Source of the DNA: a virus | Lineage: Duplodnaviria; Caudoviricetes | IMG/VR virus record: IMGVR_UViG_3300029305_002470 | Location: 1 to 64,000 of that record | Length of the DNA stretch: 64,000 nucleotides | Direction: 5' to 3' (one strand) | Part shown: positions 1 to 64,000 of the stretch, one piece after another | Position numbering within the stretch: position 1 is the stretch's first letter | Layout: every line of letters begins with the position of its first letter | Notes under the pieces: model-generated | Seen by the model: the letters and a program-made list of their open reading frames with translations, nothing else | Database searches by the model: none | Told to the model about the DNA's origin: nothing | Position numbers and translations under genes: made by a program

Positions 1-1124
1 ACACTCCACGCATAGCCGGCATTACCTCTATTAGCAGAGCGTAACCAAACGTAGACAGGGGAAGTGGTGCTTCCAGCTTGATACGTAATGAGTATCGGAT
101 ATGTACCACCCTGCGCAAATTTACCTGTAAGTCCTGCTTCTTCTGCAAGGTCTTTGTAATAATCCCAATCTTCTCCTTCAACTCCTGCAAGTTGTGGATT
201 AATATACATTTCTTGCAGTGATGGAAGGAATATCTTATCATATGTTGTTTCAGTTGTGTTTGTGAATCCTTCTACAGTATTAAGTGCAGTTACTACAGGA
301 ACTTCTTCAATAATATTAAGGAAGTCTTCACTGCATCCACCAAGGAATCCACGCATAGTTGCCGCTTGTGCAGGAGGTCTATCCCAACCATTCTTTGGAA
401 TCCACCAAGCACCAGCCTCAGATGTACTATTAAGATATTGTCTTATAGCAGATTCTGACCATCTACCAGAACCATATACAACTCTTGAAATAGCATTAAG
501 TAAACCATTAGTTCTTTGTGCGCTTACATTACCAATAGTACCAAGATTTGTACCATCTGTACCATTAGTAGTTGTACCACTTTGTTTTGATGTAGTAGAA
601 CCTTGTGCATAAACATTCCAAGCTCTATTATTAGTTGGATTTATATTATAGTCTGTACCACAATTAATAAATATCTGGTCACCTTCAACAAGGTCTTCAG
701 TAAGTGTAAACTGAATTGCTTGTCCAACAACCCAACCATTACCATAAGCAGAACCAATAGCAATATTATATGTACCAGCAGTTAAAAGGTTTTCAGAATC
801 AGCATACCAAATAGCTTCTGGAGCATCAAATGGCATTCCATCAGGAATAGCATAATGCCATTTTAAAAACATATTTCCACCCTCATCATAATGTACTACA
901 TCCCATGGAGCAGAAATATTTGTGTTTGCATCTTTAGCCCAAGTTTCAGTGATTCGAGAACCTACTGGATACTCGTGCTGTGCAACGCCATCTTCTACAA
1001 GCCTCTTTAATCCATGCCAGTCATGAGTTGTCCATCCATTAGCAAGGATATCTGTATAGGCTTCAATGTTATTGACCTTATCATAAATCTTAAGTAAGGT
1101 CGCTTCTGTACCGACTTTGCCCAT
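1..1124 (-). CDS. DUF6273-like tail/adhesin protein, 3' end outside window; probable DGR target
   Basis: Absent from the ORF track because no stop lies in the window. ATG at 1124 after a GGAGA RBS; open for 374 codons (MGKVGTEATLLK...GSGRWSESAIRQYLNS...YDKIFLPSLQEMY...VYVWLRSANRGNAGYAWSV). The W..S.IR..LN, DKIFLPS.E and WLRS motifs are DUF6273-like. Confidence 0.8.
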   Translation of the reverse strand, partial: MGKVGTEATLLKIYDKVNNIEAYTDILANGWTTHDWHGLKRLVEDGVAQHEYPVGSRITETWAKDANTNISAPWDVVHYDEGGNMFLKWHYAIPDGMPFDAPEAIWYADSENLLTAGTYNIAIGSAYGNGWVVGQAIQFTLTEDLVEGDQIFINCGTDYNINPTNNRAWNVYAQGSTTSKQSGTTTNGTDGTNLGTIGNVSAQRTNGLLNAISRVVYGSGRWSESAIRQYLNSTSEAGAWWIPKNGWDRPPAQAATMRGFLGGCSEDFLNIIEEVPVVTALNTVEGFTNTTETTYDKIFLPSLQEMYINPQLAGVEGEDWDYYKDLAEEAGLTGKFAQGGTYPILITYQAGSTTSPVYVWLRSANRGNAGYAWS

Positions 1125-1143
1125 TTATTTTCTCCTTTTATTT

Positions 1144-1893
1144 TTAATCAACTTGATTTAAATCACCATTTTCATCAAGATAAAACCCAAGATGATAATC
1201 AGCATATTGTTCTTCACCAGATTTAATATTCTCAAAAATATCACCAACAGCTTTTGCATCAGCAAATCCACCACTTACAGTAAGAGTAGCATCAGCAGTT
1301 GGTTTATTCTGAATATAATCATCTTTAGAACTATCAGTCTCATTCCAATTAGACTGAACATTAACTTCAGCACCAGTGGCGATACCATCAAGTTTTTGTT
1401 TATCACTTACTGACATAAATCCAGCCACTGATGTCGTAGCATTTGTTGGTTTGTTTTGAATATATGCATCAGATGAAGTATCAGTTTCACTCCAATCTGA
1501 CTGTACATTTACTTGCGCACCATTTGCAATACCATCGAGTTTATTTTTATATGTATTAGTAAAATCATTTGTAGACAATCCCTTACCAGAAACTTTATCT
1601 ACTTTATCATATAATACTTTTCCAACAGTTACTTGTGTCCAATGTGCCGCATTCCACGCTTCTGGGGTAGATATTGTTGTTGTACATTTATACAATGTAT
1701 TATTATATAAACAATACTGCCCTATAGAATATCTTGCACTTGAACTATACACTGCGGCAATATTACCTGCGACATTTGAACCAAGATTTGAGGCACTATA
1801 TTTATGTGTGCCATTAGTCGCATTATCTACAACTATATAATCACCATCTTGGAGAGAGGTAATCGGTTCAAGATTAATAATTCTTGTAGACAT
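1144..1893 (-). CDS. tail fibre/collar-like virion protein
   Basis: Short carbohydrate-binding-like module (YSIGQYCLYNNTLYKC...WNAAHW) plus two KLDGIA.GA.VNVQS.W.ETD...YIQNKPT repeats typical of phage fibre proteins. Confidence 0.6.
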   Translation of the reverse strand: MSTRIINLEPITSLQDGDYIVVDNATNGTHKYSASNLGSNVAGNIAAVYSSSARYSIGQYCLYNNTLYKCTTTISTPEAWNAAHWTQVTVGKVLYDKVDKVSGKGLSTNDFTNTYKNKLDGIANGAQVNVQSDWSETDTSSDAYIQNKPTNATTSVAGFMSVSDKQKLDGIATGAEVNVQSNWNETDSSKDDYIQNKPTADATLTVSGGFADAKAVGDIFENIKSGEEQYADYHLGFYLDENGDLNQVD

Positions 1894-1948
1894 TCTATTA
1901 ACTCCTTATCTATATTTGTTAGGGACATTAATGCCCCTAACAAATCAT

Positions 1949-4471
1949 TTATTTTTTAACAGTTTTAGCCGCCGCTAAAGTTTTCTCTCCGACAAGACCA
2001 TCGCCTTGCCCTTTACCCATAACTTCTTCTTGGAATTTCTTAGTCCATTTTAATGTATTATCACCAAAATATCTATCTAAATTACCAAGTTGTCCATCAT
2101 AATACCAATTAAGAAAAGCTTGCCACTGTCTAACTCTATCACTTACTTCACCATGTCTTAATATGGCAGTGGTTTTTACAGATGAGTTAAACCTATGAAC
2201 CCTTGGGAACTTTTTATAATTATCATCAGTTAATGTTCTGACTCTAATAGAATTATTCCATTTAGTTGAACCCTTTTTATTATCATCTCCACTACCTGCT
2301 TCAACAATTTTACCATTGCCAATATAAAGCGCAACATGCGTATCACGACAAAGTACATCGCCCTTCTTTAATTTAGATTTAGCAGGATGTCCAAGATTAG
2401 TAAACAATGAAGATTTATCATACCCACCACCTTTACTAAATCCCCAAGATGAACCTTTCTGACAAATTTCCAAAGCCTTTGGAACACAACCACCATGCGC
2501 CCAACAAGCATGTACGAATGGATTACAACAATATGTTTTCTTATAATCTACAATACCCTTCTTAGAGCGTCCACCTTTATCAGTATTTGTATTACAAAAA
2601 TAACATCCATTATGATGAGCATTAATCGTCTTAGATTTATTGGTATAACCATAATGGAAACTATTATCTCCTGCAATCCATATACCAAAAGCGACAGCAT
2701 CATTAATTACTTCGGCATTGCTTTTCTTTAATGTAAGTGTAGGCAATGTCCCACTATATGTTTTCTTTGTTATATTATTTTGCGATTTAAGAATTTCATT
2801 AACCTTTGCTTGAACTTTGTCATAATCATATCCAGCTTTAATTAATCTCTTTTTTCTGTCATCACCAGTTCCCCATTTACCATTAATAACTTCTTTAGCA
2901 AGTTCTTCGATAGATTTCGTATTTACTACCACATAATTTACATCAACTACATTATTCTCATCTGGTTGTACAACATAATCTATTTGTATAGCATTAAAAT
3001 CTTTATAACACCAACTTACATCCGTCTTACTTGCAATACCACTTACAGCTTCAGATGAACTATATTGCCACATATCATATGCGCCTTTATATTCACATTT
3101 CTTATAATACTGAGCAACCCATTTAGTATGTTCAGCCGTAATATTTCCAATCTTATTATTAAACCAATATAAACTTGCATAAACACCTGGAATATATCCA
3201 GCGTTTTTAATAGATTTGCAAAATGCATTACATACAGAAGCTAATGTTGCTTTAGAACATTTGCTTTGATATGTATTATCTTCCATATCTATATAAACAG
3301 GATATGTAAGCTTCTTACCCTTAAGATGTTTAATTACAAATTCAGCTTCGGTTTGTGCTTTTGCCGTAGTTGTAGCAAGAGAATAATAATATACACCAAC
3401 TGGCAATCCAGCAGAAATAGCATTGGCATAATTATGTTCAAATACACTATCAATAGTAGGTTTCTTTGAAGAACTACCAGTATATCCTAATCTAAGAATT
3501 ACATAATCAACGCCACTTGCCTTGGCTTTCTTAAAATTAGTTACACTAATTTTATCTTGCCATGCTGAAATATCTATACCTTTCCATTTGGTTTTAACAG
3601 CTTTAGTTGCACTTGATGTAGATGTAACTTTATCAAATGCTTTTGCGGCAGTTAAAGAACCAGCCCCAAATAAACCATCAACAGTAATCTTACACTTTGT
3701 CTGAAATGCTCTGACAGCAGTATCAGTTTTTGCTCCAAAATCACCATCAACCACAAGTTTAGAATTCATTGCCCAATTAAGAAATTGCTGAAGCTTTTTA
3801 ACTTCTTCACCTTTATCTCCCATTTTCATATAATTTCTATATGATTTACCATTACCATTATAACGAATGATAACTTTAGCTGTATAATTTTTATATGAAC
3901 GTTCCTTAATCTGATTAGCAATTACATCTTTTGTCCACTTACTTTGGTCATTATAAATTCTTGTACTATCAATAACAGTAGTACCACCTGGGTAATAGAA
4001 TACATGCTCAAACGTATTACCAGAAAACTTCAAACATATATCTCCAGCTTTCCATTGACTTTTTGGAATATTATTCTTATTTCTAATTATTGTAATATCT
4101 TTAATACCTGTATATTTTTTAGCAAGTTTTAATGCGTCCGCATCTGTTTTAGCTTCAAGTAAATACTCGCCAGTACCATGTGGGCCAGATATCCAATGAC
4201 AATTACAAATATTTCCTAACGCTCCACCATGATGCCATACAGCCGCACCAAAACCAATGCAATTCCAGCCGAAATGTAAACTATCTTTATTATAATCAAG
4301 CTTACTACAAATCGGACATTTATGAGATTGTGCATTACTTTGATTCCATAAATTATAATGATATCTATTATCAGATGCAATTTTTCTTGCCCATGCATTC
4401 ATATCGGCTATAACATCAGCACGAGTATATGATGTTTTTATATTAGGAAAACTTCCTGTATATTTACTCAT
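1949..4471 (-). CDS. multidomain endolysin (NlpC/P60-like, PG-binding, GH25 muramidase, CW_7, NlpC/P60-like, PG-binding)
   Basis: GIDISAWQ...VYIDME GH25 motifs; ELAKEVINGKWGTGDDRKKRL CW_7 repeat; VKKLQQFLN...DGDFG..T..AV..FQ PG-binding; two Cys/His modules (NCIGF...HVFYY and CCNPF...HVALY). Confidence 0.88.
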   Translation of the reverse strand: MSKYTGSFPNIKTSYTRADVIADMNAWARKIASDNRYHYNLWNQSNAQSHKCPICSKLDYNKDSLHFGWNCIGFGAAVWHHGGALGNICNCHWISGPHGTGEYLLEAKTDADALKLAKKYTGIKDITIIRNKNNIPKSQWKAGDICLKFSGNTFEHVFYYPGGTTVIDSTRIYNDQSKWTKDVIANQIKERSYKNYTAKVIIRYNGNGKSYRNYMKMGDKGEEVKKLQQFLNWAMNSKLVVDGDFGAKTDTAVRAFQTKCKITVDGLFGAGSLTAAKAFDKVTSTSSATKAVKTKWKGIDISAWQDKISVTNFKKAKASGVDYVILRLGYTGSSSKKPTIDSVFEHNYANAISAGLPVGVYYYSLATTTAKAQTEAEFVIKHLKGKKLTYPVYIDMEDNTYQSKCSKATLASVCNAFCKSIKNAGYIPGVYASLYWFNNKIGNITAEHTKWVAQYYKKCEYKGAYDMWQYSSSEAVSGIASKTDVSWCYKDFNAIQIDYVVQPDENNVVDVNYVVVNTKSIEELAKEVINGKWGTGDDRKKRLIKAGYDYDKVQAKVNEILKSQNNITKKTYSGTLPTLTLKKSNAEVINDAVAFGIWIAGDNSFHYGYTNKSKTINAHHNGCYFCNTNTDKGGRSKKGIVDYKKTYCCNPFVHACWAHGGCVPKALEICQKGSSWGFSKGGGYDKSSLFTNLGHPAKSKLKKGDVLCRDTHVALYIGNGKIVEAGSGDDNKKGSTKWNNSIRVRTLTDDNYKKFPRVHRFNSSVKTTAILRHGEVSDRVRQWQAFLNWYYDGQLGNLDRYFGDNTLKWTKKFQEEVMGKGQGDGLVGEKTLAAAKTVKK

Positions 4472-4485
4472 AACATCACCCCCCC

Positions 4486-5292
4486 CTAATGTTTCTCTGA
4501 TTTACCAACAGATTTTGCCTTGGCAATAGTCTTTGGGCCAGCAACACCATCTTGAGATAAATTATAAATTCTTTGGAAATCTAATGTAGCAGACTTTGTA
4601 CAAATACCAAAAGCACCATCTATATCAAGATTATAATTTCCCCACCAATTTAAGAAATTTTGCCATCTCTTAATATTAGTTTTCGTACCAGTTTTAGTGC
4701 TTATGGTTTCTGTAGGATATTTACCGCTATAAAGTTTAGCTTCAACATCAATACCAATAAACTTATCTTCGGATGCATTAGCAGACCATACTTGCGGAAT
4801 TAAACCTTTCATAGTTGTTTCATAACAATACCAACCATCATGATGTCTACCGCCACTATCTTTACAATACAAATAATGTTTATTTCCAACCTTTTTATAA
4901 TCGGTGAAAGCCACATAATGTCCACCACTTGTCCAGGTAACACCACCTCTTGAACCACCTCTAAATAAGATGACCCCAAGCTTATGCTTCCTTTTTTCAA
5001 GAGTTTCCCAAAGACTATTCATTGTGGCATGATTAATAACATTAAATCCATAATGTTGTAAAGTTTTTGTAATTCCTGCCCAAGTAGTACCATTACCATA
5101 TGTGGCAAATCCTTGACCAACCATATATGGTCTTACATTTGCAGGTGTATAATTTTTATATTTTTCTAATTCAATAATAACATGAGTACACGCACAACAG
5201 CCACACCCATTTCCTGCAAAAGAATATCTTTTAGTAGGATATGGCAAGCTTCCCCATCTTGAATCAGCTTGTCTATATATCTTACTATTCAT
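4486..5292 (-). CDS. peptidase C39-like cell-wall hydrolase with C-terminal PG-binding domain
   Basis: Q.D.RW...Y...GCG, GHYV, KDS motifs; C-terminal IDGAFG..T..A...FQ...L..DGVAGPKT; start moved to ATG 5292, which overlaps the holin stop. Confidence 0.75.
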   Translation of the reverse strand: MNSKIYRQADSRWGSLPYPTKRYSFAGNGCGCCACTHVIIELEKYKNYTPANVRPYMVGQGFATYGNGTTWAGITKTLQHYGFNVINHATMNSLWETLEKRKHKLGVILFRGGSRGGVTWTSGGHYVAFTDYKKVGNKHYLYCKDSGGRHHDGWYCYETTMKGLIPQVWSANASEDKFIGIDVEAKLYSGKYPTETISTKTGTKTNIKRWQNFLNWWGNYNLDIDGAFGICTKSATLDFQRIYNLSQDGVAGPKTIAKAKSVGKSEKH

Positions 5293-5641
5293 TTTCTTCT
5301 TCCTCTGTTCCTTGTTCTTCTTCGAATATATCATCTACAACTTCTTCTGATTCATTACTTGGTTCTTCAGAATAAAAATATTCTCCAGCATAATCAGAAT
5401 TTTTCTCGGCTTTAAGTTGTCTTGTTATGCCAGTACCGATACAAGCTTCTTCTGTATAATTCTGATTATAATAAGTTGTTAATGCAGATACAGCAAAATC
5501 ACTTATTACAGTAAATACAGCCCAAGCTAAAGTAAGCCAAGAAAAACCTAAAGCACCTACAGCCGCAGATACAGCATAGATAGCAGTATTTAAAGACACA
5601 GCAATTCTCAAAGCAGTTCTAATTTTCGTACCTTTATCCAT
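5285..5641 (-). CDS. holin (SPP1/PBSX-like)
   Basis: MDKGTKIRT start, two hydrophobic segments, YYNQNYTEEA motif, acidic tail; directly upstream of the lysins. Confidence 0.75.
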   Translation of the reverse strand: MDKGTKIRTALRIAVSLNTAIYAVSAAVGALGFSWLTLAWAVFTVISDFAVSALTTYYNQNYTEEACIGTGITRQLKAEKNSDYAGEYFYSEEPSNESEEVVDDIFEEEQGTEEEENE

Positions 5642-5672
5642 ATCTTTAACACCTCTTTCTTTTTATAAAATA

Positions 5673-6080
5673 TTAATTATCAATTTGTGATATATCACCA
5701 TCAGAATCAATATAAAATCCTAAATGATATTTAGCAGTTTCTTCTGTACCAGATTGTAAAATCAAATCAAGATTAACATTATATGCAAACCATTTACTAC
5801 CATCCCATACATATGTACCAAGATTTTCATCTACAGTATAACAATCACCTTTTGTATTACCACTTGACGGTAATGCACTTATGGTTGCCACAGTTCCTTT
5901 ATAACTAAACCCTGCTACAATAGCACTAACAGCATTATCAATAGCAACAGTCATTTGCTCAGTTGTTACAAGATTTTGCACAGCCGAACTAATAGCTTCA
6001 GCCATTTCGTCATCTGTTACATATCCACTAACAACATCATCTATCTTCTTTTTTAATAAAGCATAAGTTACAATATCCAT
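5673..6080 (-). CDS. hypothetical virion-associated protein
   Basis: YKGTVAT.SALPSSGNTKGDCY..YVWDG motif seen in phage fibre proteins; C-terminal YHLGFYID.DGD shared with 1144..1893. Confidence 0.55.
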   Translation of the reverse strand: MDIVTYALLKKKIDDVVSGYVTDDEMAEAISSAVQNLVTTEQMTVAIDNAVSAIVAGFSYKGTVATISALPSSGNTKGDCYTVDENLGTYVWDGSKWFAYNVNLDLILQSGTEETAKYHLGFYIDSDGDISQIDN

Positions 6081-6095
6081 AAACTTACACCCCCA

Positions 6096-6275
6096 TTATA
6101 ATTCATTCCATTCGCCTGCTTCATTTTTCATAAACACTTTGAAACCACCACTTGCATTACACTCAGCAATAGTTCCAGCAGGAGCATCTTGTGGAATATT
6201 GGTTAATTCATTTTCATCTTCTATATAATAAGATGGCATTTTAGCTTCATAAGCATTCCTAACCAAAGGTTTCAT
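6096..6275 (-). CDS. hypothetical 59-aa protein
   Basis: Below the ORF track cutoff; ATGA overlap with the upstream stop, GGGGTG RBS; MKPLVRNAYEAK...AGEWNEL. Confidence 0.65.
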   Translation of the reverse strand: MKPLVRNAYEAKMPSYYIEDENELTNIPQDAPAGTIAECNASGGFKVFMKNEAGEWNEL

Positions 6276-6613
6276 TTTGCACCCCCTACATGCTCATATA
6301 AATATTTCGCTATATTATCTTTTTTTTCTTTCAACATATATGTATGATTACCATCTTCTAAATGTTCCAACATTGCCATTTCTGATTCAAGAAGTAGTAT
6401 CATACATTCTCGCATATCAGCTATAGTATGTTCAAAATTATCAAGTCTTGCTTTATCATTTCCAAGAAGTTCATCATGTCTTTCAATCTTCTTAGTCATA
6501 TTATCAGCAGGACTTTTTAGAGCCTTAACCGCCTTAAGCAAATATCCTAATGCAAGACCCACAGATGATATCCCTACACATATTTTTAATAAAATATCAA
6601 TAGTTATTACCAT
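6272..6613 (-). CDS. membrane protein, holin/XhlA-like accessory lysis protein
   Basis: N-terminal TM helix followed by a coiled coil; RBS AGAAAGGA; first gene after the TMP terminator. Confidence 0.5.
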   Translation of the reverse strand: MVITIDILLKICVGISSVGLALGYLLKAVKALKSPADNMTKKIERHDELLGNDKARLDNFEHTIADMRECMILLLESEMAMLEHLEDGNHTYMLKEKKDNIAKYLYEHVGGAK

Positions 6614-6679
6614 TGGTTTCTATTCCTTTCTATATTAATTATTGAGAAAGCCATACAAACCATTTACACATTTTATCAC

Positions 6680-6718
6680 AATAAAATACACGAGAGATAT
6701 ATAATACCTCTCGTGTAT
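6680..6718 (-). terminator. intrinsic terminator after TMP
   Basis: ATACACGAGAG/CTCTCGTGTAT inverted repeat followed by TTTTATT on the minus strand. Confidence 0.7.
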
Positions 6719-6730
6719 CATTATATATAT

Positions 6731-9700
6731 TTATGCTCTTCTAGTAGATTGTTGTAATATTTTATTTGGAAGACTTTGTAATTCTTTATAAAATTCTTCC
6801 GCATTACGAACATTAGGTAAAACAATCTTATCAAAATTAAAGACTTGAGCAGAATCAGATTTATGCATTGAACGTGCTACTTGAGCAGGGCTATATTTAC
6901 CCCATTCCATAAGATTACGAGAAATAGCATTAGAATAAACACTATCTCCCTTATTAAGCCAAGTAAGCTCTGCACCATGCTCACCAAGTAAACTGAAACC
7001 ACCGTTTGCACTTAATGTACCACTAGCAAATTTATGTTTATTAAGATAACTATTAATCAGAGATTGACTAACCTGTGTATGGTCAGCAGTGGTCAACCAC
7101 GATGTAATTTGTGATGTCGCGACATCTCCAAGTTTATCTACTAAATCTCCATAGCCTGCACTGTTAGCCATTTCCTTGGCAATCCACTTTGACCATAAAT
7201 CGGTATTTGTGCCAAAATTTCCACCAAGTAATTGTGCCAAACTACCAACATTAGTAGAAAGTTCAAGCTCTTTGATTTCAGACTCGTCTTTTAATTCATC
7301 AAATAAATCAAGAATACTTTGTAATTGGTCAGCATAAGCTTCTAATGGACTCTTATTTAAACTTCTTTGATAATCATTAAGAGCTTTCTCAGCTTTTTCT
7401 ATTGCTTCAGTATTACGCTCATAAACAAAACCAATACCTTCACGATAAATTCTGACTTTACTTGATTTAGCTTTGGCTACTTCTTGCTCTAGCTCATTTA
7501 GTCTTTCTAAAGTATCCGCCTCTTCTTGTTCTGCATCTATCTGTTTCTGAACAACATTTAATTCTTTTTGTATATACTTTTGTGCTAAAGAAAGCCTATC
7601 ATCATGATATTGTTGCAGTTTTTGAAGTCGTTCAATTTCTTTATCTTTATCAGCTTCACGAAGCTCATCAAGCATTTCATAATATGTCTCATCATATTTA
7701 CCAACTTCATTATAATAATCTTTAATACTCTTTAATGTCTCTTCACGAGTTTTAACACCGTTCTTATATTCTTTAAGATTATATTTAGCAACAGCTTCAT
7801 AACCCTTACGAGCATATTCTTCTTTCTCTGCAACACTTAAATATTTATTCTTTTTAACATCGGCTAAATAATTAGCCAATCTTGCTCCAGCACCTTCAGA
7901 ACTATCAGCACCACGAACGCCAAGATTACCTAATCGCCTATCAAACTCATTAGAATAATATTTATTACCAGCATCTTGAATAAGTTCAGCCTTTTCATCA
8001 GCAGATAAATTCTTATTAGCATTTACCTTAGTTTTAAATTTCTTTAAATCATCATAAGATAAAATATCATTTGCTAACTTTTCAAATTTATCTTTATCTC
8101 GTTCATTTTCGTAATCTTCTCTTGATTCTGAACGTTCCCACTTTTGGTCTTTGCTTAAATATTTTTTATACTTCTTATAAAGCTTAGAATATTCAGACTG
8201 GAACTTCTTATCAGTCCAATGGTTGACCTTTTGTTTATGTTTAAGCTTATCTAACTTCTTATCAAATTCTTCACGTTTCTTTTGTTTCTTGGTTTTCTTT
8301 TTACCTTTTTTATAACGTGGAATTTCACCAACAGCACCAACAAAAGATTGTCTATTACCTAAAAGTTTTTTAGTATCAGAATAAGAGTAAACCGTATCGG
8401 AATCTTTAAGGCTATGTAATTCCCAACCTGTTGTACCTGCAAGATAAGCTGTACCATCTTCAGATACTACAAGCTCAGGTTTAGGACTTTTACTTGAACC
8501 TTCATCACCAAGCCAAGCAAGTCCACCTTCTTCACCTTTTCGTTTACCACTAGCATGACCGATACCAGCCAAAGCATTTTTAACAGCAGAAATACCACTT
8601 GCTACAACACTAATTACAGTAGTTCTATTTTTAGCCGCACTATCAATTGCGCTTTTAGCTGTAGATGCACCAGATTGACTAACATCAATATTAGAATCTC
8701 TATCTTTAGCGGCATCATCAATTACACCAGAAACAGCTTGCGCTCCTTCTTGTGCAACTTGAACAACAGAATCTCTCGTTCTAGCCGCATTATCAGCTTC
8801 TGCTTCAACTTCACCAACGCCTTCAGCGTTAAAATGAACCATAGCTTCAATATCTTCATCAGTAATTTCAGAAACTTTTTTAGTGATTTCTTCGATATCG
8901 CCATTTTCATCTTTAACACTAAATGTTATTTCAGCATCATCATCAAGACCTTTAATTTGTTCTTTAATAGCACTAACCGCATCTTCAACAGTTTGAATAG
9001 ATGATATATCTATATTATCAAATAAATTAAGATTATCATGACCTAACGAATCCATTGCGCTATTAAGCACATCAGCAACGTCAGTATAACTATCTTTAAG
9101 GTTAGATGCATCAATTTGACTTTCTAAAAACGCCTTATGTATCTCATCAAATTTTTCTTTTTCAACACCGCTTAAAGCATCATAGTCAACATTGGCAGAA
9201 ACTTCTTCCCAATAAGCCGCAAGATTACTTGCCGCCTCTGCCGCATCAGCATCTAACTTTGTATACTTTTGACCAAGTTTCTCAAGTTGTTTTTCATATG
9301 CTTGAGCTTGTGCTTCCCAAGTAGACGCACCTTGGTCATCTCCCGTCATGCGATAATATTGCGCTTTCTTTCTAGCATCAGCAATTTGATTTTCAACTTC
9401 AACAATTTGTTTATCAAGGTCTAACTCTTTTTTTCTTGAATCTTGATAATCAAGTAATTGCGTTGGGCCAGTTCGTTCCTGATATCTTTTACCCTGATTG
9501 GTTGATACGTCTTTTTTAAAAGCATTTTGAACTCTTTGTTTTTCTAATGCAATTTGTCTTTCTAATGAACGCTCTTCCGCTTCAAGAACTGCAAGATGTG
9601 TTTTTTCAGCATTAGTTAACCCTTCGTCAGAATCACGCTTTTTCTTTAATGCTTCTATTTCATCTGTAACAGTTTTTAACTTATCTTCATATTCGTTTAA

Positions 9701-10618
9701 TCTTTTTAATGAACTATCAAAGCTAAAATATTTATCAAATTCAATAGCCGCAATAGTTGCCGCTAAAGCCGCAAATCCACCTGCTATTAACGGTAAATCA
9801 GTAGCTAAAACAGACCCAGTAGATATCCAAGTAGTTAATTGTTTGCTCAAATAAGAAAAAACCTTACTATTAGTATTAATTATACCACCAGTTTGTTCTA
9901 CTGCTTTACCAATTCCTAAAAATCCTTCAGCAACCTTAAGTAGTTTAAGACCACCAATAGCAGTACCAATTAATCCAATTAATGTTGGTAATGCACCAAT
10001 CTTTTGAACAACATTATCTATTACAGTAATGATTTGTGTACCAAAATCTATTACACCTTTTATCATGTCGCTATTAACAACATGGAATGACAATTGTTCC
10101 CAAGCAGATTGGAAAGCTTGCAGTTTTCCTTCTATAGAATCAAGATATTTTTCATTCTCTCTAAGAGAAGAACCATTAGAATCAAGTGCAGTATTCGTAG
10201 CTTCAACAGCACTATGCCAGTTTTTCATTACGTTTGAAAATACTTCAAACTGTGTTTTACCTGCTAATTGAGTAGCTAAAGCAGTTTGTTCTGTTTCGTT
10301 TAATTTTCCCCAAATATCACCAAGTTGAGACATAATGTCATAAGTAGACTTCATTTGCCCATCTTGGTCTTGTAAAGAGATAGTATATTTACCATTAGCT
10401 ACAGATAATGTTTCTTGTTCTTGGGCGAGTTTAGAAATATTAATTGCTATAGTACGTAAACCACGACCTACTTTTGCAGGCTGTCCAACCATGATTTCGG
10501 TACCTGCTGTAACCATACCTATAGTTTGCTCAAATGAGTTACCTGCTACAGACATAGCAGAACCCGCTTTAGTTAGGGCGTTCTGTAAATCATTTGTACC
10601 AACAGCAAAATTATTCGC
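6731..10618 (-). CDS. tape measure protein, exon 3 (of 3)
   Basis: ANNFAVGTNDLQNALTKAGSAMSVAGNSFEQTIGMVTAGTEI continues the TP901-like TMP core; long helical/TM region; spliced product of 115+80+1295 = 1490 aa. Confidence 0.9.
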   Translation of the reverse strand, partial: ANNFAVGTNDLQNALTKAGSAMSVAGNSFEQTIGMVTAGTEIMVGQPAKVGRGLRTIAINISKLAQEQETLSVANGKYTISLQDQDGQMKSTYDIMSQLGDIWGKLNETEQTALATQLAGKTQFEVFSNVMKNWHSAVEATNTALDSNGSSLRENEKYLDSIEGKLQAFQSAWEQLSFHVVNSDMIKGVIDFGTQIITVIDNVVQKIGALPTLIGLIGTAIGGLKLLKVAEGFLGIGKAVEQTGGIINTNSKVFSYLSKQLTTWISTGSVLATDLPLIAGGFAALAATIAAIEFDKYFSFDSSLKRLNEYEDKLKTVTDEIEALKKKRDSDEGLTNAEKTHLAVLEAEERSLERQIALEKQRVQNAFKKDVSTNQGKRYQERTGPTQLLDYQDSRKKELDLDKQIVEVENQIADARKKAQYYRMTGDDQGASTWEAQAQAYEKQLEKLGQKYTKLDADAAEAASNLAAYWEEVSANVDYDALSGVEKEKFDEIHKAFLESQIDASNLKDSYTDVADVLNSAMDSLGHDNLNLFDNIDISSIQTVEDAVSAIKEQIKGLDDDAEITFSVKDENGDIEEITKKVSEITDEDIEAMVHFNAEGVGEVEAEADNAARTRDSVVQVAQEGAQAVSGVIDDAAKDRDSNIDVSQSGASTAKSAIDSAAKNRTTVISVVASGISAVKNALAGIGHASGKRKGEEGGLAWLGDEGSSKSPKPELVVSEDGTAYLAGTTGWELHSLKDSDTVYSYSDTKKLLGNRQSFVGAVGEIPRYKKGKKKTKKQKKREEFDKKLDKLKHKQKVNHWTDKKFQSEYSKLYKKYKKYLSKDQKWERSESREDYENERDKDKFEKLANDILSYDDLKKFKTKVNANKNLSADEKAELIQDAGNKYYSNEFDRRLGNLGVRGADSSEGAGARLANYLADVKKNKYLSVAEKEEYARKGYEAVAKYNLKEYKNGVKTREETLKSIKDYYNEVGKYDETYYEMLDELREADKDKEIERLQKLQQYHDDRLSLAQKYIQKELNVVQKQIDAEQEEADTLERLNELEQEVAKAKSSKVRIYREGIGFVYERNTEAIEKAEKALNDYQRSLNKSPLEAYADQLQSILDLFDELKDESEIKELELSTNVGSLAQLLGGNFGTNTDLWSKWIAKEMANSAGYGDLVDKLGDVATSQITSWLTTADHTQVSQSLINSYLNKHKFASGTLSANGGFSLLGEHGAELTWLNKGDSVYSNAISRNLMEWGKYSPAQVARSMHKSDSAQVFNFDKIVLPNVRNAEEFYKELQSLPNKILQQSTRRA

Positions 10619-11003
10619 CTTAAATGTTATATTATTTTATATTTATAAAATAAACTCTTATACTTTCATATAAGAACAGACTATATCATTACTTATTAAT
10701 TAATAAGTACAGGGCACTTCGGATGTTATATCCTACTCTACTCGCTTCGTGTATTTACATACCTTATTCTATTCACATAGTTACATTTACTAAATTAAAT
10801 TTAGTTGTTTTCGATAGTCGTTGAACCTTCTACTATATTTCAATAGTAGCTTGGATGCTGATTGTCCACATATCAATATACTTTTCACTATCTCAAATAC
10901 ATTACTATTTGCCCTTATATATGTCGCCACTATAAGTTAGTATATATTGTTTTAGGAGTTCCCAGCAATTCACCCTATTTATTGAGGTCTAGAATAATTT
11001 TTA
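10619..11003 (-). mobile_element. group I intron (ORF-less, 385 nt), TMP intron 2
   Basis: P1 UGAGGUU/GACCUCA with U.G at the splice site; AAUUGCUGG (P), AAUCAGCA (Q), UCAACGACUA (R), GAUAUAGUCU (S); terminal G; 7-bp P10; splicing restores NEV|ANNF in frame. Confidence 0.9.
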
Positions 11004-11243
11004 AACCTCATTGGTCGCATCAATAACATGTTCAGCCTTACCAAAATCAGTAGTAAACTTTTTTAAACTCGATGTATCACCGAATGCTTTTAATTGAGAA
11101 TTTATAAATTTAGCCGCAGTTGCCGCATCTATTTCAGTATCCGCAATGTTCTGAAAACGACTTGCAAGTTCAGATAATTGTAAGGCAGTTTTGTTATCTT
11201 TACCCATCTTGGCAAATTCGGTAGATGCTTGTACAATTTCTGT
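11004..11243 (-). CDS. tape measure protein, exon 2 (80 codons)
   Basis: TEIVQASTEFAKMG...HVIDATNEV joins AKTG and ANNF in frame. Confidence 0.88.
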
Positions 11244-12797
11244 CTATAATGTTTTTATTAGGTCGTTACTCTAATAAAATAATTTTGTTAAAATTTCTTT
11301 ATATTGATTATTACGAAATAATTTAGATTCTAATCGAATTAATTTAATATTATTTTCTTCACAATACTTATTTTTAATATCATCAGATTTAATAGTATGT
11401 TTATATGCAACACAAGCATTATCCCAATCTCCACCAAATGGAATTGGTTTTTTATGTTGTTCTCCATCTATTTCTATAATTAAATTTAAATTAGGAATAT
11501 AAAAATCAAATGGTAAACAACGTTTTATTTTACATTGTTCTGTTTTATATTGATGAATATATCGAATTTGATGTTCATTTAACCACTGTATCATTTTATA
11601 TTCTGCTTTAGAAATATGCTTTGAACAACATTGACATCTATATTGCCCCTGTTTGATACTATCTAATGTGGTATGAAATTCATTACCACATTCACATTGA
11701 CAAATAATCACATCTGCTTCACTTTGTTTTTTTCCATTCAAATATAAAGCTTTGCAATTAATATTATGTAACTCAAAATAATGATTAACATTATATATAT
11801 AATTTTCTTTATTAAATTTCGTAGAAAACCTATAAGGCTTTTTACCTAAATTCATTATTTTAACATATACTAAATATCCATCATTATCTTCACATAATAA
11901 TTTTGAATTATTAGATATATAACAATTATCTAATAATTTTAAACCATAACTATTAAGTCTTTGTTTAACTTCTGTTATATTTAATTTTTTTGGAGAACCA
12001 TTTTTTTTAGCACAAAAAGGACATGTTACCATATTTCTACGATGAATATATGCCCATGTTAATTCAAAAATATTCTTACAATTATTGCACTGTAATTTTA
12101 CTTTATCTTTTCTTGCGCTGTGCCACTCCGTATTTAAAACAGTTGCACCATCAGTGTTTAAATCAATATATCTTTGAATATTATATAATACATATGGATT
12201 TCTATTATCAGCAATTTTATTTAATTTAAATTTATCTAAATTATTTAAACTAATTGAAAATAGATATCCATCTTTATTCATACATTTCATACTAACATCA
12301 TTTCTGATATATTGTTTATCTAATAATATTAATCCTTTTTCTTTAAATCTTTGATATACTTCATTATAATTCATTTTATTCCCTTTATGTTAACAAAATT
12401 ATTTCTCATTCATTACAAATGAGTACGGACTATTTCTTCACCCTCATCATTACATGTTAGGGGCAACCCATTTCGATTTAAGGGAATTTCACCCACTTAC
12501 TTAAGCCCTACTCCTATTGTGATTAACGTCACCTATGGGATAGTCTCTTGACACACTTCTATTCGAAGCTTTGCACCCAAACGTCCATTTTCCCAACATA
12601 ATTATATCATAATAAACATAATATGTCAAGCAATACTTAGATATTTCTATCATATATCATCTATTATATTTTTATAGTTTCCCACATTCACACTTGTCTT
12701 TATTTCATGACTATGTTGTAGTTATAATAGCTTTAGGATTTACTGGGTTTAGGGTTGTATTTCAATGCATATTACTATACATCTAGGCACATACTTT
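11244..12797 (-). mobile_element. group I intron with homing endonuclease (1554 nt), TMP intron 1
   Basis: P4 ACCCAG/UUGGGU, R UCAAGAGACUA, S AAGAAAUAGUCC, terminal G at 11244; splicing restores AKTG|TEIV in frame; ORF lies in the P9 region. Confidence 0.88.
11271..12374 (-). CDS. intron-encoded homing endonuclease (CxxC zinc modules + Vsr/DUF559-like nuclease)
   Basis: Repeated CxxC modules; LPFDFYIP..NLIIEIDGEQH and D..KN.YC....I.LIR C-terminal motifs. Confidence 0.82.
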   Translation of the reverse strand: MNYNEVYQRFKEKGLILLDKQYIRNDVSMKCMNKDGYLFSISLNNLDKFKLNKIADNRNPYVLYNIQRYIDLNTDGATVLNTEWHSARKDKVKLQCNNCKNIFELTWAYIHRRNMVTCPFCAKKNGSPKKLNITEVKQRLNSYGLKLLDNCYISNNSKLLCEDNDGYLVYVKIMNLGKKPYRFSTKFNKENYIYNVNHYFELHNINCKALYLNGKKQSEADVIICQCECGNEFHTTLDSIKQGQYRCQCCSKHISKAEYKMIQWLNEHQIRYIHQYKTEQCKIKRCLPFDFYIPNLNLIIEIDGEQHKKPIPFGGDWDNACVAYKHTIKSDDIKNKYCEENNIKLIRLESKLFRNNQYKEILTKLFY

Positions 12798-13142
12798 GCC
12801 CGTCTTTGCAACTCGACTTCCAACTTCATATGCTTGATTGGTAAAATCTTTTAAAGACCTACCAGATAAATCAGTTACTTTTCTTAATTCAGTTTGAGCC
12901 GCATCTAATTCTCTAACATTAGCCACCATATCTTTTATGGCATTCTGTGTACCATAAATCAATGCATTAGCTATAGAGTATTTAAATCTTTCCTTTAAGG
13001 CTCTTGCAAACCCACTACCATAAGAATCTCCTGCCGCCTTTCCAGCACCAGAAAGTTTAAGTTGTTTGGTTTGATTTAATTGCTTATTAAGTGAAGCAGT
13101 ATTTAGTATAGGCTCAATCTTAATTTTATAATTTCCTGCCAT
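12798..13142 (-). CDS. tape measure protein, exon 1
   Basis: V.ELDAAQTELRKVTDLSG...AYEVG.RVAKTG is a TMP N-terminal core; RBS AAAGGTGAGG. Confidence 0.88.
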
Positions 13143-13166
13143 ACAAACCTCACCTTTCTTATATTA

Positions 13167-13673
13167 TTATTTATGTATAACAGTATGAGCAATTAAAATA
13201 GCATCAGATATATCATCATCGTTATCTTTAGAAGCCTTAGACTTCCAAACTAAATTTAAATCATAAAGTTCATTAGCCAAATTAATACTGCGTTCTTTTA
13301 AAATACTTCTTTTATCCTTAGTATCTTTTGGTATATCAGTTAATAAACCTAATTCCTTACGCCAAGTATTTACATTAACTGGCGTAAATTTAATATGTAA
13401 TGCAGATGCCACACCTAAAATTGCTCCATGCAATGAGAACAATTGTTCTAATGTATTTACATTCGCTATAGTTTTAACAGGAAGTTCTACACAAAGTTCT
13501 TCAACCTTATATTCCTTAATTAATATAGCAATTTGATTCATCATATAAACAACACGTTCTCTCCATTCTAAATTTTTATCAGCAATAATTTTTCCATGAT
13601 AAAGTAGTTTATCATCATCAAATATGCACCAACCAGAACATTTGGTTGAGCCATCTAATCCCATTCTTATCAT
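13167..13673 (-). CDS. RuvC-like Holliday junction resolvase
   Basis: GLDGSTKCSGW (Asp), ELCVE (Glu), DDISDAILIA (Asp..Asp) RuvC catalytic pattern. Confidence 0.8.
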   Translation of the reverse strand: MIRMGLDGSTKCSGWCIFDDDKLLYHGKIIADKNLEWRERVVYMMNQIAILIKEYKVEELCVELPVKTIANVNTLEQLFSLHGAILGVASALHIKFTPVNVNTWRKELGLLTDIPKDTKDKRSILKERSINLANELYDLNLVWKSKASKDNDDDISDAILIAHTVIHK

Positions 13674-13685
13674 TTTATTCCTTCC

Positions 13686-14204
13686 TTACATGACAGGTAA
13701 TCCAGCAGACCTTAATCCAGCAGTTATCCATCTTCGTTCGCTTGAACGATATCTACTCAACATTGCATCCCAAAAATGAGTTGCTTGAAAAGTAGGGTTC
13801 TCTGGACCCAGTTTAAATCCGCCGCCACCTAAATCGACAATTGCCGCAATATTATCAGCAGTTTCAAAATCATAATTTTCATAAACTCCACCATGTCCAT
13901 CATTTATCCATTGCGGAGTTACATGTTGACCAGTTGATGCTACATGTGAAACTTTACCTTTATCAAAATAAAATTCCATAGTGCCTAAATTAAAACCGCC
14001 ACCAATACTTATCTTAGTAGTCCATGCCCTTGACAAACTGCCACCTTGATTGGCAACATATTGACTACCACGACCAACACGACTTGAAATTTCTATTTCT
14101 GCCATAGGACTAATAAACATATCACCTACAATTTGCAACCCCTGCATAACAGGTGGTGCTAATATAGCGGCAAGTTCTGCATCATTACTTGCAACAGGAG
14201 CCAT
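13686..14204 (-). CDS. hypothetical tail-module protein
   Basis: 172-aa ORF with RBS in the tail operon; no recognised motif. Confidence 0.55.
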   Translation of the reverse strand: MAPVASNDAELAAILAPPVMQGLQIVGDMFISPMAEIEISSRVGRGSQYVANQGGSLSRAWTTKISIGGGFNLGTMEFYFDKGKVSHVASTGQHVTPQWINDGHGGVYENYDFETADNIAAIVDLGGGGFKLGPENPTFQATHFWDAMLSRYRSSERRWITAGLRSAGLPVM

Positions 14205-14206
14205 AA

Positions 14207-14665
14207 CTATTCTCCAATCTTTTTAGCTATGTTTTTAATAATTTGATTTATACTCTTTACATCAAGCTTACTTAAATCAAGTTTCTTAACATCAACACTT
14301 TCAACTATATGTGTAGCAGAATCAATAAGATACATTAATGACCTATTTAAACTTAATGTATCACCAACTTCTCTATAAATAGTATCTATATTACTTCTAA
14401 GAATTGGGCAAGCATCAAGAATATCATACCATAATCCAGAATATAAAATATCCTCATATGTATAATGCACATCTTCTTTATCATTATATAAATCCGTACA
14501 TGCCACAAGAATATCAGCAATTAATCTTAAATCACGCTCTAAGCCATTATTGCAATTTAAAAGGTCATTAATAATATTAGTCATTTCATCTATAGTAAGA
14601 TATGGAATAACATCAATATTCCACTTTTCAATATGTACTTTTTTATCATATGTTAAATTCAACAT
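14207..14665 (-). CDS. hypothetical protein, possible tail assembly chaperone
   Basis: Helical acidic protein between the major tail and TMP genes; function by position only. Confidence 0.45.
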   Translation of the reverse strand: MLNLTYDKKVHIEKWNIDVIPYLTIDEMTNIINDLLNCNNGLERDLRLIADILVACTDLYNDKEDVHYTYEDILYSGLWYDILDACPILRSNIDTIYREVGDTLSLNRSLMYLIDSATHIVESVDVKKLDLSKLDVKSINQIIKNIAKKIGE

Positions 14666-14727
14666 AATCTTTATTCTCCTTTTAATTCCTTATGTGGGTG
14701 AAAATAATCCCACCCACATTACATTCA

Positions 14728-15267
14728 TTATGCTTCAGCAACAGTAATTGTTACAGTATAAGTTTTCTTTGTTGTACCATCTTCAGCAGTTACAACGTAA
14801 CTAACTGGATTAGTAAAGTCTGTTTCAGCACCACTTACTGGTGAAACAGTAGCATCCTTACTAATAGTAATAGTTGGTTTTAATTTAGTTACATCTGTAC
14901 CGTTTGGTACTTCAGCAGTAATAGTTGTGCCGCTAATTGTAGCTTCAACATCTGCAACTACAAACTTAGTGATATCTGCATCACTATCAAGTTTATCAAA
15001 TGTAAGTTCACCATTTACCACATCAAAATGAGCCGCATCAAGCATTAATCCACCACAATCAGCGACCATAACTACAGATACACTTGTTGCATTCTTATCA
15101 GTAATAACATTACCAATTTTTTTAAAATATGTAGCATCAAATAAAATACCGCCACAATTTGCAACAACACTAGATGTCGGGTTACCACCCGAAACAGTAA
15201 CAATTCCATTTACCATCTTTAAAGTAGACCCATCAAGAATAAGTCCACCACATTTTGCAATTGCCAT
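14728..15267 (-). CDS. Ig-like domain virion decoration protein (DUF5018-like C-terminus)
   Basis: Three A.CGG..(L/F)D repeats, then TDVTKLKPTITIS..ATVSP..G...DFTNPVSYVVTAEDG..KTYTV. Confidence 0.7.
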   Translation of the reverse strand: MAIAKCGGLILDGSTLKMVNGIVTVSGGNPTSSVVANCGGILFDATYFKKIGNVITDKNATSVSVVMVADCGGLMLDAAHFDVVNGELTFDKLDSDADITKFVVADVEATISGTTITAEVPNGTDVTKLKPTITISKDATVSPVSGAETDFTNPVSYVVTAEDGTTKKTYTVTITVAEA

Positions 15268-15290
15268 ATTTCATCTCTCCTTTCAGAGAA

Positions 15291-15650
15291 TTATAAATCA
15301 AATTGTAATCTAATACATTCTTTAATATTTTCAATATCTTCTTTATTAACTCGCCCTAAAAAACGAACAACATTTTCAATCGAACATATATTTAATTGCT
15401 CCGCTAACACAGTGCTATCTTCTTTTAAAAAAGAATAATTATTTCTTCTTAAAACATAATGTGTGGGCAAGTTATTTTTATGTTGTGTAGTCAATGGAAT
15501 AAATTGTACATTGTTAGACCAAGTATTATTAATATCATTAGACACACATATACAAGGTCTTAATCCTTCTTGTATATTATTGCCACTTTCGCCAAGGTCA
15601 ATTAAATATACACTCCATTGAAAACATACTCTTCCGTTTTTATTCATCAT
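15291..15650 (-). CDS. PemK/MazF-family endoribonuclease
   Basis: IDLG..G..IQ.G.RP.I.VSND..N......IPLT, LPTH, DS.VL.EQ...; the Arg and Thr equivalent to MazF catalytic residues are present. Confidence 0.85.
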   Translation of the reverse strand: MMNKNGRVCFQWSVYLIDLGESGNNIQEGLRPCICVSNDINNTWSNNVQFIPLTTQHKNNLPTHYVLRRNNYSFLKEDSTVLAEQLNICSIENVVRFLGRVNKEDIENIKECIRLQFDL

Positions 15651-15810
15651 TTCTCAATTTGCATCCACTTGCTTGCGTAGAAAAAACTACAGATTTTTTA
15701 TATGTACAATATCTTTGAAACATACATGACATATTAGTTTTACTACATTGAATCCATGACCGTGAACCTTGTTTCATTATTTCTCCATATGGACAATTTA
15801 TACTTTTCAT
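15640..15810 (-). CDS. small Cys-rich protein (56 aa)
   Basis: Below the ORF track cutoff; MKSINCPYG...CSKTNMSCMFQRYC...GCKLRNDE, GGAGA RBS; stop overlaps the mazF-like start. Confidence 0.7.
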   Translation of the reverse strand: MKSINCPYGEIMKQGSRSWIQCSKTNMSCMFQRYCTYKKSVVFSTQASGCKLRNDE

Positions 15811-15823
15811 TATACATTCTCCA

Positions 15824-15863
15824 ATAAAAAAATGGGGAGAATATAATCATAATTCTCCCCTTT
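15824..15863 (-). terminator. intrinsic terminator after major tail gene
   Basis: GGGGAGAAT/ATTCTCCCC stem followed by a T7 run on the minus strand. Confidence 0.75.
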
Positions 15864-15876
15864 CTTTTATATTTAA

Positions 15877-16953
15877 TTAAGCCGTTACAGCCACATTAAT
15901 TATAAGCTGTACTGATGGTTTCGGATTAGTTGTACCACTGCACTGTACCGTAATTGTACCAGTACCTGCGCTACTAGCCGCAGTTAATACTCCATCTGTA
16001 ATAGTACCAATACTTCCTGAAGTTGTAAACTTAAGGTTAGAACTATTAATTAACTTAGCAGAACCATTAGCATAAATACCATAAATATTAAGCTTCTTGG
16101 TCGCACCAGTAGAAACTGAAATACTATCAGAACCTTCAAGAGCAAACGCTACAAGATTATCATACCAATTAGCACTTGTCTCAAACTTCTTAATAACAGC
16201 ATAATATCCACCACCTTCACATCCTGCACTTGCATCAGAAGTAGCAAGAGCTTGTCCAGAGAACGGAATCTGAGCCGCACCTGAACTGGAGAGGGATATA
16301 TCCATAGACCCTTCAAGTTGGAATCTCGGTACATCTACTTCAATATGTCCAATCACTGAAGATGTAGAAACATCATTACCTCTTGAAGCTTTATAAAGGT
16401 CGCCTTTAAGAACAACGCTTACTTCATCAGGTACGAAATCGGCACTAATTGTTACTTCATCACAAGCGGCTTCTGCCATATACTTAACACAATATGTATC
16501 TCCCTCAATCAGAGATGAACCATCTGTGAGAGTAACACCAGTTGCACTCTGTCCATCAAATGTAAATGTACTCCATGAATCACTACCTGGGACTGCAACC
16601 CAACCAATAGTGCCAAGTGAAAGGAAGTCATAAGGAGTACCACTTACAGAAAGTGCTCCAGCACCACTAGCAACAACCTGCTCTTCTGTAAGAGCACCAT
16701 TTGTGCCAGAAACTACTTGAGAACCTACATTATGCGCAATATAGCCTAATTCAAATAAAGCATCTTGGAGTTCAAGTCCGAAGCTTGAATCATGGAAGTA
16801 TCTACCAATTAACTTATTTCCCTTACCACCACGAATTTCTTCTGCTGTAATTCCAATAGAGATACTTGAATCAGTCAGAGCCTTTGATGTAAACAGAAGT
16901 TGGTCGCCTGAATACACATAAGCATCCATTACATTAGCTAAAAAAGCTTTCAT
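15877..16953 (-). CDS. major tail (tube) protein with C-terminal Ig-like domain
   Basis: EEIRGGKGNKLIGRY.HDS...DALF motif, strong AAAGGAG RBS, followed by a terminator. Confidence 0.75.
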   Translation of the reverse strand: MKAFLANVMDAYVYSGDQLLFTSKALTDSSISIGITAEEIRGGKGNKLIGRYFHDSSFGLELQDALFELGYIAHNVGSQVVSGTNGALTEEQVVASGAGALSVSGTPYDFLSLGTIGWVAVPGSDSWSTFTFDGQSATGVTLTDGSSLIEGDTYCVKYMAEAACDEVTISADFVPDEVSVVLKGDLYKASRGNDVSTSSVIGHIEVDVPRFQLEGSMDISLSSSGAAQIPFSGQALATSDASAGCEGGGYYAVIKKFETSANWYDNLVAFALEGSDSISVSTGATKKLNIYGIYANGSAKLINSSNLKFTTSGSIGTITDGVLTAASSAGTGTITVQCSGTTNPKPSVQLIINVAVTA

Positions 16954-16985
16954 AATAATTATCTCCTTTACTTTATATATCTAAC

Positions 16986-17768
16986 TTATACGCTTTGTAC
17001 TTTATCTATAAAAGTATCAGCATCGCAAAATGCTTCAGCGTATTTATCTTTACGAGTTTTATATGCCCAGTGTTCAATCGGTGTTTTAAATTTTACACCA
17101 TTAAACTCTGCGGTTCTTGCCGCCGCATAATCACTCTCATCAACTAATATATCAAATAGTTGAATAAAATTTCTTATTGTTAAATTTCCGATTGCTTCCC
17201 TTGTCATTCCTGTTTTTAATTGAACGCAATTAATTTTATGTTCAATAGGTACTTTTATAGCATTTTTATTTTTTAATCGTTGATATTCTTCATATGCTTT
17301 TTTTACATCTGGGTCAACATATTTATCACTGTAATCAATAATATTTTGATATAATATAATTCGTACAATTTCATCAAAATCTTCTGCCGTAATTTTTATA
17401 GCAGTATCTTCGTCAATAATATCATAATCATATATTTTTTTGCCTATAATAAGATATTCCGTGTCGTCATTAACATACACATTAATAATATCATCATCTG
17501 GTATTGACAAAGACTTATATAACAACGTATATAATTCTTGCTGAAATTTTACTTCATTAGATATTACAGCTAATATAAAACGTAATTTAGACATAGATAT
17601 AAACTCTATTTGTCCTAAATTATTCTTATCAATCTGTAATATATTTAGAATTTCTTGTACATCATATATATCTTTTAATCGTATTGGCGAAATTAATAAA
17701 TCTTTATACGGTACACTTTTATCAAACGGTAAATATTTCTGTAATAATTCATCTTCGCTTATATGCAA
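16986..17768 (-). CDS. hypothetical tail-module protein
   Basis: 260-aa ORF in the neck-tail block; assignment by position. Confidence 0.5.
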   Translation of the reverse strand: MHISEDELLQKYLPFDKSVPYKDLLISPIRLKDIYDVQEILNILQIDKNNLGQIEFISMSKLRFILAVISNEVKFQQELYTLLYKSLSIPDDDIINVYVNDDTEYLIIGKKIYDYDIIDEDTAIKITAEDFDEIVRIILYQNIIDYSDKYVDPDVKKAYEEYQRLKNKNAIKVPIEHKINCVQLKTGMTREAIGNLTIRNFIQLFDILVDESDYAAARTAEFNGVKFKTPIEHWAYKTRKDKYAEAFCDADTFIDKVQSV

Positions 17769-18340
17769 GATTCATCATCTCCAATATCACTGATATCTAC
17801 CGCAAGTAATAAACTAGTACCAGTAAAATTTTTATTATCACCAATATTTAATGCAGACCTTGAAGCACTGATTTTCTGAGTGTTAAACTCTAATCTACCA
17901 ACGCCCCCAATTTCTATGCCATTTAATGTCGATAATATCTCTGCTTCGCACACATCACCCCTATTACAAGGAACGCCATTATATTCAATCAGAGATATTT
18001 TGCCACCATATAAAATATCAAATTCATATCCAGCAATTGCATTAACACGGCTTCTAGGAATTGTAACATCTTTATATATCTTTAACATCGTTTCTGATGT
18101 GGGTATCATATTTTCTACTAACGCAGTAAAAAATATACGATAATCTTCTTGATTTGATTCATGTGACCAAATCAAATTCATCTTTTCCTCAAATGTTAAA
18201 TCTTCTTGGGATAAACAATCATAAGTATTATATTTTAATATCTTCCATAAATTCTCATTATTATATGCCAAATATTCTATAATACGATAAGGAATATAAG
18301 GCATAGATAAAAAATCATTATACATAGCCATAATATTCAC
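17759..18340 (-). CDS. putative tail terminator/completion protein
   Basis: Position between head-closure and tail genes; size consistent. Confidence 0.45.
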   Translation of the reverse strand: MNIMAMYNDFLSMPYIPYRIIEYLAYNNENLWKILKYNTYDCLSQEDLTFEEKMNLIWSHESNQEDYRIFFTALVENMIPTSETMLKIYKDVTIPRSRVNAIAGYEFDILYGGKISLIEYNGVPCNRGDVCEAEILSTLNGIEIGGVGRLEFNTQKISASRSALNIGDNKNFTGTSLLLAVDISDIGDDESCI

Positions 18341-18343
18341 CTA

Positions 18344-19345
18344 TTAAAATATTGACTTTAAATCAACCATTATGGAATCTGTAATATCTCCGCATGTAAA
18401 AGTAATCTGCAATGGTACTTGCGTCATTTTTTTGCATAATAAACTAAACGTATTATTGCCCAATGACTTAAATTCATAGCCCCATTCTGGTGCTCCAGAA
18501 GTTATTGCTTCAACTATATCTGATTGTTTAATATTATCTATGTATAAATTGGCAGTAAAATTCATAGTATAATTTTGTCTAACAAAATCAAATGTAGGTT
18601 CAACAATAATACCATTCAATGGTTCAGATGGTTGTTCTATTTCATTTTCAACATTAGTATTATACGCAATATTATTTACAAAATCATCATATGGAGATAT
18701 CTCATCTAACTGTGTTTGTATATATAGAATCGACTGCCTTCCATTAATCTCGTCAATCATATAATTATTATAACCAATAATCTTAAATGGTCTTCCACCA
18801 AAAAGAAAACGTTTATTGACAACTAATGAAAGCGTATCGTTGTTTGCTTGCACAATAACTCTTACACGATTGTTCGGCGTAATAATGTTATTGTCTACTC
18901 TTGGACTTGCCGCAGTTGCATCATATTCTAAAACACACGGATATTCATAAATAGTTCCATCATAATCTTTCCACTTTAAAACGTTATTGCATCTACGCAC
19001 AATAATATTTTTTGTGGTTCTATTTAATTCATCTAAGTTAATAGCAAGCCAATAAGCATTACTAAACTTATAATAAGCACCTAAATTAACCGTGTAATCA
19101 ATATCTTGAAAGATAAGTTCTCTAAAATCATCACCTTGTTTTTGTCTTGTAGACTTATCCAAAGCATGAATCATACGAACTTCTACTTCTCTGAATTCAA
19201 AACTAGCAAACGGATATTCTTCATCAATAGTTTGCAACATAGTAGTATTATCCCATTGAGAATTAATTAACGCTTGCATTTGTTCACGATAATAATTATT
19301 CGGAGAAGATGGCAATATTCTTTGTTTTGCTGTATAATATAGCAT
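18344..19345 (-). CDS. putative head closure/head-tail joining protein
   Basis: G.Y.KF.N.YWL.I...RRCN..LKW.D..G.I.EYPC pattern of SPbeta-like neck proteins. Confidence 0.55.
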   Translation of the reverse strand: MLYYTAKQRILPSSPNNYYREQMQALINSQWDNTTMLQTIDEEYPFASFEFREVEVRMIHALDKSTRQKQGDDFRELIFQDIDYTVNLGAYYKFSNAYWLAINLDELNRTTKNIIVRRCNNVLKWKDYDGTIYEYPCVLEYDATAASPRVDNNIITPNNRVRVIVQANNDTLSLVVNKRFLFGGRPFKIIGYNNYMIDEINGRQSILYIQTQLDEISPYDDFVNNIAYNTNVENEIEQPSEPLNGIIVEPTFDFVRQNYTMNFTANLYIDNIKQSDIVEAITSGAPEWGYEFKSLGNNTFSLLCKKMTQVPLQITFTCGDITDSIMVDLKSIF

Positions 19346-19360
19346 ACGCCACCTCCTGTA

Positions 19361-19621
19361 TTATTCACTTATTTCTTTATCGCTTAATTTACTTGTGTGT
19401 CTCATTATAATACGGCGAACCTCATCGTGTTCGACATCTTTACCTACAGCCTTTAATCCTTTGAGTGCAATTATAGCATTTGTTAAAGGTTCTGTTGGGT
19501 CTTCCCCTTGTAATTCTATAATAATTCTGGTTAAGTATTTATAATAACAATCATAACCTTCTTCATACATCGGCAAAACCTTAAAAACCTTATTTGCAAT
19601 TTTTTGTTTATTGTTTGCCAT
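19361..19621 (-). CDS. hypothetical protein
   Basis: 86-aa ORF with RBS in the neck block. Confidence 0.55.
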   Translation of the reverse strand: MANNKQKIANKVFKVLPMYEEGYDCYYKYLTRIIIELQGEDPTEPLTNAIIALKGLKAVGKDVEHDEVRRIIMRHTSKLSDKEISE

Positions 19622-19636
19622 CCTTTTGCTCCTTAT

Positions 19637-20083
19637 TTAATTACCGTTAAAGTATGGCAAATTAGTTAAATATTGAAATTGATAATTAGTAGCATCTTGT
19701 TTTGCTTTGCGCCTTAACTCTTCAAGATAAGCTTGTCTTGGTTTAAGATTTTGCCCCGTTGCTAAACGATTAAAATCTACATCTCTCAACGGTTCTTTAA
19801 ATTCTAAAACATCATTAATTTGGTCTGTATACCACATAATTACAGTCCAATCACTAATAATATCAATTTCTACACTAGTTAAATCTTCGTCAAATTCTTT
19901 TGTGTCAGTATTATAATTTAATGTTTTCATACAGCTTACTTCAAATTTTGGTAAACCTTTTAACATATATCCCTCTAATACTGTCTGAAAAGATTCTGCA
20001 TCTGATTCATATAAAGCATCCAATTTATAATCTCTGATTATAATTAATGCCATATCAATAACGGAGTCAAGTGAGGTTGCCAT
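19637..20083 (-). CDS. putative head-tail adaptor
   Basis: Helical 148-aa protein downstream of the capsid genes; RBS AAAGGGGG. Confidence 0.5.
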   Translation of the reverse strand: MATSLDSVIDMALIIIRDYKLDALYESDAESFQTVLEGYMLKGLPKFEVSCMKTLNYNTDTKEFDEDLTSVEIDIISDWTVIMWYTDQINDVLEFKEPLRDVDFNRLATGQNLKPRQAYLEELRRKAKQDATNYQFQYLTNLPYFNGN

Positions 20084-20100
20084 AACATACCCCCTTTATT

Positions 20101-20745
20101 TTATTTTGTAACATCTATTTGTGTAGCATCTTCAATTTCAATCAAATTAATGCCACTAAGATTACTAAGTTCTCCAAGCAGATTATAATCTATAGTATCT
20201 CCTTTAAACTTTGATTGTTTGACTAATTCAATAATGGTTCTTTTTTGTACATCATTAGCCATCTTATAAAGTTCAATCGCCTTATTAACATCAACAGACA
20301 ATATCTTTTTTAACTGTTCTGGGTTTAAAACATTTTTATAATTATTCTTCAACCTTAATTTGTTAACAACACGCTCATCTAAGATATAAAATCTACCATT
20401 TCTTGCCATATCTCTATTAAGTCTTACAATTTCTTTCAAAGACGCATAATCTATGAATTGTTCTTCATACATTTCATCAAATGAAAATAGAACTGCTCCA
20501 CCATCTCCAACAAGATTTAACTTATTAGGTGTTAAGCTCATGACAAGAATTTCTTCATCAGCACTTATATCATCACTAACATTGTTATTAGTATTATTAT
20601 TTACAGCAGTATTATTTTGCAACGCATTCATCAGCATTTCAATTTGCTTACGCTGTTCTTCTAACTGTGCTTCTAATTTTTTAATTGTTGTAGTATTCTT
20701 CTTTTCTGTAGCATTATCAGATGCTGTCTTTTTAGTATTTGCCAT
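20101..20745 (-). CDS. hypothetical head-associated protein
   Basis: 214-aa ORF right after the major capsid gene. Confidence 0.55.
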   Translation of the reverse strand: MANTKKTASDNATEKKNTTTIKKLEAQLEEQRKQIEMLMNALQNNTAVNNNTNNNVSDDISADEEILVMSLTPNKLNLVGDGGAVLFSFDEMYEEQFIDYASLKEIVRLNRDMARNGRFYILDERVVNKLRLKNNYKNVLNPEQLKKILSVDVNKAIELYKMANDVQKRTIIELVKQSKFKGDTIDYNLLGELSNLSGINLIEIEDATQIDVTK

Positions 20746-20775
20746 ATTTACTATCCTTTCATTCCATTATAACAA

Positions 20776-20800
20776 TGGGGCAACCCAAAAGATTGCCCCA
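20776..20800 (-). terminator. hairpin/terminator after major capsid gene
   Basis: TGGGGCAA/TTGCCCCA inverted repeat; weak U-tract. Confidence 0.55.
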
Positions 20801-20817
20801 AGAATATTTTATACAAA

Positions 20818-21927
20818 TTACGAGAACTGTACACAGCCAGCTACAGCATTTGAAAGGAACTCAAATGCCCATCTCTTATTAATTGTAGCATCGCTTGTCA
20901 GATTTGCATTATCGTAATAATCATTGGAATTTGTAAGGTCACTACCTTCAAGTACACCCTTAACCAGTTTATCACTAGATGGTGAAATGATATAAACTTC
21001 ATTATCATTCAGAGCCAAATCAAATGTAGCATAATCACCAGTAGCTACCTGCGGAAGAACCATAATATCGTAATCGAAGAAGTTCTTAATCAGGTGGATA
21101 CCCATGTTATTACCATCAGTATTAATTCTCCATCCGTCAGCTCCGTTTGGTAAAATATGAGCAATAGCACTTGTAGTACCAACGATTATAGCCTTTGCAC
21201 CACCGTTATAAGCAGTAACTCTTTCACAAATCTTAAGAAGGTCAGCCTGACTATATCCAGTAACCTTAAGATTAGCAGGCATAGTAACCGCAGTCAGTCC
21301 TGCTCTCATTGCGCTGTAAGCATCCTTAGTCATTTCTGTTTCAATAGAAACAACAGCTTTCCTTACAAATTCAGCAAGTGATTCAAGACCTGCAAGAACC
21401 TTGTACATTGAAACCTGTGTTGTAATAACATGATTAACAGCAACAAGAGTCTTAGTTGTCTTAAATTGCTTCTGTACAAAACTTGTACGTTGAGCATTTG
21501 CCCCCTGTGATACAGTCATCAGACTTCTTGGAGCAACCTCAAATGAAGCGGAATCACCAAATCCAATATTTCTCATCTCGGTATAAGTACCAATAGAGTT
21601 AATCAGTGTAAGAGGGAGTACCGCATCAATCATTGCCTCAACAACAGCAAATGTAGCCCATGTTACCATAGGGTTCTTTGCCATTCTTCTAGCATTGTCG
21701 GCATTTATCTCTACACCTGCAAGCTTCTGAACTTCAGACAGAAGCTGAGTATGCATTTTACTTTCCTTCTCAGCGAGTGTACAAGAAGCATCATATGCAC
21801 CAATATTTCTCTTTTGTGTCTCATCCATGTAGTGGCAGAAATAATCTTGGAATAATTCATATACCAGTTTGCTATCTGCATCTGTCTGAGCCGCAAAGTT
21901 CACTACATTCATAGGAAGTTTTGCCAT
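20818..21927 (-). CDS. major capsid protein
   Basis: 369 aa, follows protease/scaffold and decoration genes, strong RBS, followed by a hairpin. Confidence 0.8.
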   Translation of the reverse strand: MAKLPMNVVNFAAQTDADSKLVYELFQDYFCHYMDETQKRNIGAYDASCTLAEKESKMHTQLLSEVQKLAGVEINADNARRMAKNPMVTWATFAVVEAMIDAVLPLTLINSIGTYTEMRNIGFGDSASFEVAPRSLMTVSQGANAQRTSFVQKQFKTTKTLVAVNHVITTQVSMYKVLAGLESLAEFVRKAVVSIETEMTKDAYSAMRAGLTAVTMPANLKVTGYSQADLLKICERVTAYNGGAKAIIVGTTSAIAHILPNGADGWRINTDGNNMGIHLIKNFFDYDIMVLPQVATGDYATFDLALNDNEVYIISPSSDKLVKGVLEGSDLTNSNDYYDNANLTSDATINKRWAFEFLSNAVAGCVQFS

Positions 21928-21968
21928 TTTCTTAATCTCCTTTATTATATTTTTAATAACACCAAAAA

Positions 21969-22526
21969 TTAGTTATTGGTGCATTCAAGAATCCAAGCAT
22001 CAACAGCTTCTCCGCCGATTGCACCATTAGCAATAATAATAGGCTCTTTTGCAAAAATCTTGAACTGAAGTCCAGCGAAATTAGAAGTAGCAGAAGCCAC
22101 AGCCTTAAATGAACCATTAGATTGAATTTCTACATAAGTAGCACCACTAACGCTTCCTGGGTCATAACCATCAGCGAAAAATTCAGCAGTAACCTGAATC
22201 AGGTCAACGCCAGCAACAGGCTTGAACATATCAAAAGGTCTACCCTTAACGTTTGTAAAATCTCTAGGGTCTACATCAAGTCCTCTAAATTCAAGAGAAC
22301 CATCCACTGTAGAAATAACCTCTGGAGAATAAGCAAGCCATAAATCTTTTGCTACGCCAGAAGCAGGAGTTACACTAAATACATGCTTCTGTCTAGCATC
22401 TGTGCTCTGTACGCCACAAACAAGAGCAGTACCATTATCTACATCGGCAGTTGCATATACACCTACTCTGTTCAGGGCATCAACATTCTCTGCCATTACA
22501 CGAGTTTGAACAAGTACATTTGCCAT
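21969..22526 (-). CDS. capsid decoration/cement protein
   Basis: 185 aa between scaffold and MCP, strong RBS. Confidence 0.6.
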   Translation of the reverse strand: MANVLVQTRVMAENVDALNRVGVYATADVDNGTALVCGVQSTDARQKHVFSVTPASGVAKDLWLAYSPEVISTVDGSLEFRGLDVDPRDFTNVKGRPFDMFKPVAGVDLIQVTAEFFADGYDPGSVSGATYVEIQSNGSFKAVASATSNFAGLQFKIFAKEPIIIANGAIGGEAVDAWILECTNN

Positions 22527-22555
22527 TTCTTTTATCTCCTTTATATATTATTTAA

Positions 22556-24304
22556 TTATATTGAATCCCACTTGCTTGTGGACTCTTTTGCAATAGGTTT
22601 AGGAATAGCCATAGACCAAATACTTGCAGACATTTCTTTTCTTGAACCATTATCAAATGCAAGAGCCTTGGCTTTATTTTTCCATCCATCAATATCAGAA
22701 AGCTTGCAAGCAAGACCTTCTTCTTTTAAGCTTTCAAGAGTTTCACTATCAACACACTCTCTAAGTTCTTCAAGTGTCTGTTGCACCGCAAAATCTCTTT
22801 CAGCATTTTCTTTATCTTCTTTATACTTTTTAAGTTCAGCAATCTCTGCGTCTTTTTCCATTATAATATTTTCGAGTTCGCTGATTTTCTCATCTTTCTT
22901 TGCCATTTCTTCTTCGGAGCATTCACACTCATCAGTGTCTTTATCGCACTCTGGACATTTTTCTTCATCTTCGCCCATTTCTTCATCTGAACACTCTTCT
23001 TTGTCAGCATCATCTTCACTGCCATCGACCTTATCTTCCATGTCTTTGGCATCTTTTTCGTCATCTTCCTTAGAAGTTTCATCTTCTTTGGACGCATCTT
23101 CTGCCTTATCATTGTCTTCTGCTTCGGCTTGTACTTTATCTTCCTTTTTTGTATCCCAATAAATATCAGCCTCAACATGTTTATCATCATCGTCAACTTC
23201 TACTTCAGCATCGACACGATAACGAACATCATCAATAGTGAAGATAATATGGTCTTTCTCAACAGAATCTACATAAGCATCCTTACCTTCATGCTCTTGC
23301 ACTTTGGCAATAATGTCGCCCCATGCTTCTCTGCCTTCAATCTCAAATTTTACAGACATATTTTCTTCCTCACCTTCTTCTGCCAATTTAAATTTCTTAT
23401 AAAGCTTTTCAACTTTAGAAACCACATCAGTTTCATTATGTTGTTTTGCATAAGCCAAAGCACTAGCCAATGCAAATCTATTATAATAAAAAGTATTATC
23501 TATTAATTCCATGACAGGATATTTTAATTTTTCAGATGGTGCATCTTCCCAACCATCTTCAACTTTCAAATATACCTTATCAACAAGTTCAGAACGATTA
23601 GAAGCTTCCATAATTTTATTTCTAAGCTCCGTTTTATCAACATCGCCCCATGGAGTATCTTTTAATTCTGTAGTATTAATAGAATAAGACTTATTTTCAA
23701 ATTGTATAATTTGCTCACGTTCTGCAAGCTTTTGCCATACAGATTTATAATATTTTTCACAATCAGATTGCACCGATGTATCTTCAAATCTTTTTATATT
23801 AATAGTAGAGCCAGGAGATGACGGTCTTACAGACATACCTAATACGGTTACACCCATAATATTAAAACGTTTAGCAGTAGTTCCATTATCATTTGGTTCT
23901 TCTTCTACGCCCATCTCTACACTAACAGACCTTGTATTATTTGCTTGTGTAAATATATTACAAAAATCTGAAGCATACTGTTTTGAAATTACCGCATCAG
24001 CAACTCCACGCAAAAATCCTTGACGATTTCTTATATATCTTACTTCTTGCTCTCGTGGAAAATAACCAACTATAACTTCGTCTGCCGCATGTCCACTTGC
24101 ATCTCCATAAGCAACTTTAGCTACTAAAAATTTACCTAATACGGTAGAAGCACATTGCTTAAAAACTTCTTCTGAAATATCAATTTTATGAGTATTAGCA
24201 TTCGTGCCAAGAAAATCCACAGCACCAACAATAAATTCATCTTCAGAATAGTTCTCCATATTAATAGTCATCAGTGCGCCATCTGACATTTTATAAATTG
24301 CCAA
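22556..24304 (-). CDS. prohead protease fused to acidic scaffold
   Basis: DASGH, VSVEM, GVTVLG...PSSPG protease-like motifs; D/E-rich coiled-coil C-terminus; SPbeta YonD-like position. Confidence 0.75.
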   Translation of the reverse strand: MAIYKMSDGALMTINMENYSEDEFIVGAVDFLGTNANTHKIDISEEVFKQCASTVLGKFLVAKVAYGDASGHAADEVIVGYFPREQEVRYIRNRQGFLRGVADAVISKQYASDFCNIFTQANNTRSVSVEMGVEEEPNDNGTTAKRFNIMGVTVLGMSVRPSSPGSTINIKRFEDTSVQSDCEKYYKSVWQKLAEREQIIQFENKSYSINTTELKDTPWGDVDKTELRNKIMEASNRSELVDKVYLKVEDGWEDAPSEKLKYPVMELIDNTFYYNRFALASALAYAKQHNETDVVSKVEKLYKKFKLAEEGEEENMSVKFEIEGREAWGDIIAKVQEHEGKDAYVDSVEKDHIIFTIDDVRYRVDAEVEVDDDDKHVEADIYWDTKKEDKVQAEAEDNDKAEDASKEDETSKEDDEKDAKDMEDKVDGSEDDADKEECSDEEMGEDEEKCPECDKDTDECECSEEEMAKKDEKISELENIIMEKDAEIAELKKYKEDKENAERDFAVQQTLEELRECVDSETLESLKEEGLACKLSDIDGWKNKAKALAFDNGSRKEMSASIWSMAIPKPIAKESTSKWDSI

Positions 24305-24503
24305 AACCGCTCACCTCTTTTCTGTTTTTTAATTCATTACAAGTGTTAATAAGATGTTCTAATAAATGACTTTTCTTATAATAATAAATATAATTATCAT
24401 AATATTTTGGAATAAACCCAACTTTCTGTAAATAATCATTTATTTCAGCATCCTTAACTGCTATATAAAGTTTACTACACATAGGTTTTTGTCTTAATAA
24501 CAT
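24291..24503 (-). CDS. hypothetical protein
   Basis: Small ORF overlapping the protease start; exact start uncertain. Confidence 0.45.
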   Translation of the reverse strand: MLLRQKPMCSKLYIAVKDAEINDYLQKVGFIPKYYDNYIYYYKKSHLLEHLINTCNELKNRKEVSGFGNL

Positions 24504-24511
24504 TTTATCAC

Positions 24512-26230
24512 CTATGCCCCCGATGTATCATAATCACTACTATTTGTAGAACTATCAGCCTTACGTGGTCTACCTGGTCTTCCAGTATGTATATAATTTG
24601 TTCCTTCTTGATTATAATTTGATGCATTACCGCCTTGATTATTTTCATTAGAACCACCATTAATACCACCAGCCACACCAGGAGTAGTAAATATAGACTG
24701 TAACGAAGAACAATTCTTCATCCAAGAATCATCAGCACTGCTCTCCAATAACATATGACTAAACATCACTGGGTCATATCCAAAAGCACTTGCAAATGCG
24801 GTATCATTTAATACAATACCAGTTTGAGCAAGCTTCATAATTCCCTCTTTACGCCATTCTCTTTCGAAACCATAAACACTACCATCAAATGCAAATTTAA
24901 ATTTATAATGTTTTGTTAATCTATTCACATAAAAATCTAAAAAATTATTAAATTGTGTATAAACTTTACGCATTACATTATAATCTGCAAGTATAGCGTT
25001 TCTAATTTCTTCTTGAGACATTTTATCAGAAGAATATAAAATTCTACTTGCTCCAGCACCGCTAGCTAATGTAGTCTTATATTGACTTTCAGCCATAGAA
25101 GTATTCTCATCTTTATATTGATAAAACTTAGTTTCTTCTGATGGCATCGCTCCAACCACAACATGCTTACCAATTGCATTTTTAACAATTTGTAAAAGCG
25201 TACCAAGTCTAACAGGGTCAAAAGCGGTAGCATTTGATTCATTAGATTTAAGCATCTTTATTTCTCCAATAAGATATGCATATGCACCCAACGCATCTTT
25301 ATCATATTGAAGTTTTCTTGTTGGTATATTCATAATGGCATCACGCATAAGCGATGCTAAAAATGGTACATCATTAAATGTAGAATCATCTAACTTAAAT
25401 ACCCATGCACCACTAGGCAAACCATTATGTTCATATATAGGACTTGTCTGTGTCCAATAAGCAAACATACCAGTACGCTTATCTAGTTTATTAGTTGGAT
25501 TATAATTATAATAAACTCCGTTGCCACTATACATTCTGGCCATAAATTCTTTAAATACTGGGTCAAAACCATCTATGTCTACGCCTGGTTGTAAAAAATA
25601 ATTCATATCAAAATCATATAAATATCCTTTTTCCCATGCACCAGTAATTAAACAATATTCTTGCGGCATTAATTGTAATGTATATTGTGGGTTATTTATA
25701 TCATTATTATTTCGCAACCAATAAAAAGCTGTTTCACTACGCATCATTTGACGCACAACTTTTAAAAACTCTTTCTTATAATTAAAATGAGTTAAAAATT
25801 CTTCAACCTTTTGTTTATCTTTTTTATATTTAGGAGTGCTAAACTCACTTTTATTTTTAACATTAACACATGTATAAGATAAATCAAAAGATAATATATT
25901 GGCATAATATTCAAGCAATCTTTTGAATGTTATCTCTGCCAACTCCATCCACTCTTGATAATTCCTAAGTTCTTTAGCATTATTTTTTGCATTTCCTAAT
26001 GCTTTTACTAAAGCATCATAAGTCGGAGTTTTAGGGTTGTTATTAAGATTAATTAAATTTTGATTTAACAGAGAAGGGGTAAACATATTATTTACATTTA
26101 ACAATGTATCACTAAACGCAACCGCAACTTCTTTTAACCATTCTGCTTGTTCAGCAGAAAGCATTTCATGAAAATCATTTGCCAACCTTATTATACCCCC
26201 TTTCTTTAAACTAACATTATATTCTTCCAA
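24512..26230 (-). CDS. portal protein
   Basis: 572 aa between terL and protease; SPbeta YonE-like position. Confidence 0.8.
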   Translation of the reverse strand: MEEYNVSLKKGGIIRLANDFHEMLSAEQAEWLKEVAVAFSDTLLNVNNMFTPSLLNQNLINLNNNPKTPTYDALVKALGNAKNNAKELRNYQEWMELAEITFKRLLEYYANILSFDLSYTCVNVKNKSEFSTPKYKKDKQKVEEFLTHFNYKKEFLKVVRQMMRSETAFYWLRNNNDINNPQYTLQLMPQEYCLITGAWEKGYLYDFDMNYFLQPGVDIDGFDPVFKEFMARMYSGNGVYYNYNPTNKLDKRTGMFAYWTQTSPIYEHNGLPSGAWVFKLDDSTFNDVPFLASLMRDAIMNIPTRKLQYDKDALGAYAYLIGEIKMLKSNESNATAFDPVRLGTLLQIVKNAIGKHVVVGAMPSEETKFYQYKDENTSMAESQYKTTLASGAGASRILYSSDKMSQEEIRNAILADYNVMRKVYTQFNNFLDFYVNRLTKHYKFKFAFDGSVYGFEREWRKEGIMKLAQTGIVLNDTAFASAFGYDPVMFSHMLLESSADDSWMKNCSSLQSIFTTPGVAGGINGGSNENNQGGNASNYNQEGTNYIHTGRPGRPRKADSSTNSSDYDTSGA

Positions 26231-27468
26231 GCATCTTCATCAAATTCTTCTACTTGGTCTTGTTTCGATAATTTATTTTCTAATATATTAAAAAACATAT
26301 TTCCATATGCCAAAGTAACAATACGGTCTTTGGTAAATGAACGTGGTTCTTTTAACTTTATTTTACCTTCACGCACTTCTTGCCGTAGAGAGATAGCTTC
26401 TTGTACTAAAAATTCCGTTTGAGTGAATGGTAATTTTTCTCTCATACGTTCTGTACTTGTCATCTTAATATAATCTTTACGTTTTACTAATTCAGTATCA
26501 AAAGAAACATCATCTATTAATAAACGTAATTTATTATCAACCATAGATGACCGTAATGCTCTCCACATTTTATCATTAAATTCTAAAGAACCTTGAACTG
26601 GAACCACAACAGGTTTTGCTTTTGGGTCAACAGTTCTTGAAGCTAAATCATTAATCTTGGCTTCCGTTAAAAAATGAAGTTTATTATCTGTAACAACAGT
26701 AAATCCACTACTATCCCATATATTATTATCTCTTGTAGGATGTATATATGGTTTTGTTAATGCAGTATATCTATCTTCTCCACCTGAACGTAAATCAAGA
26801 ACAATATAATCAGCTTGATAATCATAAAACAATTCTCTTATCCTACGTTGTGTTAATTCAGATTCTCCACCACTTAAAGTTTCAAGATAATCTAAATTAC
26901 GAATCATTTCACCTTTATCATAAAAACCACTTTGACATTCTATAACAGTATTATCGTTTGCCTCATATTTATTTACGGTATTAGAAAACGCAAAGTCAAT
27001 TACAATAAGTCTAATTTCATTAGATTTTTTATCTCTATTTTGCATCTTAATACCATTAATAAATTCTGTTTCTGTAGGTGGTCTAAAAGCTTTATGCATC
27101 TTTTGACATTTACGTAATAACTCTAATGGGAAATATGCATTTTCTGCTTCACCTAACGCTTCATTAAGATATTCCATACGAATATCAGCCTCAGATGTAG
27201 TCTTCTGGATTTTTTGCCACTCCCCCACGGTTTTGAGCCCGTAGCGTAAGCTTGTATATATATCAGCCGCAAAGAAATTATAAGGGACACTCTTGTTTAA
27301 AAAAGATTCTTCTACAACTCTCTTAAACAATCTGTAATACCACTCAGCTTTATAACGTGCTGACGTTATATATATAGATATACCTTCTTCATAATATGTA
27401 CTATCTTCTGAATATTCTTCTTTTTGAAGATATATAGGTTGACGAGGATGAAGCATCGGTGTTATGTT
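26206..27468 (-). CDS. terL: terminase large subunit, exon 2 (5' boundary uncertain, 27456-27480)
   Basis: HPRQP, YITSA (motif III), LIVIDFA and YIVLDLRSGG nuclease motifs, KDRIVTLAYG. Confidence 0.85.
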   Translation of the reverse strand, partial: NITPMLHPRQPIYLQKEEYSEDSTYYEEGISIYITSARYKAEWYYRLFKRVVEESFLNKSVPYNFFAADIYTSLRYGLKTVGEWQKIQKTTSEADIRMEYLNEALGEAENAYFPLELLRKCQKMHKAFRPPTETEFINGIKMQNRDKKSNEIRLIVIDFAFSNTVNKYEANDNTVIECQSGFYDKGEMIRNLDYLETLSGGESELTQRRIRELFYDYQADYIVLDLRSGGEDRYTALTKPYIHPTRDNNIWDSSGFTVVTDNKLHFLTEAKINDLASRTVDPKAKPVVVPVQGSLEFNDKMWRALRSSMVDNKLRLLIDDVSFDTELVKRKDYIKMTSTERMREKLPFTQTEFLVQEAISLRQEVREGKIKLKEPRSFTKDRIVTLAYGNMFFNILENKLSKQDQVEEFDEDAWKNIMLV

Positions 27469-28701
27469 CGTATAAGGTCGCAACGCTTATACCGTTCTCT
27501 TATGAACTGCTTATATTTTCATATAAGACCAGACTATATGTTTTTCTTTTATTCTATATCTTTTATAATTTCACAATATTTATTATCTGTAGTACACAAA
27601 TAATAAATAGCTTCTTGTAATTCTCCTATGGTTGGTGCTTCATAATTCCCTTTTATACGAATAATCTTAAATCCTTCTTGATATACAAATGCATCTCTAT
27701 TAGCATCTTGCTTTTTTCTATTTTTATGCCAATACTGACCATCATATTCAATGTCAATCTTGCAACCATTGACATCTATCATACAATCCATACAAATTCT
27801 ATCGTATATATATGATGGATGTGCATTATTACCATATAAAGATATTAACATATCGCACATTATTCTTTCAACTTTAGATGTTGGATAATGACCATTGGCT
27901 AGTCTTGTTCGCCAATACTTATTACCAAACTCATCAGTTTGAGAATACCAATCTACACCATATTTTTTGCGCATAGTATTATGATATTTTTGTTTACTTG
28001 CAGGACATTGTATAGTATATTCTACACCATATATATCCATCATAGACCTTTTAATCTTTTGTTTAATATCTTCGTTTTTAAAAACACAATTACACCCATA
28101 TTTTTTTATATTAGTTTGTTGTGTCTTTAAACTTCGACATTTATAAGAAGAACAAGCGTCTATTGTGTCATCTTTATCATGTCTACTACGCCACTCTTTA
28201 TATGTTTTTGTATACTCTTTACCACAAAAATCACATTTTACTGTTATTATTGCAGTACAAGATTTTGATAAATCATTTATATCAACTTCAAACTCATCAC
28301 CACATTGTGTGAAACGATATCCTAAATCCACATATCGTTTTTTATTAGCGTTATTCCATTTTAATAATGTTGTTTTACTTACTATCATTTTTAAATTCAC
28401 TAATATATAATAAAAGAAATCAAATTTTTCCATTGCCATTAGCTTGCAATGTACTCCGACTCAATCGGATAGTCGTTGAAGGTCTTCCATATATTATAAA
28501 TAATACTTAGGACTTTCCCTGCTGAACTTCCATTGTTGCTAAATACTTAGGATTTAACCTTATATTCATCTTGTATCTTTTTTCTGTTTTCACAACCATT
28601 CAGTTTATTGTTTCCAATTACTGTTTAGGCATACAAGCTTTAGGATTTACCAGCAATTAACTTGAAGTACGTACCAATTACTTGATACGCAGAGCCTACT
28701 T
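27469..28701 (-). mobile_element. group I intron in terL with homing endonuclease (boundaries approximate)
   Basis: AAUUGCUGG (P), UUCAGCAGG (Q), UUCAACGACUA (R), AACAUAUAGUCU (S), P9 CUUAUAU-GAAA-AUAUAAG; ORF in L8. Confidence 0.85.
27549..28439 (-). CDS. intron-encoded homing endonuclease (Vsr/DUF559-like)
   Basis: CDFCGK zinc motif, KKYG/MMDIYG/RKKYG repeats, KIDIEYDGQYWH...D..RD...G.KIIRI; probable true start ATG 28388. Confidence 0.8.
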   Translation of the reverse strand: MAMEKFDFFYYILVNLKMIVSKTTLLKWNNANKKRYVDLGYRFTQCGDEFEVDINDLSKSCTAIITVKCDFCGKEYTKTYKEWRSRHDKDDTIDACSSYKCRSLKTQQTNIKKYGCNCVFKNEDIKQKIKRSMMDIYGVEYTIQCPASKQKYHNTMRKKYGVDWYSQTDEFGNKYWRTRLANGHYPTSKVERIMCDMLISLYGNNAHPSYIYDRICMDCMIDVNGCKIDIEYDGQYWHKNRKKQDANRDAFVYQEGFKIIRIKGNYEAPTIGELQEAIYYLCTTDNKYCEIIKDIE

Positions 28702-28702
28702 A

Positions 28703-29296
28703 CTCAAAAATACTATCAACATCACCCTTTTTAAGCAGTCTACATTCTTCATATACAAGTAATGTAGCTCTCGAACCTCTTGATGAATCAACAGGTGGTA
28801 ATACTTTAATAGAACTACCATTAAAGAAATTAACTTCAACTTCATCTTTAGAAGATTTAATAGTTATCATACCCTTTTCATACATATATTTTAATACAGG
28901 TGATAACTTTTTAATAAGTTCATTTTTAATTTTATGCTCGACCATTTTACGACCCTGTTCAAGAGTGGATGCTGTAATAACAGCTTCAGTATATGGTTTT
29001 AATAAACAAACACAAATACAATAAAGAGCTACAATAAAACTCTTAGAACTTGCCCTGCTACATATACCAAACCAAACTTGACTTATGCCCATCATATAAA
29101 GCATAATACGTTGAAACGGTCTTAATTTTATCCTTAATTTATCTTCGGCATATATATCAATATTACGTCTATAAAATGTTGTCCATTTTTTTATTTGGGT
29201 TTTACGCTCTTCTTCTGTTAATTTAGGTTTAATAGATTTATCGGTTTCACGCTTCATACGAATAACTTTATTTAAATCTTTACGGTCATTCGTCAT
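28703..29296 (-). CDS. terL: terminase large subunit, exon 1 (ATPase)
   Basis: LRPFQ, SRASSKSF Walker A variant, RGSRATLLVYEECRL Walker B. Confidence 0.88.
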
Positions 29297-30221
29297 TCAA
29301 TATATCCTTATTATCCTCAACCCAATCTTCTGTGTCTTCTTTCTCAATATTGTAATCTTTAGACCCAGTTATAAGATTAAGAAGTGGACGCTTAATTTCT
29401 CTTATCCATCCAGCATGAATACCTCTAAAATCTTTATACATATTTTTATCTTTATAATATTCAGCAGGTTCTTCATTCTCCATTAGCCAAATATCATATT
29501 CAATCATTTTTTCAACATCAGTTTTTTGTCGCTCAACTTCAAACTTATCTATACCCAAAGCTTTCATCATGTCTATCTGACGTTTCATAGCTTTATCAAC
29601 ATCATTACCTTCCCAAATATCAAGTTCGGCAAGACATAAATTTCTATATAATTGTTCTTGAGCAACATCTAATTCTTTATTTTTAACATAAGAAGCCCAT
29701 CGACTTTCAAGATACTGTAATTGTGTAGTATCTTTATCTTCTCCCCATCTATAACGCAATTCTTTTTGTTCTTCTTCAATAGCCTTTTCAGACTTCTGAA
29801 TAGAAGCTATATCTTTAAAATCTACATCTGTACCATCAAAGCCAGTCCATGCTTCTTTTTCAGCTTTGGTTTTATTAGCTTGAAAACATCTCGTATAATT
29901 ACCCCAATAACTTTTAGTTTTATAATCTTTGATATTGGTCATATACATATTATATAGCTTTCTTACAAATGGCACACCCATATCTGCACAAGTATAAAAT
30001 ATAGCCGCTTCCATATTGCGATATTTTTTTAAATAATCTTGTGCAATTTTATTACTGCATTCTCTACAATATGGTTGTACTCCATTAGCATGTCTAGGAT
30101 TTGGAGATTTATAAAAATCTTCTATTGGATACATTCTGCCACAACCTATACAGAAACTTTCTATAGGTTTTATAGTTGCACCTTTTTTTGGCATATAACC
30201 ATCTCCTTTTATTCTAAGCAA
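29286..30221 (-). CDS. putative terminase small subunit
   Basis: N-terminal CxxC...CxxC zinc finger, overlaps the terL start; SPbeta-like position. Confidence 0.55.
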   Translation of the reverse strand: MLRIKGDGYMPKKGATIKPIESFCIGCGRMYPIEDFYKSPNPRHANGVQPYCRECSNKIAQDYLKKYRNMEAAIFYTCADMGVPFVRKLYNMYMTNIKDYKTKSYWGNYTRCFQANKTKAEKEAWTGFDGTDVDFKDIASIQKSEKAIEEEQKELRYRWGEDKDTTQLQYLESRWASYVKNKELDVAQEQLYRNLCLAELDIWEGNDVDKAMKRQIDMMKALGIDKFEVERQKTDVEKMIEYDIWLMENEEPAEYYKDKNMYKDFRGIHAGWIREIKRPLLNLITGSKDYNIEKEDTEDWVEDNKDILNDE

Positions 30222-30251
30222 TAAAAAAGATAGCCATATAGACTATCTATT

Positions 30252-31415
30252 TTAATCAACAATTATTTCTATTACACATCTATCTTCATCGTATATAATT
30301 AACGTTTGACTTGGCTTAGTTACCGCTCTAAGATTTAAAGCATATTCATCACTGCCACAAAGACTACCATTAACAGTTACATATATATTTGATTCATTTA
30401 TATCTTTATGCGCATGTGTATGTCCTAAATGTATTTCATCTGGAACGCATTTATATATTTTACTAAAATCTTCGATAACTTGGTTTACCTTATCATGTTG
30501 TCCATGAGCTAAACAGATAATTTTATTATTAAATGTATATTTAACAAAATCTAAACCACCAGATGTTGTAATAGTTATATCCTTATCTAATTTTAATTTA
30601 AGAAATTCTGGAATTAACATTTCCATATTTTCTTTATTAATAGATTCTTTTTTATTTGGAATAAGTCTACCATGATTGCCCAACGTAGTAATTACTTTAA
30701 TACTACGTACATAAGGTTTTAATTCATTAATAAAATACGCTAACATATTTGACACAATAACAATTTGTGAAACCGCATCTTCTTCAGATTGTATTCTATT
30801 ACTTACATTAATAATTCCATGCGACATATCACCATTTATCTCAATTGCCAAATCTGTAATATTATAATTAAGTATATATTTTTTTAATTTATTTAATAAT
30901 TGTTCCATACGTTCATGGGCAATCTCAACAGAATAACAATTAAATTGAGTATCTATTAAACTACCAACATGCCAATCTGACAACATTACAATAGCACTCT
31001 TTGAATTATTTTTCTTTTCAACACGTTCACCATATTTATATGTTGGCAACTCATCAAGATTTTGTAATGCAGATTTTAATACATCTACAAGATTTTCATA
31101 TCTTGCTTCTGCCATCAATTCTTTTCGATATTCTCTACGAGCATCTTGATATTTAATCTTTTCTTTATATACTTCCTTTTTTAAAGTTTTTAATCTATCT
31201 AATTCTTCTTGAGAACAGTAATCATTTTGAAATTTTTCTTGATAATGCTTCGCAACTGCATATCCACTATACCGTCCCCCATTAAAAGATTTTCTTAAAG
31301 AATCGGGATGTACGGATATATCAAGCTCATCCACCATCTCTTCCCAACTCCTATCATCAACCCCTTCAACTTTATCAATTAAAAGCTGAAGTTCATCTTC
31401 ATATGACTTGGGCAT
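30252..31415 (-). CDS. metallophosphoesterase (calcineurin-like)
   Basis: SDWH, NGD, GNH, HG, GHTH motifs. Confidence 0.85.
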   Translation of the reverse strand: MPKSYEDELQLLIDKVEGVDDRSWEEMVDELDISVHPDSLRKSFNGGRYSGYAVAKHYQEKFQNDYCSQEELDRLKTLKKEVYKEKIKYQDARREYRKELMAEARYENLVDVLKSALQNLDELPTYKYGERVEKKNNSKSAIVMLSDWHVGSLIDTQFNCYSVEIAHERMEQLLNKLKKYILNYNITDLAIEINGDMSHGIINVSNRIQSEEDAVSQIVIVSNMLAYFINELKPYVRSIKVITTLGNHGRLIPNKKESINKENMEMLIPEFLKLKLDKDITITTSGGLDFVKYTFNNKIICLAHGQHDKVNQVIEDFSKIYKCVPDEIHLGHTHAHKDINESNIYVTVNGSLCGSDEYALNLRAVTKPSQTLIIYDEDRCVIEIIVD

Positions 31416-31417
31416 AA

Positions 31418-31906
31418 TTATGTTCTCCTTTTAATTTGCATACGAGTATCCTTGACAATCTCTCTAATGTTTTCGCCAGTATCTCGTTTTCTTTCCAACA
31501 TTCTTCTAATATCCGTTTTGCTCTTTTCTGCATCACGTTCTTCTAATTCTTGTTCGAGTGCAGTAAGAGTTCCACGTTTTTTATTTCTACGCCCCTCTTT
31601 ACTTACAATAGCATCATTTACATAATCTTTAAAATTTTGACTAGCCGTAAATTTAGGAGCATAATGAATAGGGACGAAATACATTAGTCCATCTCGCCCT
31701 CGTCTTTCATAGCCTCCAGTTTCTAATAAATAAAACTTTCCAATATTTTTTAATCTTACAGAGCCATTATATCTAACTTCTTCTCTAATTGTATCTAATA
31801 AACCATTATAGATTTCTTCCATATGACTTTCCACAAATTTATTTTGGAAGTTGCATCTATTATACCACATTTGCAAAAACTGCTTGTGTTTTAAAGTCTT
31901 ACCCAT
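31418..31906 (-). CDS. HU/IHF-like DNA-binding protein with basic C-terminal extension
   Basis: V.LKNIGKF...P.FTAS..FKD.V HU-like pattern. Confidence 0.65.
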   Translation of the reverse strand: MGKTLKHKQFLQMWYNRCNFQNKFVESHMEEIYNGLLDTIREEVRYNGSVRLKNIGKFYLLETGGYERRGRDGLMYFVPIHYAPKFTASQNFKDYVNDAIVSKEGRRNKKRGTLTALEQELEERDAEKSKTDIRRMLERKRDTGENIREIVKDTRMQIKRRT

Positions 31907-32229
31907 TAGAACACCTTACCTAAAGTTTCTTCTTTCATTTCCGCCTTAATAGCAGGACGAAATCTAAAAGTAGGTTTATTAAATGCTTGCTGTGCAGGCA
32001 ACATCATTTTTTCTTTAGTAAATGGATTAATGCCTTGTCTTGCAGGTTTAGCATCAACTTGTGTATTAGAAAAAGTTCCGATATTAGGAATACCAACTTC
32101 ATATCCAGTCATAATAGCTTCCTTTAAAACTGAATAATAAGCTTCTAAAATTATACTAACATCTTTTTTATATTTATTAGACTGTAATGCTACTAAGCGT
32201 TCTAATTCACTTCTTGTTAATTTTCGCAT
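31906..32229 (-). CDS. HU-family DNA-binding protein
   Basis: IPNIGTF...ARQGINPFT.E....A...P.FRF...K.E. Confidence 0.85.
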   Translation of the reverse strand: MRKLTRSELERLVALQSNKYKKDVSIILEAYYSVLKEAIMTGYEVGIPNIGTFSNTQVDAKPARQGINPFTKEKMMLPAQQAFNKPTFRFRPAIKAEMKEETLGKVF

Positions 32230-32343
32230 TACTATTTCCTCTCATTCATTATATACTTTTACATCCTTGTTTCCCTAACTGTTATATTTGTAGTAATATT
32301 AACAAAGTAACAAAACACCATGATTTCAAAGTTTGTGATATTT

Positions 32344-34947
32344 TTAACACTGTCCAGATTTCTGTTCAGCATATATCTTACGCATGAACATCCTTTTATA
32401 TTCTTTACGAGCAATATGCGCACATTCTTCAGAACAATATTTTTTTTCTACATAATCTACGTCTTCAATCCTTGCTCCACATATAGGACATATACTTCCA
32501 AGAGCAGAAGAATTGCGTTGTATATTCTGATAGATTTCTTTTCCAAAACATTCCCATAATGTTTTTTTTGAACTATTTTTTCGTTGCACATATAAAAAAT
32601 AAATTAATGTATCAACAATAGTTTCTTGAGAAAAAGGTAATGCTAATAATTTCTTTTTTATCTGTTGATAAATATAACTATCATATTTCTTTGTGTTTAA
32701 ATTATCTTTATCATCAATAACTTTATAAAATTTATATTTATGTGAATTTAAATAATCATATGTTGTAACAATATCTTCATATATATCTTTATACAAATAT
32801 TTTTTATCATGCAATAAAACACGGTAATCAAATTTACCTATACTTTTATTAAATTTAATTCTTACATTAGGGATAATATTTTCTAAATAATTAACGGCAG
32901 TGGGCTTCCACGATGTTATTTGATGCTCAGACTTATCTTTAGCATATTTAAAATAATACGGCAATAAATCTGTTGTATAACTTTTAATTATTTTATCTAT
33001 ATCATTTGGTCTTTTTATTTTATACAGTGTTTTAGCGTAATCAATTACAAAATTATTTTCACATGTTAACCACTTAACAACATTGATTTCTCTATCTGTA
33101 ATTTTTCCACTATTCCAAACCTTAGAAATGTTATTACTAATTATACCAATATTACCGCCAGTATAAGCTAATTCCAAACCATGAAATAAAGTATTGCCAT
33201 TAATTTGTGATGGTTCAGCTTTTCGCATATTATAATATAATGGAACAATATTTTGCATATTACGTTTAGCTAAACGAATTAATTGTTTTTCTCTGACTAC
33301 AAGACTTTTGTCTCCGTCAACATCAAATTGTAAAATTTTACTTATCAAATCATGACAACTCGTATAAACACATTTAGTATCAAACCATTTATCCGTCAAA
33401 TCATTTTGCACATTTCTACGAATAGCATGTTCCTTATATAAATGTGGCGAACGCAAACAATCTAATTCTTCGCCATCTCTATATAAATTACAACTAATTT
33501 CACCTTTTGATAATAAACCTTGTGGATTTTTATCTCCTAAAAATAACCATTCACAAAAAGCATAAAGGTCTGGTGCAAGAAAAGTATACTTACCATCAAT
33601 CGCTAATTTACCAGCCTTACCCCATTTAACTAAACTACGCTTAACATCTTTAATAATATCTCTGCTATATTTATCTCGCATTAACTCAGGATATAACATT
33701 AAGCTCTTTTGAATATAACTTGGACTTATATTCTCTTCTACCGCTCCAAGCAAACGCATTGTTGTTCTATAATCTTCACCAACATTTTTTATTTCTTCAA
33801 CAGTACGTTTAGCTAGTGAACGCATTTCTCTCGGTTTAATATCAGTTAATGTTTGCAACATCTGATAATTAATACGAGCATTTGGTATAAATTCTTCCTC
33901 TTGATTTATACGACCTGCCGTACAACAATATTCTTTATACCATCTTTTATATTGTTCCCATGAATCATAATATTTCCACATTTTAAATTGTGATTTAGTA
34001 AATATATATTTAATATCTTCTTTAAAAATATCATGTATATTACCATATATATCTTTAATAATACCACAATTACAATTAGGGTTCAAGGAATGTTCTTGTA
34101 TAAATTTCCTAAAGTCAAATTTTACTAATAATCCTTTTATCCATGGAAGTCTAACCATAGTTGTTGTATCATCTAACATAATACCACAACCATCCATGTG
34201 TGGAATTAAAACATCCATACATTGTCGTGTAATAGAATAATCAGTATCGTCTATATAATCAACTTCATCATTTACAAAGGTTTCGAAATCATCTACTACA
34301 ATTGCTTTATCAATATTAAAATCTTCCCAAACCTCTGTTGCAGAATTGGCTAAAGCATAATAAGCTAGAAATTTATTTACATTAACTCCACCACGGCGAT
34401 TAATTTCTTCAATGCTTAATCCACACATCAATGTCTTTTCATATTGTTTTAATTTTTCTTCTTTTACTACTACAAATTTTTTTGTTCTTATTTGTCCTGC
34501 GCTTGCACTAAATAATACATATTTTTGTCCATTATATATAAAACCGTTTTTTATAATATCTTCTGCAACTTGAAAAAAATAAACTTGCACAATCATTATA
34601 TCTTCAGTAAGTTCATTTGTTTTACATTGAAATGTTCTTGTTAAAAATGATTCAAATATTGATACTACATTTCTATCATTAATACATTCAGTTCTTAATT
34701 CTCTTAATTGATTATTTTGTCTTGTTTGTTCAAATTCTTTATATAATTTATTTTTTTGATTATTAATATATTTATCTATTTTATTTAATTGATGTGAATA
34801 TAATGAATCTCTTTTCTTTTTATTTTTAATTTTATTTCTTAAATAATATAATCTTACTAACTTATTATGTATATTCATTTCTTGCTGGTTATAAAAGCAA
34901 GCCGTATCCAACGAATACACATGTATCTGCTTTTCTAATCCAAGCAC
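32344..34947 (-). CDS. YonO-like single-subunit (double-psi barrel) RNA polymerase
   Basis: FSASAGQIR, DGCG, RLPWIKG, RSPHL and QFDVDGD catalytic motif; sits at the head of the late operon as yonO does in SPbeta. Confidence 0.88.
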   Translation of the reverse strand: MLGLEKQIHVYSLDTACFYNQQEMNIHNKLVRLYYLRNKIKNKKKRDSLYSHQLNKIDKYINNQKNKLYKEFEQTRQNNQLRELRTECINDRNVVSIFESFLTRTFQCKTNELTEDIMIVQVYFFQVAEDIIKNGFIYNGQKYVLFSASAGQIRTKKFVVVKEEKLKQYEKTLMCGLSIEEINRRGGVNVNKFLAYYALANSATEVWEDFNIDKAIVVDDFETFVNDEVDYIDDTDYSITRQCMDVLIPHMDGCGIMLDDTTTMVRLPWIKGLLVKFDFRKFIQEHSLNPNCNCGIIKDIYGNIHDIFKEDIKYIFTKSQFKMWKYYDSWEQYKRWYKEYCCTAGRINQEEEFIPNARINYQMLQTLTDIKPREMRSLAKRTVEEIKNVGEDYRTTMRLLGAVEENISPSYIQKSLMLYPELMRDKYSRDIIKDVKRSLVKWGKAGKLAIDGKYTFLAPDLYAFCEWLFLGDKNPQGLLSKGEISCNLYRDGEELDCLRSPHLYKEHAIRRNVQNDLTDKWFDTKCVYTSCHDLISKILQFDVDGDKSLVVREKQLIRLAKRNMQNIVPLYYNMRKAEPSQINGNTLFHGLELAYTGGNIGIISNNISKVWNSGKITDREINVVKWLTCENNFVIDYAKTLYKIKRPNDIDKIIKSYTTDLLPYYFKYAKDKSEHQITSWKPTAVNYLENIIPNVRIKFNKSIGKFDYRVLLHDKKYLYKDIYEDIVTTYDYLNSHKYKFYKVIDDKDNLNTKKYDSYIYQQIKKKLLALPFSQETIVDTLIYFLYVQRKNSSKKTLWECFGKEIYQNIQRNSSALGSICPICGARIEDVDYVEKKYCSEECAHIARKEYKRMFMRKIYAEQKSGQC

Positions 34948-35110
34948 TATATTCCCTCTCTTCTTGTTCTGCTATAACTTCATTTATATCATCAATGTAA
35001 TCACACCATTGTTCATAATTACTACGCTGAAAACTCGATTGAGAAGATGGAAATTTATTATAACTCATTTCATTCCATCTATCTAACATGCACATATATT
35101 CTCCTTTCAT
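34889..35110 (-). CDS. small hypothetical protein
   Basis: Probable start at ATG 35095 after GAAAGGAG; overlaps the RNAP start. Confidence 0.45.
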   Translation of the reverse strand: MKGEYMCMLDRWNEMSYNKFPSSQSSFQRSNYEQWCDYIDDINEVIAEQEEREYSAWIRKADTCVFVGYGLLL

Positions 35111-35126
35111 TATCTAAGATATATGT

Positions 35127-35249
35127 ATTATATCATAAATTAAATAAAAAATCAAGTATTTTATAGAATACTCACAAAAATAAAACAAATTCTTATTATA
35201 AAATTTGTGAAATAAAACAATTGATTTTTTAAGAATTTTATGGTACAAT
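35127..35249. promoter_or_regulatory. divergent sigmaA promoters
   Basis: Minus: TTGATT(35155-35150)-17-TATAAT(35132-35127) with TG extension; plus: TTGATT(35221)-17-TACAAT(35244) with TG extension. Confidence 0.75.
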
Positions 35250-35285
35250 TATCAATGTAATCAGCGGTCACGAAAAGGAGTAAAT

Positions 35286-35969
35286 ATGGATAATTATTTA
35301 TATAAACATTATAAGGGAAAATATCGAGTATTAGCAGATTATGATACTACTACAAATGATTTCCCACGCAATGAACAAGGAAATATAGATGAAGATTTTG
35401 CAGACTTTTATATACCAGGTAAAAAGAATGTGCAAATACGTCATGGCATGAGAGACAATTTAGGATGTTATATATTCAGTAATACATTAGCACGTAATAT
35501 ACTTGCGACTATTTATGAAAGAGAATTAAATAAAGATGCTCCTAAAAAAATAGAAACAATTGCACAATCATTAATTAACAATAATATTATTATTGATATT
35601 ACATATTATGACGGAGAAATTTTATTTACATTTAAAAATATATATCTTGATAATTGGGCTGATATATTTAAATTAAAAAAGTCTGGAGCAAATATATCTC
35701 CATTATCTTTAAAAAATTTACCTAAGTCAGAATATGTTATTGATAAAAATGATGAGCAGAAATATAATAATTTATTTAATAATTTAGATAAAACTCAGAA
35801 AATGCAGATAGCAAGAAAATCTGTAAATAATGTTATTGATAAATTAACCAAAAAACAAAAAGCAGAAATGAAATCATTGTGCATGAAACCAAAACAATAT
35901 ATACATTATATTGGCAAATGGGACAAATTAATTGCTGAAGTAAATAAGGAGATACATAATTATGAATGA
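35286..35969 (+). CDS. hypothetical protein
   Basis: 227 aa, AAGGAG RBS. Confidence 0.75.
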   Translation: MDNYLYKHYKGKYRVLADYDTTTNDFPRNEQGNIDEDFADFYIPGKKNVQIRHGMRDNLGCYIFSNTLARNILATIYERELNKDAPKKIETIAQSLINNNIIIDITYYDGEILFTFKNIYLDNWADIFKLKKSGANISPLSLKNLPKSEYVIDKNDEQKYNNLFNNLDKTQKMQIARKSVNNVIDKLTKKQKAEMKSLCMKPKQYIHYIGKWDKLIAEVNKEIHNYE

Positions 35970-36339
35970 ACCAATGAGCTATTTTGATTTTACACATTAT
36001 ATTAAAAAGTCACAAGAGGAATGTGATTGGATAGATAATTTTTATAAACTTGGGTTTGAAGGGCTTGCTGAAAAAATATGGTCATATGATAATTCTATAG
36101 ACCTTATTAGTAAAATATTTAACGATACAACTCATGTATTACATGATTGGATATATGAAACAAATTATGGTAGAGACAATAATATTAATATGATATATAA
36201 AGATAAATATATACGAACCATAAATGATATATATAATATATTAATTCAAATATATAACAAAGAAATAGATTGGACAGAAATAGAAATTAAAAGAGGTGAT
36301 GACCTATCGCAGATAGAAGAATGTTCTCCAAACGTATAA
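35962..36339 (+). CDS. hypothetical protein
   Basis: ORF overlapping both neighbours. Confidence 0.65.
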   Translation: MNEPMSYFDFTHYIKKSQEECDWIDNFYKLGFEGLAEKIWSYDNSIDLISKIFNDTTHVLHDWIYETNYGRDNNINMIYKDKYIRTINDIYNILIQIYNKEIDWTEIEIKRGDDLSQIEECSPNV

Positions 36340-36650
36340 TAGAAAGTGATGATTTTCTTGAACTAAGTAAAGAATCACAATCTTTATATTTTCATTTATG
36401 CATGTATGCTGATGATGATGGATTTATAAATAATGTTAAATCTATTATTCGTGCAGTAGGAGCAAATCAACAAGACTTAGAAGAATTAAAAGAAAATAAT
36501 TATGTACATGAATTTGAAAGCGGCATTGTTTTAATTATGCATTGGAAAGTTCATAATTATATTCAAAAAGACCGCTATCGTCCAACATCGTGTACAGAAG
36601 AAAAAAATCAAGTTGAACTTGTTTATGGTTCTGCTTATGTATTAAAATAA
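36321..36650 (+). CDS. replisome organizer N-terminal domain (short form)
   Basis: MFSKRIIESDDFL.L...SQ.LYFHL.M.ADDDGF...HWK.HNYIQKDRY. Confidence 0.8.
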   Translation: MFSKRIIESDDFLELSKESQSLYFHLCMYADDDGFINNVKSIIRAVGANQQDLEELKENNYVHEFESGIVLIMHWKVHNYIQKDRYRPTSCTEEKNQVELVYGSAYVLK

Positions 36651-36821
36651 AAACATTGTATCCATAGTATAGGTTAGGTTAATTAGAGTAAGAGATAGAG
36701 TTAGAGTAAGAGTTAGAGATAGTATAGAGTTAGGTTAATTTATGTCTCGCAGAGACATAAAAATAGCATCATATTAAAAGAAGTTAAATAAAAAAATAAA
36801 TTTTACGGGAGGCTAAATTTT

Positions 36822-37073
36822 ATGTCAGATAATGTAAATCATCCATCTCATTATAATACAGGAAGTATTGAAGTAATTAATTATATTAAAGATAAATTAA
36901 ATTATGATGAATTTACTGGATATCTTACAGGTAATATAATTAAATATATATCAAGATATAAACATAAAAATGGAGTTGAAGATTTAAAAAAGGCAGAATG
37001 GTATCTTAATTATCTTATTAATTATATTGAAAATACATCAATAGAAGAAAAGAATAATTTGATAAATAAATAA
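36822..37073 (+). CDS. DUF3310 protein
   Basis: VNHPSHY...IEVI..I...GN.IKY..RY.HKNG.EDLKKA.WYL. Confidence 0.85.
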   Translation: MSDNVNHPSHYNTGSIEVINYIKDKLNYDEFTGYLTGNIIKYISRYKHKNGVEDLKKAEWYLNYLINYIENTSIEEKNNLINK

Positions 37074-37077
37074 CAAT

Positions 37078-37111
37078 GCTTGACTATTATATTATTATAT
37101 GATATAATATA
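37078..37111 (+). promoter_or_regulatory. sigmaA promoter
   Basis: TTGACT-17-TATAAT with TG extension upstream of the RNA ligase gene. Confidence 0.65.
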
Positions 37112-37137
37112 TTATATATTAATTAAGGAGAAATAAT

Positions 37138-37773
37138 ATGATTGAATATCACAAGATAGAACCACCATTCATTAGAGAAGATGGAACTAAGAAGCTTATT
37201 GAAGGTAAATTTAAAAATGAAACATTAGAATTTCTAAAAGACCTCAAGTGGCAGTTTACTGAAAAAATTGATGGTACAAATATTTCTATTGTTTGGGATG
37301 GACATAAAGTAGAATTTCACGGAAGAACGGAAAGAGCGCAGATTCCTGCACATCTTGTAAATAAGCTTAATGACCTTTTCGGCGGTCAAGTAAATGAAGA
37401 AATGTTTGAACAAATATTTGGAGATACTCCAATGATTTTATATGGAGAAGGATATGGATATAAAATACAAAATGGCGGAGCATATAGAGATGATGTATCA
37501 TTTATTCTTTTCGATGTATATCAACCAACTACTGATGTATGGCTTAAGCGTGAAGCAGTAGAGAGTATTGCAAATCAGCTTGGAATTGAAGTAGTACCAA
37601 TTATACTTGAAGGAACTATAGATGATGCTGTTCAATTTGTTAAAACAGAACCACAGTCTACAATAGGTAAAGCTAAAATGGAAGGTGTTGTTGGTAGACC
37701 TTATATAGAATTAAAAGACAGAATGGGAAAAAGAGTTATTACAAAAATAAAAGTATTTGATTTTGTTAGGTAA
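37138..37773 (+). CDS. RNA ligase (Rnl2-like nucleotidyltransferase)
   Basis: EKIDGTN motif I, YGEGYG, LFDV, EGVV, TKIK. Confidence 0.82.
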   Translation: MIEYHKIEPPFIREDGTKKLIEGKFKNETLEFLKDLKWQFTEKIDGTNISIVWDGHKVEFHGRTERAQIPAHLVNKLNDLFGGQVNEEMFEQIFGDTPMILYGEGYGYKIQNGGAYRDDVSFILFDVYQPTTDVWLKREAVESIANQLGIEVVPIILEGTIDDAVQFVKTEPQSTIGKAKMEGVVGRPYIELKDRMGKRVITKIKVFDFVR

Positions 37774-37777
37774 TATA

Positions 37778-38449
37778 ATGGGAACAGTTACAATATTAAA
37801 AGAAACAACAAAAAATCCAATTACACTTATAGGTGAAAGAGCAGGAGTATGTTATAATGCTGATATATCAGATTCTGCAAAAAATTATAAACGTGGTTTA
37901 GAATGTATTAAATCTGGCCATGGTCGTGCAATGGAATATGTTAATGTAGAAATGATATTAGATGGATTTTCTGCAAGAGTAATTAGAGAATGGTATACTC
38001 ATATAGGCGGAGCACCTACAAGATTACAGTCTTCTACACGATATATTAATTATGATAATTTTAATTATGTTGTACCACCTAGTATAATTAACAATCCATA
38101 TGCATTTAAAATATATGTAGATACAATGAGTTATATTGCAAATGGATATAAACAACTTACAGAATTAAATATCTCAAAAGAAGATATAGCAATGTTGCTT
38201 CCATTAGGTATGACAACAAAAATTATAGACAAAAGAAATCTACGTAATCTTGTTGATATGTCAAGACAGCGTATGTGTAGCAGAGCATATCTTGAATACA
38301 GACTTTTATTTGAAATGATATGTGAAGCATTATCTGAATACTCAGAAGAATGGGCGACATTAGTAGATATGTTATTTCATCCTAAATGTGAAGAACTTGG
38401 ATATTGTCCAGAATCTAAATCATGTGGTCGTATGCCACAAAAGAGGTAA
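37778..38449 (+). CDS. thyX: FAD-dependent thymidylate synthase
   Basis: GH...E, variant THI..A...Q.STRY motif, LLPLG, N.RNL......R; start moved to ATG 37778. Confidence 0.85.
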   Translation: MGTVTILKETTKNPITLIGERAGVCYNADISDSAKNYKRGLECIKSGHGRAMEYVNVEMILDGFSARVIREWYTHIGGAPTRLQSSTRYINYDNFNYVVPPSIINNPYAFKIYVDTMSYIANGYKQLTELNISKEDIAMLLPLGMTTKIIDKRNLRNLVDMSRQRMCSRAYLEYRLLFEMICEALSEYSEEWATLVDMLFHPKCEELGYCPESKSCGRMPQKR

Positions 38450-38594
38450 TTATGATATTTTTTATAATAATACTTATAACAATTTTATTTATAGTATGTA
38501 TACCACATATTTTTATAACTTATACAGATATGGACTATGTTAAACATCTTGAAAATATGGGTGTATATGTAGATGAGAATGGTAAAGAAATATA

Positions 38595-38867
38595 ATGGGA
38601 AACATAATGAAGTCATATCAAGTTCGTATGTATGATGAATATTATACATTATGCGATAAATATAGAAAATTAATAAGAATACTTAGAGATTATGATATAG
38701 GACAATTAGAGTTTACACCAAATTGTCCTATTGAATTGTTAAAAGAACAAGCCGATGTTATGAAGAGATATATAGATATACTATTAGAATGCAGTAAATA
38801 TGAAGATATGGAATTAAAAGAATTTGAATTTCGCATTGAACGTGGAGAAGATTATGGAATATATTGA
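38595..38867 (+). CDS. hypothetical protein
   Basis: ORF with the phage-typical Y..R...EY...CP..LL.EQ...M..Y..IL pattern. Confidence 0.6.
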   Translation: MGNIMKSYQVRMYDEYYTLCDKYRKLIRILRDYDIGQLEFTPNCPIELLKEQADVMKRYIDILLECSKYEDMELKEFEFRIERGEDYGIY

Positions 38868-39153
38868 AATTGTGGGAAATGAAAACATGTTTAAAACTGC
38901 TATACAATCTGTAATAAATTGGTATAATAATCATATTGGTCAAGATACATTTTCTTTTATAACTAAAGAAGATGTATGTATAGTATGGTTTGCTAAAACA
39001 TTACAAAATTTTAAGGTCATATTAGCTACTCCATTTATTGGTCAAGAATTTTATGAATTTACATATAATGGTAATAAGCAAGAAGCATATCTTGACGTAT
39101 ATACTAAAACAGACAATCAAATGATTAAATTTCATGGAGATAATAATGAGTAA
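38854..39153 (+). CDS. DUF6275-like protein
   Basis: VWFAKTLQN.K......YE.TYNG.K.EAYLDVY.K. Confidence 0.75.
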   Translation: MEYIEIVGNENMFKTAIQSVINWYNNHIGQDTFSFITKEDVCIVWFAKTLQNFKVILATPFIGQEFYEFTYNGNKQEAYLDVYTKTDNQMIKFHGDNNE

Positions 39154-39400
39154 AGAATATAATGGAAAATTTGAAGATATAATAATTGGTATACCATCAA
39201 ATGCTGTTGAATTAAATATAGAAGTAACAATATATGAAAATGGCGAACTTGAAAAAGTTTATGGTAAATATAATTTAAACGATATTGAAGAAGCAAAAAA
39301 AACATTTGAAAAATGTTGTTATGGAGAATATCCGACATATGTTATAACCGATAAGGGTAAAGCATGGCTTGAAGAATTAAAAAGAAATGGCGAAATATAA
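39134..39400 (+). CDS. hypothetical protein
   Basis: Coupled ORF; start approximate. Confidence 0.55.
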   Translation: MEIIMSKEYNGKFEDIIIGIPSNAVELNIEVTIYENGELEKVYGKYNLNDIEEAKKTFEKCCYGEYPTYVITDKGKAWLEELKRNGEI

Positions 39401-39474
39401 TATACCTTATAGGGTATAAAATAATATAAAAAAATATAAATTGCACCCTATAAGGTATAACAAGGAGATATAAT

Positions 39475-39903
39475 ATGGGTCTTGAGAATGGTATTCAATT
39501 GATAACAAAACAAAAGATTAATTTGGATGATTGGGATATAATGCCAGAATATGTTCATATAGAATTTGATGAGTTTGATACTAATAAATACAAAGATGGA
39601 TATTATTACAATATTTGTTATTGGAGAAAGTGTTCCTGTATTAGAGACTCAATTTTAAATAATATTTTTAATGAGCATAATAGTGCAGGTGGTATTTTTG
39701 AAATAGACAAACCAAATCAAATCGAACAGATTCAAAACATATTGATATATCACTTGCTTAATCCAGAAGCGTGGAGAAGTGCAATTTGGACATTGGATGA
39801 AGCTTGTCGTAATATTGCACAATGTATTATTAATCTCACATGGTTAAAAAATTTTATGGCAGAACATGTAGAAGCAAGGATAATATTTTATGACAGTTAT
39901 TAA
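39475..39903 (+). CDS. hypothetical protein
   Basis: MGL.NG...YWRK...FY.SY pattern common in phage ORFs; AAGGAG RBS. Confidence 0.7.
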   Translation: MGLENGIQLITKQKINLDDWDIMPEYVHIEFDEFDTNKYKDGYYYNICYWRKCSCIRDSILNNIFNEHNSAGGIFEIDKPNQIEQIQNILIYHLLNPEAWRSAIWTLDEACRNIAQCIINLTWLKNFMAEHVEARIIFYDSY

Positions 39904-39911
39904 GGAGTAAT

Positions 39912-40115
39912 ATGAAACGAAAGAAAAATATTTTATCATGTCCATTTTGTGGGAGTAAAGCAAATTTGTTTGTAATGGATAGTGGTAAAAAAGATGGTAA
40001 AAAATATTATGATATAGAGTGTACTCAGTGTGGAGCAATTATGTTAACGCCTAAACAGCATATGCTTTCTGATAATAAAATAGATATTATAGAAAGGTGG
40101 AATCATAGAGTATGA
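39912..40115 (+). CDS. Lar-family restriction alleviation protein
   Basis: CPFCG...C..CG...WN.R. Confidence 0.7.
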   Translation: MKRKKNILSCPFCGSKANLFVMDSGKKDGKKYYDIECTQCGAIMLTPKQHMLSDNKIDIIERWNHRV

Positions 40116-40455
40116 ATGTAGAAACTATTATAAAAGATATTACAGATAGTCGTGCTTATATGATAGGTTATGAAGATGGATTTAATGATTGGCGAAAGCA
40201 ACATGAAGTTATTGAAGAAGTTTTGAATCATGAATATAATCGTGGATATAAAAATGGCTATAATGATGGAATAAAGGTTAATCAAAATAATGAATAAAAA
40301 AACATTAATTAAAGATACGGAAAATATGGAAACTATTATGTCACGTACCGCAGAGCCTTGTGATATATGGCAAGATAGATTTATATATGACATGGCAAAA
40401 ACAATATGGCATATTTTACAACATATATATAAAAAAGAATACAAGGATTTAAATA

Positions 40456-40779
40456 ATGAAGAATAAAATAATTGCAGTAGATTTTGATGGTACATTATTT
40501 GAAAACAAATATCCATATATTGGTAAACCTAATATTAAACTTATTAATAAATTAATTAAAAGACAGAATAAGGGTGATAAAATTATATTATGGACTTGCA
40601 GAGAAGGTCAGGAATTAACAAATGCCATTAATGCTTGCAAAGTGTTTGGTCTTGAATTTAATGCTATTAATGATAATGTATCAGAAATAATTGAAGCATG
40701 GGGAGAAAATACAAGAAAAATATTTGCCAATATTTATATAGATGATTTAAATAAATCAGTAACATTATGGGAAGAGTAA
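40456..40779 (+). CDS. HAD-superfamily hydrolase (short)
   Basis: IAVDFDGTL, IILWTCR, K..A..YIDD. Confidence 0.8.
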   Translation: MKNKIIAVDFDGTLFENKYPYIGKPNIKLINKLIKRQNKGDKIILWTCREGQELTNAINACKVFGLEFNAINDNVSEIIEAWGENTRKIFANIYIDDLNKSVTLWEE

Positions 40780-40785
40780 AATAAT

Positions 40786-41121
40786 ATGTATAGTAAACAT
40801 TATCCAAATATTGAATTATTAGTATATCAGACACGATTTCTTTTGTTAAAAGAAGATAAAGATAAATACAATAATCTTAATTTAAGCGTTGATATTTTTC
40901 CACAAACTTGGGCAAGTACAGCATTAGGATTTGGTGGCATTGGTGGTCAAGCAATGACAACTGCATATACTACTATAGTTTATGACGTATTAAAAGAAGT
41001 CTATGTAATATTTTTTGATAATAAATTTGCATATATGGTTGAATCACCTAATGATAAATTTATTAAAGATATGTATAATAGACAAATGTTATCTATAGAT
41101 AAGGCATTAAAGGAGTATTAA
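40786..41121 (+). CDS. hypothetical protein
   Basis: FPQTW.STALGFGG.GG.AMT.AYT conserved phage-type motif. Confidence 0.7.
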   Translation: MYSKHYPNIELLVYQTRFLLLKEDKDKYNNLNLSVDIFPQTWASTALGFGGIGGQAMTTAYTTIVYDVLKEVYVIFFDNKFAYMVESPNDKFIKDMYNRQMLSIDKALKEY

Positions 41122-41407
41122 AGATAGACAATGAGTACAAGTGTAATTGTTAGTATAATGTGTATGCTTTCTTATTTAATAGGGTTATGGGTCGGTAAAA
41201 ATAAATTAAAATAAAAGGAATAAATTATGATATATGAATTTGGACGAGACATAATTTACTGTTGCAAATGTATTAGACACTTCTTCAGAGCAATGTTCTG
41301 TAAGGATTATTATACCGAGTTGCATGGAATTGGTCTGTGTGGGCAGTATAGCAGAGAAGAACCATTCCCGATACGATACTGTAATTACGAACGTTGCCCA
41401 AAACTGA

Positions 41408-42065
41408 AAGGAGTAGACGATGATTGAGTTGAAAATAGAGGGATGTTGCCGAGATTGTAATTCGATAGTTTTAGAACTTCGGAAGTTTGGTGAAGACTAT
41501 TGGGTTAAATGCATACATCAGGATGTATGCGGCAAGTTGGAGAAGGAAAAACAAGAAGGAGCAGACGATGAAGCATCAGATTGATATAACTCCAAACAAC
41601 GCTATCTACATAGACGGGAAACGAGTTGTCGGCAGAAAGCCGTATGGATTTTTTGAAACAAAAACAATACGAATAACTGACAGCGACCTTGTAGAAATAG
41701 CTAATCGTTGCGAGGAGTTGATGAAAGGAGCAGACGATGAGGTGCGTTGATTGTGAACTGCACGATTGTGTAGTCGGTACACATTTCTGTAACTACAAAG
41801 GCAAAAGCGGAAGACGTAGACCAAGACGCATAAGTGAAGAAGATGCGCACAAGGATGTACCTTGCGAATATGTCGAAAAGGTGAAAGGGGAGTAGACAAT
41901 GAGTGAAGTAATGACGATTTACAGTAACAATGGAGCAGTGAGGATAGTTACCGATGGTGAATATTATTACATACAGAACGGTGGCTGTTATGAAAGATTT
42001 GATAATCTTGAATCTGCAAAAGAAACTGCAATGTCACTGTATTAATTAGAAGGAGCAGTGAATGA
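41408..42065 (+). repeat. five copies of gene-junction motif (A/G)(A/G)GGAGYAGACRATGA
   Basis: At 41408, 41556, 41725, 41887 and 42050 (last degenerate); each supplies the RBS and ATG of the next small ORF. Confidence 0.7.
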
Positions 42066-42373
42066 GTGACAGATTGTTAAAGGAATCAGATGTATTAAAA
42101 GCAATTGATAAAAGAGTTGAAGAACTGTCAAAAGACCCTGTATTTATACGTAAGAACGGAATCATAGATATTATGGGAGTCAAGAAATACATTTTAGCTA
42201 TTCCATCTGTAGAAAGACCGAAAGGTAAGTGGATAGACAGAGGCGAGTATGCAGAGTGTTCAATATGCGGAGCGCATAGCGGAACGCAGTTTAATGGTGT
42301 TGAACCTATTCCATTAAAGACAAACTTCTGTCCTAATTGCGGTGCTGATATGAGAGATAAAAACGATGAATAG
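42062..42373 (+). CDS. zinc-ribbon protein
   Basis: GKW.....CSICG......FCPNCGADM. Confidence 0.7.
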   Translation: MSDRLLKESDVLKAIDKRVEELSKDPVFIRKNGIIDIMGVKKYILAIPSVERPKGKWIDRGEYAECSICGAHSGTQFNGVEPIPLKTNFCPNCGADMRDKNDE

Positions 42374-42749
42374 ATATATAGATGCGAATAAAATTGATAT
42401 AAGAGCAAGAGAAGGATATAACCATGATGGCGTATTATATTTACCTTATCGTGATATCAGAAAATCACTTGATTCTGCACCAAGTATAGATATAGTATTT
42501 TGTCGAGAGTGTAAGTATAGGAATAATCGAGAAAAATGTTCTATGCGAGTATTTACAGGTGACAATGATTTTTGTTCATATGGAGACAAGAAATGATAAA
42601 TGATATAGTATGTTATGCAAATAAATGTAAATATAATGATAATACAAAAAATGAATGTATGAAAGAAATTATTTGTATTAAACCTAACATAGATGATGCA
42701 GAACCTGCTTATTGTGATAATTATATTGACCCATTTTACGAGGATGAAT

Positions 42750-43091
42750 ATGATGAATAATAAAATAAGAAAAGATTGTTTTTGGTATAGACCGTGGCAA
42801 GATATGTCGGCAACATTTCATCAATGTCATTTAAAAGATACTGCTGAAGAATGTGATGGTACATGTGATAATTTTATACATAAAGATGTAGTTGATAGAT
42901 TAATATATAAAGTTATACAAACACCATTTCATAATCGGCATACCGCTGAATGGATAGATTATTATAATAATTTTAAATGTACTCATTGTGGTTTTGAATT
43001 AGATGGAGAATTTCCTTATTTTGAAATGGACTTGCCAAATTATATGCCTGCATATTGTCCTAAGTGTGGATTTCCAATGTATAAAGAATAA
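42750..43091 (+). CDS. zinc-ribbon protein
   Basis: EW...FKCTHCG...YCPKCG; start moved to ATG 42750. Confidence 0.65.
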   Translation: MMNNKIRKDCFWYRPWQDMSATFHQCHLKDTAEECDGTCDNFIHKDVVDRLIYKVIQTPFHNRHTAEWIDYYNNFKCTHCGFELDGEFPYFEMDLPNYMPAYCPKCGFPMYKE

Positions 43092-43316
43092 AATAAAAAA
43101 CTTGATTTTACATATAAAATATAGTATAATATATGAGAGGTTAAAATGAACCCAGCGATATTTATAATTGTTATTCTCATTGCTATTGGAATTTGGTTTG
43201 TATTGGCACGTAAAAATATTTTTATACAAACCGAAAACTTTATAGATGAAAGTATAAATATGGGAATACATGATAAAGAAATTACAGATGTAGATTTTGA
43301 GACAAAGGAGTATTAA

Positions 43317-44162
43317 ATGAGAAAAGGTATAACAGGAGCGGTAGTTGCAGGTGGAGCAATTATACTTGCAATTATTCTATTGATTATGTGTTCGGTAAGA
43401 GTGCCAGCAGGTTATGTAGCAGTGCAATATAGTCTTAACGGTGGTGTAAAAGATAAGGTTCTTACACAAGGTTGGCATATGATTCCACCAACAGTACATG
43501 CTACAAAATATACTGTAGGTATTGAACAGTCATATCTTACTAAAGATGACCGTGGTGATAGCGAAGATGATGAAAGTTATTCGGCTTCTTCAGCAGAAGG
43601 TAAGGCTCTCGATATTGAATTGACTTATACATATCAGTATCAACCAGAAAATGTTACTGCTGTATTTACTCGTTTTAAGGGACAGAGTGGCAAAGAAGTA
43701 AAAGAGTCATTTATTAAGCCTAATATTATTTCATGGTCAAAAGAAGTTATTGCAAGATATAATGTAGCTGATATTCTTGGTGCTGAAAAGGCGAATGTAA
43801 ATAAGGATATCACAGAATATGTTGCTAAGAAATTTGAGCCATATGGTATTACTATTAGTAATGTATCACTTATTAATGTAGGTGTTGATAAGAAAACTAA
43901 AGAAGTTATCAATGATAAAATTGCCGCACAGCAGAAAGCTGAAACACAAAAGATTGAAAATCAAACAAAAGTAGATAAGGCAAAAGCCGATGCAGAAGCA
44001 AGATTAATTGAAGCTAAAGCTGAAGCTGAAGCAAATGAACTTTTGCAGAAATCACTTTCTGATAAGGTACTTAAACAGCAGTATCTTGAAAAGTGGGATG
44101 GAGTGCTTCCAAAAGTTAGTTCAGATAGTTCAATGATATATGATATCGGAGATGTCGAATAA
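43317..44162 (+). CDS. SPFH/prohibitin (band 7) membrane protein
   Basis: N-terminal TM, VPAGYVAV, coiled coil with AEA repeats, YLEKWDG.LP. Confidence 0.88.
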   Translation: MRKGITGAVVAGGAIILAIILLIMCSVRVPAGYVAVQYSLNGGVKDKVLTQGWHMIPPTVHATKYTVGIEQSYLTKDDRGDSEDDESYSASSAEGKALDIELTYTYQYQPENVTAVFTRFKGQSGKEVKESFIKPNIISWSKEVIARYNVADILGAEKANVNKDITEYVAKKFEPYGITISNVSLINVGVDKKTKEVINDKIAAQQKAETQKIENQTKVDKAKADAEARLIEAKAEAEANELLQKSLSDKVLKQQYLEKWDGVLPKVSSDSSMIYDIGDVE

Positions 44163-44187
44163 AATATAAAGGTAGGACTCATAGAAT

Positions 44188-44382
44188 ATGAAGAATAATA
44201 AAACAGAAGTTTCATATCATGGAGCAGGGTTTGCTGAATTGTTATGTTTAGCATTCATAGTGCTTAAATTAACACATGTGATTAATTGGTCATGGTGGGC
44301 TGTAACTGCTCCAATATGGATACAATTTATTTTAATTATAATTACTTTAATTTTTTATGCATTTGTAAAATATATTCTTTAA
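44188..44382 (+). CDS. small membrane protein
   Basis: G.G...LL...FIVLKL...I.WSWW.V.AP.W conserved phage TM motif. Confidence 0.7.
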   Translation: MKNNKTEVSYHGAGFAELLCLAFIVLKLTHVINWSWWAVTAPIWIQFILIIITLIFYAFVKYIL

Positions 44383-44469
44383 TTAAAATAAAAAATAAAT
44401 AATTTATTTTAATTAATTTTAATTTAAAATTAATTATTTTTTATTAAAAAATATTAAAAGGAAAAATAT

Positions 44470-45045
44470 ATGATACCAACATTATATGATAAATTTAAAC
44501 CATGGTCTGCTAATGGCAGTATATATATAATATCAGATACACATTTCGAAGATGTTGATTGCAAGTTAATGGATAGTAATTGGATATCACCACAAGAACA
44601 TATAGATAATATAAAAAAATATGTACATAAAAATGATACTCTTATTCATCTTGGAGATGTAGGCGACCCAAAATGGTTGAATCAAATAAAAGCGTATAAG
44701 GTTTTAATTATGGGCAACCATGACCAAAGTGCCACAAAGTTTAAATCATACTTTGATGAAATATATACTGGCCCACTTTTTATAGCAGAAAAGATTTTAC
44801 TTTCTCACGAATCAATAATTAATGGGTCTGCATGGTTTAACATACATGGACATGACCATAATAAATTATCGTATACTGAATGGCGAACTAACCAAGGTTT
44901 TACAGAATCGTGGAACGAATTAAATCTTGCCGCCAATGTTGTAGACTATCAAGTATATAATTTAGGCAATGGTATTAAAAATGGTTTATTGTCATATGTA
45001 GATGGTGTTCATAGATTGACGATAGATAAAGCAAGTAAAAAGTAA
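44470..45045 (+). CDS. metallophosphoesterase
   Basis: SDTH, HLGD, GNHD, SH, HGH.H. Confidence 0.85.
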   Translation: MIPTLYDKFKPWSANGSIYIISDTHFEDVDCKLMDSNWISPQEHIDNIKKYVHKNDTLIHLGDVGDPKWLNQIKAYKVLIMGNHDQSATKFKSYFDEIYTGPLFIAEKILLSHESIINGSAWFNIHGHDHNKLSYTEWRTNQGFTESWNELNLAANVVDYQVYNLGNGIKNGLLSYVDGVHRLTIDKASKK

Positions 45046-45422
45046 AACGCAATATATTACTGTTTAATGTTTACTATTATAGACAAAAATATATATAATG
45101 CTTATAATAGTAAACTTCTTTATATCATATGATAAGGAGAAGTTATGGATTTTAAATTTACGGATAATTTTGAAGGAACACTTGAATTAACAAAAGACTC
45201 TTATAATAATTTGTTAGAGATTTTTAATTTGCCAAAAGAGGATAATGAAATGAAAAATATGATAACCGTATATGATATATATGATATAGATAATCATGAA
45301 AAAATTCTTAGAGTTTATACTGAAGTTGCACTTGCAATAGTAGTTGTAGTATTAGCTCAGGAAATGTTTAATATGCAGATACAGCCAGTTTTAATTAAGG
45401 CAGAAGAATGTGAATAAATAAA

Positions 45423-46178
45423 ATGATACAATTATATAATGATGATTGTTTTAACATATTTAAATCTATAGAAGATAATTCTATAGATTTAATATTATGT
45501 GATTTGCCATATGGATTAAGTCGCACAAAAAAGATATGGGATTGTGCGTTACCATTAGATAAATTGTGGCAAGAATATAATCGTATTATTAAATCACAAG
45601 GTAATATAGTTTTATTTAGTAGTGGGTTGTTTACTATTGATTTAATTAACAGCAATCGTAAACAATATAAATATAAACTTATATGGAAAAAGAATACTGC
45701 AAGCGGTATGGGACTTGCTAAATATCGTCCTATGAATTATTACGAAGAGATATGTGTATTTAATAATACTAATGCTACATATAATCCTCAGATGAAACTA
45801 AGAGAAAACAAAGCTAAACATTCATATAAATACAATCATTCATGCCGTAATAGTAATCATGTTAATTTTAAAGATAAAGAATATAAATATAATCCAGATT
45901 GGGTACAGCCAAGTAATGTTTTAGAATTTAATACTGTACCTAATCGTAATGGTAAATTGCATCCAACACAAAAACCAGTAGATTTATGTGAATGGTTAAT
46001 TAAAACATATAGTAATGAAAATGATATTGTATTGGATAATTGTATGGGCAGTGGGACTACTGGTGTGGCATGTATAAATACTAATAGAAATTTTATTGGT
46101 ATTGAAATAGATGATGGTTATTTTAATATAGCGGAGCAAAGAATAAATGAAAAAACGAATAGACCCAATAATGGTTAA
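45423..46178 (+). CDS. DNA methyltransferase (N4-C/N6-A, beta class)
   Basis: DLPYG before HPTQKP and D.CMGSGTTG. Confidence 0.9.
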   Translation: MIQLYNDDCFNIFKSIEDNSIDLILCDLPYGLSRTKKIWDCALPLDKLWQEYNRIIKSQGNIVLFSSGLFTIDLINSNRKQYKYKLIWKKNTASGMGLAKYRPMNYYEEICVFNNTNATYNPQMKLRENKAKHSYKYNHSCRNSNHVNFKDKEYKYNPDWVQPSNVLEFNTVPNRNGKLHPTQKPVDLCEWLIKTYSNENDIVLDNCMGSGTTGVACINTNRNFIGIEIDDGYFNIAEQRINEKTNRPNNG

Positions 46179-46390
46179 GGAAGCTATAAATAATAAACAA
46201 CTTCGTGTATGGTGGATGGAAGACCCACATACACATCATAAAAAAGTATATCTATCTGATGTAATAGAAAATAGAGAACCTTTTGTTCAAGAATTAGGCG
46301 ATACGGTATTTCTAATTGAAACGCCATAAAAATGCAATATATTATAAGTTATTGCAATGTTATTGAACCTTTAGATATATATGTAGAACA

Positions 46391-46660
46391 ATGAGAACTA
46401 AAGCAGAACGTAGACATAATGATTGGCATAAGGCTATTAGAAAGCAAGAGTTGTATAGATGTTTTATGAGTTGTTGCAGAACTAATAATAATTTATACGA
46501 TAATCTTCATCAATATTCAAAAAATAAAATACATGTTTCTGATGCACATGGCGGCAAGAAAACTAATAATCGTGGTAGAAAAAAATATTATGGACAAGGG
46601 TGCAAACTTTGGAAAGCATCTGATTTAAGAAAAGTCGTAGGATTAATGGAGCAGTTATAA
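46391..46660 (+). CDS. hypothetical basic protein
   Basis: MRTKAERR...QYSKNKIH. Confidence 0.6.
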   Translation: MRTKAERRHNDWHKAIRKQELYRCFMSCCRTNNNLYDNLHQYSKNKIHVSDAHGGKKTNNRGRKKYYGQGCKLWKASDLRKVVGLMEQL

Positions 46661-47419
46661 ATGAATTATTTTGGTAGCAAAAGTAGACAAGCTAAATATA
46701 TTGTACCTATTATACAAAAGTATATAGATGATAATGGTGTTAGTATGTATTTAGAGCCATTTGTAGGTGGAGCAAATATTATAGATAAAATAGTTTGTGA
46801 TAATAAAATTGGCACAGATATAAATAAATATATTATAGCATTATTTAACTATATACAAAATGGTGGACGATTAAAAGATTCTTATACAAAAGATATATAT
46901 GATAAAGCTCGTAAAGCTTGGCACAATAATAATAAAGATAAAGAATTTGAAGATTGGGAAATAGGTGCTATAGGTTGGCTGTGCAGTTATAATGGTCGTG
47001 GGTTTGATGGTGGATGGGGATATGAAGCTATGCAAACTAAGCCAAATGGAAAGACTGTACATAGGAAGTTTTATGAAGAGCGCAAAAATAATTTACTAAA
47101 ACAAGCACAATCTCTATTATGGCAGGATATTAAGTTTGAATGTTTAGATTATAGAGAACATTATCTAGTTAACTGTGTAATATATTGTGACCCACCCTAT
47201 AAAGGGACAAAACAATTTGCCAATTCTGTTAAGTTTGACCATGAAGAATTTTGGGATATTATGAGGGATTGGAGTAAAAGAAATATAGTTCTTATTTCTG
47301 AGCAAGAAGCACCAGATGATTTTGTTTGTATTTGGGAAAAAGAGGTAGCAAGAACTATTATACCAAAAGCAATACCGAAGTCAACTGAAAAATTATTTAT
47401 ATATAAGGATAATATATGA
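46661..47419 (+). CDS. Dam-like (D12 class) DNA adenine methyltransferase
   Basis: Y.GSK, YLEPFVGGA, YCDPPY, ISE. Confidence 0.88.
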   Translation: MNYFGSKSRQAKYIVPIIQKYIDDNGVSMYLEPFVGGANIIDKIVCDNKIGTDINKYIIALFNYIQNGGRLKDSYTKDIYDKARKAWHNNNKDKEFEDWEIGAIGWLCSYNGRGFDGGWGYEAMQTKPNGKTVHRKFYEERKNNLLKQAQSLLWQDIKFECLDYREHYLVNCVIYCDPPYKGTKQFANSVKFDHEEFWDIMRDWSKRNIVLISEQEAPDDFVCIWEKEVARTIIPKAIPKSTEKLFIYKDNI

Positions 47420-48090
47420 GAATTATAGATAAGAATACAGATTTTTACGATTATTATCAAAATATATACAAAGATGATACGTTTGTTTTTGACCGCAGAG
47501 ATTCATTTCTTTTAACAAAAGAAATGTTATGCAATTATTTATATATAAATAAGTATTATAGTTGGATATTAAGACAATATAAATATAACCCGTTCTATTT
47601 TATGTTATTACAAATATGTAATACGTTTTGGTTATTTGTAATTGAAGTAACTGAAATAGATAACTATGATAAAGCAAAGAAATATAATATTGAATTATTA
47701 TGTCAATGGAAGAATTATAATAAATCAAGAAAGCTTTGTGAATTAAGTATTATAGATTTTTATCATTATACAAGAGATGATAAGGATTATATTTATAATA
47801 ATATAAATACTTTTATAACTGCTGTTAATACAAATAATTATAAATTAAAGAAAATAATTGATGAGCAAACTATATATAATGGTAATGAAAAAATTAAAAA
47901 ACATATTCCATTATTAAAAGCTTGCGGCATTGCAAACTGTATAGATGCCCATGACGTATATTTGGCATTTGAAGAATATTTCTCTCTTGAAAAATCTTCA
48001 ACAGAAAGGAGAGAGCCAATTGGGACAACCGATATAGATAAAATAGAAAGTCATGGGTTTGATAAAAAGATTTCTTTTAGAGGTAAATAA
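47416..48090 (+). CDS. hypothetical protein
   Basis: MRIID..DFYDY...KI..HGFD.K.SFR. Confidence 0.7.
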   Translation: MRIIDKNTDFYDYYQNIYKDDTFVFDRRDSFLLTKEMLCNYLYINKYYSWILRQYKYNPFYFMLLQICNTFWLFVIEVTEIDNYDKAKKYNIELLCQWKNYNKSRKLCELSIIDFYHYTRDDKDYIYNNINTFITAVNTNNYKLKKIIDEQTIYNGNEKIKKHIPLLKACGIANCIDAHDVYLAFEEYFSLEKSSTERREPIGTTDIDKIESHGFDKKISFRGK

Positions 48091-48385
48091 TGAACTGGGG
48101 ATTTATATCATGTGCATTAATAAATATAGCCAATATAGTTTGTTTTACTATATTAGCTATAACATTTAATAAGTGGTGGATAATTTTATTCGCATGTTTA
48201 TTTCAGGCTTTTTATAAGCATGGCGATGGTGAAGATGATGAGAAAAAGAAGTAAACGTATAAATAAAGAACAGGAATGTCCATTATTTAAATGGTGTCCA
48301 AGTCATACTGCTGTATGTAGAGTTTGTTTACCAGATGATGGATGTTATTGGTATAGATGGTTTAAGCAATTAATAGAGGAAGATA

Positions 48386-48724
48386 ATGGAAAAATATAAA
48401 GCCAAAGGCGTAATCAATTTTGTATTTAATGGTTGCGATGTGATAATGCAGGAAAGAGATTTTACTGTTGCTGAAAAGGATTTAGGTTGGGATGAATTTC
48501 CTATTTATGATTTGATGAGTGGTGAAGAATTTCTGTATGATGTAGATAATGGATTTTTTATTGATTATGATGGTTCTCTTGCAGAAGTATTTGTAGATGG
48601 ATATCTTTCTAATTTAGGACTTCAGCATAGAGGCATACGTCAGGGACAGTTTCTTGCTACTAAAGAGTTTTGGGAAAATCTTATGAAGACAAATAAGATA
48701 GAAGTAAATTGGGCAAATAAATAA
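48386..48724 (+). CDS. hypothetical protein
   Basis: ORF with RBS. Confidence 0.65.
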   Translation: MEKYKAKGVINFVFNGCDVIMQERDFTVAEKDLGWDEFPIYDLMSGEEFLYDVDNGFFIDYDGSLAEVFVDGYLSNLGLQHRGIRQGQFLATKEFWENLMKTNKIEVNWANK

Positions 48725-48736
48725 GGAAATAGTAAA

Positions 48737-49294
48737 ATGGCAGAAATTAAAAGAACATATGAAAAGCGTAAACAATTGTTTAGCGATATGATGTTGGAAT
48801 GTGGATTATGTTTAACAGATATTGTAGAATTAAGTGACGGATTGGACAGTATAGGATATTTTACAATGCCAGCATCTATTAATCATCATGGCAATTATGA
48901 GGGTGGATTGTTTGACCATTCTTATGCAGTAGCAGATAATTTAATTAATTTAACAATTAAATTAAATTTACAGTGGGAAAGAAAATGTAGTCCTTATATT
49001 GTAGGATTATTTCATGATTTATGTAAGTGTCAAAATTATATATATAATATTGAAACAAAACAATGGGAATATAATAATAATATTATTATGACTGGTCATG
49101 GCGATTTATCAGTAATAATGGCACAACAGTTTTGTATTTTAAATGAAGAAGAAATTACCTGTATACGTTGGCATATGGGTGCATATGATGATAAGGAGAA
49201 CTGGAATATATTAGGCAGAGCAATAGAAAAATATCCAAATGTATTATATACGCATACTGCCGATATGATTGCAAGTAGAGTAAATGGCATATAA
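48737..49294 (+). CDS. HD-domain phosphohydrolase
   Basis: HH...GGL..HS, LFHDLCK, GHG, IRWHMG, HTADM. Confidence 0.85.
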   Translation: MAEIKRTYEKRKQLFSDMMLECGLCLTDIVELSDGLDSIGYFTMPASINHHGNYEGGLFDHSYAVADNLINLTIKLNLQWERKCSPYIVGLFHDLCKCQNYIYNIETKQWEYNNNIIMTGHGDLSVIMAQQFCILNEEEITCIRWHMGAYDDKENWNILGRAIEKYPNVLYTHTADMIASRVNGI

Positions 49295-49685
49295 TAAGTC
49301 GAGCATTTGGCATAAAAGGAATATAATTATGTTATGGGAACATTATTATAATGATTTGACATTAGATGATTTTATTAAGTTTTATAAGAAAATACAAGTA
49401 GAAGAATCACGTTGGTATGGAGTTGTAATGACAAATTATTTATATGAATCATTACAGTCTGAATTGGATTTAATTGTTACGTATTCTTTTGATTATTTGG
49501 CTAGTTTGTATGGATTACATGTTTTAGTATTTGATGAATATTGTAATGCACATAATATACAATGTGCTGTTGTAGATGAGAATACATATTATGCAATGTG
49601 CAAAGGTAAAGAATATACGGAAATAGGAAAGGAAATTTCACAGGTTTTAGATAAGGTACAGGATAAAATAAATGAAAGATTATAG
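49284..49685 (+). CDS. hypothetical protein
   Basis: Coupled ORF. Confidence 0.55.
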   Translation: MAYNKSSIWHKRNIIMLWEHYYNDLTLDDFIKFYKKIQVEESRWYGVVMTNYLYESLQSELDLIVTYSFDYLASLYGLHVLVFDEYCNAHNIQCAVVDENTYYAMCKGKEYTEIGKEISQVLDKVQDKINERL

Positions 49686-49938
49686 AAGTAAGGCAGAACA
49701 AGCTATAGAAGGCTTGATGTTAATAAAAAGAAATGTTAAAGAAAATAGTCATGAAGATTATTATTTAAATTGTGGCATTAAAGCATTGTCTAAAGATATT
49801 CCTGCCAAAGTGGAAACACATATAGATTTAAGAAGATTTAGTATAGATAGTTTTTGTCCGATGTGTAATAATATGTTGTGTAATGACCGTGATATTAAAT
49901 ATTGTGAAGCATGTGGACAAAGATTATATTGGGAGTAA
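49672..49938 (+). CDS. zinc-ribbon protein
   Basis: CPMCN...YCEACGQRL.W. Confidence 0.65.
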   Translation: MKDYRSKAEQAIEGLMLIKRNVKENSHEDYYLNCGIKALSKDIPAKVETHIDLRRFSIDSFCPMCNNMLCNDRDIKYCEACGQRLYWE

Positions 49939-50127
49939 TTTAGTGGGCAGATTAAATGATGTAACATTAACAGATGAATATATAGATGCTTATGTTAATG
50001 ATTATGATTTACAAAAAATATATTTAGTATTAAGGGATATATCTGAAACATTGGCAATGTTTTATGATAATATATATAATAAAGATGAAGAAACTAATGA
50101 TAGTAATGTAGATAATATGTTAAAGAA

Positions 50128-50496
50128 TTGGAAGTTTCCATGATTAATGGAGAGTTTGAAATGCAGTCAATGATAGATATGAATGAATTTATAAATTATG
50201 GAACATGTTATGATGTAGGAGTAATTTATAAAGATTTTAAATGGGCAAATAAAATATATGATATATTATATAATAAATTAAATGCCGCCATATATACTCA
50301 TCGCAGAAATAGGTATTATATGGATATGACATTATGTGGTGGTATAAGATATAGGTTTTTAAAAGCTGATAATAATTTAGCAGGGTATTATTTTAACAGA
50401 GTATTTATACAGGGAAGTGTATCACAGGATTATATAGATGATTATATTAAGCCAACATTGTATCATCAGAGTGATATAGTTGTCATAGATGATTAG
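50128..50496 (+). CDS. hypothetical protein
   Basis: Last ORF before the non-coding island. Confidence 0.55.
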   Translation: MEVSMINGEFEMQSMIDMNEFINYGTCYDVGVIYKDFKWANKIYDILYNKLNAAIYTHRRNRYYMDMTLCGGIRYRFLKADNNLAGYYFNRVFIQGSVSQDYIDDYIKPTLYHQSDIVVIDD

Positions 50497-50650
50497 TGTT
50501 TGGATGATATGTTACTCAGAATTTACATAGTTTTTTAACGTAAATGGCGGTAATTTCAAGAGAAAGATGGATTATGATATAGTTGATTGTTTAAATAAAT
50601 AAAATGTCTTAAAATCTTGATAGGTCAATATTTTTAATATGGTAAATGAG

Positions 50651-50679
50651 AAAAACAGTACAAAACGTACTGTTTTTTT
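50651..50679. terminator. bidirectional intrinsic terminator
   Basis: AAAAACAGTAC-aaaac-GTACTGTTTTTTT. Confidence 0.7.
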
Positions 50680-51420
50680 ATTGTGCTTGTTTTTAGGACA
50701 TTGAATGTACGGTTTTTTACTGAATGTATTGTTTTTGGTGGTAAATGTAAAGTTTGTTTTACGTATGTAAAGTATTCTTTACATGGAATAATAGTTTGGA
50801 GATTGTGTGGAAAGAGGGTAGATTAGATGTGGAAATTTTGTAATATACAGGGATATTTAAATGTTGGAAAAGAGTTGGAATTTTAAGGGGTTGAGGGAAT
50901 TTAGGTATATAGTTTATTGCTGGCTGATTCATGTCTGATGACTGGTTTGGTATGGCTTCGAAGAACTTGAAGTTAGTTATCTCTAACTCGTTTGAAAAAT
51001 ACCCCCTCTTGCATAAAATTTTTGTGAAAAAACACAAAATAAGGGATAAAAAAATAGTGAAAATGATTATTTTCACTAAAATAATATATCATTTTATCGG
51101 TCAACTTGATTTTATCTTTTGTTCAAAATCACAAAAAATCAGCTTATATTGCACTGTTTTTTGTGTATTTTCACAATATAACGTGTTCTAATATGGCGTT
51201 GAATTTTGTGGTAAAACACAAAAAAATCCTTAAAATTTGTGTAAAATACACAAAAAATATTGTATACATGTGTACCATGCAAGCGTATAAATACAAGTAT
51301 ACTTGTATACAATAGCGTGTATACTTGTACACACAACACAACAATGTATACAATCAAGTAAATGTATATATGAATACATTCATCTGTATACTTGTATACA
51401 TATGTATATATATTCATATA

Positions 51421-51510
51421 TTAGCACTCATTCATTGTGAGTGATAACAATAATTAGCACTCGTTTATATTGAGTGCTAACTATTAGCACTCGTATTCAG
51501 TGAGTGCTAA
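51421..51510. promoter_or_regulatory. three tandem CIRCE elements (HrcA operators)
   Basis: TTAGCACTC-N9-GAGTGCTAA at 51454-51480 and 51484-51510 (perfect), and 51421-51447 (one mismatch). Confidence 0.9.
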
Positions 51511-51531
51511 TAGTTAAAAGTTTCACAATAT

Positions 51532-51594
51532 TGTTTCACGTGAAACATAACAAAATATTTTTATCTTTATTGTACCTTTGTTTCACGTGAAACA
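51532..51594. promoter_or_regulatory. two parS sites (ParB/Spo0J)
   Basis: TGTTTCACGTGAAACA at 51532-51547 and 51579-51594, matching the bacterial chromosomal parS consensus. Confidence 0.9.
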
Positions 51595-52211
51595 TTGTAC
51601 CATTGTACTAATACATTAATACAATAATATACATGTTAAAAAAATATCAATATTGTTGCTATACACAAATTATGAATGTTTCACGATATAAATTTTGTAT
51701 GTTTCACACAAATAGTAGAATTTTTAACGAGAGTTTTAATAAACTAACTTTTGTGTTTCAGAACAAAAAATTTAAAAATTATTTGTGTATTCAATACAAA
51801 ATTGATAAATTTTTAACGCTATTTTCAGTATAAAAATGAAAAAAACATAAAAAAACAATTGTGTTGTAAACATAAAAAATTTAAAAAAAATTTGTGTAAA
51901 TACACAAATAAAATATAGCATGTCAGCAATACGATTTTATCATATTTTCAGAGCCTCAAAACGTTGAAATTTCAATGCTTCCAGCCTCAAAAATAGCAAA
52001 ATGTTTTTTCAGTTTCCTTCATTATAACGCGTGTAAAGCCCTTCTTGAATTGTATTATTGTATTAATACAGTCATACAATAAAGTCGGTTTAAACTGACA
52101 ATTGACACAACTAAAAAAATTCTTAAAATGATAATTGCAAGGCGGCAAAAAGTCCGCACATTCTCACATAGTCGGTTTAAACTGACAAATACAGAAAGGA
52201 AAGGTTACATT

Positions 52212-52832
52212 ATGAAAACTACAAACAACGCAAAGGTAAAGGTTACAACTCTTAACGCTCAGACAATTGAAATGCTCAACGTTCAGCTTGATATTATCAA
52301 ATCAAAAGGTACAACGTCACTTAATGCTGATATTGCAAGGGCAAAGGCACTCTATACCATTAAAGATGCCGCACTCTATGAGTGCGACAATTGCAAGTCC
52401 TTTAAAGAATGGTATAACGTAAAACATGACGGTACAATCTATGGTATTACGTACAAATCAGCTTGTATTCTTATCAATACATATGCTAACGTATGGTCAC
52501 ATAAAACATTTAAGGCACTGCCTTTATCAATTGCGTGCCGTATGGCGTCAGCTTGCAAAAATGCTGACAATGTAAAAGCATGTGAAAGGCTTGTTGCGGA
52601 AGGTAAAATTAAGCCTGACATGACACAAAACGCCATAAATGATTTACTTAAGGCGGAAGGTATTGTAAAGGCAAAAACTGACAATTTGAGTGCGCCAGCA
52701 CCAAAAACCGCTGACGCTGACAATGACACCGTAAAGGTTGCGCTTGCTATGGTCAACGCTTTTATGAAAAGCAATTGCAAGGATGAAACAATAATGGATA
52801 ATTGGAACGTCATACTTGATGCGCTTAAGTAA
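52212..52832 (+). CDS. hypothetical protein, first gene of the early-type region
   Basis: ATG 52212 after AGAAAGGAAAGG; own promoter and terminator. Confidence 0.75.
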   Translation: MKTTNNAKVKVTTLNAQTIEMLNVQLDIIKSKGTTSLNADIARAKALYTIKDAALYECDNCKSFKEWYNVKHDGTIYGITYKSACILINTYANVWSHKTFKALPLSIACRMASACKNADNVKACERLVAEGKIKPDMTQNAINDLLKAEGIVKAKTDNLSAPAPKTADADNDTVKVALAMVNAFMKSNCKDETIMDNWNVILDALK

Positions 52833-52845
52833 TTCATACTCACAT

Positions 52846-52880
52846 ATGACCGCCGAAAGGCGGTCATTGTTTTTTCTTTT
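52846..52880 (+). terminator. intrinsic terminator
   Basis: ATGACCGCC-GAAA-GGCGGTCAT followed by a T-rich tract. Confidence 0.85.
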
Positions 52881-53014
52881 TTTATACGTGCGCATTTTTC
52901 TGAATAAAGCGGATAAAATTTTGCCCACAAAGGGATTTTGCGGAGTCAGTTTAAACTGACAATTAGCAATTAAAAATTGCCGTAAAATAAATTTGCGAGT
53001 AAAATTTTGCCCAC

Positions 53015-53046
53015 TTGACAATAGCAGAAAAATTTTATACTATAAT
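53015..53046 (+). promoter_or_regulatory. sigmaA promoter
   Basis: TTGACA-17-TACTAT(AAT); similar promoters at 54949, 58519 and 60364 (TTGACA-17-TATAAT with TG extension). Confidence 0.7.
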
Positions 53047-53113
53047 AGTGGATATTAAATCCGCCACTCAAAAAGTCAGTTTAAACTGACAGCTTAAGAA
53101 AGGAAGTGCTTAA

Positions 53114-53428
53114 ATGAAAACAAAAATTGCAAGACAGATTCAGTTTAATAAATTTGATAGAATTCACATTGACAAAACTATCGACCTTTTGGTTGATATG
53201 TGCAATATTATGCTTGATGCGGTTGATGTGGGCGATGAATTTGATTCAATTACAAATATTGATATGTGCGATGCAGATACTGGAGAGGTTATTGCTATGC
53301 GCTCAGAGCTTGAAAATTGTGCAATGACACTTGCGAACCTTTGGAATTATATAAAAGATAATATTAATGAAGATATTAATATAGAATGTCATGAAGCAGG
53401 CAAGATAAAAGTTGACAGCATGTTTTAA
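53114..53428 (+). CDS. hypothetical acidic protein
   Basis: RBS AAGAAAGGAAG. Confidence 0.7.
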   Translation: MKTKIARQIQFNKFDRIHIDKTIDLLVDMCNIMLDAVDVGDEFDSITNIDMCDADTGEVIAMRSELENCAMTLANLWNYIKDNINEDINIECHEAGKIKVDSMF

Positions 53429-53675
53429 TTCTGTTATTATAATGGTGGGCGTGGATTTTGCCCATGCTCACCATTGTTTCAAAATGAATTCAGCAAAAGT
53501 CAGTTTAAACTGACAATTCAAAATTGAATTCAAAAATCCATCTTAAAAATCGAAATGAGAATTTAAAATGCGCTTTTAAGTTTTGATTTAGATTTTTGAA
53601 ACTATTTTTGAATTTTAGTTTTGAAATTCTATTATGAAATTCTAATTTCAGTTTTTAATTTTGCGAGGTGTAATT

Positions 53676-54002
53676 ATGATTAATTTTGAAAATATTGCAA
53701 CATATAATCTGTATGTTGGTCTGAATGACAAGGATAAATATGTTCAGATTATTGATGATGATTTTGCTATGCAGACAGTGCGCGATGTCGTATCTAATAT
53801 TGTAGGTGGTGCGACTTTTACAAAATCATTCGGACATTGGGTGGATGAATTCGGAAATGAAACTACAGAATCGACTATTGTTGTTAAAATTACTGCGACA
53901 GATGATGCGCACATTGAGCGCATATGTGAAATTCTGAATTCAAAATTAAATCAGAATTGCATAATGGTTGAGAAAAGTTTGTCGCAGATTGCCTTTGTAT
54001 AA
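53676..54002 (+). CDS. DUF3574-like protein
   Basis: LYVGLND...GAT.....G.W.D..G....E...V; start moved to ATG 53676. Confidence 0.55.
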   Translation: MINFENIATYNLYVGLNDKDKYVQIIDDDFAMQTVRDVVSNIVGGATFTKSFGHWVDEFGNETTESTIVVKITATDDAHIERICEILNSKLNQNCIMVEKSLSQIAFV

Positions 54003-54098
54003 TTTTAGATTGAAAATTTGGCATGAATTTTCATGCCATTCTTTGAATCTAAAATGAAATTCTAATTTGGATTTTTAAAATAGGAAGGTGGGCAAACT

Positions 54099-54329
54099 AT
54101 GTATAGACAATATGAGAATCCATGGGAATTGGAAGAAGAATTGGCTAAACTTGAATATGAATTAACTATGGCGGAATATGAGGGTACATCCGATGAAGAA
54201 TTGGCTGACATTCAGATGTCAATTTATGAAATGAAAGACCGCATAAATTTCGCATGGCAGGACAATGAATTTGAATGCGATAATTATGACTATGCGGATG
54301 AATTGTGGATGATGGAAAACTGCTATTAA
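54099..54329 (+). CDS. small highly acidic protein
   Basis: RBS AGGAAGGTG; strongly D/E-rich. Confidence 0.7.
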   Translation: MYRQYENPWELEEELAKLEYELTMAEYEGTSDEELADIQMSIYEMKDRINFAWQDNEFECDNYDYADELWMMENCY

Positions 54330-55057
54330 TTTTGGTCTGAAATTTTGGGGCGGAAATTTTGCCCCATTATTTGAAATCAAAATTGAATTTCTAAAATAAA
54401 ATTATGAGGTGATATTATGGAAAAATGGTACAATTATGAAACTGAAAATCCGATTATTAAGGATGAACTGCGCAGATATTTTCATGAGAATAAAATCAAA
54501 TATGAATTATCCGCATGTTTTGATGGGTGGCATTTTGAAATTTACCTTAATGAAAATGAGGTTGAAAATGTAAACTCATTTTTGAATTCTATTTATTAAT
54601 TCTGATTTAGATTTTGTGGGGTGAATTATGAAACGAATTTTTAATAAGGTTATGTTTTATTTTGGGGTAATTCTGTTTATTCTTGGATGGAGTAGTATTG
54701 ATAGTGAACATAATTTAATAGCGTTCATTATGGCTTTTGGCGGTCTTGGTATTGCATATTTGAATAGGAGTGTGTATTATGAATATAACAGAGAATATGA
54801 TGAAGAACTTTAGCATAATTATGCGGATATATTGGGATGATATATGCGTTGCTATATTCGGATATAATTCGGAATCAAAATTCTATACGGATTTTATACA
54901 TGAAATGGATAATCTTATTACTAATGGACGCATTGAAGTTATGCGATTTGACAATCTTTAAAGCTTATGCTACTATAATTATGGGTTTTGAAATTGCCCA
55001 CCGAAAGTCAGTTTAAACTGACAAATTCAAATTGAAAATTGAAAAGGAGATTTTAAA

Positions 55058-55219
55058 ATGGAATTTGAAAATGTAATCAAAGCTTTTAATACATGCAAGG
55101 ATTTTAGCGAATATGATGAACGTGAGTGGGATTATTTCGATGATGATGAATTTTATGAACGCACCGAAGATTATAATATACCATATGATGGTGAAGATTG
55201 GGGATTTGGTGAATTTTGA
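55058..55219 (+). CDS. 53-aa highly acidic protein
   Basis: Below the ORF track cutoff; AAAGGAG RBS; MEFENV...WDYFDDDEFYERTEDY...GEF. Confidence 0.7.
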   Translation: MEFENVIKAFNTCKDFSEYDEREWDYFDDDEFYERTEDYNIPYDGEDWGFGEF

Positions 55220-55300
55220 TTTGAGAATTTGAGTCTAATATGTTAGACTCATTTTCTGAAGTCAAAATCTAATTTCAAATTTTAATTATGAGGTGACATT

Positions 55301-55615
55301 ATGAATACTATGCACTATAAGAATGATAAAAATTGTGATGTTCGCCGTGAGATTATTAAAAAGTATATTGGATATGGCAATGAAGTTTTTAGGGCAGAAG
55401 TAGACCGTGGTCATAAAAACGGTTCTGAAATTCATGTTGTAACTGATAGTGGTATTATTGAAATTTATAATACAAGAACCAAAAAGCATATTACAGATTT
55501 GATTGCAAGACCGAATCAGATTAAGCGTGTTTATAATGCCAAGAATGAATTTGCCCCAAAATGGTTATTAGATATTGCAAAAGATAATATGGATAAAGGT
55601 TATAACTTGGTATGA
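55301..55615 (+). CDS. hypothetical protein
   Basis: VDRGH.NG.EIH.VT..GII.IYN...IT.LIARP.QI.R. Confidence 0.7.
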   Translation: MNTMHYKNDKNCDVRREIIKKYIGYGNEVFRAEVDRGHKNGSEIHVVTDSGIIEIYNTRTKKHITDLIARPNQIKRVYNAKNEFAPKWLLDIAKDNMDKGYNLV

Positions 55616-55921
55616 AATTCTAATTTAAGAAAGGAAAATGAATTATGAAAATCGAATATGATTTTAGGGTTGATATGACAGTTTGTGAATTGGTGCAGTA
55701 TCTTTATGATGAATTACAGAATGAGGCAAGACATACTGATTATATTATTAGTCGGAATAAATGTGATGATGTATCTCATTTTTGGATTGAAGCAAGTATT
55801 GCACGTGAAAACAAACTTTATGATTTAATAGATGATATATGCCTTAAGGCACATCAGGCAGATGAATAGTTTTGGTGTATCAGAATCGAACTGAAATTCC
55901 AATTTGAAAAGGAGAATTCAA

Positions 55922-56257
55922 ATGAAATATTATATTACATATTATGAAGCATATCCGATTTATGAGCCAGCAGAAGGCGGATATTATTATGAAGGAATTA
56001 ATGCGGTTGAGTGGGCATATTGGGATGAAGAAAATAATTTTGATGAAGTCTTTAATCATATTGGAGAACTTGCCGAGAAATATGACCTTAAAAATCTAAA
56101 CATAGATAAGAAATGGGCATATGATATGGTAAATGAATATGGTAATATTATGGTTGCTATAGATAGGTCAAAATATATTGGCGATAATAGGTATCTATAT
56201 TTAGAAAATGAAACCGCATTTAAATCTGAGGAATGTGGTTGGCATCCTTATGAATAA
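55922..56257 (+). CDS. hypothetical acidic protein
   Basis: YPIYEPAEGGYYY motif; AAAGGAG RBS. Confidence 0.7.
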   Translation: MKYYITYYEAYPIYEPAEGGYYYEGINAVEWAYWDEENNFDEVFNHIGELAEKYDLKNLNIDKKWAYDMVNEYGNIMVAIDRSKYIGDNRYLYLENETAFKSEECGWHPYE

Positions 56258-56500
56258 AATCGAAACTGAAATTGCGGGGTGAAATTATGAAAATGGCAGA
56301 TTTTTTTGAAAGATTTGATGCGTTTTTTAGTAATTATAATAAAATTACAATGTTAGTAGAAAATTGTAAACATTCTCGTAGAGATTATAATATTACAACA
56401 CATGAAGCAGTTCATTATAAAGAAATGTGGTGGAGAAATTTAGAAATCGAATATTTTTCATTTGATTATGATAATGTATTGTATATCGTAGCAAAGGAGT

Positions 56501-56983
56501 GTGAATAATATGAAAATCAATCTGAAAAAAGTAATCTCAATTATGATTCTTATTGTAGCTTTTGAAGTAGTATATCTCATTGGGTTTTATATGCCTAACA
56601 AAGTTGCATATGGTAATTCAGAAGAAGAAATTGCCACGGAAAATCTGATTTCAGAAGATGAAATGGAAATCGAAAATGAAGATTTAATTTCGGAAAATGA
56701 AATTGCCGAGTGTGATTTGACAGACAATGAGGATTGTGATATTATAATAACGGATGATGAGTCCGATGTTAACGATGAAGATATTGTTGAGATTGAAGAA
56801 TCAGAACCTACACTTGAAGATATACTAATTGATGAATGTCCGTTTTTTGTAATAGATGAGATAAATGAAATTGATTCTTATGCAAAAGGAAATTGGTATT
56901 GCTATTACATTTATGCAGATGGTGATGTATACGTTGTAACAACAAAGAATGGTCACGTTGATATTTGTGTACAGTTGAATTAA
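56501..56983 (+). CDS. membrane-anchored acidic protein
   Basis: N-terminal TM followed by a D/E-rich domain. Confidence 0.65.
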   Translation: MNNMKINLKKVISIMILIVAFEVVYLIGFYMPNKVAYGNSEEEIATENLISEDEMEIENEDLISENEIAECDLTDNEDCDIIITDDESDVNDEDIVEIEESEPTLEDILIDECPFFVIDEINEIDSYAKGNWYCYYIYADGDVYVVTTKNGHVDICVQLN

Positions 56984-57052
56984 AAGTCAGTTTAAACTGA
57001 CCAAAATTGAAATGAAAATTTAATTTGAAATTCTAAAATGGAGAGGTGAATT

Positions 57053-57346
57053 ATGAACGCATATGAAATCAGACTTAATAATGTAAAGCTTATGCACAAT
57101 ACTATGATTGATATGAATAATGAGAACGCATATTTTACATGGATATATATAATGCCAGATGAACCTATGGAAGATGATTTTGAATGGTTCGCAGAAGATG
57201 AAGAAAGATATATAGAATTATATACATCATTTATGCGTATATTTAATAGGTATATTAAAGATGGATTGTTTAATCCGAGTGATGAGGTGGTGGATTTTGC
57301 TCATAAATTTAAGGAAGAATTTGATATTTTTAAATGGGAACATTAA
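57053..57346 (+). CDS. hypothetical acidic protein
   Basis: GGAGAGGTG RBS. Confidence 0.7.
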   Translation: MNAYEIRLNNVKLMHNTMIDMNNENAYFTWIYIMPDEPMEDDFEWFAEDEERYIELYTSFMRIFNRYIKDGLFNPSDEVVDFAHKFKEEFDIFKWEH

Positions 57347-57987
57347 AATTGAATTTGAAATTGTGAGGTAAAATTATGACTTATATTGTAGACTTTGTAA
57401 TACATGGATATCATGAGATAGAAGTTAAATCTGATAATTATGAGGATGCTATAAGTTCGGCAGAAGAAATTATGAGCATGACAGATTTTGGAGCATTAAA
57501 TTATGATATAGATGCTGAAGTATATGCTGTCGAAGATGAAGATGGTAATACAAGATATGAATTTTGAGGTGAATTATGAGTGAGAAAATTGAATATCTAA
57601 TTTCAAAATTAGCAGAGAGTTATATTGATGAAGCATTGTCAAGACAGTGTGGACAGATTATGTTTGCGGCAGATGATATGGAAATTAGCGTTGAAGATTT
57701 GAATATATTATTGGATTGGTTTGGTATAAATGAAGATGATTATTTAATATGAGGTACGATTATGGTACGAGAACATATAGAATATATTTCATTATCGGCA
57801 GAAGAAGATAAAATTGTAACTGAATTTAAAAATATGTTATCAAATTATCTTTCCGATATTGAAAAAGAAGATGCGTTTCCTACATTATCAGATACATATT
57901 TAGATGCACAGCATCTATTAGAAGTTTTAAATGTATTTATTAGAAAGAACATACGTTAATTTTGAATTTGAAATTGTGGGGTGGATT

Positions 57988-58314
57988 ATGGAATTCAAAG
58001 AATTAATTCGGAAATTTTATCCAAATGTTAATATAGTTATGATGGAACTGTGTCCATATTATGATTCGGCTAAATCATTTTATGGTAAAGCAAAAGTTTT
58101 TGAAATTGGAAATGATGTTTTTCTTATGAGTTATGATACTATTGTGGCATCTTATAATCGAGGTGCAAAAATGGCACAAGTATTTGATACTTATAGTGCA
58201 ACTACGCTTAGACATATTAAAGAGTTTTTAAAACAGAGTGGATTTAAAGCTGAATCAAAAAAGCAAATTGAAAAAGATTATTGCCTTGAAAATTTGGGGG
58301 AGAAATATGTTTAA
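57988..58314 (+). CDS. hypothetical protein
   Basis: KSFYGKA.V...LMSY.T.VA...YS.TT.RHI.EFL conserved phage-type motif. Confidence 0.7.
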   Translation: MEFKELIRKFYPNVNIVMMELCPYYDSAKSFYGKAKVFEIGNDVFLMSYDTIVASYNRGAKMAQVFDTYSATTLRHIKEFLKQSGFKAESKKQIEKDYCLENLGEKYV

Positions 58315-58703
58315 TATTGAAATGGAATATATGAAATCGTATGCTAAAATTGCAAGCGAAGCAATCACGGCAATGGCATTAGTATGGGAACAGATGCAGT
58401 TTAATGAAACAGAACCAGAAATTTTGGCAGAGGATTATCCACTTGACAAATCGTTTGATGAATTTGCATTTGAATTTTCACAGTGGATTCATAATTGGAC
58501 TTAAAAATTTTGCTTGACTTGACAGCCTTATAAAAGTATGTTATTATAATAGTGCGATGAGAGATGGCACAAAAAACGTGGTGTGTTTGTCTTTCCTTTC
58601 TAAATATAAAATTCCATTTCTCATCGCAACTTGAAATTCTAAAATCAATTTTAAAATTCTAAACGAGTCAGTTCAAACTGACTGAAAGATTAAGAGGTAA
58701 ATT

Positions 58704-58991
58704 ATGAATAGATACAGAATTTGCGGAACAGTTAGCGTTGATGTTTATGCTGAAATTGATGCTCCAACTTTTGAAGATGCTATGGAATATGCAAGAGATA
58801 ATTTCCGTATGGAAGAATATTGTAATGGCAGTGTTGGTTGTGAAGATGGTAGTTATGAATTTGGAGATGCAGAAGTAACTTGCTGTTGTGATATTGATTG
58901 GTATGAAGATTATTCTGAACTTGTCGAAGAGAATGTTGAAACTGAAACTGACATTTGGGAAACAGAAGAAGAAAATGAAGAAGAAGATTAA
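58704..58991 (+). CDS. highly acidic hypothetical protein
   Basis: AAGAGG RBS; ends ETEEENEEED. Confidence 0.7.
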   Translation: MNRYRICGTVSVDVYAEIDAPTFEDAMEYARDNFRMEEYCNGSVGCEDGSYEFGDAEVTCCCDIDWYEDYSELVEENVETETDIWETEEENEEED

Positions 58992-59192
58992 ATGGGTATG
59001 CGAATTGCCGCTGGAAATTCAAGCTGAAATTCAAAATGAAATTTATGATTTGTTTGTAGAAATTGGCATAGATAATTTGGAAGAATCTGTAGAACGTGCT
59101 ATGAATGAAAAGCTAATTAATATTATTGGTAGTGAATATGGATTGTTACCATATGAGAAATATGCTAAATATATTTTTGAAGGAGTAGACAT

Positions 59193-59435
59193 ATGAAAAT
59201 CTATACTGAAGATTCAATTCGTAATTTCAATTTCTGGAGTGGTGCTTGTAATACCGTAGCAGATTTAATATGGGATGATTTTGATATTATAGAAGAAAAT
59301 CTCGAAGTGCTTTTTAATGGCGAGATGACAGATACCGACCTTAATGATTTCTTTTGGTTCGAACGTGATACTATCGCTGAGTGGCTTGGTTATGATAATT
59401 ATGATGAATTGATGCACGACAGAAATGAAGATTAA
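59193..59435 (+). CDS. hypothetical acidic protein
   Basis: FNFWSGA...LND.FWFE.D.I.EWLG conserved phage-type motif. Confidence 0.7.
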   Translation: MKIYTEDSIRNFNFWSGACNTVADLIWDDFDIIEENLEVLFNGEMTDTDLNDFFWFERDTIAEWLGYDNYDELMHDRNED

Positions 59436-59686
59436 TCTAACTTGTTAGATTGAGGTGGTGGTATGAGAACAGTAAAACATTATCCAAGAAGTTGTTATTT
59501 TCCAAATGAAATTCAAACTCGAAATGCTATGCGTGAATACGATGAGAAGAAAAGAATTTGGTACGAAGAATTGGAAAGATTGTGTCCTAATTATTATCAG
59601 TTAGGATTAAGAGAGCGACAGCCAATTCGCGCCGAAGTAGATAAGATTGTAGGTTTTCATTTAGATTATTAGAAAGGAATTTCAAA

Positions 59687-59947
59687 ATGAAAAAATGGAC
59701 TGTGTATAAAGTTTATGCTGAAGATTATAAAGATATTTATAGTATGATTGTGCCAGCACCATCTAAAAAGGAAGCCGAAGATTATGTGCGGCGTGGTGGG
59801 CTTGACATTATAAAAACAAAAGAACTTTCGGATTTGAAAATCAATGTTGATTATCTTGGTAATCATCTTAGAAAAGAGGGTTATGATGAAGATGGCATAG
59901 ATGTTATATGTAGACTTATTCAGATGGTTGGACTGTGCGAGGTGTAA
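59687..59947 (+). CDS. hypothetical protein
   Basis: AGAAAGGA RBS. Confidence 0.65.
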   Translation: MKKWTVYKVYAEDYKDIYSMIVPAPSKKEAEDYVRRGGLDIIKTKELSDLKINVDYLGNHLRKEGYDEDGIDVICRLIQMVGLCEV

Positions 59948-59949
59948 TT

Positions 59950-60312
59950 ATGAGAGAGATAGTTGATTGGAGAATTACAAAGCGAACTAAGCTTTTGGAA
60001 ATCAATAATGATATGTGTCATAATTATTATTATCTTATTAATGGACGCATTAATAATGCTGACCGAAGTGCATATAGAAAATTTAAATTCGTAATTTGGT
60101 TTGATATTTTTGATGTCGATGAATTTTTTAATCATGTTGAGGATGATGTATGGCTTGACCGACCAATTACAGATGAAGATATTTCAGAATATGTAGACGA
60201 ATGTATATGTTGTTATACTGATATGATTTATTCATATGAAAATTGTAATGACTTTTATAAAATGTGTAATGATTCTATTGTAAGATATAATGAAATAGCT
60301 AAACATTGGTAG
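59950..60312 (+). CDS. hypothetical protein
   Basis: GAGGTG RBS. Confidence 0.65.
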   Translation: MREIVDWRITKRTKLLEINNDMCHNYYYLINGRINNADRSAYRKFKFVIWFDIFDVDEFFNHVEDDVWLDRPITDEDISEYVDECICCYTDMIYSYENCNDFYKMCNDSIVRYNEIAKHW

Positions 60313-60431
60313 GTTGAAATTCGATTTGAAATTCTAATCTGAAAAGCGTTATCAAAATCTAATTTGACAGATTAATAAAGCCATGCTATAATAATATATA
60401 TCAATAAAAGTGAGCCGAAAGGAGCGCAGAT

Positions 60432-61019
60432 ATGAAACCTTATGCACTTAAATATTTCAGCACTGATTTTTTAAAAGATGCAGACATTACTAAGATTGGT
60501 ATGTATGTTTGGACACCATATTCTAATATCAAAGATGAATTTAGGGATGAGGTTGATGAACCTTGGACAGATGATTATGATGAAGAATGTGTTCCGATTT
60601 TTGAAAACAATCTTTTTAAATTCTGTATTGACCCTATGAATTATGAATATTGTATGGGTTCATATTTTGAAGAAGAATTACTTGATGAATTTTTCGACAA
60701 TGTAATTAAACCATTTAATCATTATATGGTATGTGCATATCATTGTGATTGGCGTGGCAGAAATGGATATAAAATTTGCGATAGTCTTGCTGAAGCATTT
60801 TGCAGAGATTACGATGTAACACAGTATTATGTTGGTGGAAGCAGTGGTGGAAAATCAATCTGTATTTGCGAACATAGTCATGATGTTCCAATGGGACATA
60901 CCACAATGATTATTGGACTGACAGATAAAGAATATGAAAAATTTAATCATTGGGATGTAGCTTTTGAAACTGTATTTGATTTTGCAGATAGAAATTCTAA
61001 ATCAATTATTGAAATCTAA
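60432..61019 (+). CDS. hypothetical protein
   Basis: Behind the promoter at 60364; AAAGGAG RBS. Confidence 0.7.
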   Translation: MKPYALKYFSTDFLKDADITKIGMYVWTPYSNIKDEFRDEVDEPWTDDYDEECVPIFENNLFKFCIDPMNYEYCMGSYFEEELLDEFFDNVIKPFNHYMVCAYHCDWRGRNGYKICDSLAEAFCRDYDVTQYYVGGSSGGKSICICEHSHDVPMGHTTMIIGLTDKEYEKFNHWDVAFETVFDFADRNSKSIIEI

Positions 61020-61085
61020 TTTGAAATTTGAATCTTAAATTTTGAGTCAGTTTAAACTGACATTATTTGAAAGGAGAATAACATT

Positions 61086-61325
61086 ATGGCTAATATGAGT
61101 TATTGCAGATTTCATAACACAAGACTTGATATGATGGATTGTATTGAAGCACTTAAAAGAGCGGAATGGGATGGTGAAAAGATTAGCAAAGAAGAAATTA
61201 AATATTGCGAATGGATGTTTGATAGCATTATAGAATATCTTGATGATGAAGGAATTATAGATGAATTTGATTGGGATGCATATGAAGAATGGAAATCGAA
61301 TCTACATGAATGGAGTGAAGAGTAA
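61086..61325 (+). CDS. hypothetical acidic protein
   Basis: MANMSYCRF.NT..D...C conserved phage-type N-terminus. Confidence 0.7.
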   Translation: MANMSYCRFHNTRLDMMDCIEALKRAEWDGEKISKEEIKYCEWMFDSIIEYLDDEGIIDEFDWDAYEEWKSNLHEWSEE

Positions 61326-61549
61326 ATGTGGGTATGGATTGTAATTGAATTACAGAAAACTAAAGATGGTATGCAACCTAAGATTTTGGCTGTGCGTTCT
61401 GATGAGAAATCAGCAAATGATATTGCATATGCAAACCCTACTAAATGGTGTAATGTTATTAAAATAAAAATTGATGCTGATTATGAAGTAAGAAACACAC
61501 TGTAATTCTGGTGTACCAGAAATAAAATTCTAATTTGAGAGGTGAAATT

Positions 61550-62161
61550 ATGGGACAGTTTTCATGGTTAGATTGTATTACAGAAGCACAGATTGTAGAT
61601 GATAAAGTTAAAGATGTCTATGTATTAATCCCAAAAGAATTTGGCGGGGGACATATTGTAGAACATTGTTATGATGGGTATGGAAATTTTGGCGGCAAAG
61701 ATATATTTGATTTGGTTGCTGATTGGAATCGTAATGTTTTATCTGAAAAACCGAATTTCATTTTCCCTTATGCGCTTGAAAGGGCAAAGAGACTTTTAGA
61801 ATATCAGAACAATAAAGATAATTATTCTGAAAAAATTCTTTTACAGATTTGTGATGAACCTTGGTATAAATATTACTCAGATTTGAATTTAAATATTGAT
61901 GAGATTGTAGAAAAATGTAGAGAAGATTTTAATAAATATTTTGATTATAGATATATCGGTATTAGTCTTGCGTGTTACGATGAAGATAACGAAGCATTGC
62001 CATTCCCAATTAAAATAACTTATGATGCTACAGCGGTTTATGAATATTGTTTGCCATCAAAATCAGACCCAAATCAGGGATGGGAAACGTATGATGAAGA
62101 TGATGAATGGGAAGAAGAACAGTATTGGACTGTTGAAGATGAAGAAGAAAATGAATATTAA
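61550..62161 (+). CDS. hypothetical protein
   Basis: MGQFSW...Y.GYG.FGG.D..DPNQG; acidic tail. Confidence 0.7.
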   Translation: MGQFSWLDCITEAQIVDDKVKDVYVLIPKEFGGGHIVEHCYDGYGNFGGKDIFDLVADWNRNVLSEKPNFIFPYALERAKRLLEYQNNKDNYSEKILLQICDEPWYKYYSDLNLNIDEIVEKCREDFNKYFDYRYIGISLACYDEDNEALPFPIKITYDATAVYEYCLPSKSDPNQGWETYDEDDEWEEEQYWTVEDEEENEY

Positions 62162-62784
62162 ACGATGTGGATATTCGCCGTATGGCTATATAGTTTATAT
62201 TAATAATCGGCGTTTAGAATTCGCCACGGAATCTGAATTTGATGAATGGATTGGGGAGTATAATTATGGATTTATATCTGATATATAAATATGCATATTG
62301 GGGAGCGATTGAAGAACTTAAAACATTGACCAAACTTTATAATATGTGTCTTGAAGTTTCAGATGGAGATGCCGCAGAGGAATATGAAATTGAAATTGAA
62401 AAAACAAAATCTAATTTTGATTTTATAATTTCAGCTTTGGGTTATGATAAGGAATCGTGTTGGCAAGTATTAGATTATGAAATTAGAAAGGTGTGTTAAT
62501 TATGGAAGATAAACAGAAAATTTGTAATGCATTTTGTGAAACACTTAGACTAACAAGAGCCGCTGGTTCACCAACCAACAATCCACTTATTGAACTTAAG
62601 TATATGACCAAAGAAGAAGGTGGCAGATTTGATGAAACTGTACGTCCAATTTTTGCAGACCATTGTGGAGAGGCTATGAAATATTATGATGTAAACGTTA
62701 GCGGCGATAGTGGCATTGGTATGATTATAGATATTATGAATCAGTTCGTAACCAAAATGTGGTAAAATGAAATGAGGTTTAATT

Positions 62785-63006
62785 ATGGCTGAAATGAAAT
62801 TTGAAATCAAACAGCACATGTGTGTTCTTAGTGAACGTAAGAATGGTTGGAAAAAAGAATTAAATAGAGTATCTTGGAATGATGCCGACCCTAAATGGGA
62901 CATAAGAGAATGGAATGAAGAACATGATAAAATGTCTCGTGGTATTACACTGACTGAAGATGAAGCTAAAAATCTATCTCAGTTTTTAAAATCTATTTTC
63001 TGTTAA
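62785..63006 (+). CDS. YdbC/PC4-like ssDNA-binding protein
   Basis: GWKKELN.VSWN...PK.DIR.W...H.KM.RGITLT. Confidence 0.85.
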   Translation: MAEMKFEIKQHMCVLSERKNGWKKELNRVSWNDADPKWDIREWNEEHDKMSRGITLTEDEAKNLSQFLKSIFC

Positions 63007-63030
63007 TGATATAAATTTTGGGAGACAGTT

Positions 63031-63261
63031 ATGAAAGAAATAGTTTTTAATGTATTTTGCAGTGGCATTTATGAAACAAAACTTATAGTTGATGATAATT
63101 TTTGTAGTAATAATTTGAATGAAATGTCTGATGAAGAATTTGAAAAAGTAAGAAGATATGTTTGTGAACATTTGGACGAAGCACATCTTGGAGAAATAGA
63201 ATGGATAGCCGACATAGACGTTGATGCAGAGGATATTAAGGCTATTTATTCTGTAGGGTAA
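63031..63261 (+). CDS. hypothetical acidic protein
   Basis: GGGAG RBS. Confidence 0.6.
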   Translation: MKEIVFNVFCSGIYETKLIVDDNFCSNNLNEMSDEEFEKVRRYVCEHLDEAHLGEIEWIADIDVDAEDIKAIYSVG

Positions 63262-63294
63262 TTGAAATTTGATTTGAAATTATGAGGTATAATT

Positions 63295-63891
63295 ATGAGT
63301 AACATTGATAATATTATTGCAGACATTGCAGAAGTGAATCGGACTTATGGATTTTGGATTAGGGATGAACATGGTAATCTGAAAGATGATGTTATTTGTG
63401 GAGAAGTAATTCCGTTTTTGGAAGAGCTTAAAGATTATGAAATTGATATGTCTCAATCTGAAATTAAAGACATGATGAATTTTTGGGACAGCAATTTTGA
63501 TAAGCCAAAATATGAAAGAAATAATACATATAATTATAGCGCAAATATTGACCACGATATTGATTATCGAATTGTAGAATCTGCCCACGATGGAGTATGG
63601 TTTGCATTTATGGTTCATAGATATGGCGATGTGCGTGGCAATTATACTGATTGGGCAGTATGTAAATTTGATAATCTATATGAACTTTGGGAACTTGAAT
63701 CTATTAGGCAGTCAAAGAATTTTAATGATGGCGATAAGATTGAAAGATATACTGCTGATATAAATATCTTTGATGAATGTTATAATGTATATGATAATGA
63801 TGAGAGAGAAGATGTAGGATACTTTTATGACATAGAGGTACCAGAAGTTCTTGAAGCTATTGCTAAAATGCGTTCTGAAATGGAGAATTAA
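63295..63891 (+). CDS. hypothetical acidic protein
   Basis: GAGGT RBS, 198 aa. Confidence 0.7.
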   Translation: MSNIDNIIADIAEVNRTYGFWIRDEHGNLKDDVICGEVIPFLEELKDYEIDMSQSEIKDMMNFWDSNFDKPKYERNNTYNYSANIDHDIDYRIVESAHDGVWFAFMVHRYGDVRGNYTDWAVCKFDNLYELWELESIRQSKNFNDGDKIERYTADINIFDECYNVYDNDEREDVGYFYDIEVPEVLEAIAKMRSEMEN

Positions 63892-64000
63892 TCATGGCAA
63901 GGAGAATGAGATTTGGAACTTGGTGTTGTAAGGATGAAGACGATGAACGTAAAATAAATTATACGTTTACAGATTCAGATGGTGAAGTTCTTTATTTTAC

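Follow-up and report, generated by a model that had tools for sequence, protein, structure and literature searches.

A gene-free island between the accessory and early genes

We examined an island of approximately 1.7 kb (50.65-52.2 kb) in the 86.5-kb record of an uncultured virus from ruminant faeces, whose first 64,000 nucleotides (hereafter the window) provide all coordinates. The phage is SPbeta-like and encodes a YonO RNA polymerase. The initial annotation had proposed that this region is a DNA-only module that captures host regulators, possibly at the genome end. We found no credible gene in the island, and each of the listed elements is present at its expected place: a terminator, a C-poor G/T tract, five TTGTG palindromes, a GTATAC cluster, three CIRCE sequences, two parS sites and the first early promoter. 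None of the eight short ORFs within the island matched a PHROG family, no Rfam family or tRNA was detected in it, and the island gave no DNA match among 50,697 phage records. Matches obtained with Rfam at a permissive threshold fall on the palindromes and were rejected as chance microRNA-type hits.

An intrinsic terminator on the forward strand (50649-50679), conserved in contigs G024:C40 and L390, closes the accessory block, which contains methylase, HD and SPFH genes. It is followed by a G/T-rich, C-poor tract (50680-50980; 5.3% C, 26.9% G, GC skew up to +0.65) that is conserved in composition and hypervariable in sequence: an independent sheep-gut contig has 187 different letters in place of 50744-50921, and G-rich tracts occupy the equivalent position in L290, L390 and G024:C40. 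The tract folds no better than shuffled sequences (z = -0.55). Beyond 51.0 kb, GC skew drops to around zero or slightly negative values, so that of the composition switch proposed for this point the G/T-rich half is clear, whereas the A/C-rich half amounts to a mild C bias in this phage and is stronger in relatives. A conserved core lies at the switch (50945-51019, forward strand), comprising the word CTGGTTTGGTATGGCT and then a promoter-like TTGAAA-16-TAAAAT sequence with a CCCCCT spacer. Contigs from RNA libraries span 50397-51084 and 51660-77, where carry-over of DNA is possible.

The sheep-gut contig, 5 kb in length, bridges the whole island, which is therefore neither misassembled nor a piece of host DNA. 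It also bears on the proposal that the island is a physical genome end or a packaging or injection-control region, with repeats and palindromes marking termini or an injection stop. Phage T5 provides a model for such an arrangement, having a non-coding first-step-transfer region with an injection stop. The island does separate two transcription blocks with repeat-rich DNA that holds no gene, and the contigs of G024:C40 and L390 end within it. However, the points at which these contigs end differ, one lying within the repeated parS word, and the distances from island to contig end are very different in six long relatives. In every long relative contig, as assembled, the island is internal. The terminase and portal genes are approximately 22 kb from the island, overall ~22-27 kb away. 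Termini would also leave the exact CIRCE and parS sequences unexplained. Placement of the island at the genome end is not supported by these assembled contigs, and we consider this reading very unlikely.

Operator-like palindromes are concentrated in the island

The island accounts for every CIRCE, parS and TTGTG palindrome in the 86.5-kb record. Four TTGTG-N6/7-CACAA palindromes start at 51022, 51161, 51206 and 51237 (51022-51253), the first overlapping the predicted start of the promoter at 50992, and a fifth copy, of the N6 form, was identified by pattern matching at 51892-51907. These are all five copies in the record, and the N6 form was observed four times against 0.07 expected. Palindromes of this type are also present in L290, L292 and L390. 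The Rex operator (TTGTGAA-N4-TTCACAA) has 8 nt between TTGTG and CACAA, whereas the island palindromes have 6-7 nt, and the best matches to the Rex pattern carry three mismatches. Directly upstream of the CIRCE array is an AT-rich cluster (51261-51400) with seven GTATAC sequences (51262-51399). It includes the four copies of TGTATACA in the window, all within 140 nt, and GTATAC adjoins CIRCE in L390 and G001 as well.

The CIRCE array consists of three tandem HrcA-operator palindromes (51421-51510) of the form TTAGCACTC-N9-GAGTGCTAA, starting at 51421, 51454 and 51484 with one, zero and zero mismatches, respectively; 0.01 would be expected by chance and there is no other in the record. The CIRCE/HrcA heat-shock regulon is reportedly that of Firmicutes and other bacteria, as Zuber and Schumann are said to have described in 1994. 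Two perfect parS sites of the chromosomal type (TGTTTCACGTGAAACA) follow at 51532 and 51579 (51532-51594), 47 bp apart, such that three CIRCE and two parS all lie within 175 bp. The parS sequence is the 16-bp palindrome TGTTNCACGTGAAACA, and these are the only copies in the window within two mismatches, where 0.14 would be expected; isolated half-sites (TGTTTCAC) occur at 51677 and 51700. Both CIRCE and parS of the island correspond to the consensus sites recognised by HrcA and Spo0J of B. subtilis. The same parS consensus has been used for gut bacteria, according to one study (PMC10197239, citing Livny et al. 2007). As befits a universal host site, the parS words match contigs of many other organisms in gut metagenomes, many of these contigs having no further similarity to the island. 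The two phage sites resemble the origin-proximal clusters of the chromosomal ParB-SMC centromere in being perfect 16-bp sequences tens of bp apart (in the metagenome-assembled genome, MAG, G025 there are two, 118 bp apart), but differ in being phage-borne, lacking parAB genes and constituting the sole parS of the genome.

Repeat analysis revealed two blocks of a TTGTAYTAATACA-type palindrome, at 51594-51625 and 52049-52080, a motif also found in L290. The second copy abuts the cassette of the first early promoter (52083-52188, forward strand), in which TTGACA-16-TAAAAT (52102-52129; 11/12 match to the sigma-A type) is bracketed by the 19-mer palindrome AGTCGGTTTAAACTGACAA at 52083 and 52170, the first of eight such palindromes in the early region. 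The first early gene (52212-52832, forward strand, ATG at 52212) encodes a protein of 206 aa, homologues of which mark the same island in relatives. This protein could be assigned to no family in Pfam, PHROG or NCBIfam, even when E values up to 5 were allowed, and a back-translated search for it in viral contigs found nothing. Atlas searches gave leads to DUF3102 and to a plasmid-partition N-terminal fold (TM 0.42), which are too weak to use. Sites for Spo0A, LexA, CtsR, cre, CodY, DnaA and Rex were not found in the island. The proposal of a DNA-only module of predicted protein-binding sites is thus upheld, two of its site classes, CIRCE and parS, being exact host-chromosome operators.

Conservation of the island in relatives

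We compared the island with five diverged metagenomic relatives or groups, among which one short contig shows parS only. Relatives in this clade have major capsid proteins that are 50-89% identical and a syntenic structural module, and CIRCE and/or parS occupy the corresponding position ahead of the early genes in L390, L290, L292, G001 and the G008 group. In L390 (~70-75% nucleotide identity), the G-tract, TTGTG palindromes, GTATAC cluster, three CIRCE and parS are arranged as in this phage. In L290, where the early protein is 58% identical, CIRCE has one mismatch, a parS-like site has two and there are two TTGTG palindromes; L292 has a perfect parS and three TTGTG palindromes. In the 116-kb G001, two CIRCE and the sole parS of that genome are found inside a 350-bp stretch at the syntenic position, whilst G008, G009, G011 and G014 have one CIRCE-like site with the genome's only parS approximately 1 kb away. 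A single perfect parS is present in each of G001, G008, G009 and G011. In the G008 group the island is 90-97% conserved, compared with 35-78% for the downstream early genes, yet CIRCE is imperfect in most members and parS is lost or degraded in two of six variants. A complete relative, G023, has neither site, which implies that both are dispensable.

Neither CIRCE nor parS was found in the cultured relatives SPbeta (SPBc2), c-st, D-1873 and TR-TP2. Perkons has one parS-like palindrome, located elsewhere. Scans for orphan CIRCE or parS matched at least 100 viral contigs in each case. Among the matches listed, none of at least 119 parS-bearing viral loci had CIRCE, and of at least 113 CIRCE-bearing viral loci only G001 had parS. 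Likewise, no parS was scored within 2.5 kb among the matches listed for at least 120 tandem-CIRCE metagenome loci, which include one relative, L390, whose contig is cut inside parS.

Between L390 and this phage, the CIRCE arms are kept and every N9 spacer has changed. Conservation of arms while spacers and flanks diverge, across islands that cannot be aligned between lineages, excludes neutral remnants of captured host DNA, and there are no chaperone or par gene fragments beside the sites.

Host proteins as probable readers of the sites

Domains of ParB (ParB_N), ParA (AAA_31/CbiA), HrcA and GroES (Cpn10) were detected neither in this phage nor in four to five complete relatives, and no parA and parB genes stand beside parS as they would in a parABS cassette. 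Since the phages encode neither HrcA nor ParB, CIRCE and parS would have to be read by host proteins, and it is probable that this phage relies on the HrcA and ParB of its host through these predicted sites. Alternatively, phage-encoded proteins of the same specificity might read the palindromes. Many early proteins belong to no known family, the 206-aa first early protein with its weak Atlas leads (DUF3102; plasmid-partition fold) among them, but no member of the clade that was searched has HrcA or ParB domains. Taken together with functionless remnants, this explanation is one to which we attach hardly any weight.

A Bacilli MAG, G025, which holds a G009-type phage contig, contains hrcA, with CIRCE located 14-60 nt before clpB, htpG and hrcA-grpE, and a parS identical to that of the phage is present in two MAGs holding contigs of relatives. 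We rejected as host a Treponema-labelled MAG that holds the contig of a close relative: hrcA and CIRCE are both missing from it, and cultured relatives all infect Firmicutes. The presence of the contig in this MAG is probably the result of mis-binning; were this the true host, HrcA could not be the reader.

Predicted functions of the island

The comparisons above show that these sites are present, occur only in the island, persist in relatives and differ in placement from host operators, and that the phages encode no cognate binding protein. From their sequences we infer that host proteins bind at the island, with the consequences considered below. We propose, as the best of the readings considered, that the island is a docking hub for host proteins and a non-coding control region conserved within a clade of YonO-encoding SPbeta-like gut phages, a proposal for which we regard the case as evenly balanced. 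The parS sites would load host ParB and, through ParB, also ParA and SMC. Non-integrated phage DNA might thereby be positioned and inherited with the host chromosome, whether in a carrier state, as a plasmid-like prophage or through spore entrapment as in phi29.

The CIRCE array would bind HrcA, the activity of which depends on free GroEL, and transcription from the island toward parS and the early genes may in this way be tied to the protein-folding state of the host. In hosts, CIRCE is situated downstream of the -10 box and ahead of the start codon in a chaperone operon, an arrangement absent from the phage, where no chaperone gene is present. Phage CIRCE sequences are instead separated from the next downstream start codon by 435-960 nt (702 nt in this phage) and precede the strong early promoter, and the promoters that abut them are weak consensus matches only (9/12). 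Because CIRCE is so far upstream of the start codon and the early promoter, simple cis-repression of this promoter by CIRCE-bound HrcA is unlikely. Compared with the host CIRCE/HrcA regulon, the phage sites share the 9-N9-9 inverted repeat, two of the three copies being perfect, with arms under selection and a free spacer, but they form an array of three tandem copies that no chaperone gene follows. The array is ~700 nt ahead of the next gene and also precedes the promoter of that gene. After genome replication, many copies of CIRCE might draw HrcA off the few host operators and so increase the supply of chaperones.

Titration could also be the entire function of the island. In a pure DNA sponge with no cis role, hundreds of copies would sequester HrcA, de-repressing groESL and dnaK for assembly. 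ParB would be sequestered too, to the detriment of segregation or of entry into sporulation, as might further regulators. Tandem CIRCE arrays (three copies here, four in the unrelated phage L056 and two in the 172-kb G002) exceed the need of one promoter, and their distance from early promoters and start codons, compared with 14-60 nt in the putative host, points the same way, as do the lack of a phage-encoded GroES and the packing of several unrelated operator classes. On the other hand, several relatives have one CIRCE only, mostly imperfect in the G008 group, and a single parS. Moreover, titration follows from binding anyway and hence need not be the selected function, and the order and orientation of GTATAC, CIRCE and parS are conserved between this phage and L390, which a bag of decoys does not require. 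This reading is still a live rival to the docking hub, although we give it limited credence.

Another explanation is that the island serves maintenance and replication: the GTATAC repeats and AT-rich DNA would be an origin, iteron-like or primed by RNA or an R-loop from the skewed tract, parS would mediate partition through host ParAB, CIRCE would tune firing and a Xer-like recombinase would resolve multimers. GTATAC-TT-GTATAC units do adjoin an AT-rich stretch, strand-skewed tracts lie beside or around parS in all lineages, and extrachromosomal mycobacteriophage prophages have a non-coding, RNA-based origin beside a par locus (PMC7157519). Furthermore, every member encodes one Xer-like tyrosine recombinase of 270 aa, homologous to SPbeta YopP (E = 3e-10), and no other integrase, serine integrases being found in none; assignment of this recombinase as YopR repressor-like was rejected in view of its resemblance to YopP. 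The dif site of B. subtilis type is 28 bp long with a conserved XerD arm. No match to this B. subtilis-type site was found within eight mismatches in this phage, G001, L275, L277 or L290, the scan returning only loose XerD-arm-like words. Also against an origin are the absence of DnaA boxes from the island (0 versus 0.9 expected), the absence of an initiator gene adjoining it, the repeats being palindromes rather than oriented iterons, a cumulative GC skew that only flattens at the island and does not invert, and the unremarkable folding of the skewed tract. The exact HrcA operators would also go unexplained, and we judge a replication module to be improbable.

Precedents and implications

The closest precedent for a docking hub is phi29, which carries both parS and Spo0A boxes. 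Its genome bears parS sites for host Spo0J as well as Spo0A boxes, which the phage exploits for spore entrapment, and such sites serve phi29 and Nf of B. subtilis to couple their fate to host physiology and chromosome segregation (PMC2731898 and references therein). As here, phi29 and Nf have host-type parS without a ParB of their own, and operators of a host global regulator near early promoters. The differences are substantial: phi29 is a 19-kb protein-primed podovirus, compared with a roughly 120-kb SPbeta-like genome of siphovirus type, and its sites are spread along the genome, whereas here they share a single gene-free island of 1.7 kb with four or more further classes of palindrome. In place of Spo0A, the other regulator is HrcA (CIRCE); the island contains no Spo0A boxes (TGTCGAA or TGNCGAA), the loose form being expected 0.65 times.

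Plasmid prophages such as P1 and N15 encode their own ParA and ParB, acting with a phage-specific parS. Cluster A mycobacteriophages likewise have their own ParA and ParB and a phage-specific parS, in contrast to the host consensus and absence of par genes here, but resemble this phage in having a partition site in a central non-coding region and no classical integrase (PMC7157519). In a full-text literature search, no paper was found that reports CIRCE in a phage genome.

There are known cases of phages borrowing individual DNA-binding proteins of the host, among them IHF, DnaA, LexA and XerCD and, for phi29, Spo0A and Spo0J. In the clade of large, uncultured gut phages described here, exact heat-shock operators are retained next to the host centromere, without the cognate genes. 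More tentatively, we suggest a form of host takeover that requires no phage protein, in which SPbeta-like and other large Firmicute phages would carry a modular operator cassette with copies of sites for host regulators (HrcA, ParB and others). Titration amplified by replication would reprogramme heat-shock and segregation, and a dormant genome would ride the host ParABS system. If host HrcA and ParB bind the island, the protein-folding state of the host, conveyed by HrcA and GroEL, would be a new sensory input to phage decisions, and phages that do not integrate would have a means of persisting in gut Firmicutes as these divide or sporulate. Orphan CIRCE or parS sites in non-coding phage DNA are in addition a simple sequence signature, which could help to assign phages to HrcA- and ParB-bearing host lineages and to flag carrier-state phages in metagenomes.

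Organisation of the island

The window covers the initial 64 kb of an 86.5-kb IMG/VR record (linear class, ~71% complete). On the minus strand at 1-35 kb lie the structural genes, among them those for portal, tape measure and a protein of the capsid region, and a gene (32344-34947, minus strand; phrog_8308, E = 1e-268) whose product is homologous over its full length to the SPbeta single-subunit RNA polymerase YonO. Since this homologue is 46-49% identical to YonO of SPbeta, phi3T and Clostridium phage D-1873, the phage is a member of the wider SPbeta-like group, whose cultured representatives all have Firmicutes as hosts, to our knowledge. From 35 kb onward all genes lie on the plus strand, beginning with an accessory block that encodes an SPFH protein, two DNA methylases (45423-46178 and 46661-47419) and an HD hydrolase. 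The gene-free island follows, with many small early genes directly past it. One of these (53661-54002, plus strand) encodes a 113-aa protein with a match to DUF3574 and a weak one to the S-adenosylmethionine lyase family; it is likely to be an anti-restriction SAM lyase, and the genome has two DNA methylases as well. From 67 kb the record encodes an Xer-like recombinase, a helicase, a 1061-aa DNA polymerase and an anaerobic, NrdD-like ribonucleotide reductase (80545-82473; L117:16545-18473), which is consistent with an anaerobic host. The sequencing runs containing this genome are faecal and ruminant-gut metagenomes.

All elements that the initial annotation listed at the island were located on the sequence. 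A terminator (50649-79) is followed by a 300-nt strand-skewed tract (5% C, 27% G), which is hypervariable, the conserved core sitting at the skew switch. Of the proposed switch from G/T-rich to A/C-rich composition, the C-poor G/T side stands, but the 'A/C-rich' half is merely mildly C-biased in this genome. There follow a promoter-like site (50992-51019), four TTGTG-N6/7-CACAA palindromes (a fifth lies at 51892), seven copies of GTATAC inside 140 nt, three copies of CIRCE, the operator of the heat-shock repressor HrcA (51421, 51454 and 51484, with 1, 0 and 0 mismatches; 0.01 expected), two perfect copies of the ParB site parS with additional half-sites (51532 and 51579) and two copies of the TTGTAYTAATACA palindrome class. 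The first copy of a 19-mer early-region palindrome flanks an 11/12 consensus promoter at 52102, ahead of the first early ATG at 52212. Besides TTGTG-N6-CACAA and GTATAC, the palindrome types accompanying CIRCE and parS include TTGTATTAATACAA, GTAAAGTATACTTTAC and GTTGAAATTTCAAC. Throughout the record, every CIRCE, every parS and all five TTGTG palindromes are confined to the island, whose short ORFs match no family and in which an Rfam search found none. Canonical Rex was considered as a reader of the TTGTG-N6-CACAA palindromes and is excluded by the TTGTG spacing. The early-block palindrome AGTC(A/G)GTTTAAACTGAC(A) occurs in eight intergenic copies (52083-61063, all plus strand), the first two flanking the first early promoter, and recurs in relatives L290, L291 and L292 with compensating changes. 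It probably serves as operator or hairpin for an early regulator that the phage itself encodes.

Conservation of the island in related phages

The initial annotation had allowed that the island might be misassembled host chromosome or absent from relatives; instead, it is part of the phage, being carried by an independent contig and by relatives that come from other samples. In an independent sheep-gut study, one 5-kb contig spans 49.5-53.1 kb at ~95% identity, with replacement confined to the G-rich tract. Contigs of other organisms were drawn solely by the two parS words, as expected of a universal bacterial site. That the genome ends at the island, as had also been proposed, is highly improbable. 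In relatives the island keeps its position, between an accessory block that diverges from the structural module and the early genes. The contig of a close relative, CALBXN010000040.1 (49.7 kb; capsid 80% identical, 85% nucleotide identity in the HD gene), terminates within the island. It is binned in a MAG labelled uncultured Treponema that has neither hrcA nor CIRCE, and this placement is probably a binning error.

Capsid-protein searches identified 19 viral contigs and 2 MAG contigs as clade members, and the island recurs in L390, L290, L292, the complete 116-kb G001 (structural module syntenic, 25-50% protein identity) and the G008/9/11/12/14/16 group. In L390 (~70-75% nucleotide identity), the terminator, G-rich tract, conserved word CTGGTTTGGTATGGCT, TTGTG palindromes, some ten copies of GTATAC, three copies of CIRCE and parS retain the same order, and the CIRCE arms are kept while the N9 spacers differ in all three. 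In L290 (early protein 58% identical), the G-rich tract is accompanied by a parS-like site, one CIRCE and two TTGTGAAAAAACACAA; the TTGTATTAATACAA motif and the early palindrome cassette are present as well, and the elements are arranged in another order. In L292, a perfect parS occurs together with three TTGTG palindromes. G001 carries two CIRCE with GTATACA words on their flanks and a single parS inside a purine-rich tract switching to C-rich. The G008 group has one CIRCE-like site, with the genome's only parS ~1 kb away within a G-poor pyrimidine tract in four of the six variants; its island is 90-97% conserved, compared with 35-78% for the early genes downstream. Islands of different lineages cannot be aligned and yet keep the same two host sites, which implies that selection acts on the sites themselves. 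Both sites are absent from the complete relative G023 and from cultured SPbeta, c-st, D-1873 and TR-TP2, and parS has decayed in two G008-group variants; the module is dispensable.

Multi-CIRCE arrays amid small phage-type genes occur in at least nine other viral contigs. An unrelated lineage also has arrays heading its early region, with four CIRCE at 49-bp spacing in L056 (5375-5548) and two in the 172-kb phage G002, which has terminal repeats (L127:12635-12800); in both, further palindromes such as TGTTACAATTGTAACA-type words are interspersed, and three ATGAAACGTTTCAT occur in G002. Many viral contigs of sample 3300045988 (e.g. L011, L020, L026, L044, L045 and L080) carry a perfect CIRCE 55-110 nt from the contig end, which could be a prophage border beside a host chaperone operon or a real phage feature.

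Candidate readers and possible roles of the sites

Neither this genome nor four or five complete relatives encode ParB_N, a ParA-type ATPase, HrcA, GroES or a serine recombinase. A Bacilli MAG containing a G009-type phage contig has hrcA, CIRCE 14-60 nt ahead of clpB, htpG and hrcA-grpE, and three parS that match the phage parS exactly. This leaves host proteins as the only evident candidates, and we infer that they bind the island CIRCE and parS; that the sites serve phage-encoded readers, or are junk, is scarcely probable. A module for replication origin and partition is unlikely: the AT-rich GTATAC repeats, the skewed tract and the Xer-like gene would suit it, but there are no DnaA boxes, no initiator gene and no skew inversion. 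The Xer-like gene, which opens the replication module (67249-68061; L117:3249-4061), encodes a 270-aa tyrosine recombinase that has a homologue in SPbeta, YopP; each complete relative has one such recombinase and none has a serine integrase.

Host CIRCE adjoin the start codon, whereas those of the phages are separated from the next start codon by 435-960 nt and lie upstream of a strong early promoter; this holds for this genome, L290, the G008 group and the unrelated L056 and G002. Simple repression of the early promoter does not sit well with this placement. In this genome and G001, a weak promoter-like pair (TATACA, 16-18 nt, TATATT or TACAAT) ends exactly at the opening base of a CIRCE and is directed to parS; as a predicted element it would, with the module order shared with L390, count for a role in cis. 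A pure sponge, in which the island is a titrating decoy, is a doubtful possibility, and we give about an even chance to the island being a combined docking hub for host proteins.

In full-text literature searches, none of the papers found described CIRCE on phage DNA, and for parS in the absence of par genes only the phi29 work came up. That phage sets the precedent: its genome carries Spo0A boxes and sites for host Spo0J, which direct its entrapment in spores and its early transcription (PMC2731898). The strategy here would be of the phi29 type, with HrcA as an added host regulator and a distinctive modular island that is conserved across the clade. As a consequence of binding at CIRCE, the amplified genome would titrate scarce repressor, which may raise chaperone supply just before assembly. 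The most economical reading of parS is hitch-hiking, in which the non-integrated phage genome would be inherited or positioned by way of the host's ParB, together with ParA and SMC; the absence of a classical integrase fits such a lifestyle, itself hypothetical.

Follow-up and report, generated by a model that had tools for sequence, protein, structure and literature searches.

Tandem CIRCE-type sites without a chaperone gene, next to parS sites in a non-coding hub of a siphophage genome: possible landing places for host proteins

The CIRCE array and its non-coding hub

The DNA analysed here (the window) is the initial 64 kb of a record in IMG/VR, designated G000, that is 86.5 kb long and about 71% complete. 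The portal protein of G000 is ~43% identical to those of the Enterocloster phages PMBT24 and CB457/CB473, with the lactococcal 949-group being more distant kin by the same protein, and the phage would be a siphophage with a genome of roughly 120 kb. Within the window, a 1.7-kb region without credible genes (positions 50497-52211, referred to as the hub) harbours blocks of TTGTG-N6-CACAA palindromes, a GTATAC-rich tract, inverted repeats of the CIRCE type, parS sites and ATTGTAY iterons, and every one of these repeat families is confined to the hub (Table 1).

Table 1. Features of the hub and the first early gene (window coordinates)
Feature	Position	Strand	Remarks
Intrinsic terminator	50649..50679	+	closes the upstream + strand gene block; left edge of the hub
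G/T-rich tract	50800..50930	.	resembles the G-rich tract abutting the PhageTerm-mapped pac of PMBT24
TTGTG-N6-CACAA palindromes, main cluster	51022..51253	.	exact 16-mers at 51022, 51161 and 51206
GTATAC-rich tract	51260..51410	.	7 GTATAC against 0.44 expected; immediately 5′ of the array
CIRCE copy 1	51421..51447	.	TTAGCACTC-N9-GAGTGATAA; 1 mismatch, right arm
CIRCE copy 2	51454..51480	.	consensus, 0 mismatches
CIRCE copy 3	51484..51510	.	consensus, 0 mismatches
parS 1	51532..51547	.	perfect chromosomal consensus TGTTTCACGTGAAACA; 21 bp past CIRCE copy 3
parS 2	51579..51594	.	perfect chromosomal consensus TGTTTCACGTGAAACA
ATTGTAY inverted iterons	51594..51625; second set 52049-52080	.	repeat search
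First early promoter region	52083..52188	+	phage-specific palindrome AGTCGGTTTAAACTGACAA on either side of the promoter
First early gene	52212..52832	+	206 aa; no Pfam or PHROG family

A pattern search for TTAGCACTC-N9-GAGTGCTAA returned three matches in the window and no more, against 0.01 expected from 100 shuffles, none of which reached three. The copies start 33 and then 30 bp apart, which confirms the three back-to-back elements described in a first-pass annotation of this DNA; its designation of all three as CIRCE stands in that each matches the pattern, whereas the perfect consensus holds for two of them and one departs from it at a single position. When up to four mismatches were allowed, CIRCE was not found outside the array anywhere in the 86.5-kb record. 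The sequence has the defining elements of CIRCE, that is, a 9-bp inverted repeat (TTAGCACTC / GAGTGCTAA) and a free spacer of exactly 9 nt, and the three spacers are dissimilar (pairwise identities of 5/9, 3/9 and 5/9). The usual position of CIRCE is at, or just 3′ of, a class I heat-shock promoter, and the array is not so placed. Folding of the array strand yields three hairpins (-24.3 kcal/mol, z -7.5).

The only strong promoter of the hub, a near-consensus TTGACA-16-TAAAAT at 52102-52129, lies 591 nt from the array and drives the 206-aa gene that begins at 52212. This gene is the first credible one past the array, 702 bp on, in agreement with the earlier estimate of about 700 bp. At copy 1 the array is abutted or overlapped by only a weak promoter-like site (9/12), and such sites are common in this AT-rich DNA. 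As to the other elements, a fourth exact TTGTG-N6-CACAA copy is located at 51892-51907 and eight copies are found at one mismatch or less, all within the hub, as are 4/4 of the exact copies in the record; the motif is 2 bp short of a Rex box and is absent from related hubs. In G000, G002 and G005 alike, a GTATAC-rich tract immediately precedes CIRCE (window 51260-51410; L269:4541-4665; L021:10075-10190), and no known ligand was identified for these tracts. GTTTCAC half-sites at 51520, 51678 and 51701 accompany the two parS sites, and the vicinity of the G/T-rich tract may contain the pac site of G000, as judged by analogy with PMBT24.

A scan of the hub with consensus sequences for the sites of host regulators (DnaA, Spo0A, CtsR, Rex, LexA, cre, CodY, Fur/PerR, NrdR, ArgR, TnrA and Noc) showed enrichment for none of them; only CIRCE, parS, TTGTG-N6-CACAA and GTATAC were hub-confined in that scan. 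Comparison of the hub with 50,697 phage records by megablast gave no match, and Rfam searches over the hub returned sub-threshold chance matches only.

Genes of the phage and the probable ligand of the sites

The structural model of the first early protein has a pLDDT of 56.8 and a core at residues 53-155, which shows a weak likeness to the DNA-binding domains of Noc, ParB and SopB (Z 3.6-4.9 only); Foldseek returned no match for the model at E <= 0.001. From this model it is possible that the protein is a parS-binding protein of the phage. Only five close homologues were present in the protein collection, no related loci were found when sought in IMG/VR, and the first early proteins of three hubs proved unrelated when aligned.

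In G000 a 270-aa tyrosine recombinase (PF00589, E 2e-29) is encoded at 67249-68061, 3.2 kb past the end of the window, and the gene is conserved in G000, G002, G015 and PMBT24 (82375-82839 in the last). PMBT24 carries this homologue although it has been described as strictly lytic. The combination of a recombinase with parS hints at an episomal or carrier state.

Six-frame family searches of the G000 record, at ~71% completeness, gave no match to GroES, HSP20 or HrcA, and neither did tblastn of the record with 71 GroES, GroEL, HSP20, HSP90, ClpB and DnaK seeds, so that the earlier observation that no groESL or dnaK is in the window now extends to the whole record. Chaperone genes are likewise absent from the related genomes G002 and PMBT24 (CheckV 100% complete). 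A six-frame search of eight phage records with orphan CIRCE, G000 included, for HrcA (PF01628, PF03444), GroES, HSP20 and ParB_N found none of these. The comparisons of sequences thus support the view that the three sites are genuinely of the CIRCE type, with arms under selection and no chaperone gene to regulate.

In Bacillota, HrcA binds CIRCE and thereby represses groESL and dnaK. The gene hrcA was present in 149/149 sampled genomes of one Bacillota phylum, and a host of G000 that lacks hrcA is therefore unlikely. The ligand of the sites is very probably host HrcA, because the universal bacterial consensus is matched exactly across phage lineages whose own palindromes differ; since these phages have no HrcA homologue and hrcA is found in all of the sampled Bacillota genomes, no known ligand other than host HrcA is plausible. 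The two parS sites of G000 are perfect and of the host type, yet the phage has no ParB_N match; here the weak ParB-like fold in the next gene is a caveat.

CIRCE in other phages and in bacteria

A scan of IMG/VR for perfect CIRCE yielded at least 113 loci. In 53 among the 113 loci listed, a gene for HSP20, GroES/EL, HSP90 or ClpB is found at no more than 2.5 kb, and phages therefore often use CIRCE in the classical manner on chaperone genes of their own. The other 60 of the listed loci include 23 that are cut by the end of the locus, with true orphans among the remainder. Among the chaperone-linked cases are nine contigs of 5-6 kb that are Microviridae-like (Phage_F capsid, Rep ORF2/G2P; L012, L020, L026, L039, L051, L061, L064, L078 and L096), in which an HSP20 gene is present and a perfect CIRCE lies between rep and hsp20. 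In L104:3471-3845 and L110:9713-10169, consecutive gaps between the genes of a small-gene array contain CIRCE nested in longer palindromes (GCACTTT-CIRCE-AAAGTGC, for example), where CIRCE could serve as a hairpin or terminator besides being an operator.

The survey of CIRCE arrays in phage genomes that the first-pass annotation had proposed shows that no fewer than 12 phage contigs, from several lineages, have orphan sites. Across the 30 orphan copies of 12 contigs the arms differ from the consensus at 2.0% of positions and the spacers share 27% pairwise identity, which is the random value; the proposal of selection on the arms, made from the differing spacers of this one array, is thereby borne out. 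Copy spacing varies between phages from 27 to 59 bp, and so does copy number: one in G004 and G005, two in G001 (172 kb), L309 and L319, two to three in L068 / L099 (176 kb) and four in L293 and in G003, where another palindrome is interleaved. In G003, G005, L068, L099, L293 and L309 the end of the last CIRCE is 34-90 nt upstream of the -35 element of a strong early promoter. Scoring of promoters beside CIRCE reached 9/12 in 7/12 orphan contigs and in 37/53 chaperone-linked loci; the score does not discriminate in AT-rich DNA, nor does it separate a role in cis from that of a decoy.

Some orphan arrays are accompanied by sites for other host proteins. L068 / L099 have nine TTGTGAA-N4-TTCACAA boxes, which correspond to the Rex consensus. 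In L319:1181-1410, GTTAGA..TCTAAC palindromes are interspersed with two perfect CIRCE; within ~100 bp after the CIRCE come five perfect DnaA boxes (TGTGGATAA). On the minus strand of the 176-kb phage a TTGACA-17-TAGAAT promoter (11/12; L068:5262-5290) points leftwards into the second CIRCE; its -10 element ends 13 nt from CIRCE, which is the classical operator arrangement, and the transcript would enter the hub of Rex boxes.

In bacteria, perfect CIRCE repeated in tandem at distances of at most 30 bp are uncommon (22/185,579 species genomes) and precede groEL or dnaK wherever the neighbouring gene was identified. Because of this rarity the phage arrays would not be copies of a host layout. In the literature no paper was found on CIRCE or HrcA sites in the non-coding DNA of phages.

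Pairing of CIRCE with parS in related phages

The distance between CIRCE and a perfect parS is 21 bp in G000, 23 bp in G015 and 266 bp in G002. In G002 (116.6 kb; portal identity 42%) the parS site comes after two CIRCE, and in G015 (108.8 kb) parS precedes two CIRCE. The cultured, lytic phage PMBT24, whose host is Enterocloster bolteae, carries at 99365 a CIRCE with two mismatches and, 198 bp on at 99589, a perfect parS, and the same two-mismatch CIRCE-like site is found in the cultured phage CB457P1. The order of the two elements relative to the early genes differs, with CIRCE preceding parS in G000 and the opposite in PMBT24. Position 1 of the PMBT24 record is the pac site as found by PhageTerm (PMC11035940), which places pac inside the CIRCE/parS hub, 374 bp from parS. 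Next to parS a strongly G-rich tract flips to a C-rich one in both PMBT24 (L251:4590-4963 and L252:1-700) and G002 (L038:10380-11000), and the pac site reported for PMBT24 falls at this flip.

The pairing also occurs in a phage of another type. G016 (IMGVR_UViG_3300031760_000924) is a 15.8-kb phi29-like podovirus, as seen from its phi29 capsid, connector, gp9 and gp16, with inverted terminal repeats of ~105 bp (L323:1-110 and L326:12900-13007), each of which contains TTAGCACTC-N10-GAGTGCTAA, 8 nt, and a perfect parS. Protein-primed replication starts at these repeats. The layout of the G016 repeats was also seen at the contig end of G017 (L325).

CIRCE is absent from G010, G011 (100% complete) and G009 (88%), and G011 has three parS-like sites. 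None of the 119 parS-bearing IMG/VR loci listed, all with perfect parS, has a CIRCE-like site, and the CIRCE-parS pairing is thus specific to certain phages and does not simply follow from parS being abundant.

Comparison with known systems

The class I operators of Bacillota (groESL and hrcA-grpE-dnaK-dnaJ) have identical 9-bp arms and a 9-nt spacer; the array differs from them in having no chaperone gene after it, three tandem copies and no overlap with a strong promoter. Phage chaperone genes under CIRCE (HSP20, GroES/EL, HSP90 and ClpB in IMG/VR) indicate that phages exploit host HrcA through this element, and in such loci (for example, groES in L019 and hsp20 in L012) CIRCE classically precedes the gene, whereas the G000 array is an orphan.

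In the tectivirus GIL01, host LexA is the repressor that maintains lysogeny. A host stress repressor is thus used there instead of one of the phage's own, so that host stress triggers development, and the G000 array would be alike in this respect; however, in GIL01 the operators overlap the promoters of lytic genes and depend on gp7, a co-factor supplied by the phage, and no such overlap is seen in G000. As for titration, the chromosomal locus datA titrates DnaA, and titration of repressors by operators occurs on plasmids. A cluster of high-affinity sites without a regulated gene could likewise be a sink; for the G000 array no regulated gene is evident, yet the conserved placement of such arrays in hubs suggests a role in cis. 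We know of no natural phage sink for HrcA that has been described.

A close parallel is phi29, on whose genome parS sites and Spo0A boxes of the host type act in cis (PMC2731898). Like G000, the virulent Bacillus phages phi29 and Nf carry sites for the host partition protein and for a state-sensing transcription factor and encode neither of these proteins (PMC2731898; Meijer et al. 2005 cited there), and their host-factor sites are near early promoters and origins. In the material analysed here the sites lie 591 nt from the early promoter (G000), 34-90 nt upstream of it (six other contigs) or in the terminal repeats (G016), G000 has host parS with no match to a phage ParB, and the phi29-like G016 itself carries the CIRCE-like repeat and parS. 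The present case differs from phi29 in that the transcription factor would be HrcA, which responds to protein-folding stress, and not Spo0A, which governs sporulation, and in that tandem arrays of sites occupy a long non-coding hub in siphophages of 100 kb.

Sensing of the host state in cis and its alternatives

The reading that we prefer, tentatively and at somewhat below an even chance, is that the sites dock host HrcA in cis and so sense the state of the host as phi29 does with Spo0A and Spo0J. The hub would then be a landing place on the phage DNA for host proteins, with HrcA at CIRCE and ParB/Spo0J at parS. In unstressed or slow-growing cells free GroEL would keep HrcA active and HrcA dimers would occupy the three operators; the spacing of 33 and 30 bp, about three helical turns, would set these dimers on one face of the DNA. 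Together they may form a repressive or blocking complex that lies beside parS, precedes the early region and is near the likely pac, while host ParB on parS would hold the silent phage genome with the chromosome. When GroEL becomes saturated, by stress or a burst of protein synthesis, HrcA would be released and the block lifted. We infer both the binding of HrcA and the process that would be controlled in cis, which may be early transcription, replication or packaging.

The context somewhat favours such a role in cis over that of a decoy, because the sites accompany parS, which acts on its own DNA, because the hub holds pac in PMBT24, because CIRCE-like repeats sit at the replication termini of a phi29-like phage, and because arrays lie just upstream of early promoters in other contigs; moreover phi29 provides a precedent with Spo0A boxes and parS (PMC2731898), and the conserved tyrosine recombinase would fit episomal persistence. 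Several observations speak against it, as the G000 array is remote from the sole strong promoter and overlaps only the weak 9/12 site, and the variable copy spacing between phages makes no fixed nucleoprotein architecture evident. Furthermore, the relatives G009, G010 and G011 are without CIRCE and the PMBT24 site is degenerate, the 10-nt spacer of the podovirus sites makes HrcA binding there uncertain, and active HrcA would restrain a lytic phage in healthy cells, which is seemingly costly. To our knowledge HrcA acts solely as a repressor that overlaps promoters and not as an upstream-acting factor.

The alternative with the most to be said for it, possible though in our judgement unlikely, is an HrcA decoy, in which the perfect operators, numbering hundreds as the genomes multiply, would soak up scarce HrcA and derepress host groESL and hrcA-grpE-dnaK-dnaJ, the array having no target in cis. 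The first-pass annotation had put this reading forward, with heat-responsive transcription of early phage genes as its alternative. A phage without chaperones of its own would thereby gain those of the host, and the parS, Rex and DnaA boxes would be similar sponges. It is equally doubtful, in our estimate, that the hub as a whole is a DNA sponge titrating several host regulators (HrcA and ParB here, Rex or DnaA elsewhere) with no phage factor needed; were this so, chaperones would be switched on and partition, replication or redox control disturbed without any phage-encoded factor. A decoy would agree with sites that are tandem, of perfect consensus and away from any recognisable strong promoter, with the finding of GroES or HSP20 in 0/8 orphan-array phages as against CIRCE-linked chaperones in 53 among 113 listed loci, with the scarcity of perfect tandem CIRCE in bacterial species genomes, and with hubs that gather sites for unrelated host proteins (ParB in G000, nine Rex-type boxes in L068, five DnaA boxes in L319). 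However, there are only one to four sites per genome, the one in PMBT24 is degenerate, and titration would be buffered by the autoregulation of hrcA (in the dnaK operon of B. subtilis). A sponge could sit anywhere, yet the arrays consistently occupy the start of the early region, pac or the genome termini, and ParB is not a repressor, so that its sites suggest an action on the phage DNA. In the literature no paper was found that shows titration of HrcA by extra CIRCE operators.

It is rather improbable that the repeats serve the machinery of the phage itself, either as sites for an unrecognised phage protein or as cruciforms of an origin or pac, with the likeness to CIRCE being one of sequence only. 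The hub abounds in palindromes that are particular to each lineage and surely belong to the phage, the hub of PMBT24 contains pac, the array strand folds into three hairpins, and the first early protein may have a weakly ParB-like DNA-binding core; but the 18 arm positions follow the universal bacterial consensus exactly across lineages and GC contents, whereas the phage-specific palindromes differ in every lineage, no HrcA-like DNA-binding domain was found by six-frame searches of eight phages, and the compensatory arm changes that a structural hairpin would allow are not seen. There is a small chance that the array is a boundary element, with HrcA as a roadblock at three sites that makes the spread of ParB clamps and SMC, or of read-through transcription from upstream, one-way, as would suit CIRCE-parS gaps of only 8-23 bp in G000, G015 and G016 and the location of the array after a terminated upstream block and ahead of the early block. 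G000 and PMBT24, though, place CIRCE and parS in different orders with respect to the early genes, and 266 bp separate the two in G002. That the array is a functionless fossil, left by a heat-shock promoter captured from the host or by a chaperone gene that the phage has lost, is very improbable: many phages have CIRCE-controlled chaperone genes from which it could stem, but triplicated copies with unrelated spacers, and arms that stay perfect across distant relatives (42% portal identity), argue otherwise. A fossil promoter was rejected when the six-frame search detected no remnants of chaperone genes.

Significance

New here are the CIRCE-parS pairing, pac in the hub of a cultured relative, the phi29-like terminal repeats, the DnaA-box case and the survey counts. 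Orphan arrays are spread over several lineages of large phages of the gut and rumen and are also present in a phi29-like one, and since the arrays are often paired with parS, Rex-type or DnaA boxes, the distribution of the sites points to a general habit among large phages of Bacillota of packing a non-coding hub with landing sites for host proteins. A cultured relative is at hand in PMBT24 on Enterocloster bolteae. Few cases are known of phages that read the state of the host via host proteins, among them phi29 with Spo0A/Spo0J and GIL01 with LexA; with the orphan CIRCE arrays, the GroEL-HrcA sensor of proteostasis would join these. Either outcome would be new, be it a switch by which stress or growth state governs lytic development and persistence, or a DNA sponge that induces the chaperones of the host.
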